From an uncultured Pseudomonadota bacterium (GTDB lineage Bacteria; UBA10199; CAZHVX01): 42,669 bases of DNA. Of the stretch, positions 1-42,669 are shown piece by piece. The position numbers and the translations under genes were made by a program. Location of the stretch: contig CAZHVX010000002.1 of NCBI GenBank assembly GCA_964536295.1, positions 1 through 42,669 on the forward strand, given 5' to 3'. The stretch's first letter is position 1. Every line of letters begins with the position of its first letter. Below the pieces are notes generated by a model that was given only the letters and a program-made list of their open reading frames with translations, ran no database searches and was not told where the DNA came from.

Positions 1-5
1 AACGG

Positions 6-332
6 TTATCCAAGCATTTTTCCAAGGTCGCCCATATCCATCCCCTGCATCATTCCACCCAATGATTCCTGGGCGGCGGCCTGCGCCTGATTAAAGGCAT
101 CACGGATGGCGGAGGTTATCATAGTCTCAAGCATCTTCACATCATTTTGTGCAACGAGGCTTGGATCTATTTTTATATCCTTAAATTCCATAGCGCCATT
201 GATGGTGGCAATAACCATTCCACCTCCGGCGCTACCTTCGAAACTTTGTTTCTTTAACGTTTTTTGTTTCTTCTTCATCTCAGACTGAACCTTGCGCGCC
301 TGATTCATCATCTTTAACATATCTAAACCCAC
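6..332 (-). CDS. ybaB: YbaB/EbfC family nucleoid-associated protein
   Basis: 108 aa; MMxQARKVQ...GSAGGGMV...IKIDP...D..MLE motifs; directly downstream of dnaX; GGAGG precedes the GTG start. Confidence 0.93.
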   Translation of the reverse strand: MGLDMLKMMNQARKVQSEMKKKQKTLKKQSFEGSAGGGMVIATINGAMEFKDIKIDPSLVAQNDVKMLETMITSAIRDAFNQAQAAAQESLGGMMQGMDMGDLGKMLG

Positions 333-339
333 TTTTCCT

Positions 340-450
340 CCATTAAAATCGTTAATCGGTTACGGTAACGCGACCCGTATCGGCTACGTTAACGGCTAAC
401 AACACGTCACCCAAAAACGTCACCAATACGGGCAGCGTCAACGAAAAACG
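340..450. repeat. Low-complexity ~6-nt periodic repeat tract (CGTYAA/CGGYTA-like units) in the dnaX-ybaB gap
   Basis: CG recurs about every 6 nt: cgttaa, cggtaa, cggcta, cgttaa, cgtcac, cgtcaa. Confidence 0.55.
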
Positions 451-2106
451 TCAAACATTTGTTTTTACATCCTTCACTTCTGCATTCAGGATATCCGCGG
501 CCTCTTTCACCAAATTGCTGGATATCGCCTCTTCAACAATCTCGCGACGCTTGGCCCTTTTTTCCTCTACGTTCTGTTTTTTAGAGGGAAGGCTCACCTG
601 CCCCGCTTGAACATCATCAAATATAATATCTAGTGAGAAGGTCCTGTTGAAAAATTCTTTCAACAACCCTTCAACGGCAGTTTTTCTTTCGGTTTCTGTT
701 AGCATATCACCGTAGATCGATCCATTTGCATAAGCAATCTTAACATCTTTATCCGTAAACCCAACAAAAGTTCCATTCTCCAAGATAGAAACCACCTGCG
801 GTCGTTTTGTTTTGAGCCAAGTTAAAAACTGCGGCCAGGTTTTTGATGCAAAATTGTCATGCAGGTTATCACCTGATGGCTTAGCCCTCTTTGATGCTGG
901 AACCTCCGCAATCTCAAATGCCGCAACTTTATTCTGAACCTCTACGGAAGCACCTGAATTAACAACACCGGCAGATAAACTTTCGAGTCTCTTGATCAAC
1001 GCATCAATTGGAACAACTGGCTTTACGTTAACCATTCTGATCAGCAAAACTTCCAACAACATCTTGGGAAACTTAGACCTGGCGATCTCTTCCGAGCCGC
1101 GATATAAAATCCTGAACAACTGTTCCAACTCCTCAACGGTTGTCTTTTGTGACAACTCTTGAAGACCCTTTATGTCGCTTTCCGGCAATTCCAGGATTCC
1201 ATTTGTATCTTTACATGTCTTGACAATCAAAAGATGTCTAATGTTTTCTAAAAGCTCGATGGCAAATCTTTGCAGATCGATTCCACATCCAAAAACCTCT
1301 TCAAGAAATCCCAACGCCTTCTTGGCGTCCTTCTGAAGAATGGCCTCCGTGACTTCATAAAGCGTTTTATGATCCATGAAGCCCAGCATATCCTTGATAA
1401 TATTATATTTTATATCGTTTCCGGTATAAGCAATTATCTGATCGAAGAGAGATTGCGCATCACGCATTGATCCTTCGGCCTCCTTTGCAATCAAGCTTAC
1501 GCTATCCTCATCAATCTTTACATTCTCAGATTTTGCCAAACTCTCTACAGCAATGCAAAGGTTGGCAAATGATATCCTTCTGAAATCGTAACGCTGGCAC
1601 CTTGATAAAATTGTTGGCGGAATTTTATGGGGCTCTGTCGTCGCAAAGACAAAAATCACATGCGCTGGGGGTTCCTCTAATGTCTTTAAAAGCGCATTAA
1701 AGGCGGAGTTGGAAAGCATATGGACTTCATCTATTACATAGATCTTATATTTCCCTTCACTTGGGAGATACTTTGCCTTTTCACGAATCTCACGGACATC
1801 ATCAACGCCGGTATTTGAGGCACCATCGATTTCCTGAACATCCATAAAATTTCCATTTGTAATAGAAACGCATGGGCTGCATTTATTGCAGGGCTCAAAC
1901 TTATTTGGCTTTTGACAATTCAACGCCTTCGCCAAAATCCTTGCCACAGTTGTCTTTCCAATTCCTCTGGCACCGGTAAAAAGATAGGCATGATGAAGTC
2001 TGCTCGCCTCGATTGCGTTCTTTAATGTTTGAGAGATATGTTCCTGCCCTACAACCTCGGCAAATGTTTGTGGACGATATTTTCGCGCTAGTACCTGATA
2101 ACTCAT
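451..2106 (-). CDS. dnaX: DNA polymerase III subunit gamma/tau
   Basis: MSYQVLARKYRPQTF start, Walker A GARGIGKTT, zinc Cys cluster, IDEVHML, SRC motif. Confidence 0.98.
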   Translation of the reverse strand: MSYQVLARKYRPQTFAEVVGQEHISQTLKNAIEASRLHHAYLFTGARGIGKTTVARILAKALNCQKPNKFEPCNKCSPCVSITNGNFMDVQEIDGASNTGVDDVREIREKAKYLPSEGKYKIYVIDEVHMLSNSAFNALLKTLEEPPAHVIFVFATTEPHKIPPTILSRCQRYDFRRISFANLCIAVESLAKSENVKIDEDSVSLIAKEAEGSMRDAQSLFDQIIAYTGNDIKYNIIKDMLGFMDHKTLYEVTEAILQKDAKKALGFLEEVFGCGIDLQRFAIELLENIRHLLIVKTCKDTNGILELPESDIKGLQELSQKTTVEELEQLFRILYRGSEEIARSKFPKMLLEVLLIRMVNVKPVVPIDALIKRLESLSAGVVNSGASVEVQNKVAAFEIAEVPASKRAKPSGDNLHDNFASKTWPQFLTWLKTKRPQVVSILENGTFVGFTDKDVKIAYANGSIYGDMLTETERKTAVEGLLKEFFNRTFSLDIIFDDVQAGQVSLPSKKQNVEEKRAKRREIVEEAISSNLVKEAADILNAEVKDVKTNV

Positions 2107-2111
2107 ATTAA

Positions 2112-2196
2112 TGGTTTGGTTGGTTTGGCTGGTTATGTTGGTTTGGTTCGTTGAACGAACAAAACGAACAAAACGAACAAAACAAAATTAACGGAT
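2112..2196. repeat. 9-nt periodic inverted repeat (GTTGGTTTG units facing AAAACGAAC units) in the dnaX leader
   Basis: ttggtttgg/ctggttatg/ttggtttgg/ttcgtt followed by aacgaac/aaaacgaac/aaaacgaac. Confidence 0.75.
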
Positions 2197-2324
2197 TAGC
2201 GAGTTACAACAAATTCTTATGAAAAATGCAACTGTAATGTTGAAGCATTTTACTGCGACAAACCCAAAGATTACGTGCAACCATAAATAATCATTAGTCT
2301 TTTCAAGGATATTGTGGTATTTTT

Positions 2325-2410
2325 TCACCGCAGAAACGCGGAGCTTTTTGGAAAACGCAAAAAATGCCCTAATTCTGCGTATTCATGAAACTTCAGCGTC
2401 TCTGTGGTGA
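2325..2410. repeat. 9-nt periodic palindromic element (ACCRCAGA...TCTGYGGT type) just upstream of ade
   Basis: TCACCGCAGAAACGC pairs imperfectly with GCGTCTCTGTGGTGA; the right arm contains the SD-like GGTGA of ade. Confidence 0.7.
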
Positions 2411-2416
2411 TAAAAT

Positions 2417-4144
2417 ATGAGCCTAGAAAAAAGAATATCGGCTGCACTTGGTGAAATTCCAGCTGATCTTGTTATCAAGAACGCCAATGTGATCTCCATT
2501 CCATCTGGCAGAATCTATAAAAATGATATCGCAATCTCTGATGGCGTTATCCTTGGGGTTGGCAAATACAAGGCAAAAAAGGTTATTGATGTTAAGGGAA
2601 TGTATGTCTCCTATGGCTTTTATGACGCACACATGCACATGGAATCAACGATGATCTCACCGGAGGAATTTGCCAAAACAGTCGTTCCAATGGGCACAAC
2701 CACGGTTATTGTCGATCCACATGAAATTGCAAATGTGGTGGGTCTAAGGGGTATCCAGTACATCCTAAACGCCACCGAGGGCCTCCCCTTGGATGTATAT
2801 GTAATGCTCCCATCATGCGTTCCCGCAACGCACATGGAGACATCAGGCGCATCTTTGAGCGCAAAGGATCTGGAACCACTATTTGATCATCCACGCGTCA
2901 TTGGCTTAGGCGAGATGATGAACTTTCCGGGTGTGATAAATCGCAAAAGAGAGATCCTACAGAAGATCAAAATGGCCATTTCTAAGGGCAAAATAGTAGA
3001 TGGTCATGCACCTGGCCTTACAAAAAAAATATTGAACGCATATCTGATGGCCAACATTCGTTCCGATCATGAATCGACTACAGCGAAAGAGGCACAGGCA
3101 AAGTTGGCCGCCGGTCTTCACATAATGGTTCGAGAAGGAACGTGTGAAAGAAATCTAAAAGATCTTTTACCCGTTGTTAACAAAACGAATGCGCACCGAT
3201 GCATGTTCTGTTCTGACGACCGCGCTCCACGTGAGCTTTTAGAACAGGGGCATATGAATTATATCGTCAAAAAAGCCATCAGATATAGGATGGACCCTGT
3301 CCTTGCAATACAGATGGCTACTGCAAATCCTGCCGATTACTTCAGATTATCTGAAAAACAGGGCGCAATTGCGGTTGGTCACAGGGCAGATTTGGTTGTC
3401 ATTGATAATTTCAAAAAATTCAATATCAAGATGGTCTTTAAACGCGGAAAGCTAGTTGCCAAAGATGGAAAGATGATCATTCCGGTTAAATCAAAGAAAC
3501 ATCCCCGCGTTCCCCATTCGATGAATGTCAAAAAAATTCATCAACACGCTTTTTCTGTTCCGGCATTTGGAAAAAAGATCCGCGTAATTGAATTAGTGAA
3601 AGATCAAATCATTACAAATGAACTGATCGTCAAACCAAAGATTGAAGATGGATATATTAAGTCGGATATCAAACGAGATATAATAAAAATTGCCGTGATT
3701 GAAAGACACAAGGCCACTGGAAATATCTGCGTTGGCTTTGTTAAGGGGTTTGGGCTCCAGCGTGGCGCTATTGCATCAACAATTGCCCATGATTCTCACA
3801 ATATAATAGTCGTAGGCGTAAAAAAGAAGGATATGATGGTTGCGGTACACGCCCTAATCAGTGCTAATGGTGGAATTGTTGTTGTTGATAATCAAAAGGT
3901 TGTAGAACTTTTACCACTTCCCATCGCCGGACTTATGTCACCCTGCCCAATTAAAAATATTGCTAAAGAAAAAGAGAAATTAATCATTGCAGCAGAAAAA
4001 CTGGGTTCCAAAATTCATGATCCATTCCAAAGTATGTCATTTTTATCCCTCCCCGTTATCCCAAAGCTTAAAATAACCGATATGGGGTTGGTAGATGTCG
4101 ACAAGTTCGGCTTTGTAGACCTGATTCTGGAACCAATTTTTTAG
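2417..4144 (+). CDS. ade: Adenine deaminase (amidohydrolase family)
   Basis: DAHMHMES, DPHEIANV, GEMMNFPGV, DGHAP, SDHE, SDD and AHDSHN motifs; 575 aa. Confidence 0.95.
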   Translation: MSLEKRISAALGEIPADLVIKNANVISIPSGRIYKNDIAISDGVILGVGKYKAKKVIDVKGMYVSYGFYDAHMHMESTMISPEEFAKTVVPMGTTTVIVDPHEIANVVGLRGIQYILNATEGLPLDVYVMLPSCVPATHMETSGASLSAKDLEPLFDHPRVIGLGEMMNFPGVINRKREILQKIKMAISKGKIVDGHAPGLTKKILNAYLMANIRSDHESTTAKEAQAKLAAGLHIMVREGTCERNLKDLLPVVNKTNAHRCMFCSDDRAPRELLEQGHMNYIVKKAIRYRMDPVLAIQMATANPADYFRLSEKQGAIAVGHRADLVVIDNFKKFNIKMVFKRGKLVAKDGKMIIPVKSKKHPRVPHSMNVKKIHQHAFSVPAFGKKIRVIELVKDQIITNELIVKPKIEDGYIKSDIKRDIIKIAVIERHKATGNICVGFVKGFGLQRGAIASTIAHDSHNIIVVGVKKKDMMVAVHALISANGGIVVVDNQKVVELLPLPIAGLMSPCPIKNIAKEKEKLIIAAEKLGSKIHDPFQSMSFLSLPVIPKLKITDMGLVDVDKFGFVDLILEPIF

Positions 4145-4245
4145 GGTTAGATTTGCTTGCTTAATAAAGACCCCCTTGGTATAGACTCTAGATCATATAA
4201 GCTAGTTGTGACGAGAGGGTTATACTTTAGTTGATGCCACCCCCA

Positions 4246-4274
4246 CCTAACCTCCCCCTTAAGGGGGAGGTAGG
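4246..4274. repeat. C/G-tract hairpin CCTAACCTCCCCCT-TA-AGGGGGAGGTAGG (REP-like)
   Basis: Near-perfect inverted repeat in the tnaA leader. Confidence 0.65.
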
Positions 4275-4305
4275 CCAAGGAATTTTGTTTATTATAGGAG
4301 AACCT

Positions 4306-5679
4306 ATGACGCGCCCATATATCCCTTACAAAATCAAAACCATCGAACCTATAACACTTTTATCCCGCAAAGAAAGAGAAAAGAAGATCACAATCGTTGG
4401 CAATAACGTTTTTAAATTAAGAAGTGAACACATCTATATTGATCTTCTCACCGATTCAGGTACCGGAGCAATGAGCGCGGAACAATTGTCCCGCGCAATA
4501 GTTGGGGATGAATCCTATGCCGGTTCAAGGTCCTATTTCAGATTAGAAAAGGTGATTCAGGATATAATAGGGCTGCCATTTGTCATGCCCGTTCATCAGG
4601 GCAGGGCCGCAGAACAGGTTTTGAATTTTCTGTTAATCAATAAGGGAGATGCCGTGCCCGGCAACTCTCACTTTGATACAACAAAGGCACATATTGAAAT
4701 CCGAGGGGGACGTGCAATTGACTGCACCATCGATGAAGGAAGAGAGTCCGGCCTTGAGCATCCATTCAAGGGGAATCTTGACATCAAAAAACTGCAAAGT
4801 GCATTCGAAAAATATGGAAAGGAAAAAATTCCATATGTTCTGATCACAATCACATGCAATTCTGGGGGTGGGCAACCTGTTTCGATGAAAAACATTAAAG
4901 AGGTAAGTTCATTTTGCAAAAAAAATAATTTAAGATTATTCTTTGACGCCGCACGCTTTGCGGAAAATGCATATTTCATTCAGCAACGTGAAGATGTATA
5001 CAAAAATAAACTCGTCAAAGAAATCGTTAAAGAAATGTTTTCATACGTTGACGGATGTACCATGAGCGCCAAGAAAGACGGGCTTGTTCCAATCGGCGGT
5101 TTTTTGGCATTTAGAGATCAAAAGCTTTATGACCAGCTCCAACCATACGAAATTCTATTCGAAGGCTATTCAACATACGGTGGAATGAGTGGAATGGATA
5201 TGGAGGCTATGGCACAGGGATTAACCGAGGTCATAGAAGATGATTATCTTGCATACCGGATAGGACAAACACAATATTTAGGGGATCGGCTTGCAAAAAA
5301 AGAAGTTTCTATTGTAAAACCCGTAGGGGGGCATGCTGTTTTTATCGATGGCCGCAAATTCTTCCCCAACGTACCCGAAGACCAGTTTCCAGCCCAACTA
5401 CTTGTAATAGAACTATACAAAGAAGGTGGAATCCGCGCGGTCGAGATTGGTTCGTGCCTTGCCGGACGCGACCCGGATACGGGGGACAATATAAGGCCAT
5501 CCATGGACCTGTGCCGCCTTTCAATTCCAAGACGTGTGTATACAAAAGAGCATCTTGACTATGTTGCTGATGTAGTTGAAACCGTTCATCAAAATCATAA
5601 AAACAGAAAGACAGGCTTAACCTTTGACAAAGAGGGATGTGGGATAAGACACTTCACCTCCACATTTAAATATCTATAG
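4306..5679 (+). CDS. tnaA: Tryptophanase (beta-eliminating lyase, PLP-dependent)
   Basis: IDLLTDSGT, GDESYAGS, HQGRAAE and PLP lysine MSAKKD; HFDTT and RHFT favour tryptophanase over tyrosine phenol-lyase; start moved to ATG 4306 after AGGAG. Confidence 0.85.
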   Translation: MTRPYIPYKIKTIEPITLLSRKEREKKITIVGNNVFKLRSEHIYIDLLTDSGTGAMSAEQLSRAIVGDESYAGSRSYFRLEKVIQDIIGLPFVMPVHQGRAAEQVLNFLLINKGDAVPGNSHFDTTKAHIEIRGGRAIDCTIDEGRESGLEHPFKGNLDIKKLQSAFEKYGKEKIPYVLITITCNSGGGQPVSMKNIKEVSSFCKKNNLRLFFDAARFAENAYFIQQREDVYKNKLVKEIVKEMFSYVDGCTMSAKKDGLVPIGGFLAFRDQKLYDQLQPYEILFEGYSTYGGMSGMDMEAMAQGLTEVIEDDYLAYRIGQTQYLGDRLAKKEVSIVKPVGGHAVFIDGRKFFPNVPEDQFPAQLLVIELYKEGGIRAVEIGSCLAGRDPDTGDNIRPSMDLCRLSIPRRVYTKEHLDYVADVVETVHQNHKNRKTGLTFDKEGCGIRHFTSTFKYL

Positions 5680-5689
5680 GGGAGGATTT

Positions 5690-5899
5690 ATGAACCAAAT
5701 AAATTTTACCTGTTCAAAGTGCAAAAACACACAATATGAGACTGGCGAGATTAGGACAACTGGTGGGTTTTTATCAAAGATATTTGATGTCCAAAACAAA
5801 CGTTTCACAACGGTGATCTGCTCAAGGTGCAGATACACAGAGTTATATCAGGCAGATTCCAGTCTTTTGGGAAATATCTTCGATTTCTTTACAAATTAA
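5690..5899 (+). CDS. Small zinc-ribbon protein
   Basis: CSKC...SKIFDVQNKRF...CSRCRYTELY...FDFF pattern; GGAGG RBS. Confidence 0.85.
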   Translation: MNQINFTCSKCKNTQYETGEIRTTGGFLSKIFDVQNKRFTTVICSRCRYTELYQADSSLLGNIFDFFTN

Positions 5900-6471
5900 A
5901 AGGAATTGTAGTGCAAAATGTCCTTAAGCTTCCGCTTAGGAACGTGGAAAGTACCATCCTTATCGCGTCTGTAACCAATATTACCAACAACCGCATCTTC
6001 AATGATCGCTTTGTGCGCCGGGTACCCCAACGCAATCAACAATGACAAATCATATCTATCTGGAATTTTAAGTAATGACTTAACAAAAGTCTTATCAAAG
6101 GCGCCAATAAGACAACTGCCTATTTTATCTTCCCACGCCGCCAGAGAAATATTTTCTGATGCACAAGCTACGTCATAATCTGCCCATGCATCTTTTTGAA
6201 TCTCTTTATTCACCAAAACGGCAACATAGGCCGCAGGACGGGACTCCAAACTCGGTTTCCAATCCAGATGAGTAGCCAAACTTGTTTTAGGAAAAATCTC
6301 CGACAAAACACCATCATCATCAACAACGATAAACTCAAGTGGTTGACGATTTGCGGCCTGGGGCGCAAGCCTTCCCGCGTTGATATATTTTTCTATATAT
6401 TCCTTTGGAATTGTCTTACGCTTGAACTCCCGAATAGTTCGCCTTGAAATAATCAAATCATAAAGTGACAT
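5896..6471 (-). CDS. Nitroreductase family protein
   Basis: SRRTIREF, APQAANRQP, GSCLIG and ALGYP motifs; AGGAGG RBS. Confidence 0.92.
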   Translation of the reverse strand: MSLYDLIISRRTIREFKRKTIPKEYIEKYINAGRLAPQAANRQPLEFIVVDDDGVLSEIFPKTSLATHLDWKPSLESRPAAYVAVLVNKEIQKDAWADYDVACASENISLAAWEDKIGSCLIGAFDKTFVKSLLKIPDRYDLSLLIALGYPAHKAIIEDAVVGNIGYRRDKDGTFHVPKRKLKDILHYNSF

Positions 6472-6521
6472 TTACCCCTCCTGACATCAAGCTATCACTG
6501 GGAGGGATAAATGTAAAATGT

Positions 6522-8162
6522 TTATCCTAAGATGGCTTTCAAATCCTCATCTGGCGTGGATATCGGCATTATGTTGAATTTTTCCACCAGTATATCCAAA
6601 ATATCCTTGGTTATAAACGCTGGAAGCGTGGGTCCAAGGCGAATGTTTTTGATTCCCAAATGTAACAGGGTCAAAAGAATACATACCGCTTTTTGTTCAT
6701 ACCAGGATAATATTAGAGATAACGGCAGGTCATTAACGCCACAATCAAATGCCTTTGAAAGTGCAACGGCAATCTGTATTGCAGAATATGCATCATTACA
6801 TTGGCCTATATCTAGAAGTCTTGGAATTCCACCAATATCACCAAAATCTTTTTTATTAAAGCGATACTTACCACAGGCGAGCGTTAAAATCACACTGTCT
6901 TGTGGTACCTTTTCTGCAAACTCTGTGTAATAGTTACGCCCCGACTTTGCACCATCGCATCCGCCAATTAAGAAGAAATGTTTTATCTTTCCGGCTTTAA
7001 CAGCATCGATAATCTGAGGGGCAACGGATAGAACTGCATTATGACCAAAACCAACGGTAATATATTTTTCTTCGCCATCATTATCAAACCCCTTTGATTT
7101 TTGTGCTTCTTCAATCACTGGTGAAAAATCCCGATTTCTGATATGCTCGACGCCCGGCCATTCAACGAGCCCTGATGTGAAAATTCTCTTTTTATAATCA
7201 TCCTTCGGCTTCTGGATACAATTTGTCGTCATCAATATTGCGCCTGGAAATTCATTAAACTCTTTTTGTTGATCCTGCCATGCACCACCATAGTTGCCAA
7301 CAAGATGGCCGTACTTTTTTAATCCAGGATATCCATGACAAGGTAACATTTCACCATGCGTATAGACGTTAATATTTTTCCCCTGAGTTTGTTTTAAAAG
7401 TTCTTCTAAATCTTTAAGTTCATGGCCAGATACCAATATTGCCTTGCCCTTTTTCTGGGTTATCCTTACCTTTGTCGGCGTTGGATCTCCATACGTTGAT
7501 GTATTCGCACTATCAAGGAGTCCCATGACCTTTAGATTAACTTCTCCGCACCTTAAAATCATACCCAGGATTTCATCAGCACCCACATCATCATTTGTTA
7601 AAAAATTAAGCGCTTCGTGAAAGTAGGCATATACCTCACCATCTTCTTTACCTAAGATGTAGGCGTGGTCCGCATAGGCCGCGGTTCCCTTTAATCCATA
7701 CATCAACAGTTCCTGCAGCCCGGCAAATGTATCTCCTTTTTGGCTCTTTCTCTCTGCCACTCCGATTGTTTTAGCCTTTTCCTGAAGCTCATCAATTGTC
7801 CCAGAAAAATCAAAGAGCGCTGGACCATGCAATTCTTCAGTAGAGTTTAGACCCGCCTCTTCATAAAGTTTTTTTGCCATCTCCCTAGCTTCAACTGCCT
7901 TGTTGATCATTTTGTAGATCTTCTCGGCATCAAAGTTCACATTTGTAACAGTTGTAAAAAGAGCCTCTATTACAAATCTATCAACCTTTTGATTAACCTT
8001 TCCGGCAAGCCTTGCCCTATGTGCATACATCGAAATCCCCTTAGCCGCGTACAAAAGCATATCCTGCATTGCGGCGGTTTTAGGATCTTTGCCGCACACC
8101 CCATGCTTCGTACAACCACTGCACCCTGCTGTCTGTTCGCATTGATAACAAAACATCTCCAT
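6522..8162 (-). CDS. hcp: Hybrid cluster protein (hydroxylamine/NO reductase)
   Basis: MFCYQCEQT..C...GVCGK, YTHGEMLP, GGCDG, GQCNDAYSA, SWYEQKA; start moved to ATG 8162 after GGAGG. Confidence 0.97.
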   Translation of the reverse strand: MEMFCYQCEQTAGCSGCTKHGVCGKDPKTAAMQDMLLYAAKGISMYAHRARLAGKVNQKVDRFVIEALFTTVTNVNFDAEKIYKMINKAVEAREMAKKLYEEAGLNSTEELHGPALFDFSGTIDELQEKAKTIGVAERKSQKGDTFAGLQELLMYGLKGTAAYADHAYILGKEDGEVYAYFHEALNFLTNDDVGADEILGMILRCGEVNLKVMGLLDSANTSTYGDPTPTKVRITQKKGKAILVSGHELKDLEELLKQTQGKNINVYTHGEMLPCHGYPGLKKYGHLVGNYGGAWQDQQKEFNEFPGAILMTTNCIQKPKDDYKKRIFTSGLVEWPGVEHIRNRDFSPVIEEAQKSKGFDNDGEEKYITVGFGHNAVLSVAPQIIDAVKAGKIKHFFLIGGCDGAKSGRNYYTEFAEKVPQDSVILTLACGKYRFNKKDFGDIGGIPRLLDIGQCNDAYSAIQIAVALSKAFDCGVNDLPLSLILSWYEQKAVCILLTLLHLGIKNIRLGPTLPAFITKDILDILVEKFNIMPISTPDEDLKAILG

Positions 8163-8186
8163 TTTTCCTCCTCGTATTATGAGTTT

Positions 8187-8330
8187 TACTGAGATCACAG
8201 AGATTTTAAACACTGAGTATTTCTGAGGTCGCTGATATCTCTGAGGTTTTTTATATTTCAGAATTTAAAAAACTCAGGGACCTCAGCGTTCTCATTGTTC
8301 TCAGCGTTTAAAACCTCTGTGGCCTCATTG
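8187..8330. repeat. ~145-bp 9-nt periodic palindromic element (CTGAG/CTCAG units); homolog at 24769-24910
   Basis: Left arm xxxxCTGAG units, right arm CTCAG units; the reverse complement aligns with the 24769-24910 element. Confidence 0.8.
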
Positions 8331-8336
8331 CAATTC

Positions 8337-9044
8337 TCACAGTTGTTTTTTACCCTCTAAAGTGATTATTGTTTTAAAAAGCCTAGAGTTACTATCATTT
8401 ACCGCATCTTCAGCAATAGCCCCAAGACCGGTGCAACACGGCACTTCCATCATAACTACTTCTAAGGATCTAAAATTATTTATATCAACCATTTCTTTTA
8501 GTTTGTTTCTATAATACTCCAAATCATCTAGCTTTGGACACCCCATAAGAACCACCCTATTTTTAATAAAGTCCCGATGTAGGTTTGAGTAGGCAACCGC
8601 GGTGCAATCCGCAAGCAAGACAACATCTGCATTTTTTAGATACGGCGCATCAGGCGAAACAAGCCTTAACTGAATTGGCCAATTATTTAACTCCGAAGGT
8701 TGTTCTAAAACATTTGCATTTATCGATTCTTTTTTGAGGGTTTTCGTCATTGTACCTGGACAACCACACGCCAACGTCTTCGGTGCTTTACTCTTTGATT
8801 CTTTAAGATGTTCTTTTACGGCCTCTTCATCAAATTGCGATGTCTCTCTTTCCTCTATTTTAATAGCATCCTGTGGACAATGACCAAGACATGCACCCAG
8901 TCCATCGCAATAGATATCGCTGACAAGCTTTGCCTTTCCATTTACAATTTGAAGTGCACCCTCTTTGCAATTTGGAATACACAAACCACATCCATTGCAT
9001 TTTTCCTCGTCAATTTTTACGATATTTCTTTTAACCTTCGACAT
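8337..9044 (-). CDS. hcp-associated 4Fe-4S dicluster protein
   Basis: CNGCGLCIPNC and CDGLGACLGHCP; CGCPG, NWPIQL, ADC, GCPKLD, MEVPCC. Confidence 0.9.
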   Translation of the reverse strand: MSKVKRNIVKIDEEKCNGCGLCIPNCKEGALQIVNGKAKLVSDIYCDGLGACLGHCPQDAIKIEERETSQFDEEAVKEHLKESKSKAPKTLACGCPGTMTKTLKKESINANVLEQPSELNNWPIQLRLVSPDAPYLKNADVVLLADCTAVAYSNLHRDFIKNRVVLMGCPKLDDLEYYRNKLKEMVDINNFRSLEVVMMEVPCCTGLGAIAEDAVNDSNSRLFKTIITLEGKKQL

Positions 9045-9066
9045 GTTACCTCCTGTATCTATGTAA

Positions 9067-9111
9067 AAGGTAACACATGGAACATGATTCGCAATTGACT
9101 TAGGTCAATTG
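9067..9111 (-). promoter_or_regulatory. Crp/Fnr (HcpR-type) box CAATTGAC-TTAG-GTCAATTG (9092-9111) with extended -10 TGtTACCTT (9075-9067)
   Basis: Perfect 8-bp arms; centre about 41.5 nt upstream of the predicted TSS; overlaps the regulator's stop codon. Confidence 0.75.
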
Positions 9112-9774
9112 TGAGGCAATGCCTTCTAACTTGTTGATATTTTTAACAATTATTTGGTTCTTTTTTAGATCAATAAGATTTTCTTTTTGAAATTTTTTCA
9201 GATTTCTTGAAAGTGTTTCCTTAATCGTTCCCAACTCCGATGCCAATTCCTGTTTCTGCATCCCAATATCAAAACTTGTCTGGCCTGTTTCGTTATAACG
9301 ATTCACAATAAATGACGCTAAACGGGAGGCAACTGAACCAAGTGATAATTTTCCAACCAAAGAGTTTAGATGTTGTAGTAGTTTTGACATTGCCCCAATC
9401 ATTTTTAATGAAACATCTGGATGCCCCTTAATAAATTTAATGAAATCTTTTTTATCAAAACAGATTAACTTTGACTGCATCTTTGCAATGGCCATTGCTG
9501 GATATCTGCCTCCGGAGAAAACAACAATCTCAGCAAACATTTCATTGTTTTTAACAGTTCTGATTAATTGTTCTTTTCCATCTGGTGTTGACTTGATCAA
9601 GTCAACCCTTCCATCGATGAGGATGTAAAATCTATCAGCTGGATCATCTTCAATAAAGACAACGCTTTTAGGGGCATATTCCTTAACTTTTGTTATTTTT
9701 GCTATTTCACTGATAGATTCGTCGCTCAAATCTAGAAACAAAAAACATTTTTTTAGGATATCTTCTATATTCAT
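9100..9774 (-). CDS. Crp/Fnr family transcriptional regulator (HcpR-like)
   Basis: cNMP-type domain (DGKEQLIR, FAE) plus HTH ELASELGTIKETLSR; lies upstream of hcp. Confidence 0.92.
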   Translation of the reverse strand: MNIEDILKKCFLFLDLSDESISEIAKITKVKEYAPKSVVFIEDDPADRFYILIDGRVDLIKSTPDGKEQLIRTVKNNEMFAEIVVFSGGRYPAMAIAKMQSKLICFDKKDFIKFIKGHPDVSLKMIGAMSKLLQHLNSLVGKLSLGSVASRLASFIVNRYNETGQTSFDIGMQKQELASELGTIKETLSRNLKKFQKENLIDLKKNQIIVKNINKLEGIASQLT

Positions 9775-10961
9775 AGTATTTTATTTAATTGGGAGGCAAC
9801 CTTAGTTCCCAATTCAACACATCTGAAAAGGTCTTCATCTCTTGGAACATATTTCACGCTAACAGTATCACTGATAATTTTCACCTTCATGCTCTCAAGT
9901 TCTTTTTGAAGCAACTGTGTCGCCTCACCTCCCCATCCATATGAACCAAATGCGGCGCCGATAAGATTTTTAAACCTTAGTCCCTTGATGTAGGTTAAAA
10001 GATCTGCAACTGTTGGAAACATTTGATTATTGATAGTTGGAGATCCCACAATGAAGGCGCCTGCATCGATTAGCTCCGTGGCAACGTCACTTCTGTGGTT
10101 CTTTGATAGTGACATAACGACAGCTTCTGCGCCCTTTGACTTTAATCCGTCGGCAATCGCCACGGCCATCTTTGATGTACTCTGCCACATTGTATCGTAG
10201 GTTATAACTGCCTTTTTCTCTGGTCTTTGTTCAGACCACTTTGAATAAAAACCAACAACCTTACCAAAATCTTTTCTCCAAACTGGCCCATGATCAGGCG
10301 CAACCAACTTGGGTTTCAATTTCAATTCTCCAACTCTGTTGATGAGTTTTTGAACAAAACTGGAATATGGAGTTAAAATATTAGCATAGTACTTTTTTAA
10401 TTCGTATTCCATTACCTGCCAATCAAGCTGGTCATCAAAACGCTCATCAGAGGCCAAATGCATCCCAAATCCATCCTGTGAAAATAAGATATCGTCACCA
10501 TGCAGATATGAAATCATACTATCCGGCCAATGAAGCATTTTTGTCTCAAAAAAGGTAAATTTATTACTTCCCAGGCTGACAGTCTCTCCATCAGACACGG
10601 CCGTTATCTCATCTGCAAAGTGAAAATGGTCATTTAGTGCCTCAACGCCTTTTTTTGAGGCGAATATCTTCTCCGGATTTATTTCTTTAATAATATCTGG
10701 CAGACAACCTGAGTGATCCATCTCGGCATGATTTGAAATGATGTAGTCTATTTTTTGGGGATCGATAACTGATGATATGCGGGTCAATAACTCGTCCTTG
10801 AATTGGGCCTTGACCGTATCTATAAGTGTTATTTTGTCATCCAGCACCAAATAGGCATTGTATGATGTTCCACGACCCGTGGCATACCCATGAAAGTCAC
10901 GCAGCTGCCAATCAATGGCCCCAACCCAATATACTTTATCGGAAATCTTTTGTGCCTTCAT
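9771..10961 (-). CDS. fprA: Flavodiiron protein (FprA/Roo, O2/NO reductase)
   Basis: GTSYNAYL, NHAEMDHSG, LHWPDS, SQDGFG, PDHG; flavodoxin domain YDTMWQST/GSPT/GSYGWGG. Confidence 0.95.
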   Translation of the reverse strand: MKAQKISDKVYWVGAIDWQLRDFHGYATGRGTSYNAYLVLDDKITLIDTVKAQFKDELLTRISSVIDPQKIDYIISNHAEMDHSGCLPDIIKEINPEKIFASKKGVEALNDHFHFADEITAVSDGETVSLGSNKFTFFETKMLHWPDSMISYLHGDDILFSQDGFGMHLASDERFDDQLDWQVMEYELKKYYANILTPYSSFVQKLINRVGELKLKPKLVAPDHGPVWRKDFGKVVGFYSKWSEQRPEKKAVITYDTMWQSTSKMAVAIADGLKSKGAEAVVMSLSKNHRSDVATELIDAGAFIVGSPTINNQMFPTVADLLTYIKGLRFKNLIGAAFGSYGWGGEATQLLQKELESMKVKIISDTVSVKYVPRDEDLFRCVELGTKVASQLNKIL

Positions 10962-10962
10962 T

Positions 10963-11127
10963 TTACTCTTCTATTTTTTCAAAATCTTCCTTGCCGGCAC
11001 CGCATTCCGGACATACCCAATCATCGGGAAGATCTTCAAAACTTGTTCCTGGCTCGACACCATTATCTGAATCACCGACCGCTGGATCGTAGACCCAATC
11101 GCAAATGGTACACTTATATTTTTCCAT
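10963..11127 (-). CDS. rub: Rubredoxin (54 aa, absent from the ORF track)
   Basis: Manual translation [54 protein letters not shown]. Confidence 0.97.
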
Positions 11128-11129
11128 AC

Positions 11130-11639
11130 TTACTCCTTTTTCTTTAATGTTTTTCTATATTCATTATAAGTAAATGGCTCCCCCGACTCCTTAAAACCGG
11201 CTCTGTCCACATCGGCAATAAACATTGTATGTGTATCCAAGTCAATAGTATTGCTGACGTGGCACTCATAAAAGGCCTTGGCCTCAGGTAAGATTGGTGA
11301 ACCATTTTCCCCTAACTCAAAGGCAATATCTGCAAATTTATCAACATTTCTACCACTCTGAAAGCCGAAATGTTTGACAGTATCAATATGACCAGGAGCT
11401 TCCTTGTCGATTACACTTATCGCACCAATCTTTGATTCTAGAATCATTTCATGAGTCAAACTTTTCTTGCGCACGCAAAAAGCCACTCTAGGTGGCGCAT
11501 TGGTCACCTGCATCAATGCGTCAATACATTGGCCATTGAGTTTATCTTCACTCACCGTCGTTAATATGTAAAGGCCGTGTGTAATCTGAAACAAAAATCG
11601 ATTTACTTCCGCTTCATTTGTTGAAATTGTGTGGTTCAT
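11130..11639 (-). CDS. Flavin reductase family protein
   Basis: [37 protein letters not shown]. Confidence 0.92.
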
Positions 11640-11651
11640 TTGAATGCCCCT

Positions 11652-12029
11652 TTACGACTTCCAAAGGCCGTGAAGGTTACAATATTCTCTTATTGTAAAC
11701 TTTTCTCCTTTGGCGCAGAAGTGAGCCTCCGGCTTGTCGCCTGGCTTTAAGAATTTACGATAAGCCTTACCCTCCGCTGTTATAAGCTCAATCCACTCTA
11801 TATAATGTTTTTCTTCCATTGGATGTGCAACGCTTCCGACTTTCACAACTATACCGTACTCCGCCTTATCGTAGACCGGAACATGCTTTTCCTTTGCCGC
11901 ATCAACTGTATTTTCCTCGAAGAGCTTCATTGGCTGGTTGCAACAAACCAGTTCTCCGGCACCATCATGTACCATCTCGACTATGTTTCCGCAAACCTCA
12001 CATTTGTAAATTTCTAGTTTTTTTGTCAT
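11652..12029 (-). CDS. dfx: Desulfoferrodoxin (superoxide reductase)
   Basis: [34 protein letters not shown]; start moved to ATG 12029 after GGAGG. Confidence 0.96.
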
Positions 12030-12041
12030 TGTTTTCCTCCC

Positions 12042-12138
12042 TTGCAACCGCAGATGTCGCAGATTAAAGCAGATGTCGCAGATACTATTATAATATATCG
12101 GCGTAATCAGCTCTTATCTGCGTAATCTGCGGTTGCAA
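12042..12138. repeat. 9-nt periodic palindromic element (GCAGAT/ATCTGC units) between rbr and dfx
   Basis: Perfect 14-bp outer arms TTGCAACCGCAGAT / ATCTGCGGTTGCAA; four GCAGAT units. Confidence 0.85.
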
Positions 12139-12140
12139 TG

Positions 12141-12713
12141 TTACCAATTTTCACCCAACAACTCAAAATATGCCCTTGGATGCATACACGCTGGACATTT
12201 ATCAGGAGACTCAAACCCTTTATGCAAGTAACCACAGTTTCTGCAACGCCACACAGCCTCTTTTTCACGCTTGAAAACAATTCCCCTTTCGATATTTGCA
12301 GCCAGATCCTTATATCTTTTTTCATGCTGTTTTTCAGCATTAGCTATTGCCTCAAAAACATCCGCGATCTCACCAAAACCTTCTTCGCGAGCAATCTTTG
12401 CAAATCCCGGATACATATCTGTCCATTCATGATTTTCGCCGGCTGCTGACGCCGTTAGATTTTCTAACGTTGTTCCAATTTTTCCAGCAGGGAAAAAAGT
12501 CTTAATCTCTACATCTCCGCCCTGTAGAAACTTAAAAAGTCTTTTTGCGTGCTCTTTTTCCTGATTTGCCGTTTCCTCAAAAATTGCTTGAATCTGAACA
12601 TAACCATCCTTGTTGGCCTGTGATGCAAAATATGTATAGCGATTTCTGGCCTGTGATTCACCGGCAAATGCCGTTAATAAATTTTTTTCTGTCTGTGATC
12701 CCTTCAAATTCAT
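12141..12713 (-). CDS. rbr: Rubrerythrin
   Basis: [39 protein letters not shown]; start moved to ATG 12713 after AAGGAG. Confidence 0.96.
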
Positions 12714-12758
12714 ATCTTCTCCTTTAAATATTTTCTGTTGGTCGTGAACGGTAGACCC

Positions 12759-12800
12759 ATTATAGTTTTTTTGCAAGTTAAAGATTTGACTTAAGTCAAA
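12759..12800 (-). promoter_or_regulatory. Crp/Fnr box TTTGAC-TTAA-GTCAAA (12785-12800) with -10 TATAAT (12764-12759) for the rbr operon
   Basis: Perfect 16-bp palindrome, same core as the 9092 site, class II spacing to a consensus -10. Confidence 0.75.
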
Positions 12801-12823
12801 AATTTAAAAACCCTATCTAATCG

Positions 12824-13591
12824 TTATAAATCACTTAAGGCCATATCGTCCCGTATACCAAACCTAGTCAATGCAAAATCATATTTTATTGGGTCGTCCG
12901 GATTGATCCTTGCAAAATTGGATGAAACCTCGATCGCGGTTTTAAGATTCGCCTGTTTTCTATTTGTCAAACCAAACTTGAGCGAGATTTTATGCATATG
13001 CGTATCAAGGGGGACAATAAGTTTCGATTTTGGAATTCCACTCCAACAACCAGGATCTACATCATCGGAGCGCACCATCCATCTTAAGTAAAGATTCAAT
13101 CTCTTACACGCACTTCCTCTTTCTGGATGTGGCAATAAATAAACCTTTTCATTTCCAGCAAACGCCTCTACAAACTTAATCATTGCCGGGATCACATTTT
13201 CATCACCATCATTATAACCATGTAGAAAACATTTATTTAAGGAACCGTGCCTTTGAATATTATTTTTTACATTTATCAATAACTGGACGATATCATAATC
13301 GGTTGTAAACCGATGTTTAAAACCGACAAACATTTCATGCAAATATTGATCTTTTGTATTTAGAAGAAATTCCTTGGGGGAGCCCCCTAGTTTATCAAGA
13401 ACAAATGAGGCGCTTTTCAAAATCTGCAAAACCCTACCATAGGCCAATGAAGATGCAATCAGACCAACAACCTCAAGATCCTCATTAGAATCGTATTTAT
13501 GCAAAAACTCCAATGGATCGGGATGGATCAATTCTCGCTTGTTATAACGATGATATAAGTTGTCCAGTGTATGTCTATTGAACTTTGGCAT
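12824..13591 (-). CDS. TIGR02757/DUF2400 family protein
   Basis: DPL, LAYGRV, FKHRF, SACKRLNLYLRWMVR, PLDTH, DPIKYDFAL. Confidence 0.9.
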   Translation of the reverse strand: MPKFNRHTLDNLYHRYNKRELIHPDPLEFLHKYDSNEDLEVVGLIASSLAYGRVLQILKSASFVLDKLGGSPKEFLLNTKDQYLHEMFVGFKHRFTTDYDIVQLLINVKNNIQRHGSLNKCFLHGYNDGDENVIPAMIKFVEAFAGNEKVYLLPHPERGSACKRLNLYLRWMVRSDDVDPGCWSGIPKSKLIVPLDTHMHKISLKFGLTNRKQANLKTAIEVSSNFARINPDDPIKYDFALTRFGIRDDMALSDL

Positions 13592-13603
13592 TATTACGCT
13601 TAT

Positions 13604-13732
13604 TTAAGGAACCTCTGAAAAACTCAATATAAGCAACTATCGTGTCATCGCGCTTGCCTCGCCGAAGCCTTGGCGTAGGCGGGAGGCGCGATGACATGCA
13701 AGGTGAAAATCAATTTTTAAGAGGGTCCTTAA
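13604..13732. mobile_element. MITE-like element with 19-bp imperfect TIRs, enclosing a TGTCAT...ATGACA REP with a nested CCTCGCC REP
   Basis: TTAAGGAACCTCTGAAAAA (13604-13622) vs TTTTTAAGAGGGTCCTTAA (13714-13732), 17/19 complementary; inner element 13643-13696. Confidence 0.65.
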
Positions 13733-14027
13733 TTACTTCCTTTGTCTTTAACTCTTTTATGTATTTTTCAGGGTCCTTCAAAAACATATCTGCACAACCT
13801 GCACAGCAAAGTCCATATCTTTTCCCCTTATAGACAACAAAGTCTTGACCATTGACTGAGCCACCTAAAACTGGACAGACTTTATTATTAACATCAACGA
13901 CATCTTCGCTCGTTGACATCTCCATCTTTTTCATCTCTCCATGTTTGTGTTGCATCTCATCTGCAAATAGATATCCACCACTAGTTATCATTGCTAAAAT
14001 AAATGATAAGCAAAGTAACTTTTTCAT
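13710..14027 (-). CDS. Exported YHS-domain (metal-binding) protein
   Basis: Signal peptide, Met/His-rich stretch, NKVCPVLG...YKGKRYGLCCAGC...F.KDPEKY. Confidence 0.85.
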   Translation of the reverse strand: MKKLLCLSFILAMITSGGYLFADEMQHKHGEMKKMEMSTSEDVVDVNNKVCPVLGGSVNGQDFVVYKGKRYGLCCAGCADMFLKDPEKYIKELKTKEVIKDPLKN

Positions 14028-14069
14028 AACATATCACCTTTCTTGTTGGTTATTTTTGGATAATTCATT

Positions 14070-17000
14070 TTAATCTCTACTCATAGTTTGTTGTGATTTT
14101 TTAAGTTCCCTTTCTTTCAACCAGGAATAGATTACGGGCACCAATATCAGATTGGAAAGCGTAGCCGTAATCAGCCCCCCTACGGTTGGCGAAGCCATCG
14201 GTTTCATGATTTCAGAGCCAGTGCCAGTAGCGAACATAACGGGAAGCAATGCAATAATGGTGGTTGTCGTTGTCATCATGGCAGGCCTAACCCTTAAAAG
14301 GCCGCCTTCAATTATGGTCCCTCGAATATCAGCTACTGTCTTTGGGACTTTGGTTTTAAATAGATCATCCAGACATGAGAGCAATACGACAGCATTGTCT
14401 GTCGCTACCCCAAATAGGGCAATAAAACCGACCCAGACTGCAGTCGAAAACCGAAAATCGAGAAAAAATAGCAATATTACACCTCCCATGAGAGATACCG
14501 GAATTCCGGATGCAAGGATAAGAAGGCTACTGAATTTTTTAAATGCCATATAGAGCAACATCATTATAACAAATAGACATATCATTAACGATGGCACGAG
14601 ACGTTTGCGAGATTCCATCTCCGATTCAAATTGACCGGACCATGAAATAAAATATCCCTGTGGCAACACCAGTTCACCACTATCTATCTTTTCCTGGACA
14701 GCCTTTTGCGCATTCTCAACAAAATCGATCAGCCCAATTTTATCCTGGTTTACATTTACGAATATTCTTGCATATGTCAGCGTGTTTTCAGAATTGATAA
14801 CAGCAGGCCCTGGAACCTTTTTCAATGTTGCTATTTGTGTAAGAGGTATATGTTCTCCCTTAGGAGTTGGCACAAATATTCGTTTAAGTGCATCGGGGCT
14901 GTCACGAAGTTCCCTTAGATACCTGACGCGAACAGGATAACGCTCTCGTCCCTCAACAGTAGTGGTGATATTCATGCCCCCGATGGCCGTCATAATAACG
15001 TGCTGGATGTCGCCTACTTTAATACCGTAACGGGCGGCCTGTTCCCTGTCTATTTCTATCTCAAAATATGGTCTATTTGAAATACGCTCAGCATAGGGAC
15101 TAACCGCCCCTTCCACGTTAGCCACAACCTTTTCTATATCAATTGCAATCTCCACAATTTTATCCAAATCGGGGCCAAATACTTTAATCCCCACCGGTGT
15201 CTGGATACCCGTTGCCAGCATGTCGATCCTATTCCGTATCGGCTGCGTCATGATGGGACTGACTCCCGGCATCCTTGTTTTCTCCTGAATCTCTTGAATA
15301 AGCTTTTCTCGCGTCATCCCTTTACGCCAATATTTTTTATCTTTAAGATGTATGATTGACTCTATCATAACAACCGGTGCCGGGTCTGTTGCAGTCTCTG
15401 CCCTTCCAAGCTTACCGACAACCCATTCAACCTCAGGGATATCATTTTTGATAATGATGTCTTGTTTCTTCATGACATCCATGACTTGCGTCAACGATGC
15501 GCCGGGCAAAAGAACGGGCATAAAAAGAAGATCGCCTTCATTAAGTGGTGGCATAAACTCCTGTTTCATAAAAGATGCGCAGAGCAGGCCTGTAAAAAGC
15601 AGCGAGATGGACATTATAACAACGAGCAGCTTATGTTTAAGTGACCAAAGAATTGCCGGTTTATAAACCTTATACAGAGCACGCGCTGTGCGATTTTCCT
15701 CCACCGGTCTCAGTCGGCCCTTGAGAAAATAATAACAGAGCGTTGGAAGAAGAGTCAGCGCAATGATAGCGGCTCCGGCCATAGCAAATGTCTTAGTAAA
15801 GGCGAGTGGTCTGAAGAGTTTGCCGGCCTGTCCTGTCAAAACAAAAACCGGAATGAAACCAACAATAGTAGTCAGAAGGGCAAAGAGAACCGGCTTTCCA
15901 ACCTCCTGTGCACCCTTTACGCAAGTTATTAACCTTTCATCTTGTGACAACCTGTCTGTTTTTAATTCTTTTTGTCTTGTCACAAGCCGACGGTAGATAT
16001 TTTCAACAAGGACACACCCCGAATCGACCATAACACCGATAGCAATAGCTATTCCACCTAGAGACATTATATTTGCATCTACTCCGATGAGACGCATTAG
16101 AATAAAAGCAATAAGTACGCCGATAGGAAGGACGAGAGAAATGACTACACTCCCAAGAAAATGCAAAAGAAACACTGCTATGACAAAAACTGTAATAATA
16201 ACTTCTTCAATGAGGGCACTTTTTAAGGTCCCTATAGATCTCATTATCAAGCCGGTTCTATCATAAAACGGAACGATCTTCACTCCGGGAGGCAGGCCCA
16301 CAGACAGCTCCTCAATCTTATGTTTTAGACGTTCTGTAACTTTTAGGGGATTTTCTCCATAACGCATAAGGATAACACCGCCTGTAACTTCTTTACCTGC
16401 CTTATCCAGAGCGCCTCTGCGAAAATCGGGCCCAATCGTAACAACCGCAAGATTTTTAACATAGATAGGAATTCCGTTCTTCACATCTACTACTATATTT
16501 TCAATATCAGCTGTATTTTTGATAAATCCGAGGCCCCTGATGACAAATTCCGCCCCCCCCTCCTCAAAAACCTTCGCGCCCACATCTATGTTGGATTGCT
16601 GAACGGCGCCAATCACTTCGTGAATTTTCACATCGTGAGCCAAAAGCTTGTTCGGATCTACATCTATCTGGTATTGCTTGACATAACCACCGACTGAGGC
16701 CACTTCTGAAACACCTTCTACAGCGGTCAACTGATATCGGACATACCAATCCTGAATAGAACGGAGCTCCGCAAGATCATACCCCTCGCCCTCCACAGTA
16801 TACCAAAATATCTGTCCTAAGGCCGTTGCGTCCGGCCCCAGGGTAACAGTGACATCTTTAGGAATATCTTTCTTTGCGAAATCCAATCTCTCGAGAACTC
16901 GAGTCCTGGCCCAATAGAAATCCGTTCCCTCCTGAAAAATCATATTGACCAGACCAAAACCAAATGCCGAAGATGAACGAACAACTTTTACCTTTGGAGT

Positions 17001-17225
17001 TCCCATTAAACCAGTGGTTAATGGATAGATAACCTGATCTTCAACATCTTTTGGACTTCGACCGGGCCAATCTGCATACACAAGGACCTGAAGCTCACCA
17101 ATATCTGGAATTGCATCTACTGGAGTTTGTTTCATTGATGAATAACCCCAGACTATAAGAAGAGCAAATGTGGCAATTACGAGAAATCGATTTTTGAGAC
17201 AAATTTCAATAATTTTATTAACCAT
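14070..17225 (-). CDS. cusA: CusA/CzcA family heavy-metal RND permease
   Basis: 1051 aa; DAIPD, DFYWARTRVLE, DATALG, ANIMSLGGIAIAIG, EFMPPLNEG, RIDMLATG, RVRPAMMT. Confidence 0.95.
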   Translation of the reverse strand: MVNKIIEICLKNRFLVIATFALLIVWGYSSMKQTPVDAIPDIGELQVLVYADWPGRSPKDVEDQVIYPLTTGLMGTPKVKVVRSSSAFGFGLVNMIFQEGTDFYWARTRVLERLDFAKKDIPKDVTVTLGPDATALGQIFWYTVEGEGYDLAELRSIQDWYVRYQLTAVEGVSEVASVGGYVKQYQIDVDPNKLLAHDVKIHEVIGAVQQSNIDVGAKVFEEGGAEFVIRGLGFIKNTADIENIVVDVKNGIPIYVKNLAVVTIGPDFRRGALDKAGKEVTGGVILMRYGENPLKVTERLKHKIEELSVGLPPGVKIVPFYDRTGLIMRSIGTLKSALIEEVIITVFVIAVFLLHFLGSVVISLVLPIGVLIAFILMRLIGVDANIMSLGGIAIAIGVMVDSGCVLVENIYRRLVTRQKELKTDRLSQDERLITCVKGAQEVGKPVLFALLTTIVGFIPVFVLTGQAGKLFRPLAFTKTFAMAGAAIIALTLLPTLCYYFLKGRLRPVEENRTARALYKVYKPAILWSLKHKLLVVIMSISLLFTGLLCASFMKQEFMPPLNEGDLLFMPVLLPGASLTQVMDVMKKQDIIIKNDIPEVEWVVGKLGRAETATDPAPVVMIESIIHLKDKKYWRKGMTREKLIQEIQEKTRMPGVSPIMTQPIRNRIDMLATGIQTPVGIKVFGPDLDKIVEIAIDIEKVVANVEGAVSPYAERISNRPYFEIEIDREQAARYGIKVGDIQHVIMTAIGGMNITTTVEGRERYPVRVRYLRELRDSPDALKRIFVPTPKGEHIPLTQIATLKKVPGPAVINSENTLTYARIFVNVNQDKIGLIDFVENAQKAVQEKIDSGELVLPQGYFISWSGQFESEMESRKRLVPSLMICLFVIMMLLYMAFKKFSSLLILASGIPVSLMGGVILLFFLDFRFSTAVWVGFIALFGVATDNAVVLLSCLDDLFKTKVPKTVADIRGTIIEGGLLRVRPAMMTTTTTIIALLPVMFATGTGSEIMKPMASPTVGGLITATLSNLILVPVIYSWLKERELKKSQQTMSRD

Positions 17226-17248
17226 AAACTACTCCATGAAATGAACGA

Positions 17249-18694
17249 TTAGTGTTGATGGACAGGTACTGTCTTTTTTTCTTCATCTACTTTATCATCA
17301 CTCTTCGCCTCTGAGCCTAACGCGCCACCATATGCTGAAGATGCAACACCTGAAAGCTGGCTCTGAGAATCAATTAGAAAATTAGCCTTCGTAACTACAA
17401 GTTCACCTTCTCGTGCCCCCCTCATAACTGGAAAGTACTGAGATGTCGCACCATTTTCTGTAACAGTAGCCTCGGGCCCAACAATAATTTCTCTTCCTTC
17501 GTAGAGCCCATTCCCTTTATCAAACCAAACTAGCTTGCGTGTTCCGGTATCAAGCACTGCATTTTTGGGAATAGCCAGAATAAGGTCTTCACCATCAGGC
17601 CCTGCAAGAGTGCTTCTAATTATCACGTCTACATACATATCAGGTTTTAATTTTAATTCGCGATTGTCTACCTCAGCCCTAAAAATTACCGACCGTGTCT
17701 TAGAATCAAACACGGGATTAATCGAAATGATAACACCTTCAAATATTTCACCAGGCATTGACGGATCCTTGACCTCCACCTTCTGGTTTGGTTTCAGCCA
17801 ACCCAGCTCATACTGGTATACGTCACCATATATCCACATAGTTTTTTCGGGTAAGATAAGGTTGGTATGAACCATGCGAGTTTTTCTTAATTTTATAATC
17901 TGATCATCGCTTAAGCCTAAAAGTTTCAGCTTCTTCTCTGAAGAATCGACCAACATCCCAGATCGCCTTTTAATCTCTTCAATGCTTCCGCCCTTTATTC
18001 CGTCATAGGCTCTGAGTGCTGATATATATTCGTCCTCTGCAACTGCCAGTTTTGGATCATAGGCAACTCTACCGACAGTACGTATTGTTTTCGAAAGATG
18101 AAGTTTCCTAACGGGTATCGTTATGGCCCCGGCAAGTTTAATCTGTTCCCCTTTTATTTTAACCCTACTGGCCACGCCCCTTAAGCTATCTGCCTCTCTT
18201 TTCGTCAATTTTTTAAGTGGCATTCCACATATTGGACATTTCATTCCAGCTACGCCCTTCATTGAAAAGACATGTTCCTCCCCCTCCATTCCACAACCAT
18301 AATAGCTATCATCGGCATTGACCTCTTCGTATACGGGAACATAATCCATACCCATCTCATCTTTGGTGGGAACACTGGAGGTTATCTCCGGATTCATGGG
18401 GTTACGATAAAAAAGCACCTTTCTTTTTGTATCACCTTTTTCCGTCTTCTCTTCTTTATACACCGGCACCAACTTCATATTGCAAATTGGACAATTAACA
18501 CTACCCTTTTCATACTCATCAGGTGAAACATTCACGCTGGGGTGCATTCCGCATGTATAATACAAAACTGTTTCTTCCTCACTACCCTGAATCATAGTTG
18601 TGGATTTGTCTGTTGTTAGAAAAAAGACAATTCCCACAGACACTAAAATCAGGGCCCCTATAACACCGACAATATAGATTTTATTTTTTGACAT
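17249..18694 (-). CDS. cusB: CusB-like RND periplasmic adaptor with N-terminal metal-binding repeats
   Basis: YTCGMHP..CPICNMKL, YRNPMNP..DEMGMDYVP, CPICGMPL, LKPDMY, FLIDSQS. Confidence 0.9.
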   Translation of the reverse strand: MSKNKIYIVGVIGALILVSVGIVFFLTTDKSTTMIQGSEEETVLYYTCGMHPSVNVSPDEYEKGSVNCPICNMKLVPVYKEEKTEKGDTKRKVLFYRNPMNPEITSSVPTKDEMGMDYVPVYEEVNADDSYYGCGMEGEEHVFSMKGVAGMKCPICGMPLKKLTKREADSLRGVASRVKIKGEQIKLAGAITIPVRKLHLSKTIRTVGRVAYDPKLAVAEDEYISALRAYDGIKGGSIEEIKRRSGMLVDSSEKKLKLLGLSDDQIIKLRKTRMVHTNLILPEKTMWIYGDVYQYELGWLKPNQKVEVKDPSMPGEIFEGVIISINPVFDSKTRSVIFRAEVDNRELKLKPDMYVDVIIRSTLAGPDGEDLILAIPKNAVLDTGTRKLVWFDKGNGLYEGREIIVGPEATVTENGATSQYFPVMRGAREGELVVTKANFLIDSQSQLSGVASSAYGGALGSEAKSDDKVDEEKKTVPVHQH

Positions 18695-18718
18695 ACTATC
18701 TCCTTATTCAATTTTTGA

Positions 18719-19984
18719 TTACAATCTCTGTCCTACCACTCTTTCCAAGCTGGCAACTGATTTTTGATAGTCTGAAATCGCCCTGTAATAGGATAACCTG
18801 GTATGTAATACCGTACGCTCAGCATCCAACCAGTTCAAAAAATCAACACTACCAGATTCGTAGCCTATTCTGGCAGCTTCGAAGGCCTGTTCTGTTTGTG
18901 GAATCAAAGCCGTTTTATGCAATTCTATAATATCCCCATATGTAAGAATTGAAAAATAGATATCATCCACCTCAGCGCGCACATCATTTCTCATATTTTC
19001 ATAATTCTTTTGGCTGGCGGCTACTAGGGCCGTTTTTTCCTTAACTTCGGCGTTAAGTTTATTAAACCATATCGGCACATTCATCGAAACGCTTCCAATT
19101 AATGCATCCTCCCCATCATTTATCATGCTGGTTTGCCCATCACTGACCAAAATATAATCAAAGCCAAATGTAAAATCCGGCACATAATTCAATTTTGCCA
19201 GCATTTTCTGATCTTCGGCCCTCGTGACACTCAAATGAGCCGCCCTAAGCTCTTGTCTTGAGCTAGAAGCTAGCTCACGAAGTTCATCAAGCGGGGTTTT
19301 CATCTTTTGAGGTTCTACATTCTCAGTTCTATTAAATGGAGCATCCGCTGACCTGTTTAATATTGCATTAATCCTTGCAACCAAGCTATTTCTACTTTCT
19401 TTAAGGATAAAAAGCTTTTCGATCAACTTAGTGATTTCAACCTGAGCCTTGATTACATCTTGTTGTGGGGTCAAATTTGACTCATATTTTCTTTTCGCAA
19501 TCTTTTCGAGACTTGTTAAAATAAGTTTTTCTTCTTCTGTTATCTGGATTGCCTTATCGACCCAATAAAGTTCATAATACAAATTTTTCAGATTCAAAAT
19601 AACACCCATTTTAGCGGCATCATATTTCTCTTTATATATACTGGCATTTTTTGACTGCATTTTTCCCTGATATACTAACTTTGCTGGAAAGGGCACCTTT
19701 AGAGAGGCCCCAAACTTATGCTTTTGCGGACCAACCCTGGTCTCTACACTTTTGCCAAAATATCCATAATGAACCACTGGATCGGGCAAGGCTCTAACCT
19801 GACTAACCTTATTTTCTTCGGCGACCCATAGATTTTGACTTGCTAAAATCTGCGAATTTTTTTGGGTAGCTTCGTTTATCAGATCCTCAAGCTTTTCAAT
19901 CCTGGTAGACTTGGCATATGCGTTTTGAGCACCAAGAAATACCAACAACATAATGATTATTAGTGATTGCTTCTTAAAAAACAT
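18719..19984 (-). CDS. TolC family outer-membrane efflux protein
   Basis: Signal peptide, ALPDP, PFPAKL, YESGSVDFLNWLDAE; position in the cus operon. Confidence 0.92.
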   Translation of the reverse strand: MFFKKQSLIIIMLLVFLGAQNAYAKSTRIEKLEDLINEATQKNSQILASQNLWVAEENKVSQVRALPDPVVHYGYFGKSVETRVGPQKHKFGASLKVPFPAKLVYQGKMQSKNASIYKEKYDAAKMGVILNLKNLYYELYWVDKAIQITEEEKLILTSLEKIAKRKYESNLTPQQDVIKAQVEITKLIEKLFILKESRNSLVARINAILNRSADAPFNRTENVEPQKMKTPLDELRELASSSRQELRAAHLSVTRAEDQKMLAKLNYVPDFTFGFDYILVSDGQTSMINDGEDALIGSVSMNVPIWFNKLNAEVKEKTALVAASQKNYENMRNDVRAEVDDIYFSILTYGDIIELHKTALIPQTEQAFEAARIGYESGSVDFLNWLDAERTVLHTRLSYYRAISDYQKSVASLERVVGQRL

Positions 19985-20003
19985 AGGGTCACCTCTTAAA
20001 ATA

Positions 20004-20273
20004 TTATCTTATAAATTTATCAATTGAATCCACAAGTTCATCTATCTTATGTGAACCTTCCTTACATTCCATTGACTCGGTAACGCAGCTTTCGATGTGG
20101 CGTTTTAGTATTCCGAGCGCAACCTTTTCAAGGGCCCGTCTTATGGCATTTATTTGGTTGATCAAATCAATACAATACTTCTCCTCATCCACCATCTTCA
20201 TCAGGCCCCTAACCTGTCCCTCTACCTTTCGAAGCCTAAGTAGTGTATCCTTTTTTACTTCCTCATTTATCAT
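20004..20273 (-). CDS. csoR: CsoR family copper-sensing repressor
   Basis: RLRKVEGQVRG..YC..Q..HIESCV (C-H-C ligands). Confidence 0.93.
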   Translation of the reverse strand: MINEEVKKDTLLRLRKVEGQVRGLMKMVDEEKYCIDLINQINAIRRALEKVALGILKRHIESCVTESMECKEGSHKIDELVDSIDKFIR

Positions 20274-20296
20274 TTTGCTTCCTTCAGATATACCAT

Positions 20297-20335
20297 ATAC
20301 CCCTATAGGGTATCTTTTTTTCCACCCTATGTCAA
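20297..20335 (-). promoter_or_regulatory. CsoR operator ATACCCCTATAGGGTAT overlapping a TTGACA-N17-TACCCT promoter
   Basis: TACCC...GGGTA pseudo-palindrome at 20297-20313; TTGACA at 20335-20330. Confidence 0.82.
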
Positions 20336-20431
20336 TGGTAGCGATTATTACCCAATGATATCAATATATTATATTGGATTGACAAAATACTAATTCACTA
20401 CTATTTAATCACAATTCACAAGGAGCAAAAT

Positions 20432-20839
20432 GTGATCGCTATTCGAAGGGCCACAATAAGTGACTACGAACAAATCTTACAGATTCTTAAGGACAGGGAA
20501 TTAGAGTATCCTTCGCTTAATTTGGATAACTTTTGGATAGCTGAAGATGGCAATATAATTGTTTCAATTACCAGATTCGAGGATATTGGAAATTGTTATT
20601 TCATTAGCTCCGTTGGAACAAAGAAAGATTTTGAAGGCAAAGGCCTTGCAAGCAAGCTTATTAAAAAGATATCTAATCAACAAAAGGATGTCTATCTTTA
20701 CACCATAATACCTGACTTTTTTGAAAAACTGGGCTTTAAAACCGTAAAAACCCCACCCTTCCTACCAAGAAGAGAAGTATTTAATTGTAAAGATTGCTCC
20801 CCTAATGTATGTGTCTGCATGATTAGGAGAGCTGAATGA
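20432..20839 (+). CDS. GNAT family N-acetyltransferase
   Basis: IRRAT, acetyl-CoA motif FEGKGLASKL, FFEKLGF; Cys-rich tail; AAGGAG RBS. Confidence 0.85.
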   Translation: MIAIRRATISDYEQILQILKDRELEYPSLNLDNFWIAEDGNIIVSITRFEDIGNCYFISSVGTKKDFEGKGLASKLIKKISNQQKDVYLYTIIPDFFEKLGFKTVKTPPFLPRREVFNCKDCSPNVCVCMIRRAE

Positions 20840-21744
20840 TTCCTACTTTTCCAAAATTTAAAAAGATAGATCTGGCCGATCTTAGCTTAATCAAACCTTT
20901 GTTGCTGGAAAAATCCGGAAGGATAAGCGATCTAAATTTTGCGAGTTTTTTTATCTGGAAAGAGTGGAATCGTCCAACAATGACGATAATCAACGACAAT
21001 CTATGCATCCGCATAGATCCAATAGATCATCCGCCCTTCTTTCTAAAGCCACTTGGACAAGTCAAACCATTAGAAACGCTTTTAACGTGCCTTGACCACA
21101 CGGCTTCTATCTCAAGATTAGATAGAGATTTCATCAATAACCTGGAAAAGAATGGTCTCAAAGTGACAAGTGATCGTGATTATTTTGACTACATCTACAA
21201 AACTGATGACTTGGCTAACTTTAAGGGAAGAAAATACGATGGAAAAAGAAACCATATTAATAAATTTTTAAAAACATATCACGATTTTAAATTCGAAGAG
21301 CTTAAACCAGATCACTTAAATGACATACTAAAGATCTATGATCTATGGTTTAAACCAAGAAAAAAGGATGAATATTGGATATCAAGACAACAATTTATCG
21401 ACGATGATAAAAACGCCTTTGGATACGCACTTGAAAATTTCAAACTACTAGAGCCATGCGGCGGCGTTTTGTATATTGATAGAGAGCCCAGGTCATTTAT
21501 TATCGGCACACCGCTAACAAACGATACGGTGTGCGTGCACTTTTTTCACTGCGATCCAAATATTCCAGGAATCTATCAATTCGTCCTTAACCAGGCCGCC
21601 AAAACAAGCTTTGCAAGGTTTGAATATGTCAATTTAGAGGATGACGCAGGGGTAGATGGTCTACGGCACGCAAAAACATCCTATCACCCTATTGAAATAA
21701 AAGAAAAGTTCGATATAATACTGAAACAGGATGAACGCAGATAA
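20836..21744 (+). CDS. DUF2156 / phosphatidylglycerol lysyltransferase-like domain protein
   Basis: SDLNFA, DRDYFDYIY..L..GRKYDGKRNHINKF, GIYQ, VNLEDDAG..GLRHAKTSYHP. Confidence 0.88.
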   Translation: MIPTFPKFKKIDLADLSLIKPLLLEKSGRISDLNFASFFIWKEWNRPTMTIINDNLCIRIDPIDHPPFFLKPLGQVKPLETLLTCLDHTASISRLDRDFINNLEKNGLKVTSDRDYFDYIYKTDDLANFKGRKYDGKRNHINKFLKTYHDFKFEELKPDHLNDILKIYDLWFKPRKKDEYWISRQQFIDDDKNAFGYALENFKLLEPCGGVLYIDREPRSFIIGTPLTNDTVCVHFFHCDPNIPGIYQFVLNQAAKTSFARFEYVNLEDDAGVDGLRHAKTSYHPIEIKEKFDIILKQDERR

Positions 21745-21851
21745 ACACGGATAATTCTAAGTAACAAAAAAACAAAAATATCGGCGTTCATCAGCGTTTA
21801 TCCCCCGCCAGCCATCATATATTTAAATACGAAGGCGGGCTGGTGTTTCAG
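21721..21851. repeat. 9-nt periodic palindromic element (GAT.AAC.C / G.GTT.ATC units) interrupted by a CCCGCC...GGCGGG insert
   Basis: CTGAAACA-GGAT ... ATCC-[21804-21843]-TGTTTCAG; the left arm supplies the last codons and stop of the DUF2156 gene. Confidence 0.75.
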
Positions 21852-21865
21852 AAAGGACATACATT

Positions 21866-22939
21866 ATGATACTTCCGGACAAATACCGCGGCACAAGCGA
21901 TCAAGAACTGAAAAAAAGAATAGCTGCCGCAAAAAAAGAATATAAAGATAAGCTTGTAATTTTAGGACATCACTACCAGCGCGACGAAATAATAGAATTT
22001 TCCGATTTTGTTGGTGATAGCTTTAAGCTTGCACAGGATGCGGCGCATGAAGAAAATGCAACGCACATTATTTTTTGCGGAGTCCATTTCATGGCAGAGG
22101 CCGCACGCATTGTCTGCTCAGAAAAACAAAGAGTTTATCTCCCAGATAAAAATGCCGGGTGCCCCATGGCAGAGATGGCAACTCTGGATGAAGTTGAAGG
22201 TGCCTGGGAAGCTTTATCAAAACTTACAGATATCTCAAAAATTATTCCTATCACGTATATGAATTCAACCGCGGACATTAAGGCCTTTTGTGGAAAGAAT
22301 AATGGAATTGTTTGTACATCAAGTAATGCGGCAAAGCTCTTCGACTGGGCATTTAAGCGCGGAGAAAAGATATTCTTTCTGCCAGATGAGCACCTTGGAA
22401 CCAATACGGCCATTGAAAAAGGCCTTGAGGGTACGCAAATTGTAAAATGGAAAAGGAATGAAACCTCTGGAGGGTTGAACCCCGACACAATCGAAAAGGC
22501 CAAGGTTATTACCTGGGATGGATTCTGCCACGTCCACACATTCTTTACCGAAGAACATGTGGAGGAAACACGGGAAAAATATCCGGATTGCAAAATCATC
22601 GTTCACCCTGAATGCAAAAAAGAAATTGTTAATACCTCCGATGCTTCAGGATCGACTGAGCAGATAAAAAGGTATGTTGAATCGGCACCTCCGGAATCGA
22701 CTATTATTATTGGAACAGAAATTAACATGGTGAACCGACTCAAAAATGAAAATCCAAATAAAAACATAATTCCACTGGCACGATCAATGTGCCCAAATAT
22801 GTTTAAGATAAGTTTGAATAATCTCTGTTGGACTCTGGAAAATTTGGGCAATGTAAACGAGGTAATCGTCGACAACAAAATAGCAACAAACGCAAAAATT
22901 GCACTCTTTAGGATGCTCAACCCTGATAAAGAGATATGA
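21866..22939 (+). CDS. nadA: Quinolinate synthase
   Basis: ILGHHYQ, GDS, FCGVHFMAE, AGCPMA, YMNS, CTSSNA, PDEHLG, CHVH, VHPEC, GST, GTE, CPNM. Confidence 0.96.
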   Translation: MILPDKYRGTSDQELKKRIAAAKKEYKDKLVILGHHYQRDEIIEFSDFVGDSFKLAQDAAHEENATHIIFCGVHFMAEAARIVCSEKQRVYLPDKNAGCPMAEMATLDEVEGAWEALSKLTDISKIIPITYMNSTADIKAFCGKNNGIVCTSSNAAKLFDWAFKRGEKIFFLPDEHLGTNTAIEKGLEGTQIVKWKRNETSGGLNPDTIEKAKVITWDGFCHVHTFFTEEHVEETREKYPDCKIIVHPECKKEIVNTSDASGSTEQIKRYVESAPPESTIIIGTEINMVNRLKNENPNKNIIPLARSMCPNMFKISLNNLCWTLENLGNVNEVIVDNKIATNAKIALFRMLNPDKEI

Positions 22940-23616
22940 AAATCCTGATACTCGACAACGCAATAGATCATAACATTTACCGACCAGTCGATCACTGGGT
23001 GCCCCATATTGTCTTTCCATTTGATTCCTTTCGGGCATCCAATGGCAAATTACCCAACAGCGTTAATGATTATTCGCACATTATTATTTCAGGTTCCGAA
23101 GCCTCAATAGTAGATGATTGTGACTGGTATAAACCTTTAGAGGAGTTAATTCGTGAAGCCGCAATCAAGGACAAGGTTATTTTGGGAAGTTGTTTTGGAC
23201 ACCAAATGATAGCCCGAGCACTCTTTGGGAAAAAAACAGTAAGGCATGCCAAAGTTCCGGAACACGGCTGGTTTGATATTGAGGTGTTAAAAGATGATCT
23301 TTTGCTGCCTCAACATATAGTTTGTCTAAACCTCCATTTTGATGAAGTCTACAACATACCTTTGGATAAATGTGACATTTTGGCAACAACGTTGAATTGC
23401 AAAATTAGCGCCTTTAAATTAAAAAACAAACCAATCTGGGGAATTCAACCGCATCCGGAAATCGGCATAGAAGAAGGTTTAAAAATAATAAAAGAAATCT
23501 CTAAAAAGGAATCATGGAAACAAAATTTTTATCTCAAGGCCTTAAAAACAACACCCCGCGATTCTGGCTGGATTAAGCATTTAATGGAAGAATTTCAAAA
23601 ATATCAAATTACATAA
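22936..23616 (+). CDS. Class I glutamine amidotransferase-like protein
   Basis: SGS, GSCFGHQ nucleophile elbow, QPHPE. Confidence 0.9.
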   Translation: MKILILDNAIDHNIYRPVDHWVPHIVFPFDSFRASNGKLPNSVNDYSHIIISGSEASIVDDCDWYKPLEELIREAAIKDKVILGSCFGHQMIARALFGKKTVRHAKVPEHGWFDIEVLKDDLLLPQHIVCLNLHFDEVYNIPLDKCDILATTLNCKISAFKLKNKPIWGIQPHPEIGIEEGLKIIKEISKKESWKQNFYLKALKTTPRDSGWIKHLMEEFQKYQIT

Positions 23617-23650
23617 ATAAAAAAACACATTAGGTCGCATCTTTTTTTAT

Positions 23651-23741
23651 TGGCGGAGAGGCAGGGATTCGAACCCTGGGTCCGCATGACACGGACAACG
23701 GTTTTCGAGACCGTCCCTTTCAACCGCTCAGGCACCTCTCC
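23651..23741 (-). tRNA. tRNA-Ser(CGA)
   Basis: GGAGAGG acceptor stem, ACGGT-CT-CGA-AA-ACCGT anticodon arm, long variable arm, GTTCGAATC, encoded CCA. Confidence 0.96.
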
Positions 23742-23825
23742 ATGATGGTTGTTATGCTGGCGCAAAGCGCCAGTCATAACAACCATCATGCCTCGCCGAA
23801 GTTCCGTAGGGAACGTAGGCGGGCA
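23742..23825. repeat. 84-nt two-hairpin 5' leader of tRNA-Ser(CGA), copy 1
   Basis: 73/84 identical to 24076-24159; abuts tRNA +1. Confidence 0.9.
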
Positions 23826-23830
23826 TTATA

Positions 23831-23913
23831 ATATTCTTTTACTAATGATACGGCTTTTGCCTTGTTATTAAATGAAAAATAAGAAATTAATTTAAAATGT
23901 ACACATGATACAT
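23831..23913 (-). pseudogene. Probable internally deleted GIY-YIG nuclease remnant
   Basis: ATG-initiated MYHVYIL followed in another frame by KLISYFSFNNKAKAVSLVKEY; resembles the N- and C-termini of small standalone GIY-YIG proteins. Confidence 0.55.
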
Positions 23914-23923
23914 AAAAAAGATT

Positions 23924-23956
23924 GGTCCGCCTACGCCTAAAGGCTTCGGCGAGACC
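23924..23956. repeat. CCTCGCC/GGCGTAGGCGG-family REP hairpin
   Basis: Reverse strand GGTCTCGCCGAAGCCTTTAGGCGTAGGCGGACC; relatives at 13655, 23790, 24124, 42007 and a variant at ~24170. Confidence 0.85.
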
Positions 23957-23999
23957 TGCCTCTCCGTGAGGAGTTTTTGACTCCTCACGGAGAGGCAGG
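23955..23999. repeat. Perfect 20-bp inverted repeat whose one arm includes the tRNA-Ser(GGA) 3' end
   Basis: CCTGCCTCTCCGTGAGGAGT-TTTTG-ACTCCTCACGGAGAGGCAGG. Confidence 0.9.
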
Positions 24000-24075
24000 G
24001 ATTCGAACCCTGGGTACAGTTGCCCGTACACATGCTTTCCAAGCATGCTCCTTCGGCCAGCTCGGACACCTCTCC
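23988..24075 (-). tRNA. tRNA-Ser(GGA), CCA not encoded
   Basis: GGAGAGG acceptor stem, CATGC-TT-GGA-AA-GCATG anticodon arm, long variable arm, GTTCGAATC. Confidence 0.95.
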
Positions 24076-24159
24076 ATTATGGTTGTTATGCTAGCGCAAG
24101 GCGCTAGTCATTACAAACATAATGCCTCGCCGAAGTTCCAACAGGAACGTAGGCGGGCA
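24076..24159. repeat. 84-nt two-hairpin 5' leader of tRNA-Ser(GGA), copy 2
   Basis: Homologous to 23742-23825 with two compensatory base-pair changes. Confidence 0.9.
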
Positions 24160-24269
24160 AATCAACGACTTCCCCCCATAGCTTTTGGCGAAGGGGGGGA
24201 CTTCAATATATCAAAGATTCGCCTTATTAAACGAAAACTGAACTAAAATCAATAGCTATATTTTAAGCG

Positions 24270-24719
24270 TTATTTTCTCAACGTTTTAAAGAAATTAGAC
24301 AATAGTAGTCCACACTCTTTTTCCAAAACACCTGATACAACCTCGATCTGATGGTTTAAACGCGTATCATTTGATAGATCATACAACGACCCGCAGGCAC
24401 CGGCCTTTGGATCGCGACATCCGTAAACAATTTTTTGAATTCGCGATTGAAGCATCGCCCCCATACACATAATACATGGCTCGCATGTCACGTATATGGT
24501 CACGTTCTCCAGGCGCCAGAAATTATACTTTTGGGCGAGTTCTTTTATGAGTAAGGATTCAGCATGTCCAAAGGGATCCTGTGTGGTTTCGCGAAGATTA
24601 TGTGCACGGGCCACAATCTCGCCATCCACAACGGCAACAGCACCAATCGGAACCTCTTTGATAGCCGCGGCCTTTTTGGCCTCTTCAATCGCTTCTTGCA
24701 TGAAATATTCATGATTCAT
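24270..24719 (-). CDS. tadA: tRNA adenosine(34) deaminase
   Basis: EVPIGA, HNLRE, HAE, WRL, EPCIMC, DPKAGA, LNH; start moved to ATG 24719 because the upstream extension is repeat DNA. Confidence 0.95.
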   Translation of the reverse strand: MNHEYFMQEAIEEAKKAAAIKEVPIGAVAVVDGEIVARAHNLRETTQDPFGHAESLLIKELAQKYNFWRLENVTIYVTCEPCIMCMGAMLQSRIQKIVYGCRDPKAGACGSLYDLSNDTRLNHQIEVVSGVLEKECGLLLSNFFKTLRK

Positions 24720-24768
24720 GTTGGTTGTATATATTGACAGAAACGCTTTATCAACTACAAAACCTATT

Positions 24769-24910
24769 ATGAGGACACGGAGTTTTAAAACGCAGAGCAT
24801 ACTGAGAGCGCTGGGGTCTCTGAGTTTTTTTGTGTCTGTGGTGATATTAAATAAATCCTCAGCGAACACAGAAACCTCAGAATACTCTGCGTTTAACATC
24901 TCTGTGGCCT
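24769..24910. repeat. ~145-bp 9-nt periodic palindromic element, homolog of 8187-8330
   Basis: ATGAGGACACGGAGTTTTAAAACGCAGAG...CTGAGTTTTTT matches the reverse complement of the 8272-8330 arm. Confidence 0.8.
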
Positions 24911-24968
24911 CTAGGGTTCCTCTCAATGTCACTTGATATACAGGTTTGCATCATATATACAGATCATT

Positions 24969-26360
24969 ATGAAAAAGCCCCTGGCAAAAGTGGCGACAAC
25001 TAAGGCTGATCTTAAAAAAGATGCAATAGACCAGTTTGAACAGACCTTCGGATTGATTCGAATGGGGGGCAATAAAACCCGGCGGCTTCTAAGTTTAAGC
25101 CAGGATCTTGCAAGGCTTCACAGAACCCCGTTGGAGGTACTTTGGAAGGAGCAATCCCTTCTTTCAATAACCCAAAACGAGAAATTGTCCCCCCTTGATA
25201 GGTATAAAAAGGCAACCGAATGGTTGATGTCAAGATACACGCCCCCTAAATATGAAAAATCAGCCGTTCACGATACAGATCAATCATTTAAACCAATAAA
25301 AATTTATTTAACCCACGATGCATCAAAAAATCCCAACACAAAACTTATCTTAGATAAGTTAACCGATGTTCCGGTCGAAGTTATTCATTCGCCCCGCGAT
25401 ATAAAAAAGGAGATGAACTATTCAGATGCAAAACGTATCTGGTTTCTAAATAATTATAAGGGCAATGCATTCAAATCGTGCCAGGGAATTACAGAAAAAA
25501 ATCTTTGTTGCAATTATTTTACAATTGATCTTATCGCAGGGTGCCCACTGGATTGTACTTATTGCATCCTGCAACAATATTTATCAAATAATCCAATCTT
25601 GACTATCTACACAAATATCGAAGTCATCCTTGAGCAGATAAAGATTGCCACATCCAAGGAGCCAAAGAAAATCTTCAGGATCGGAAGTGGCGAACTATCC
25701 GATAGCCTGGCATTAGATGATATTACCGAGCATTCAAGCCTCCTTGTACCCTACTTTGCCAAGCTTCCCAACGCCTTTTTGGAGCTAAAAACAAAGACAA
25801 CCAAGATTGATGGATTAAAGGATCTGGATCATAACGGACATACGATAGTCGCATGGTCCGTAAACCCGCAGGATATAATATCCAAGGAAGAGTTCAAGGC
25901 CGCAACGCTAATTGGTCGAATAGCCGCAGCAAAAAAATGCATTGAGTGGGGATATAAAGTTGCCTTTCACTTTGATCCAATGATCTTTTATAAAAGCTGG
26001 AAGGATGGTTACAAAGAGGTTGTCCAATTAATTTTTAAGCACATCGATCCGCAATACGTTGCGTGGATCAGTTTGGGCACGTTGAGGTTTCCAACACAAT
26101 TGAAGGAAACAGCACAGGAACGTTTTGCCGGCACACAAATTTTTTCATATCCATTTGAAAGGATAGCCGGAAAATTAAGGTATCCAGAAAAAATTCGCGC
26201 CATACTCTACAAAAATGTTGTTGAGGAGATCTTCTCTATTGATTTGTCGGTTCCGATATATCTCTGTATGGAGGAACCCCAAATGTGGGTAGAAGCCGGT
26301 CTTGAAGCTATTCAATCAAATGAAGATGTTGAAAAAATCGCCACCTCCCGTCTTCGATAA
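24969..26360 (+). CDS. Spore photoproduct lyase-like radical SAM protein with N-terminal extension
   Basis: GCPLDCTYCILQ, GELSDS, LELKTK, WSVNP, HFDP, YLCME; start uncertain (24933 or 24969). Confidence 0.8.
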   Translation: MKKPLAKVATTKADLKKDAIDQFEQTFGLIRMGGNKTRRLLSLSQDLARLHRTPLEVLWKEQSLLSITQNEKLSPLDRYKKATEWLMSRYTPPKYEKSAVHDTDQSFKPIKIYLTHDASKNPNTKLILDKLTDVPVEVIHSPRDIKKEMNYSDAKRIWFLNNYKGNAFKSCQGITEKNLCCNYFTIDLIAGCPLDCTYCILQQYLSNNPILTIYTNIEVILEQIKIATSKEPKKIFRIGSGELSDSLALDDITEHSSLLVPYFAKLPNAFLELKTKTTKIDGLKDLDHNGHTIVAWSVNPQDIISKEEFKAATLIGRIAAAKKCIEWGYKVAFHFDPMIFYKSWKDGYKEVVQLIFKHIDPQYVAWISLGTLRFPTQLKETAQERFAGTQIFSYPFERIAGKLRYPEKIRAILYKNVVEEIFSIDLSVPIYLCMEEPQMWVEAGLEAIQSNEDVEKIATSRLR

Positions 26361-26412
26361 AATCAATTATATCAGCTAGTTACAAAACGCATGGCACATT
26401 TTTTGCGGACAC

Positions 26413-26441
26413 GCAACTCTTGGATACGACAAATGCGATAA
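26413..26441 (+). promoter_or_regulatory. Possible sigma28-like promoter GCAA...TGCGATAA
   Basis: Resembles the 30351-30377 site but with a 17-nt spacer and an imperfect -10. Confidence 0.35.
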
Positions 26442-26466
26442 TATACACAAGGGGCCGGAGGTATTT

Positions 26467-27942
26467 ATGAGCGTTGATCTCAAAACGGATAAAAGCGATC
26501 TATCAAAAATCGATCATCTAGGTCAAACCGAACAAGCAAACTATCCAGAAAAAGCTGGTGGCCACAATGGTGACGCATCTCTTTTTGATCATGCAGAATT
26601 TGAACGCCTCACCTCTCATGAGAGACTACCAAATGCAGGCAAACTATTAGGTGGCGTTCTTCCATCAACGTCGAATCGTGATCCCCTTCTTGGCGTTCTG
26701 GAAAATAGCATTCGTCAACTTGCCACAGCTTCAGAGGAAGAGCTGGAAATGCTAAGACCGATAAAGGATTTTATGGAAATGCAGTTATCCGGGTTGACCG
26801 GCTTGGATATCAAGCTCCCTGAGGATGTCGAAAGCGTTCATATCATCGCAAATCAGGTTGCAGATATAATCGGTGAGTCAAGGGATCTAACCGAGGCCAC
26901 TGAAAAAATTCGTGACTATTTCCTAAGCTTAATAAATCAGGAGGCCTCTAGCGAAGTGGAACAGAAAGAACAACCGCAATATTCACCCGCGGAACAGGAA
27001 TACGTAGACGCGCGCAACGCCCTAAAAGAGGCCGCTCCCAAGGAATTCGACACAGCGACAAGAAAATTTTCCGATCTTAAAAAGACTGATGGAGCGAAAC
27101 AAGCATCCGAAGCAAATAAAAAACTACATGAAACGGCACCTGAAGAGTTACGTCAACATGAAATTGCCGCAGCAGAACTTCAGGCCAAAAATCCCGAATT
27201 ATTTCTGGCCTACGAGGAGAGCCACCTCGGCACAGATGTACTTGATCCTAAGATCGAATTTGAACATTACGGAAAATATTTTGCGGAACACGGACTTGAA
27301 AAGGAGTGGAAAAATTTCATGTCAGCAAAGGTGGCGCTTGAAAACGCAGCCCCAGCTGAATATACTGATTACCACAACAAAAGAAGGCTTGAGTCAACAA
27401 CAACCGAATCCAGGGAATATAAAAGGGCATTAGTTAACTTGATTAACAAGGCCCCGGATGAATATGTCAGATATCGGACCGCTGCCGCCAATACAAAAAG
27501 CGAAAGATATGAACGCAGTAGCATAAAACCATCGGGAACCGAGGAGGTCCAACCAAGCCAAACAGAACCAGTAGCTGAAGAACCTTCTCCAACAGATGCC
27601 GTGGCCCCAACCACAGCAGAGGTTGAGCAGGAAGATCAGGGTTCAAAGGATATGCTTCATATCTTGGAATTGGCAGCTGAAGGCAGAAGGCCCACATTAG
27701 AGGAACGCGAAAACCTTAAAAGTGCGCACGAAGAATTTACGCATAGAGATGTTGTCACCCCCGAGGTTGCGCAATATTATAGGGCAAATCGGGAGCGTAT
27801 ACGCGAAAATCTGCAAAAGGGCGCCAATGAAAAGCTGGGGATGTTTGCACCAACCATAAGGCTTAGTGATGACCCCAAAGAGGGAATCAAACAACTTTAC
27901 GACTACGCTAAAAAGGCAGAAGAAATGGGCTTTGCAGACTAA
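26467..27942 (+). CDS. Hypothetical acidic alpha-helical protein with an internal 58-aa duplication
   Basis: 491-aa ORF, GGAGG RBS, repeated A-x3-L-x3-AP-x-E-[FYL] motif; no recognised family. Confidence 0.8.
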   Translation: MSVDLKTDKSDLSKIDHLGQTEQANYPEKAGGHNGDASLFDHAEFERLTSHERLPNAGKLLGGVLPSTSNRDPLLGVLENSIRQLATASEEELEMLRPIKDFMEMQLSGLTGLDIKLPEDVESVHIIANQVADIIGESRDLTEATEKIRDYFLSLINQEASSEVEQKEQPQYSPAEQEYVDARNALKEAAPKEFDTATRKFSDLKKTDGAKQASEANKKLHETAPEELRQHEIAAAELQAKNPELFLAYEESHLGTDVLDPKIEFEHYGKYFAEHGLEKEWKNFMSAKVALENAAPAEYTDYHNKRRLESTTTESREYKRALVNLINKAPDEYVRYRTAAANTKSERYERSSIKPSGTEEVQPSQTEPVAEEPSPTDAVAPTTAEVEQEDQGSKDMLHILELAAEGRRPTLEERENLKSAHEEFTHRDVVTPEVAQYYRANRERIRENLQKGANEKLGMFAPTIRLSDDPKEGIKQLYDYAKKAEEMGFAD

Positions 27943-27991
27943 CCGGATAAAAACCCTTTTTAATTCCAGTGAAATGAATTAGAATGTCCGA

Positions 27992-28297
27992 ATGTCAGAC
28001 AACACCAATAACATAGGCCCGCTATTAACAGAGATCAGAAATACATTTCACAAAGTTTTAACGCTAGAGCAACCACCTATTGTAAAATTGGCGGCAATTT
28101 CATGTTTGAACCTAATTTCAATTATGGAAAAGAAGTTTGGCAATAATGAAATTAAGGATCTTGTAAAGATGTTTAATGTGCTTCGTGGGACGTTTACATC
28201 CATACCGGAGGAAAAATATAAGAATATTCTGCCAAAAGAATTTAAGGTTATTTCGGAAAAAATCGAGTTATTACATGAGATCCTAAAGAGTTTGTAG
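27992..28297 (+). CDS. Hypothetical protein
   Basis: 101-aa amphipathic helical ORF filling the gap; overlaps the S8 stop by 15 nt; no clear RBS. Confidence 0.55.
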   Translation: MSDNTNNIGPLLTEIRNTFHKVLTLEQPPIVKLAAISCLNLISIMEKKFGNNEIKDLVKMFNVLRGTFTSIPEEKYKNILPKEFKVISEKIELLHEILKSL

Positions 28298-30322
28298 TTT
28301 CCTTCTGAAGACAAGCCCTGTCATCGTAAATATAAACAATACAATCATTGACATGCTCGCTGTTTGATCACCAGATCCCGCAAGAGAACATCCGGCTTCT
28401 ATGGTGCTAGCCGGCACAGCAGACTCGCCAAAACTGATATCATCAGGGGATGCATATGCAACATCAAAATTATTCATAATTGCCGCCACATCAATCTTAC
28501 CATAACCCCATATGTCATTTGGAGTTGAACCAACATATTCATCAACGATAGCAGTTGAATCAATCAATTGTCTGACCTGTTTATATGTAAGGCTTGGATC
28601 ACGTTCTAGTATCAGGGCCACAACACCGGCAACCACAGGAGATGCCATCGATGTTCCACCCCAGCGAAGATGCTCGCCATCTTCCATAATGGAACTTTTT
28701 TGTGACTCGTAAAATTCCTTAATCATATCTTTTGATAACGCAGAAACTATCACCTCGCCTGGCGCTGTAATTTCGGGTACCGGGCCCGTATATTCCGGAT
28801 CCATTGAAGGGCCCCAACTACTATAGGGCGCTATTTCGCCTATTAGATAATCCGCTAGACGGAAGCTGTCTGTAACATATGCGCCAACACTAATAACGCC
28901 AATAGCTGTAGCGGGTGCGCCAACGGTTGAATATCCATCACCGGCGATGTACATCCAATCACTTTGCTCGCCCTCTTTTGCCGTGAAAAATCCTTGACCG
29001 CCACCAAGCCATGCGTGAGCCTCTCCAGAACCGGAAACAAGCAACTCAAAGATCGCCGCATTTTTTCCATCAACGGACAGGACATCAGCTTGTCCCATAA
29101 TGGTTATGATTGTATGGGCATAGCCGCTGTTATTTCCATCAACATCCTGAGAATTAATAATAACGGCCAGTCTACCATCAAGTATTGACTCGGTTGCAAC
29201 CTCACCCTTCGCAACCCAAGGAAGTTGAATATAACTATCCGGTCTTTTTACACCAAGTGTAAAAATCATATTGCTTCCTGGTTCCTGCCATACATCGATT
29301 TGTGATCTAACCGATTGCGGATCCAAGATCGCCATCTCAACCGCAACGGGGCTACCATTATTAGCCTGTATATTTACATGTTGCCCCGTTAGATAATCGT
29401 CGTTCTTTCTGTCCGCGCCATTCCCAGCAGCTGCAACAATCACCCTTCCAAGATCTTCTTCAACAAGCTCTGTTAAGGCCTCTTCGGCAAGACTTCTGCC
29501 ATCATTCCGGCTGCCTCTAGCGGCAAAACTTAAATTCACAACAGCAGGCATTCCAAGCTCTTTTGCCTTTTTGAAAATATAATGAACCGCATCCACCACA
29601 TCGGAACTTTGCATCTCACCTTTTTCAGAGATAAGAGCATTATCCCCATTAGTGGAATCATGGTTTTTTACAATGATAAGCTTTGCATCCGGAGCAATAC
29701 CCTGATACTCGTCGTCGCCACCGGCAGCAATGCCAGCAACGTGGGTTCCGTGCCCACGTCTGTCAATGGATGGACATCTTCCATTTGTTAGATCTTCTTG
29801 TTGGCATTCAATACCGTAACTGCTTTCGACCTCTGATGGTGCACTGAAACCTGAGGCTGGTTTATGTGTTTGATCCCAGAGATATAGAATCCTGGTCTTT
29901 CCACTTGCATCAAAGAAATCCGAATGGGTGTAATCAATGCCTGTATCTACAATACCAACAATGACACCCTTTCCCGTATAAACACTTTCAAACTTTTGAT
30001 GTTGGTATTCATAATCCGCGTGAATCTCTTCAGCGGCCTTAGCTACAGTTACCTCAACCAATTGAGATGTCTCAAAGGAAACAACGCCCTTCATCTTGGA
30101 TATCTGATCAACTAATTGAATTGGAATTTTCGCAGTAATTATATTGCCGATAGTAGAATGAACACTTCCATTCATCTTTGATATCTGTTCCTTGACCTCA
30201 ACAAGGTTGTTGCACTTGATAAAAACAGATATAGAACCATCCGATGCTATTGCCCTTGAAGCCCCAAAAGTAAGTAAAAACAATGTCAGCAATATCAGTA
30301 TGTTGCGTTTTTTTGATGAAAT
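28283..30322 (-). CDS. Exported S8 (subtilisin-like) serine peptidase with MYXO-CTERM-like C-terminal anchor
   Basis: VDTG, HGTHVAG, AAAGN, GTSMASP triad motifs; tail GCSL...TM...RRK; start uncertain (TTG 30292, ATT 30322, or ATG 30336 with a frameshift). Confidence 0.9.
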   Translation of the reverse strand: MSSKKRNILILLTLFLLTFGASRAIASDGSISVFIKCNNLVEVKEQISKMNGSVHSTIGNIITAKIPIQLVDQISKMKGVVSFETSQLVEVTVAKAAEEIHADYEYQHQKFESVYTGKGVIVGIVDTGIDYTHSDFFDASGKTRILYLWDQTHKPASGFSAPSEVESSYGIECQQEDLTNGRCPSIDRRGHGTHVAGIAAGGDDEYQGIAPDAKLIIVKNHDSTNGDNALISEKGEMQSSDVVDAVHYIFKKAKELGMPAVVNLSFAARGSRNDGRSLAEEALTELVEEDLGRVIVAAAGNGADRKNDDYLTGQHVNIQANNGSPVAVEMAILDPQSVRSQIDVWQEPGSNMIFTLGVKRPDSYIQLPWVAKGEVATESILDGRLAVIINSQDVDGNNSGYAHTIITIMGQADVLSVDGKNAAIFELLVSGSGEAHAWLGGGQGFFTAKEGEQSDWMYIAGDGYSTVGAPATAIGVISVGAYVTDSFRLADYLIGEIAPYSSWGPSMDPEYTGPVPEITAPGEVIVSALSKDMIKEFYESQKSSIMEDGEHLRWGGTSMASPVVAGVVALILERDPSLTYKQVRQLIDSTAIVDEYVGSTPNDIWGYGKIDVAAIMNNFDVAYASPDDISFGESAVPASTIEAGCSLAGSGDQTASMSMIVLFIFTMTGLVFRRKLQTL

Positions 30323-30350
30323 AATCGCCTCCCCATTTCCTCTTAAGTAA

Positions 30351-30377
30351 TTATCGGCAGGAAATGGGAAATGTTGC
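30351..30377 (-). promoter_or_regulatory. Sigma28/FliA-like promoter GCAA-N15-GCCGATAA
   Basis: Exact consensus -10 GCCGATAA with canonical 15-nt spacing, just upstream of the S8 gene. Confidence 0.65.
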
Positions 30378-30443
30378 GGACTTTCTGGGCTTATTTGAAA
30401 GAAATTTTACCAGCAATATCAGTAGGTTATATATAGGACGCGC

Positions 30444-30484
30444 AAACCTTCCTAAAAAAGGGGACCCCTTTTTTAGGAAGGTTT
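30444..30484. terminator. Perfect 41-bp palindrome (20-bp arms) directly after the 30488 gene; terminator or REP
   Basis: AAACCTTCCTAAAAAAGGGG-A-CCCCTTTTTTAGGAAGGTTT. Confidence 0.55.
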
Positions 30485-30487
30485 CAA

Positions 30488-31348
30488 TTATCTATACGAG
30501 GGTTTATGTAGCGAAAGGTTGTTATTCTTAAGGGAGGTGACCACCACCTTGTGACGCTGTCTATCAACGGCTATAGCATGCGGCTCTGCAATATCTTCAT
30601 AGCACGTATTAACAATATGTCTGTTGGTAATACAATAAACTTTATTCCTTGAGGGGCTTGGAACATAAATCGTTCCAAAGATATCGTAATCAATATCGCT
30701 AAGCTTCCCCAACGACATCGTCAACCGTCTTCTAACCTTACCCTTTTGATCGATGGATAAAATCGTCCCCGTATGCCATGTTGTAATTAAAAGTTCGGAA
30801 CGACCTGGAAACCATACAAGCCCCGCAGGACTTCCCAGTTTTTCACCTTGCGCCAGAATTTCTACATGATTATTTTTTTGGGAATCAATCTGAAAAATAA
30901 TATTTTTTGAAATATCACTAACATAGATTTTCTTCTGGGGATCGACCGTCATTCCATATAAAAGCCTCGCACCATTTGGACGCAGATCAATATGAAATTT
31001 GTATTTTCCAGTATATTTATTAAATGCCTTTATCGTATCTATATCCGCAACGTAGAGGGTCGAATCTACAATCGCCATCCCCCTTGGTGCGTGAAGGGCA
31101 ATTTCACTTGTAACGCCATTTATAAAGCGTGAGATTTTGACATTACCGTCATTATCCAAAAGGCTGATATATCCATTGGCATCCTTTTCGGCAGAGGCAC
31201 CATTAACATTGGCAACATAGATATTCCCCGTCTCCTCATCCACGATGACGGCCTTGGGCTTGGTAAAAACATCCTTGGAGAGATCCTCTTTCCCCCAAAG
31301 TGAAAAGGAAACAAAAAAAATCACCAATATCATAAGAAATCTGTACAT
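30488..31348 (-). CDS. Exported beta-propeller protein (SMP-30/gluconolactonase/NHL-like)
   Basis: Signal peptide; IYVANVNG...KDANGYIS, LHAPRGM, LYVADI, IYVSD repeats; start uncertain. Confidence 0.8.
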   Translation of the reverse strand: MYRFLMILVIFFVSFSLWGKEDLSKDVFTKPKAVIVDEETGNIYVANVNGASAEKDANGYISLLDNDGNVKISRFINGVTSEIALHAPRGMAIVDSTLYVADIDTIKAFNKYTGKYKFHIDLRPNGARLLYGMTVDPQKKIYVSDISKNIIFQIDSQKNNHVEILAQGEKLGSPAGLVWFPGRSELLITTWHTGTILSIDQKGKVRRRLTMSLGKLSDIDYDIFGTIYVPSPSRNKVYCITNRHIVNTCYEDIAEPHAIAVDRQRHKVVVTSLKNNNLSLHKPSYR

Positions 31349-31439
31349 GGGCCGCTTTATTAGTGCGTTTAACCCCACAGGTCAAGGCCTATTATATACC
31401 CCCTTGACCTATAACTATTTATATGGTTTGATATGCAAT

Positions 31440-32780
31440 ATGAAAAAGACACCTTATCTATTACCCGTTGAGGAGTCCCCAAAACCATCAAATGCCTTCG
31501 CAAAAATAGCAAACTACCAAAACGCATTTCTACTTGAGTCACTACCTCCGTTAAAAAATTCCAGTAGATATACATTTTTGGGGTACAATGCTATCAAGAC
31601 ATTTTCAAGCCACGGTGGATACGTCACCGTAGATGGACATACATTTATCGACAAACCATCCGATGCCCTGAAAAAATTTATTGACTCAGCGCGGGGGCTA
31701 CCCGTTGATAACTACTTACCATTCTATGGCGGGCTCGTTGGTTTTTTGAGTTTCGATTGGGGCCTTGAATTTAGAAATCTGCAAAACAGATCACACAACG
31801 ATCTCGGAATCCCCGACTGCTTCCTTTCTATCTACGATACCGTTTATGTTTACGATCATCTGGAGGAATTTGGATGGGTTGTCTCCCTTGGATTAAATCC
31901 TGATCTATCCTCAGATTCCGCATTGGCAAAAAGACGCGCCTATAGTTTCTTAGATGAAATAAAGGAAGAGAAGGCGACACTGGAGATATCGCCAACGGCT
32001 TTTTATGATATATTATCGGATCACAATGAAAACGATTTAACAAGGTTTGAAAACTGGATCAGAAAAGATGATATAAAAACAGTTCAGGATACTGAGCATT
32101 TTCACTCATCGACAAAACTAACACCATTCGAAACGTATCTAACGCTAAAAAAACATTACGATATCCCATATGCAAGCTTCATCAATAGCGGCGATCATCA
32201 GATTATTTCTTTTTCTCCAGAGATAACACTACGTGGTCAGGAAAATTTAATTAAGATTTCAAGTGCAAAAGGCATCTTCAAACAAAAAACGGATCCGAAA
32301 GAAAAAAACAAACAGCTTGCAGAATTAATGAGCACCTTTGCAGGAAAAAACAACTCTCTAATCAGCAAGCTTGAAAGGATAGAGGCAAATAAATTCTGCC
32401 AAGCCAGTTCGGTCAAGGTCTCTGATTCACCCAAAATTCAGAGCCATGATGATCACTTTATAATTACCAACGAAACAGAGGGAAAAAAGAGAAAAGATTT
32501 TGATCTGGTGGACTTTTTGGGCCATTTTATGACCATTTCAACTCAGGCAAATTCTTTAAATCAAAACTCAGGTGACACCAAGCACAATCTCCAGGGCGGT
32601 TCATTGGGATATATCAGCGCCAATGGAAACTTCTGTTTTGCTATTGCGCAACAGCCGATCATCATCAAAGAGAATGTTGCCCATTTTTACACGCATGGCA
32701 AACTTGATCACAAAACCACCCTAGATCAGATAAAAAGCAAGATCCAACCCATCAATCCTTTAACAGTAAGTAATCTATGA
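31440..32780 (+). CDS. PabB/TrpE (chorismate-binding MST family)-like protein with degenerate catalytic domain
   Basis: FLLES, SRYTFLG, PFYGGLVGFLSFD, PYASF and SPE retained; DLxRND, GAPK, IRT and GxG motifs lost. Confidence 0.78.
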   Translation: MKKTPYLLPVEESPKPSNAFAKIANYQNAFLLESLPPLKNSSRYTFLGYNAIKTFSSHGGYVTVDGHTFIDKPSDALKKFIDSARGLPVDNYLPFYGGLVGFLSFDWGLEFRNLQNRSHNDLGIPDCFLSIYDTVYVYDHLEEFGWVVSLGLNPDLSSDSALAKRRAYSFLDEIKEEKATLEISPTAFYDILSDHNENDLTRFENWIRKDDIKTVQDTEHFHSSTKLTPFETYLTLKKHYDIPYASFINSGDHQIISFSPEITLRGQENLIKISSAKGIFKQKTDPKEKNKQLAELMSTFAGKNNSLISKLERIEANKFCQASSVKVSDSPKIQSHDDHFIITNETEGKKRKDFDLVDFLGHFMTISTQANSLNQNSGDTKHNLQGGSLGYISANGNFCFAIAQQPIIIKENVAHFYTHGKLDHKTTLDQIKSKIQPINPLTVSNL

Positions 32781-32784
32781 AAAA

Positions 32785-33543
32785 TTATTTTTCTGTCTTG
32801 GATATTTTTTGGACAAGGTAGGCCTTTGCCTGGTCGATTGCATCCAACAACGTTTCACCCTTTGCAAGATAAGCCGTTATCGCTGCCGAAAGGATACAGC
32901 CCATACCGTGAGTTAATTTCAAAACATATCTTGGGGAACGGAATACATGATGTTCTTCACCATCAAAGAGGATATCAACAGCATCACCCTTCAGACTTCC
33001 GCCCTTAACCAAGACCCCCCTAAGGGGAGCAACGCCCCCAGCAAGCTTTCTGGTATTTTCAAATATCTCCTTGGCCGCGGTCTTCATTGTTTCTACATTA
33101 AAAACTCTCATACCTGCAAGAGTCGAGGCCTCATCAAGATTTGGAGTAATCAACGTTGCTTTTATTAAAACCTTCGACTTTAAGATAGGTATAGCATGAT
33201 TCTCCAACAGCTCTGCTCCACCTGATGAATGGAGTATCGGATCAATCACAATCCAATCAAATGTCTTTTTTGCAAGAAACCAGGCAACAACCCTAACGTT
33301 TTCGGCTGTACCCAACATTCCGATCTTTAAAGCCGCTATTTTATGATTTGCAACAATGGTGGAAATTTTTTGACTTAATAGATCAGCAGGAACCGGACGT
33401 CTCAAAGGAGATTCAACTGCAATTATCGATAATCCCTCAACGCCAATCTCATTAAAGGTCTTGATATCGCCTTGAACTCCAACATTTCCTGATGGATCAT
33501 CGCCGGCAATTGTCAAAACCGTTATCTTCGCAGAATCGCTCAA
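32785..33543 (-). CDS. thiD: ThiD/PdxK-like kinase (ribokinase family), divergent
   Basis: TIAGDDPSG, KIGML, IDP, ITPNLDEA, VLVKGG, THGMGC. Confidence 0.75.
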   Translation of the reverse strand: MSDSAKITVLTIAGDDPSGNVGVQGDIKTFNEIGVEGLSIIAVESPLRRPVPADLLSQKISTIVANHKIAALKIGMLGTAENVRVVAWFLAKKTFDWIVIDPILHSSGGAELLENHAIPILKSKVLIKATLITPNLDEASTLAGMRVFNVETMKTAAKEIFENTRKLAGGVAPLRGVLVKGGSLKGDAVDILFDGEEHHVFRSPRYVLKLTHGMGCILSAAITAYLAKGETLLDAIDQAKAYLVQKISKTEK

Positions 33544-33555
33544 TCAATCCCCCAA

Positions 33556-33612
33556 TAGAACTTAGTATCTAGATCTTAGTACTTAGGAATGCTAAGCACT
33601 AAGTTCTAAGTT
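33556..33612. repeat. 7-nt periodic inverted repeat (CTTAG/CTAAG units) overlapping the 33592 stop codon
   Basis: tagaact-tagtatc-tagatct-tagtact-tag facing ctaagca-ctaagtt-ctaagtt. Confidence 0.75.
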
Positions 33613-34629
33613 CTTAATTTTCTTATGCAACGTATTTCTATTGATCCCTAAAACCTCAGCCGCCTTTAATTTGTTTCCCCCTGTTTTTTGAAGAACGAGT
33701 TCTATTAATGGTTTTTCAACGCGTTTGATTATTAAATCATACAAACCTTCTACATCATAATTTTTCAATCTTCTTAGAAAAACCTCAAGTTTTCTGCGAG
33801 TTAATTCCTCAAAGGCCAATCTATCAAGTTGCCTTTCATTAAAAACGGCTACATTGTGACGACTTGGAACTGCAAGGTCTTCTTCTTGAATCTCACCACT
33901 TCCAACACCAAGAACCGTTTGCCACATAACACGTTTCAACTCGACAATATTGCCTGGCCAGTTATGCTGTTTCAAAAATTTCACAGCCCCCCTGCCCAAT
34001 GTTGGGGCTTCAATCCGCAGCTCTGATGAAATATTTTCGATGAAATATTTCGCCAATGGCAAAACATCTTCTCTTCGCTTTGACAACGCAGGAATTTTTA
34101 CTACATTTCCCAATTTCAACCCAACCTCATCACTTAGGTATTTAAATTCAAGTGGGGTAACCGTTGCAAGGAGCCTGAAATGGTTATTAGCTAGATCCTC
34201 TTTCAATAGAATTGGAAAAAAGCCTTTCGGCAGCTTATCTATCGCCTTGATGAGCAACGTGCTTCCATAGGCGTCTTTTCTAATCTTTGCAAAGGACTTA
34301 TCAGATAGGCCCCCTGCATAATTGTTCATATTTAAAATCGTAATTGGATAGGCAAATCTTCCGCTTCTATGATGAACTATCTTGGCTGCATATGATCTAC
34401 CAGATCCAACTTGTCCCACAAATAGTATTGGACAATCCAGCGGTGCCAGCGATGCAATCTGCTTTTTTAAATCCTTAATAATTTTCGACGTGCCTATTAG
34501 TGGATTTTCATCCTCGTAGTATTTTTTCAATGAGTTAGTAAGCTTTGTGACTTCCAACGAAAGATCATCGCCTGATGATTCCCTTTGAATTGGATCTTCA
34601 ACCAAAAATGTAACTTTTTTAGCTTCCAT
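33592..34629 (-). CDS. Degenerate NtrC-like AAA+ protein with Fis-type HTH
   Basis: IPALSKRREDV, WPGNIVEL, VEKPLI..TGGNKLKAAEVLGINRNTL; Walker A/B altered and no GAFTGA. Confidence 0.85.
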   Translation of the reverse strand: MEAKKVTFLVEDPIQRESSGDDLSLEVTKLTNSLKKYYEDENPLIGTSKIIKDLKKQIASLAPLDCPILFVGQVGSGRSYAAKIVHHRSGRFAYPITILNMNNYAGGLSDKSFAKIRKDAYGSTLLIKAIDKLPKGFFPILLKEDLANNHFRLLATVTPLEFKYLSDEVGLKLGNVVKIPALSKRREDVLPLAKYFIENISSELRIEAPTLGRGAVKFLKQHNWPGNIVELKRVMWQTVLGVGSGEIQEEDLAVPSRHNVAVFNERQLDRLAFEELTRRKLEVFLRRLKNYDVEGLYDLIIKRVEKPLIELVLQKTGGNKLKAAEVLGINRNTLHKKIKNLELSA

Positions 34630-34756
34630 ATGTTCTCCGAACCTTCAAGGCATCGCTGCTTAAGCAACGATGCCTATTATTTAGGCAATATTATAAAACC
34701 AATTACAATACAAGAAAAATGTGGAATTTTATTTTAATAGTGATAACAATGGGTTA

Positions 34757-36196
34757 ATGAATTGGAAGCTAATAGAGTACAATCGTAGAATATTGGGGTC
34801 AGAAGAAGGCTCAATTGTAAAGGATTGGGGTGGAAAAAGGTCTATAGTACTAGTTTATCCAAATACCTACGAAATTGGGATGTCCAATCTTGGGCTACAC
34901 AAGATCTACAAAATTCTAAATGACAATCCAAATATTGTTTGTGAACGAGCGTTTCTTCCCAATAAGAAAAATATCGATGAACATATAAGAACGAATAATT
35001 CCATCCTGTCAATTGAATCTCAGAGTTCTCTTGCTGATTTTGACATCATTGTTTTTACCGTGCCATTTGAAAATGATTACTTAAATATTCTAAAAATTCT
35101 GGAATTGTCAAAGATCCCCTTTAGATCTGAAGACAGAAACAAAAAACATCCAACGCTCATCACAGGTGGAGCTGCGATAACTATCAATCCAAATCCACTG
35201 AAGGATATATTTGACGCATTATTCATAGGTGAATTTGAAAAGGTTTCTGATGCCTTCATAAAAACATTAATATCCACAGAGGATCGCGCGTCCTTATTAA
35301 AACCTCTCTCAAAACTGGGCCATTTTTTCGTCCCCAGGCTTTCTGAACAAATTCCCTCTAAAGCAAATATAGACATCTCAGAGAAAAACATCTCTCATAC
35401 GGTAATTTTTACAAAAAATACGGAATTTGGGGATATGCACCTTGTCGAGATTCAGCGTGGATGTCCTTGGAAGTGCAAGTTTTGCGTAACTGCCACATGC
35501 TATCATCCCCCCAGAAACTACGATTTTAAAGACGTCGCTATGGCAATTGATTTTGGCCTTGCTTTTAAAAAGCGCATTGGACTAATTGGCCCCGATGTTT
35601 TAGGTCACCCACAAATCGAAGAGATTGTAAAATACATTAAATCCAAGGGTGCTACATTTTCGCCAGCCTCAATTCGAACAGAAAGATTGCTGCAAAAGCC
35701 CCAGCTCGTCCCCCTTGCGGTTGAGGGAAGCAATAAAACATTAACCCTTGCACCTGAAGCGGGGTCGGAACGTTTGAGATTTTTTATCAACAAAAAAACA
35801 AAGGACAATGATTTCGTTGAGGCCGCAACAATGTTAATCAATGAAGGAACCAACCAACTTAAACTTTATTTTATGATAGGATTGCCTAGTGAAGTAATGG
35901 ATGACATTTTATCAATCCCTGAATTAGTGTCAAAAATTAGGAATTCTATTAAGAAAAAGTTTCGACTTATCATTAAAATCAACCCCTTTATTCCAAAGCC
36001 GGGGACTCCATTTGAAAAATCTAAAATGATCAATGAAAAAGATTTTAAAAACACCTCTAAAATTCTTCGCAAGGAAATTAATAAGATTAGTAATGTGAAA
36101 CTTGAAATAGAAACATATGCTAATGCGCGCCTAGAGTACAATCTATGCAACGCGCTCGTCGATATATCAATTTTATATACAAATTCAACATGTTAA
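34757..36196 (+). CDS. Radical SAM protein (B12-binding-domain-like, TIGR03960-related)
   Basis: YPNTYEIGMSNLG, CERAF, VEIQRGCPWKCKFC, TLAPEAG, LKLYFMIGLP, PFIPKPGTPF. Confidence 0.88.
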   Translation: MNWKLIEYNRRILGSEEGSIVKDWGGKRSIVLVYPNTYEIGMSNLGLHKIYKILNDNPNIVCERAFLPNKKNIDEHIRTNNSILSIESQSSLADFDIIVFTVPFENDYLNILKILELSKIPFRSEDRNKKHPTLITGGAAITINPNPLKDIFDALFIGEFEKVSDAFIKTLISTEDRASLLKPLSKLGHFFVPRLSEQIPSKANIDISEKNISHTVIFTKNTEFGDMHLVEIQRGCPWKCKFCVTATCYHPPRNYDFKDVAMAIDFGLAFKKRIGLIGPDVLGHPQIEEIVKYIKSKGATFSPASIRTERLLQKPQLVPLAVEGSNKTLTLAPEAGSERLRFFINKKTKDNDFVEAATMLINEGTNQLKLYFMIGLPSEVMDDILSIPELVSKIRNSIKKKFRLIIKINPFIPKPGTPFEKSKMINEKDFKNTSKILRKEINKISNVKLEIETYANARLEYNLCNALVDISILYTNSTC

Positions 36197-36203
36197 TTGA
36201 CGA

Positions 36204-37841
36204 ATGGGTTGCATGATGATAGCAAATCTAACCATGCGGCATTTCTTTACACGCGGATTAGTACAGATTGTAGAATACGGATCTACGCGGATGATATTTG
36301 CGATCCTTATCGTATGTCTCTTAGGATATTCAACTCCATCCAGTGCCACTTCACCGAACAACAGCATTAACGATATTTATGTTGTTTTGTTCGTCCTTGA
36401 TGGTGGAAACTATAAATATTTCGATAGTCTCATCAAAAAGGGAAAACTTCCAAATCTGAAAAAATATTTCTACGATGAAGGCGCTTACTTCGAAAAAGCC
36501 ATCACCTCTTTTCCAACATGCTCCGCTCCGAATTATCAGGGGATGATAACGGGGTTATATCCTGGAGAATCCGGGGTTAATTATCTTGGTTGGTTTGACA
36601 GAAAGAATGAAAAAAAATATGACTATTTAACCATTAAACATGTCTTAAGGCCCAATCTGGATCTATTCAACACGCATGCCATCATCAACGGCAATGGCAA
36701 TGAGAACCATCCAATTACTCTATTTGAGGTACTTGATGGATATCCAACTGCTTCAATTTATTCACCGATCACAAAGGGGGCAAGCAGAAGATCGCCAAAG
36801 GTCCCTATCGGCGCAATCTTCAATTCACTAACAGGAAATGAATTAAAACTCGATAAATCGGCACTGAAGTATCTTTACAGATCTTTTGTAAAAGACCCTG
36901 ATGATATTCCACGATTCACCCTAATTGGTCTTTATGGCACAGACTCATCTGGGCATCACTATGGTACAACAAGTGAGGAGGTCGAATTAATCTACAAACA
37001 CTTTGATTCCTTTATCGATAAATTTGTTACGCTTTTGAAGAAAAAGGATATTTACGATAAAACGTATCTGGTAATGGTCTCCGATCATGGGATACATGAT
37101 ATCTCGAATACAACAAGGCTTGATAGGGATCTTTGGAATGAAGGATTTCACGTTAAATACGGCAATCCCAGGAAATCGAAGGGATACAACCTTTTGGTTA
37201 TGGAAAGGGGCATTGCATCGGCTCAAATTTACGTAAGGGGAAACAACGGATGGAGAGACATCCCGGATATAAACTATCTAACAAACCTTCCCACTAAATC
37301 TGAAAAGAAAAACTTGATCTATTTTTTAAGAAATCACCCTGCGATAGATATTACCGCCGTTTTTGAGGATTCAAATACCACTAAAGTATTTTCACAGAAT
37401 GCCGAGGCAACAATAAAGTATCGGCTTAACAATGGTGATCTCGAAATTCTCTATCAACCCATGGATTATAAAAATGATCCGCTAAAATACAATGATTCAC
37501 TATATAACCAGTATGGAGGGACTGAGTGGTGGGCAAAGGCGACGATCGGCACTCAATATCCAGATGCGGTTACGCAGCTGGCCCAGATTTTTCTTGATGG
37601 TAAATCGGGTAACATCTGGGTTAGCACTAAACGCGAATGGGGACTGGTAAGAAAAAAATTAGCAACGCATGGATCATTACTTAACGATGATATGAGGGTA
37701 ATATTTGCCCTACATGGCCCAGGCGTTCCATACAAGAAATTCGGTTTTGCTAGATTAATAGATCTTTACCCAACCATGCTTGAATGGTATGGAATAAAAA
37801 GTGATCCGAAAAATTACTCTGGAAAAAAACTTTTTAAATAA
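36204..37841 (+). CDS. Alkaline phosphatase superfamily / nucleotide pyrophosphatase-phosphodiesterase
   Basis: LDG, FPTCSAPN..TGLYP, D..GH, SDHG, HGS; the true start may be 36291 (signal peptide). Confidence 0.85.
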   Translation: MGCMMIANLTMRHFFTRGLVQIVEYGSTRMIFAILIVCLLGYSTPSSATSPNNSINDIYVVLFVLDGGNYKYFDSLIKKGKLPNLKKYFYDEGAYFEKAITSFPTCSAPNYQGMITGLYPGESGVNYLGWFDRKNEKKYDYLTIKHVLRPNLDLFNTHAIINGNGNENHPITLFEVLDGYPTASIYSPITKGASRRSPKVPIGAIFNSLTGNELKLDKSALKYLYRSFVKDPDDIPRFTLIGLYGTDSSGHHYGTTSEEVELIYKHFDSFIDKFVTLLKKKDIYDKTYLVMVSDHGIHDISNTTRLDRDLWNEGFHVKYGNPRKSKGYNLLVMERGIASAQIYVRGNNGWRDIPDINYLTNLPTKSEKKNLIYFLRNHPAIDITAVFEDSNTTKVFSQNAEATIKYRLNNGDLEILYQPMDYKNDPLKYNDSLYNQYGGTEWWAKATIGTQYPDAVTQLAQIFLDGKSGNIWVSTKREWGLVRKKLATHGSLLNDDMRVIFALHGPGVPYKKFGFARLIDLYPTMLEWYGIKSDPKNYSGKKLFK

Positions 37842-37846
37842 TATAA

Positions 37847-38010
37847 TTGAACTTCTGAAAAAGTTGTTTATTGTAACATTATCGATTGTATTGTCATTCT
37901 GAACGCAGTGAAGAATCCAGCGAAAACAAGCTGCTAATACTGGATCCTTCTCCGCCTGAGGCGGATCAGGATGACAAAACGTGCATACAACAGTTTTACA
38001 GAAGTTTCAT
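37847..38010. mobile_element. MITE-like shell (AACTTCTGWAAAA TIRs) enclosing a TGTCATTCTG...CAGGATGACA REP with a nested TCCGCC-TGA-GGCGGA hairpin
   Basis: TTGAACTTCTGAAAAAGTTG vs CAACAGTTTTACAGAAGTTTCA; inner REP ~37892-37976. Confidence 0.6.
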
Positions 38011-38019
38011 AATAAAACA

Positions 38020-38448
38020 ATGTTAAAGAAATTTTTCAATAGATTCAGTAAAATAGTTTACGCAATGGAAATTGTTGGAGCAATATTAATACCGGCAAAT
38101 CTTTACAGAATTTTCACTGGTTCTTACTCAACCTCTTTAATCAAACTTTATCTTTTATGGATTCTATCATATCTCTTTGTTAGATTTTGTGCCACGATCA
38201 GATGGCACCTCACATCAGAAAGATATTCCGGTATAGAACTCCATTTTAAAAAGATTATGGTTGCAACATCGTATGTCATGGCGATATTTGGCCTGTTTCA
38301 TTTAATATTTCCGAACATAGTGTGGTCAATAATACCCTTGGTCTTCTTTGCAATAAACGTAAGCGTCAATTTAACCCTGGCATATTTTAGCTTGATTGAC
38401 AAAGATCGAACCGTTGCAAACCACTACACACACAATCTATACAAATAA
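38020..38448 (+). CDS. Hypothetical membrane protein (~4 TM)
   Basis: Four hydrophobic segments; start moved to ATG 38020, outside the repeat. Confidence 0.7.
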   Translation: MLKKFFNRFSKIVYAMEIVGAILIPANLYRIFTGSYSTSLIKLYLLWILSYLFVRFCATIRWHLTSERYSGIELHFKKIMVATSYVMAIFGLFHLIFPNIVWSIIPLVFFAINVSVNLTLAYFSLIDKDRTVANHYTHNLYK

Positions 38449-38502
38449 TAAGTCAATAATAACAACCAGTTAACTTGCGGCATCTCGCGTCATAAATAGA
38501 TA

Positions 38503-38557
38503 TGGACAAAACAAGGGGCCAGCTATAGCATTATGACGCATTAATAATGCGTCATAA
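38503..38557 (+). promoter_or_regulatory. TGGACA-N17-TAGCAT promoter followed by perfect palindrome TTATGACGCATTA-A-TAATGCGTCATAA
   Basis: 13-bp arms at 38531-38557 covering the predicted TSS; extra half-site GCGTCATAA at 38487-38495. Confidence 0.55.
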
Positions 38558-38571
38558 AAATGAGGTATTTT

Positions 38572-38745
38572 ATGCCCACAATAAGTGAATTTATAACAAA
38601 TTTTGGGTGGCCTGAATTTATCGTAACCGTATCGGCCATAGCGATCACCTGTCTCTTAAGAGAGACTTCTGACCTTGGCCACTTATTTAAACGTAAGAAA
38701 AGATATGACTCAGAAAAAGAAAAAAAGATCAAAAAAAGCATTTAG
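38572..38745 (+). CDS. Small single-TM hypothetical protein
   Basis: GAGGT RBS, hydrophobic stretch followed by a basic tail. Confidence 0.5.
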   Translation: MPTISEFITNFGWPEFIVTVSAIAITCLLRETSDLGHLFKRKKRYDSEKEKKIKKSI

Positions 38746-39127
38746 CGACAATTTAGACAACCTTCTAAATCTTGGCGCAACCAAGGACCATTTAGTGAAG
38801 GCTGGCCATGAGGTACTACTTGCATCACAAGGTCTAATTGGTATGGTTAAATCATATTGCAATGAAAAAAAGATTGAGCAGTCTTGTCCTCAACTTCATC
38901 AACTCATTTTATCTACCGAGTCCACAATTGCGCAGGCAAAGGACGGCGCATCCAAATCGGCGCAAATGAACAAAAATAGGGTGAAAGCCGAAGTTATCTC
39001 CGCTATTGTAGAAGCTTTAGAAAAGGAACTGAATAAAACCAAACGCAGCAAAAATCTACAAAAAAAGAAACTCCAACTGGAAGTTCTTGGTAACGTAATC
39101 GAAGTTTTATTAAGACAATTGAATTAA
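38705..39127 (+). CDS. Hypothetical helical protein
   Basis: ORF immediately upstream of the PhaR-like gene; start uncertain. Confidence 0.6.
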   Translation: MTQKKKKRSKKAFSDNLDNLLNLGATKDHLVKAGHEVLLASQGLIGMVKSYCNEKKIEQSCPQLHQLILSTESTIAQAKDGASKSAQMNKNRVKAEVISAIVEALEKELNKTKRSKNLQKKKLQLEVLGNVIEVLLRQLN

Positions 39128-39137
39128 GAGGCCCCTT

Positions 39138-39689
39138 ATGGATACCAAAATTATTAAGCGTTATCCAAATAGAAAACTATATGACACAACCGACAGCTGT
39201 TATGTCACGCTTGATGATATCGGCTTGATGATAAAAGATGGTGTAAATGTTCAGGTCTTAGACAATAAAACAAAGGACGATCTCACGTCAGTAACTCTGG
39301 CCCAGATTATCCTTGAAGAGGAAAAGCACAGAAAAAATGATTCATCCATGGAAATTTTCAGACGTCTAATCCAAAGCGGAGGCAGCGCCCTAAAGGGTTG
39401 GATGGAATTCAGCTTTAAGGGAATTTCCGAGGTCAGCGAAGTAGTGAGCCACTATATAGATGGGATGGTACAGGACGGACATATCAGACGCGAGGAAAGC
39501 CATCGGGCCGTAGATATGATAAAGGATTTTATCGAGCATCATATTAAACCAACAGTTTCAAATATAACGAACACAGGTTCTGTCCAATCTCAAATAGAAG
39601 ATCTTCAATTAAAGATTAGTAAATTGGAAAAAAATATTTCTAGCAATCCTTCCAGAAAAAACAAAAGACCAAAGGCAAAGCTGAAATAG
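39138..39689 (+). CDS. PhaR-like polyhydroxyalkanoate synthesis regulator DNA-binding domain protein
   Basis: IIKRYPNRKLYDT..S.YVTL..I...G...V.DNKT..DLT..TLAQII.E.E. Confidence 0.9.
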   Translation: MDTKIIKRYPNRKLYDTTDSCYVTLDDIGLMIKDGVNVQVLDNKTKDDLTSVTLAQIILEEEKHRKNDSSMEIFRRLIQSGGSALKGWMEFSFKGISEVSEVVSHYIDGMVQDGHIRREESHRAVDMIKDFIEHHIKPTVSNITNTGSVQSQIEDLQLKISKLEKNISSNPSRKNKRPKAKLK

Positions 39690-39690
39690 T

Positions 39691-40017
39691 TTACGTGCCA
39701 AGCATGAAGTTTTCTATTCTAACCCTATCTATATCAGACATATTTAAAAACTGAATTCCAAAACCATTGATCTGATCCTCCTCGCGCACGACCCTAACTA
39801 CTTTCGCAGTGCATTTTATGGGGCTGTAATCATCTGGAAACGCAAAGCTCATAAAAGCCTGGGACCCAACCTTAATAGGCACTTCACCATCCAGATATAT
39901 TCCCCCCAAGCTGACATCCTTGGAATATAAATATATTAGCGGATCTCCGAATTCATCTTCAAAAAAAACCGGAAACTCCGTTTTTTTTCGAGTATATAAT
40001 CTTTTCTCGTTGGGCAT
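39691..40017 (-). CDS. Single-domain PilZ protein
   Basis: RxxxR (KRLYTR) and DxSxGG (DVSLGG) c-di-GMP motifs. Confidence 0.9.
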   Translation of the reverse strand: MPNEKRLYTRKKTEFPVFFEDEFGDPLIYLYSKDVSLGGIYLDGEVPIKVGSQAFMSFAFPDDYSPIKCTAKVVRVVREEDQINGFGIQFLNMSDIDRVRIENFMLGT

Positions 40018-40019
40018 AA

Positions 40020-40391
40020 TTACTTAATTATCTCTTTCGCTACTATCTTGTAAAGTTTTTGTGGATGAAATGGCTTAATTATAACATCCGCTTTTTTTAG
40101 ATTTTCTAATTTATCACGCCACGTTTTTTCTTTTTCTGCACAAATAAAAACAACCGGTATCCCCTTATATTTTTTGTCCTCAAACAGCTTTTCTTTGTAA
40201 TCATCAAGTTTTTTTCCAAACACATTACTGTTCATCAGAATAATTTTTATCCTATTTTTGTCCAAACTGGACTTGTCAAATCCCTCAAAGCTTGAATAAC
40301 TCTTCAGTTCAATATCCAAATCTGCAAAAATAAGCTTGTAGATATTCCACGATAGTCTCGAGGCATCTATTACTACTGTATATTTTTTCAT
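40020..40391 (-). CDS. Atypical single-domain receiver (REC-like) protein
   Basis: VVIDAS, ILMN (Asn at the phospho-Asp position), IPVVF, IKPF. Confidence 0.75.
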   Translation of the reverse strand: MKKYTVVIDASRLSWNIYKLIFADLDIELKSYSSFEGFDKSSLDKNRIKIILMNSNVFGKKLDDYKEKLFEDKKYKGIPVVFICAEKEKTWRDKLENLKKADVIIKPFHPQKLYKIVAKEIIK

Positions 40392-40452
40392 AAGCCGGCG
40401 GAACTATACCATCTAAAAATTGTTTTTCAAGAAACTACGACCTGAATGTCAA

Positions 40453-40572
40453 AAGTAACCAGATACCAGTAACCGGAATCCAGAAAAATGAGCATCAACA
40501 TTATAGGACGCCCATTTCCTTTGATTTGCAGAAGCCATTTTCTGGAAACTGGTTACCGGTTTCTGGTTGCTT
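40453..40572. repeat. 7-nt periodic inverted repeat (ACCRG/CYGGT units) with a ~45-nt spacer
   Basis: AAGTAACCAGATACCAGTAACCGGAATCCAGAAAAATG vs CATTTTCTGGAAACTGGTTACCGGTTTCTGGTTGCTT. Confidence 0.8.
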
Positions 40573-40655
40573 CTAATAGTTAATCTTGACTTTAGGGCTG
40601 CTTTAACGTATAGAATTATCAATAAATTCGATAATATAATTTCCAAGGGGGGTTT

Positions 40656-41081
40656 ATGACAAAGAAGTTACTGGGTCTAGTGGTCGTAGCGGTTGTTTTC
40701 GCGTTAGTAGCCAATGTTGGCTGTGCAAAACAGACTTCAACCAAGGCCAGCGCAGACCTACAAAGAATTCACTTTGATTTTGATAAATCAAACATCAAAG
40801 CTGAATTTGAACCCGTCCTTCAAGGAAACGCGGCATGGATGCAAGCAAATCCAAGTAGAGACGTAGTCATTGAAGGACACTGCGATGAACGCGGCACGGA
40901 TGAATACAACATCGCACTGGGCGACAGAAGAGCTAACGGCTCAAAGAGATATCTGAAGAGCATGGGTGTCAATGGAAGCAAGATGTCAACAATTAGCTAT
41001 GGTGAAGAAAAACCATCAGCAAAGTGTCATGACGAATCATGCTGGTGGCAAAACCGTCGTGCAGAATTCATCGAGAAATAA
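40656..41081 (+). CDS. pal: Peptidoglycan-associated lipoprotein
   Basis: Lipobox VGC, IHFDFD, IEGHCDERGT.EYNIALG.RRA, SYGEEKP, NRRAE. Confidence 0.96.
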   Translation: MTKKLLGLVVVAVVFALVANVGCAKQTSTKASADLQRIHFDFDKSNIKAEFEPVLQGNAAWMQANPSRDVVIEGHCDERGTDEYNIALGDRRANGSKRYLKSMGVNGSKMSTISYGEEKPSAKCHDESCWWQNRRAEFIEK

Positions 41082-41101
41082 ATGAAATTTCTAAAGTAGA
41101 C

Positions 41102-41138
41102 AAAAAACCACAGAGAGTTTCACTTTCTGTGGTTTTTT
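41102..41138 (+). terminator. Intrinsic terminator-like hairpin between pal and cpoB
   Basis: AAAAAACCACAGA...TCTGTGGTTTTTT. Confidence 0.7.
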
Positions 41139-41153
41139 ATTGTGGAGATATGT

Positions 41154-41981
41154 ATGAATAGATCATTCTTTATAGTGGCACTAATAGCGCTCTCACTGCT
41201 TACTTCAAATTTGTTTGCTGTGAGCATTCAGACAAGGTTAGACAAACTTGAAGAAAGAGTTGATACGGTTGAAAAAACAAATTTGGGAAATAATGCGGAG
41301 GTTGCTCAGTCCCTAACCAGAGTAGAGCAGCTGCGCGAAGAATTTCAGGGTATCAAGGGCTCCATTGAGGCCAATAGCCATATAATCAAATCACAGAGTG
41401 GTGATACCCAACGCTACTATAAAGATTTGGAATTTAGGATCCAGGCCATTGAAGATAAAATGGAACTCTTTCAAACGCTCATTATGAAAGCGGTTGCGTC
41501 TATCTCACCAAAAACCGCAGATGAGGGCAAGCTCTACCAGAAAGGCTTGGATCAAATTGCCGAAGGAAATTATTTGGCCGCCATTGGAACATTCAAATCA
41601 TTCAACAAAAATTATTCCAAGAGCACACTAACTGACAATGCTCAGTTCTGGATTGGCGACTGCTACTTCGCAATGCGAGATTTTCAAAAGGCTATAAAAG
41701 AGCATCAAGAACTGATATCAAAATATCCGAAGAGCAAAAAGGCCTCTGAGGCTGCATTAAAGCAGGGCTATTCGTTTTATGAATTGGCGATGTATGACGA
41801 AGCAAAGGTCTTCCTAAATAAGGTTGTTGCTGATTATCCAAACACCGAAAGCGCGGCAAATGCAAAAGAAAAGCTGAATCTGATTAAATCAAAGGAATCA
41901 GAAAAACCGGAAGAGGTTACACCCGTAACGCCAGTGGCCCCGTCAGCTCCAGCCGAAGGGGAATCCACCTTAACCTATTAG
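41154..41981 (+). CDS. cpoB: Tol-Pal system TPR protein YbgF/CpoB
   Basis: Signal peptide, coiled coil, TPRs (NAQFWIG, YPKS.K...LK.G); follows pal. Confidence 0.9.
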   Translation: MNRSFFIVALIALSLLTSNLFAVSIQTRLDKLEERVDTVEKTNLGNNAEVAQSLTRVEQLREEFQGIKGSIEANSHIIKSQSGDTQRYYKDLEFRIQAIEDKMELFQTLIMKAVASISPKTADEGKLYQKGLDQIAEGNYLAAIGTFKSFNKNYSKSTLTDNAQFWIGDCYFAMRDFQKAIKEHQELISKYPKSKKASEAALKQGYSFYELAMYDEAKVFLNKVVADYPNTESAANAKEKLNLIKSKESEKPEEVTPVTPVAPSAPAEGESTLTY

Positions 41982-41994
41982 ATTGCGACAGTCA

Positions 41995-42149
41995 TGTCAT
42001 TGCGCTTGCCTCGCCGTAGCCTTGGCGTAGGCGGGAGACCACGAAGGGACGTGGCAATCTCCGCTTAACAAGTGTTTAATGGGGATTACGTCGTCACCTT
42101 GCTTGTCCTGAGCGAACGTCAGTGAGCCGAAGGGTTCCTCGTAATGACA
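41995..42149. repeat. Composite TGTCATTGCG...CGTAATGACA REP with two nested hairpin inserts
   Basis: First 43 nt are 41/43 identical to 13643-13685; second insert CTTGTCCTGAGCGAAC...GCCGAAGG. Confidence 0.8.
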
Positions 42150-42220
42150 AAAGGCACATGAACCAGTGTTCCAAAGGTTTCACATAGACAAAATTTGGCA
42201 TATCTTATATACCCTCCAAC

Positions 42221-42669
42221 ATGATTGTTTTAGGGATAGAGTCATCGTGCGATGAAACAGCGGTGGCAATATTGGAGGATGGAAAACTGTTATCCAATGT
42301 GGTTGCTTCACAGGTGGATCTTCATGCGAGATTTGGAGGGGTAGTACCAGAGCTAGCATCCAGAAAACATATAGAAACAATCATACCACTGATCCAGGAG
42401 GCCCTTGAAAATGCCGGCAAATCGCTTGAAGAGATAGATGGAATCGCTGCAACCTTTGCCCCCGGCCTTGTCGGCGCTCTCCTTGTGGGGCTATCAACCG
42501 CCAAGGCGCTTGCCTATACAATAAACAGGCCCATAGTTGGAGTTAATCATTTAGAGGCACATTTGAATGCACCGTTCCTGGCCTTTGACGATATTCCATA
42601 TCCTTTCCTGGCCCTGGTCGTTTCTGGAGGGCATACAAGTTTGTATCTGACAAAGGAATTTGGGGATTA
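42221..42669 (+). CDS. tsaD: tRNA N6-threonylcarbamoyltransferase, truncated by the window edge
   Basis: Manual translation MIVLGIESSCDETA...GGVVPELASRKH...PGLVGAL...VNHLEAH...VSGGHT. Confidence 0.96.
   Translation, partial: MIVLGIESSCDETAVAILEDGKLLSNVVASQVDLHARFGGVVPELASRKHIETIIPLIQEALENAGKSLEEIDGIAATFAPGLVGALLVGLSTAKALAYTINRPIVGVNHLEAHLNAPFLAFDDIPYPFLALVVSGGHTSLYLTKEFGD

Follow-up and report, generated by a model that had tools for sequence, protein, structure and literature searches.

The genome of an uncultured Pseudomonadota bacterium (GTDB lineage Bacteria; UBA10199; CAZHVX01) carries two tRNA-Ser genes whose spacer is crowded with palindromes and holds what looks like the beginning of a GIY-YIG nuclease gene. 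This raises the question of whether the spacer is the scar of such a gene, and whether genes of this kind go together with the REP hairpins and the tRNA genes around it. We addressed this in a window of 42,669 nt (the whole stretch of DNA analysed), in the rest of the genome and in related genomes.

Two tRNA-Ser genes and their hairpins

Read on the minus strand, the region 23651-24200 consists of a REP variant, a REP, a long leader hairpin, tRNA-Ser(GGA) and a 20-bp hairpin that includes the tRNA 3' end, followed by a REP, an 82-nt gene remnant, another REP, a second leader hairpin and tRNA-Ser(CGA) (Table 1). ARAGORN, Rfam, the REP motif and the repeats thereby bear out the order of elements, from REP variant to tRNA-Ser(CGA), that had been proposed in an initial annotation made from the letters alone. 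Two details had to be corrected: the REP after the tRNA begins with TCTCGCC instead of CCTCGCC, and its distance to the ATG is 11 nt instead of 10 nt.

Table 1 Features of the tRNA-Ser locus and REP copies elsewhere in the window
Feature	Position	Strand	Remarks
Dispersed REP	13658..13683	+	Far from any tRNA
tRNA-Ser(cga)	23651-23741	-	ARAGORN; Rfam tRNA 57.4 bits
Leader hairpin of tRNA-Ser(cga)	23741..23790	-	Abuts tRNA 5' end; perfect stem, one bulged A
REP after remnant	23790..23824	+	Reverse orientation; begins 1 nt past the remnant stop codon
GIY-YIG pseudogene (most likely)	23832..23913	-	82 of about 240 nt remain, as three pieces each in its own frame
Remnant end piece GKSRIISKRIL-stop	23832-23861	-	Third frame; profile positions 68-76
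Remnant middle piece KLISYFSFNNKAKA...	23843-23896	-	Profile positions 44-61
Remnant start piece MYHVYIL	23893-23913	-	Profile positions 1-7
REP before remnant	23925..23955	-	Forward orientation; ends 11-14 nt ahead of the remnant ATG
'Anti-tRNA' 20-bp hairpin	23955..23999	-	5' arm formed by the tRNA-Ser(gga) 3' end
tRNA-Ser(gga)	23987-24076	-	ARAGORN; Rfam tRNA 52.5 bits
Leader hairpin of tRNA-Ser(gga)	24075..24124	-	Abuts tRNA 5' end; two mismatches in outer stem
REP upstream of tRNA-Ser(gga)	24124..24158	+	Reverse relative to the tRNAs; GCCTCGCC-GAAG-hairpin-CGTA-GGCGGGC
REP variant	24172..24199	+	C6/G6 outer stem, ATAG ... CGAA inner loop; shell search
Dispersed REP	42012..42035	+	GTAG ... 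CGTA form

The gene for tRNA-Ser(cga) is the sole copy in the genome and encodes its CCA; that for tRNA-Ser(gga), the sole copy of its isoacceptor, is without encoded CCA. The last 28 nt before the CCA of the former are identical to the latter. The leader hairpin of tRNA-Ser(gga) is an 88% inverted repeat (-16.4 kcal/mol, z -6.3), that of tRNA-Ser(cga) a 100% inverted repeat (-26.8 kcal/mol, z -10.7), to which the leader hairpins at two homologous loci, L013 and L025, are related. The 'anti-tRNA' hairpin is a perfect 20-bp inverted repeat (23955-23974 / 23980-23999) that takes in the last 12-13 nt of tRNA-Ser(gga) and, as DNA, folds at -26.7 kcal/mol (z -13.5); a hairpin of the same design follows tRNA-Ser(cga) at L025. 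A 100-nt direct repeat of 87% identity (23726-23825 / 24060-24159) spans REP, leader hairpin and tRNA 5' end. In the Rfam search, the tRNAs alone scored above threshold, and the remaining rows were sub-threshold and overlapped tRNAs or hairpins. The promoter scan returned two promoter-like sites where 1.9 were expected, one of them ahead of the tRNA unit at 24260-24289(-), and the terminator scan found none; neither outcome counts as evidence. In four groundwater metagenome runs the contigs showed the assembled form only, including a 363-nt contig that matches 23655-24017 exactly. Apparent joints in metagenome contigs were read as assembly ambiguity, as they lie at the 28-nt stretch common to both tRNAs and have sides of 23-24 nt.

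In the REP, an outer stem rich in GC encloses a conserved inner loop, RWAG/CGWA, in which a W-W pair stands between two purine-purine mismatches; the hairpin inside it is perfectly paired and variable in sequence. Its motif CTCGCCGAAG-N-GTAGGCGG occurs four times in the window (13658+, 23792+, 23927-, 24126+; 0.00 in shuffles), and a looser search for the REP shell added the variant at 24172-24199 and the copy at 42012. The REPs at the locus fold at -10.4 to -11.7 kcal/mol (z -3.6 to -4.4), the one at 24124..24158 at -11.6 kcal/mol (z -4.4). The whole genome holds 58 copies with 37 different inner sequences, compared to 0 for the backwards control, and the W-W pair is retained in 45 of them. 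Most copies contain the tetranucleotide GTAG, which is replaced by GAAG in the CGAAGGCGG variants and is thus no invariant tag. The family may overlap one in Di Nocera's GTAG/CGTC catalogue, for example GTAG-14 of Bradyrhizobium; an identity with the Rhizobium RIME elements was considered as another possibility.

A probable dead gene and its intact relatives

The initial annotation had read the spacer as the scar of a GIY-YIG gene, left in two fragments. Both of these, MYHVYILN-stop and ...FKLISYFSFNNKAKAVSLVKEY..., are present in two different frames and align to GIY-YIG termini; a third piece, GKSRIISKRIL-stop, had been missed; it is collinear with the others, matches the C-terminus and ends in a stop that abuts the REP. 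In a profile of a clade of small GIY-YIG proteins, built from the five best relatives, none of them from this genome, the first piece falls on the start, the middle piece on the beta-strand that precedes the last helix and the third on the C-terminus. Missing between the pieces are ~110 nt at profile positions 8-43 and, around positions 56-67, ~40-50 nt. The clade alignment, in which Y16, G18, H30 and E62 are invariant, puts all four residues in these deleted positions. Two internal deletions together with frameshifts took out the YxG, Arg/His/Asn and Glu catalytic parts, so that the gene is dead.

How firmly can so short a remnant be assigned? Against the five-sequence profile, the middle piece scored 11.4 bits and ranked 9 among 129,775 six-frame ORFs, with an E of 1.1 genome-wide. 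Seven of the eight ORFs that outscored it are the genome's GIY-YIG-domain genes, UvrC included; the other, an unrelated ORF on contig C21 (12.8 bits), was taken as a chance match, since it is the start of an ordinary gene and has neither REP nor tRNA in its vicinity. A broad profile of 28 relatives gave 6.6 bits (rank 23) for the remnant and 7.4 bits for the chain of collinear pieces (rank 20 of neighbourhoods), which is too weak alone. The remnant stays below the PF01541 cut-off, and BLASTP produced no alignment between the middle piece and the intact paralog described below. An E of about 1, the failed BLASTP alignment and the better-scoring C21 ORF are what would be expected if the pieces were a chance similarity in an AT-rich spacer that never held a nuclease gene. 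This reading is very improbable, however, in view of the collinearity of start, middle and end and of the surroundings of the pieces. The ATG stands at the clade's usual spacing after a forward REP, as it does at the intact gene and at L025, and the stop abuts a reverse REP, again as at the intact gene; only two sites in the genome, the intact gene and the remnant, show a GIY-YIG-like start no more than 45 nt behind a forward REP. The remnant lies 73 nt behind a same-strand tRNA, the clade's usual place, and the layout as a whole agrees with that of the intact gene, of L025 and of the cross-phylum pattern. In addition, the closest homolog in another family adjoins the same two tRNA-Ser genes and is placed between them. 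Since protein similarity alone is not significant, it is this context that decides the identity of the remnant: the 82 nt between the REPs are most likely left over from a gene that encoded a single-domain GIY-YIG nuclease of 79 residues.

The genome holds one intact copy of this gene, located before tRNA-Pro on contig C17 (P0001). The 79-residue product reaches 59.2 bits for PF01541 (cut-off 22.6), matches only this and overlapping related families, and ends after the catalytic domain; no NCBIfam family exceeded its cut-off. The clade shares the C-terminal signature FE[KR]YLK[ST][GA]SGRAF, and of 93 genomes of the class, 7 have the signature gene, each in a single copy. Relatives across phyla were found in at least 573 species genomes, including cultured and harmless Rhizobium, such as Rhizobium leguminosarum, and Bradyrhizobium. 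The genome also has four further small GIY-YIG genes, which are Ssn-like and bounded by their own inverted TGTCATCCTGA... palindromes.

REP hairpins, tRNA flanks and the nuclease clade

The frame seen at the remnant, with one REP before the start and another behind the stop, is repeated at the intact C17 paralog and at homologs in three other families, which supports the gene scar postulated in the initial annotation. Among 30 GIY-YIG loci of the class, a REP lies within 70 nt in the four best-ranked ones (L006, L025, L026 and L027, from four different families) and in none of the other 26. Four of the seven class genomes with the signature gene hold at least four REPs, compared to 8 of 86 others; one genome, G016, holds 11 REPs without the signature gene. 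The association extends to other phyla. In the best 80 of the at least 573 relatives, on which all following cross-phylum counts are based, 22 loci have a strict REP within 150 nt, and at 15 a REP defined by its structure precedes the ATG by no more than 90 nt, in 12 of these 15 by 8-17 nt; the controls for the structural definition gave 0/80 for reversed strings and 0/1312 for other windows. The outer stem covaries (CGCC, CTCC, CTTC, CGTC, CGGC, CTGC, CCCC). By our tally, 48 of these 80 loci have no REP under the strict or the structural definition, and in two Rhizobium genomes with the gene the REP counts are at control level (7 vs 9 and 5 vs 6).

The same clade is tied to tRNA genes. At 49 of the 80 loci, a same-strand tRNA of one of many identities ends 69-209 nt upstream, and 15 of the 30 class loci contain a tRNA. 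That intact clade genes go together with REPs of this type as well as with tRNA 3' ends, as foreseen in the initial annotation, thus holds across phyla in this sample. Direct repeats that flank the gene and score above every control were found at 14 of 78 loci. Two general rules were considered and rejected: a copy of the tRNA 3' end beyond the gene (3/49 only) and an inverted anti-tRNA copy in the spacer (3/49 at threshold, clear only in L056). Some loci hold duplicated tRNA or flank segments.

In this genome, 18 of the 58 REPs lie within 300 nt of a tRNA, where about 1% would be expected, and REPs are tied more tightly to tRNA genes than to GIY-YIG genes (one intact, one remnant). The REPs and long hairpins might be parts of the tRNA transcription units, kept by selection as processing stems, insulators or terminators, behind which the nuclease gene merely hitch-hikes without acting on the REP. 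Such a role would suit the 12 of 29 tRNAs that have a REP within 300 nt, the many tRNAs with perfect 20-bp hairpins abutting their ends or with a leader-trailer pairing that encloses the tRNA, the recurrence of the tRNA-Ser(cga) leader hairpin in three families with changes on both arms, and the absence of the nuclease gene from most REP-bearing tRNA loci. It does not agree with the 40 of 58 REPs that are more than 300 nt away from any tRNA, nor with the orientation of the others: upstream of tRNAs six are reverse and four forward, downstream five forward and three reverse, and both orientations on both sides are unexpected for an RNA signal with purine-purine mismatches on one strand. The fixed position 8-17 nt before the nuclease ATG in distant phyla, and the missing REP at the 26 class loci with other GIY-YIG clades, many of them likewise at tRNAs, also argue against it, and we hold this explanation to be unlikely.

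Alternatively, another enzyme could mobilise the REP, namely the RAYT of contig C155 or any one of the four Ssn-like proteins, and the REP's proximity to genes of the C17 type would be secondary. PF01797 has two matches in the genome, a typical RAYT among them; the small Ssn-like genes have inverted palindromes of their own; and GTAG, present in most REPs, is described as a tag of RAYT-type REPs (PMC3733652). The repeats at these genes are different ones, however. The C155 RAYT has another REP (GTAGGTTGGGTT...) on both sides, the second PF01797 gene, on contig C40, is bounded by other repeats, and the Ssn-like genes by the palindromes given above. Together with the replacement of GTAG by GAAG in part of the copies and the recurrence of the REP beside C17-type genes of further families and phyla, this makes mobilisation by another enzyme improbable, more so than a role within the tRNA units.

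A candidate nuclease-hairpin pair behind tRNA genes

The initial annotation had gone further and seen in the scar itself the partner of the scattered REPs. This was not borne out, as the remnant is without every catalytic residue; the only candidate partner enzyme in the genome is the intact C17 copy. On balance, we favour a joint explanation, in which a dead 79-residue GIY-YIG gene lies in the spacer and an intact, REP-recognising partner elsewhere has spread REPs, or the whole cassette, at tRNA flanks. Cleavage of the hairpin by the nuclease and mobility of the unit are steps that we only infer. By analogy to the experimentally studied Ssn nucleases, the intact protein would recognise the folded REP in single-stranded DNA and introduce a nick there or close by. 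The REPs would then spread through repair of the nick, template switching or gene conversion, and occasionally the same processes might copy the REP-gene-REP cassette to another tRNA 3' flank, which would leave direct repeats and partial tRNA copies such as those seen at some loci. The nuclease gene is probably transcribed from the tRNA promoter, and it has neither a promoter-like site nor a Shine-Dalgarno sequence before it. Second copies that are redundant, such as the remnant, would decay, while hairpins and essential tRNAs would stay.

The comparison of orthologous tRNA-Ser loci proposed in the initial annotation showed no filled or empty alleles in the metagenome contigs or at 14 tRNA-Ser/tadA loci, the 92 other genomes compared all belonging to other families. 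At these 14 loci, a strict REP was found in none, and a GIY-YIG match was absent in 13. The synteny of tadA and tRNA-Ser(gga) is maintained in the nearest compared genomes, which are of the same class, and in G014 the two tRNA-Ser genes are separated by a spacer with an unrelated ORF of 120 codons. In another family, GIY-YIG remains independent of those described here lie at the same tRNA-Ser(cga) leader, which speaks for a long vertical residence; repeated invasion fits as well.

Among known systems, the Ssn nucleases with their NTS/SRM hairpin repeats, such as the 94-residue SsnA of Neisseria meningitidis, come close (Chenal et al. 2025, PMC11893778). They share with the genes described here a single GIY-YIG domain of fewer than 100 residues (79 residues falls within the Ssn limit of 150 or fewer), hairpin copies on both sides of the gene, a repeat dispersed in tens to hundreds against one gene copy, and the lack of a transposase. 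The hairpin, however, differs: the published SRM regex matches nowhere in 23600-24260 nor within 250 nt of the C17 gene, against 64 matches in the whole genome (5-6 in shuffles). By sequence the clade also appears distinct, with about 34% identity over 64 residues to an Ssn-like copy of this genome, and anchoring at tRNA 3' ends has no counterpart in the main text of the Ssn paper, where the word 'tRNA' occurs 0 times (PMC11893778).

REP/RAYT pairs (REPINs), the subject of Nunvar 2010 and Bertels and Rainey 2011, likewise combine short, imperfect palindromes with conserved unpaired bases, many repeats with a single-copy enzyme gene bounded by inverted REPs, and an apparently long vertical residence. 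Their enzyme, however, is a Y1 (HUH) transposase instead of a GIY-YIG nuclease, and the strong preference for tRNA flanks is a feature of the system described here.

A DNA-binding domain is carried by enzymes of the SegB type, whereas the proteins described here are a bare 79-residue catalytic domain without it. With SegB of the phage T4 tRNA gene cluster (PMC2330249, PMC13096335), they share the position of a GIY-YIG gene among tRNA genes. Break-induced copying would be expected to duplicate tRNA or flank segments, and some loci here do show such duplications; the setting there is a phage, whereas here it is bacterial chromosomes, where a conserved hairpin accompanies the gene. The nearest solved structures by sequence are 1zg2 (UPF0213 protein BH0048, E 1.1e-4) and SLX1 structure-specific endonucleases (E 0.04). 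The similarity to UPF0213 and SLX1-type domains is weak, and the clade is without a partner subunit or RING domain; to our knowledge, a genomic setting of REP and tRNA is no feature of these proteins. In the literature searched, we found no published account of tRNA-anchored small GIY-YIG genes with palindromes; the clade may have been counted among the homologs of the Ssn paper.

For the small palindromic repeats of bacterial intergenic DNA, we know of two enzyme partners, the RAYT transposases and, since 2025, the Ssn nucleases. The locus points to a little-described nuclease-hairpin pair sited behind tRNA genes as a candidate third, with a distinct, bare GIY-YIG domain, a distinct mismatch hairpin and a fixed address; the remnant itself is of interest mainly as a pointer to it. 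Tentatively, and with rather less confidence than in the joint explanation for this genome, we suggest that the phylum-spanning, usually single-copy clade of 79-residue GIY-YIG proteins could be the cognate enzyme of its own class of mismatch-bearing REP, co-transcribed behind tRNA genes, from where it would scatter hairpins and partial copies of tRNAs around the whole set of tRNA genes. It would then join REP/RAYT and Ssn/SRM as a third nuclease-palindrome system, and as the first that targets tRNA flanks. The cultured Rhizobium and Bradyrhizobium allow direct testing of the pair. If the nuclease acts on the hairpin, the abundance of palindromes and tRNA fragments at tRNA flanks in such genomes would find an explanation, the single-strand DNA nucleases would gain a further hairpin specificity, and annotators would have a rule for the many genes beside tRNAs that are named 'GIY-YIG nuclease family protein'.

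A probable GIY-YIG gene remnant between two serine tRNA genes

The contig belongs to an assembly of 2.05 Mb (206 contigs, 41% G+C), and the stretch is also present in groundwater metagenome runs. The initial annotation had described a pair of tRNA-Ser genes arranged around REPs, short imperfect palindromes dispersed in this genome, and fragments of a GIY-YIG nuclease gene. This arrangement was borne out with small corrections, because every hairpin of the locus folded far more stably than shuffled sequences (z from -3.6 to -13.5) and the REP motif occurred four times in the window versus 0.00 expected.

Features of the tRNA-Ser locus in minus-strand order, and the tandem repeat at locus L013
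Feature	Position	Strand	Remark
tadA-like deaminase ORF	24270-24932		precedes the tRNA-Ser unit
REP variant	24172-24199		first element after the tadA-like ORF
REP	24124-24158		between REP variant and leader hairpin
Leader hairpin, 50 nt	24075-24124		abuts tRNA-Ser(gga)
tRNA-Ser(gga)	23987-24076	minus
Perfect 20-bp hairpin	23955-23999		first arm is the 3' end of tRNA-Ser(gga) itself
REP	23925-23955		opposite orientation; ends 11 nt before the ATG of the remnant
Broken reading frame (remnant), 82 nt	23832-23913	minus	from ATG
REP	23790-23824		one base past the 82-nt remnant
Leader hairpin, second copy	23741-23790
tRNA-Ser(cga)	23651-23741	minus
Tandem repeat at L013, about 2.5 repeats	1150-1620 (L013)	minus	directly upstream of tRNA-Ser(cga)

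Both GIY-YIG pieces named initially are present, but the count was incomplete: the remnant consists of three pieces in three frames, collinear with the gene, namely MYHVYIL, (F)KLISYFSFNNKAKA and GKSRIISKRIL followed by a stop. PF01541 matches above the cut-off numbered eight in this genome. The intact paralog on contig C17 (59.2 bits to PF01541) has 79 residues, starts with MYCAYILKS, ends with SGRSFLKKRVF and holds FNLVSYIAFIDRKKA. In a DNA alignment, the REP plus ATG of the window and the 3' part of the remnant map onto the C17 gene, with a long internal gap. BLASTP of the middle piece against the intact paralog gave no match. A profile of 28 relatives, built from other genomes, scored it at 6.6 bits (rank 23 among 129,775 six-frame ORFs of the genome); the five relatives ranking highest against the C17 protein, a choice made without regard to the remnant, were combined into a second profile, which gave 11.4 bits (E 1.1, rank 9), with the pieces at positions 1-7, 44-61 and 68-76. 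As these statistics are weak, similarity alone is insufficient and the context carries the claim. Genome-wide, a forward REP is followed by a GIY-YIG-like start within 45 nt at only two sites, the intact C17 gene and the remnant. Each of the two has a reverse REP directly adjoining its stop codon, with a long hairpin and then a tRNA beyond it. Of some 240 nt, about 82 survive in the remnant; the deleted parts correspond to profile positions 8-43 and approximately 56-67 and contain all catalytic residues. Most likely, the remnant is a nuclease gene that has died within a conserved arrangement: REP, gene, REP, hairpin and tRNA. The window copy is in itself an ordinary pseudogene.

REP hairpins and tRNAs beside intact relatives

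Scanning one genome per species yielded at least 573 relatives of the C17 protein in Alphaproteobacteria, Bacteroidota, Verrucomicrobiota, Patescibacteria, Dependentiae, Nitrospirota, Acidobacteriota and others, annotated at source merely as 'GIY-YIG nuclease family protein' (for example in Rhizobium leguminosarum). The initial proposal of an association of such genes with REPs and tRNA 3' ends was supported among the best 80 of these. A same-strand tRNA of one of many identities ends 69-209 nt upstream in 49 of the 80 (73 nt in the window), and a downstream-only tRNA was found in none. A strict REP lies within 150 nt of the gene in 22, mostly forward and upstream. A structural REP, defined as an outer stem of 4 bp without sequence constraint, RWAG, a perfect inner hairpin, CGWA and the complementary outer stem, occurs within 90 nt upstream in 15 of the best 80, ending 8-17 nt before the ATG in 12 of these 15, versus 0/80 reversed strings and 0/1312 further 90-nt windows taken from these loci; its outer stem covaries between loci. 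By either definition, 32 of the best 80 have a REP. Direct repeats on both sides of the gene exceeded every control in 14 of 78 loci, some spanning the last tRNA bases and hairpins, and a copy of the tRNA 3' end past the gene is rare (3/49). These results show a clade-specific, cross-phylum link between the C17-type nuclease and the REP hairpin, with an address behind tRNAs.

Within the class, where the 92 other genomes compared all come from other families, relatives occur in 54 of 93 genomes (this one included), and a tRNA is present at 15 of 30 loci. The best match to the C17 protein, L025 (55% identity), is laid out almost part for part like the window: a REP-like hairpin, a long leader hairpin, tRNA-Ser(cga), a hairpin of 20 bp incorporating the 3' end of the tRNA and differing in its inner sequence, a forward REP and, after 9 nt, an intact 79-residue gene, then a tRNA 3' fragment whose T-loop is split by REPs, with tRNA-Ser(gga) 511 nt further on. 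Strict REPs lie within 70 nt of the gene at the four best-ranked loci, from four families (L006, L025, L026, L027), and at none of the remaining 26. Searched as a degenerate pattern, the signature FE[KR]YLK[ST][GA]SG is present in one copy each in 7 of 93 genomes; at least four REPs occur in four of these seven (58, 15, 13 and 4) versus 8 of the 86 others. Since related genomes are not independent, this counts as no more than a trend. At L013, in another family, the tRNA-Ser(cga) leader neighbours tadA and carries a 143-nt tandem unit. This unit combines a palindrome resembling the REP, a relative of the leader hairpin of the window and a C-terminal GIY-YIG fragment (19 bits), which looks like independent decay at the same tRNA.

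The orthologous tRNA-Ser(gga)/tRNA-Ser(cga) spacer of a genome from another family (L015, G014) has a 120-codon ORF on the tRNA strand without a GIY-YIG match, and no REP.

Palindromes, tRNAs and other GIY-YIG genes in the genome

The pattern CGCC-RWAG-N(3-32)-CGWA-GGCGG has 58 copies in this genome versus 0 for the backwards control, with 37 different inner sequences. In 38 of the 58 the inner stem is perfect, no shorter than 2 bp, and closes a loop of up to 9 nt; the W-W pair is kept in 45. In the folded form, two helices enclose the conserved 'loop' as G.A, W-W and A.G, and one base of the outer stem is bulged. In Bradyrhizobium sp. 138, 54 copies were counted versus 10 in the control; in two Rhizobium genomes counts were at control level, despite the presence of the gene and its own REP.

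Eighteen of the 58 copies have a tRNA no more than 300 nt away, a range covering 1% of the genome, and 12 of 29 tRNAs have a REP at this distance. The main rival explanation, a less likely one, gives the hairpins a role in tRNA expression, with the nuclease gene only lodging beside them. It is weakened by the REPs standing in either orientation on either side of tRNAs, by the large number of copies that are not near a tRNA and by the absence of REPs beside other GIY-YIG clades that likewise sit at tRNAs.

In eight loci of such clades in the class (L035, L039, L041, L046 and L048 at tRNA-Asn, L047 and L052 at tRNA-Met, L049 at tRNA-Gln), the 5' end of an intact tRNA contains the last codons and stop of the gene, and upstream of the gene stands an incomplete second copy of that tRNA, its D- or T-loop broken by GC-rich palindromes. 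In the genome under study, a small GIY-YIG gene (L007, C95:1430-1860) begins 4 nt past a tRNA partly masked by N; after the gene, the T-arm and acceptor end of that tRNA recur, the T-loop split by the palindrome CCTGCCTGCCGGCAGGCAGG. A YhbQ-like gene (L002, C13:17990-18830, interrupted by an N run) lies behind tRNA-Leu(gag), whose 3' half and about 60 nt of trailer occur twice, separated by a REP variant. Four Ssn-like genes, one each on C116, C157, C99 and C165 (L001, L003, L004, L005), are each flanked on both sides, in inverted orientation, by a TGTCATCCTGA...GGATCC palindrome, of which gene-less copies occur nearby; the published SRM regex had no match within 250 nt of them, and 64 in the whole genome versus 5-6 in shuffles. 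A typical RAYT (L055, C155:349-891) has REPs of a third family, the GTAGGTTGGGTTGAGG type, on both sides.

Perfect hairpins of about 20 bp stand at the ends of many tRNAs (C86, C62, C122, C72, C35, C61, C81, C45), with leader-trailer pairing that leaves the tRNA in the loop at tRNA-Val (C86), tRNA-Pro(ggg) (C62), tRNA-Leu(cag) (C122) and tRNA-Arg(tct) (C72); an 'empty' hairpin of this tRNA-hugging family lies upstream of the C17 gene. At C62:1-400, a complete tRNA-Val(gac) and the hairpin arms on its flanks appear nested in a second, broken tRNA-Val copy, whose D-arm is also split by palindromes. An ARAGORN tmRNA call at C122:1563-1948, with an odd tag peptide, encloses tRNA-Leu(cag) (1773-1857) and is probably false or disrupted.

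Relation to known systems and proposed mode of action

The likeness to phage SegB is one of position. Seg-type homing endonucleases have a DNA-binding domain, which the C17-type protein lacks. The likeness to Ssn/SRM and REP/RAYT is predicted to be one of working. The RAYT of this genome is flanked by a different REP, and no Y1 transposase of the genome is flanked by that of the window. Nicking by Ssn enzymes near their own folded hairpins in single-stranded DNA has been shown (PMC11893778); the SRM pattern published there does not match the REP of the window, and the word tRNA is absent from the main text of that paper. No account of small GIY-YIG genes that are accompanied by palindromes and sited behind tRNA genes in bacteria emerged from literature searches; as far as we found, this tRNA-anchored system is undescribed.

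By analogy with the Ssn enzymes, the intact nuclease may recognise the folded REP hairpin in single-stranded DNA and nick nearby. Repair of the nick would spread the hairpin and at times duplicate the cassette or tRNA segments, the nuclease gene would be expressed via the tRNA promoter, and surplus copies would decay. The initial interpretation is partly supported: the remnant is probably a dead GIY-YIG gene, and its clade is linked to REP and tRNA; nicking and spread are predicted steps. The nuclease-and-hairpin system to which the remnant points is real and widespread.
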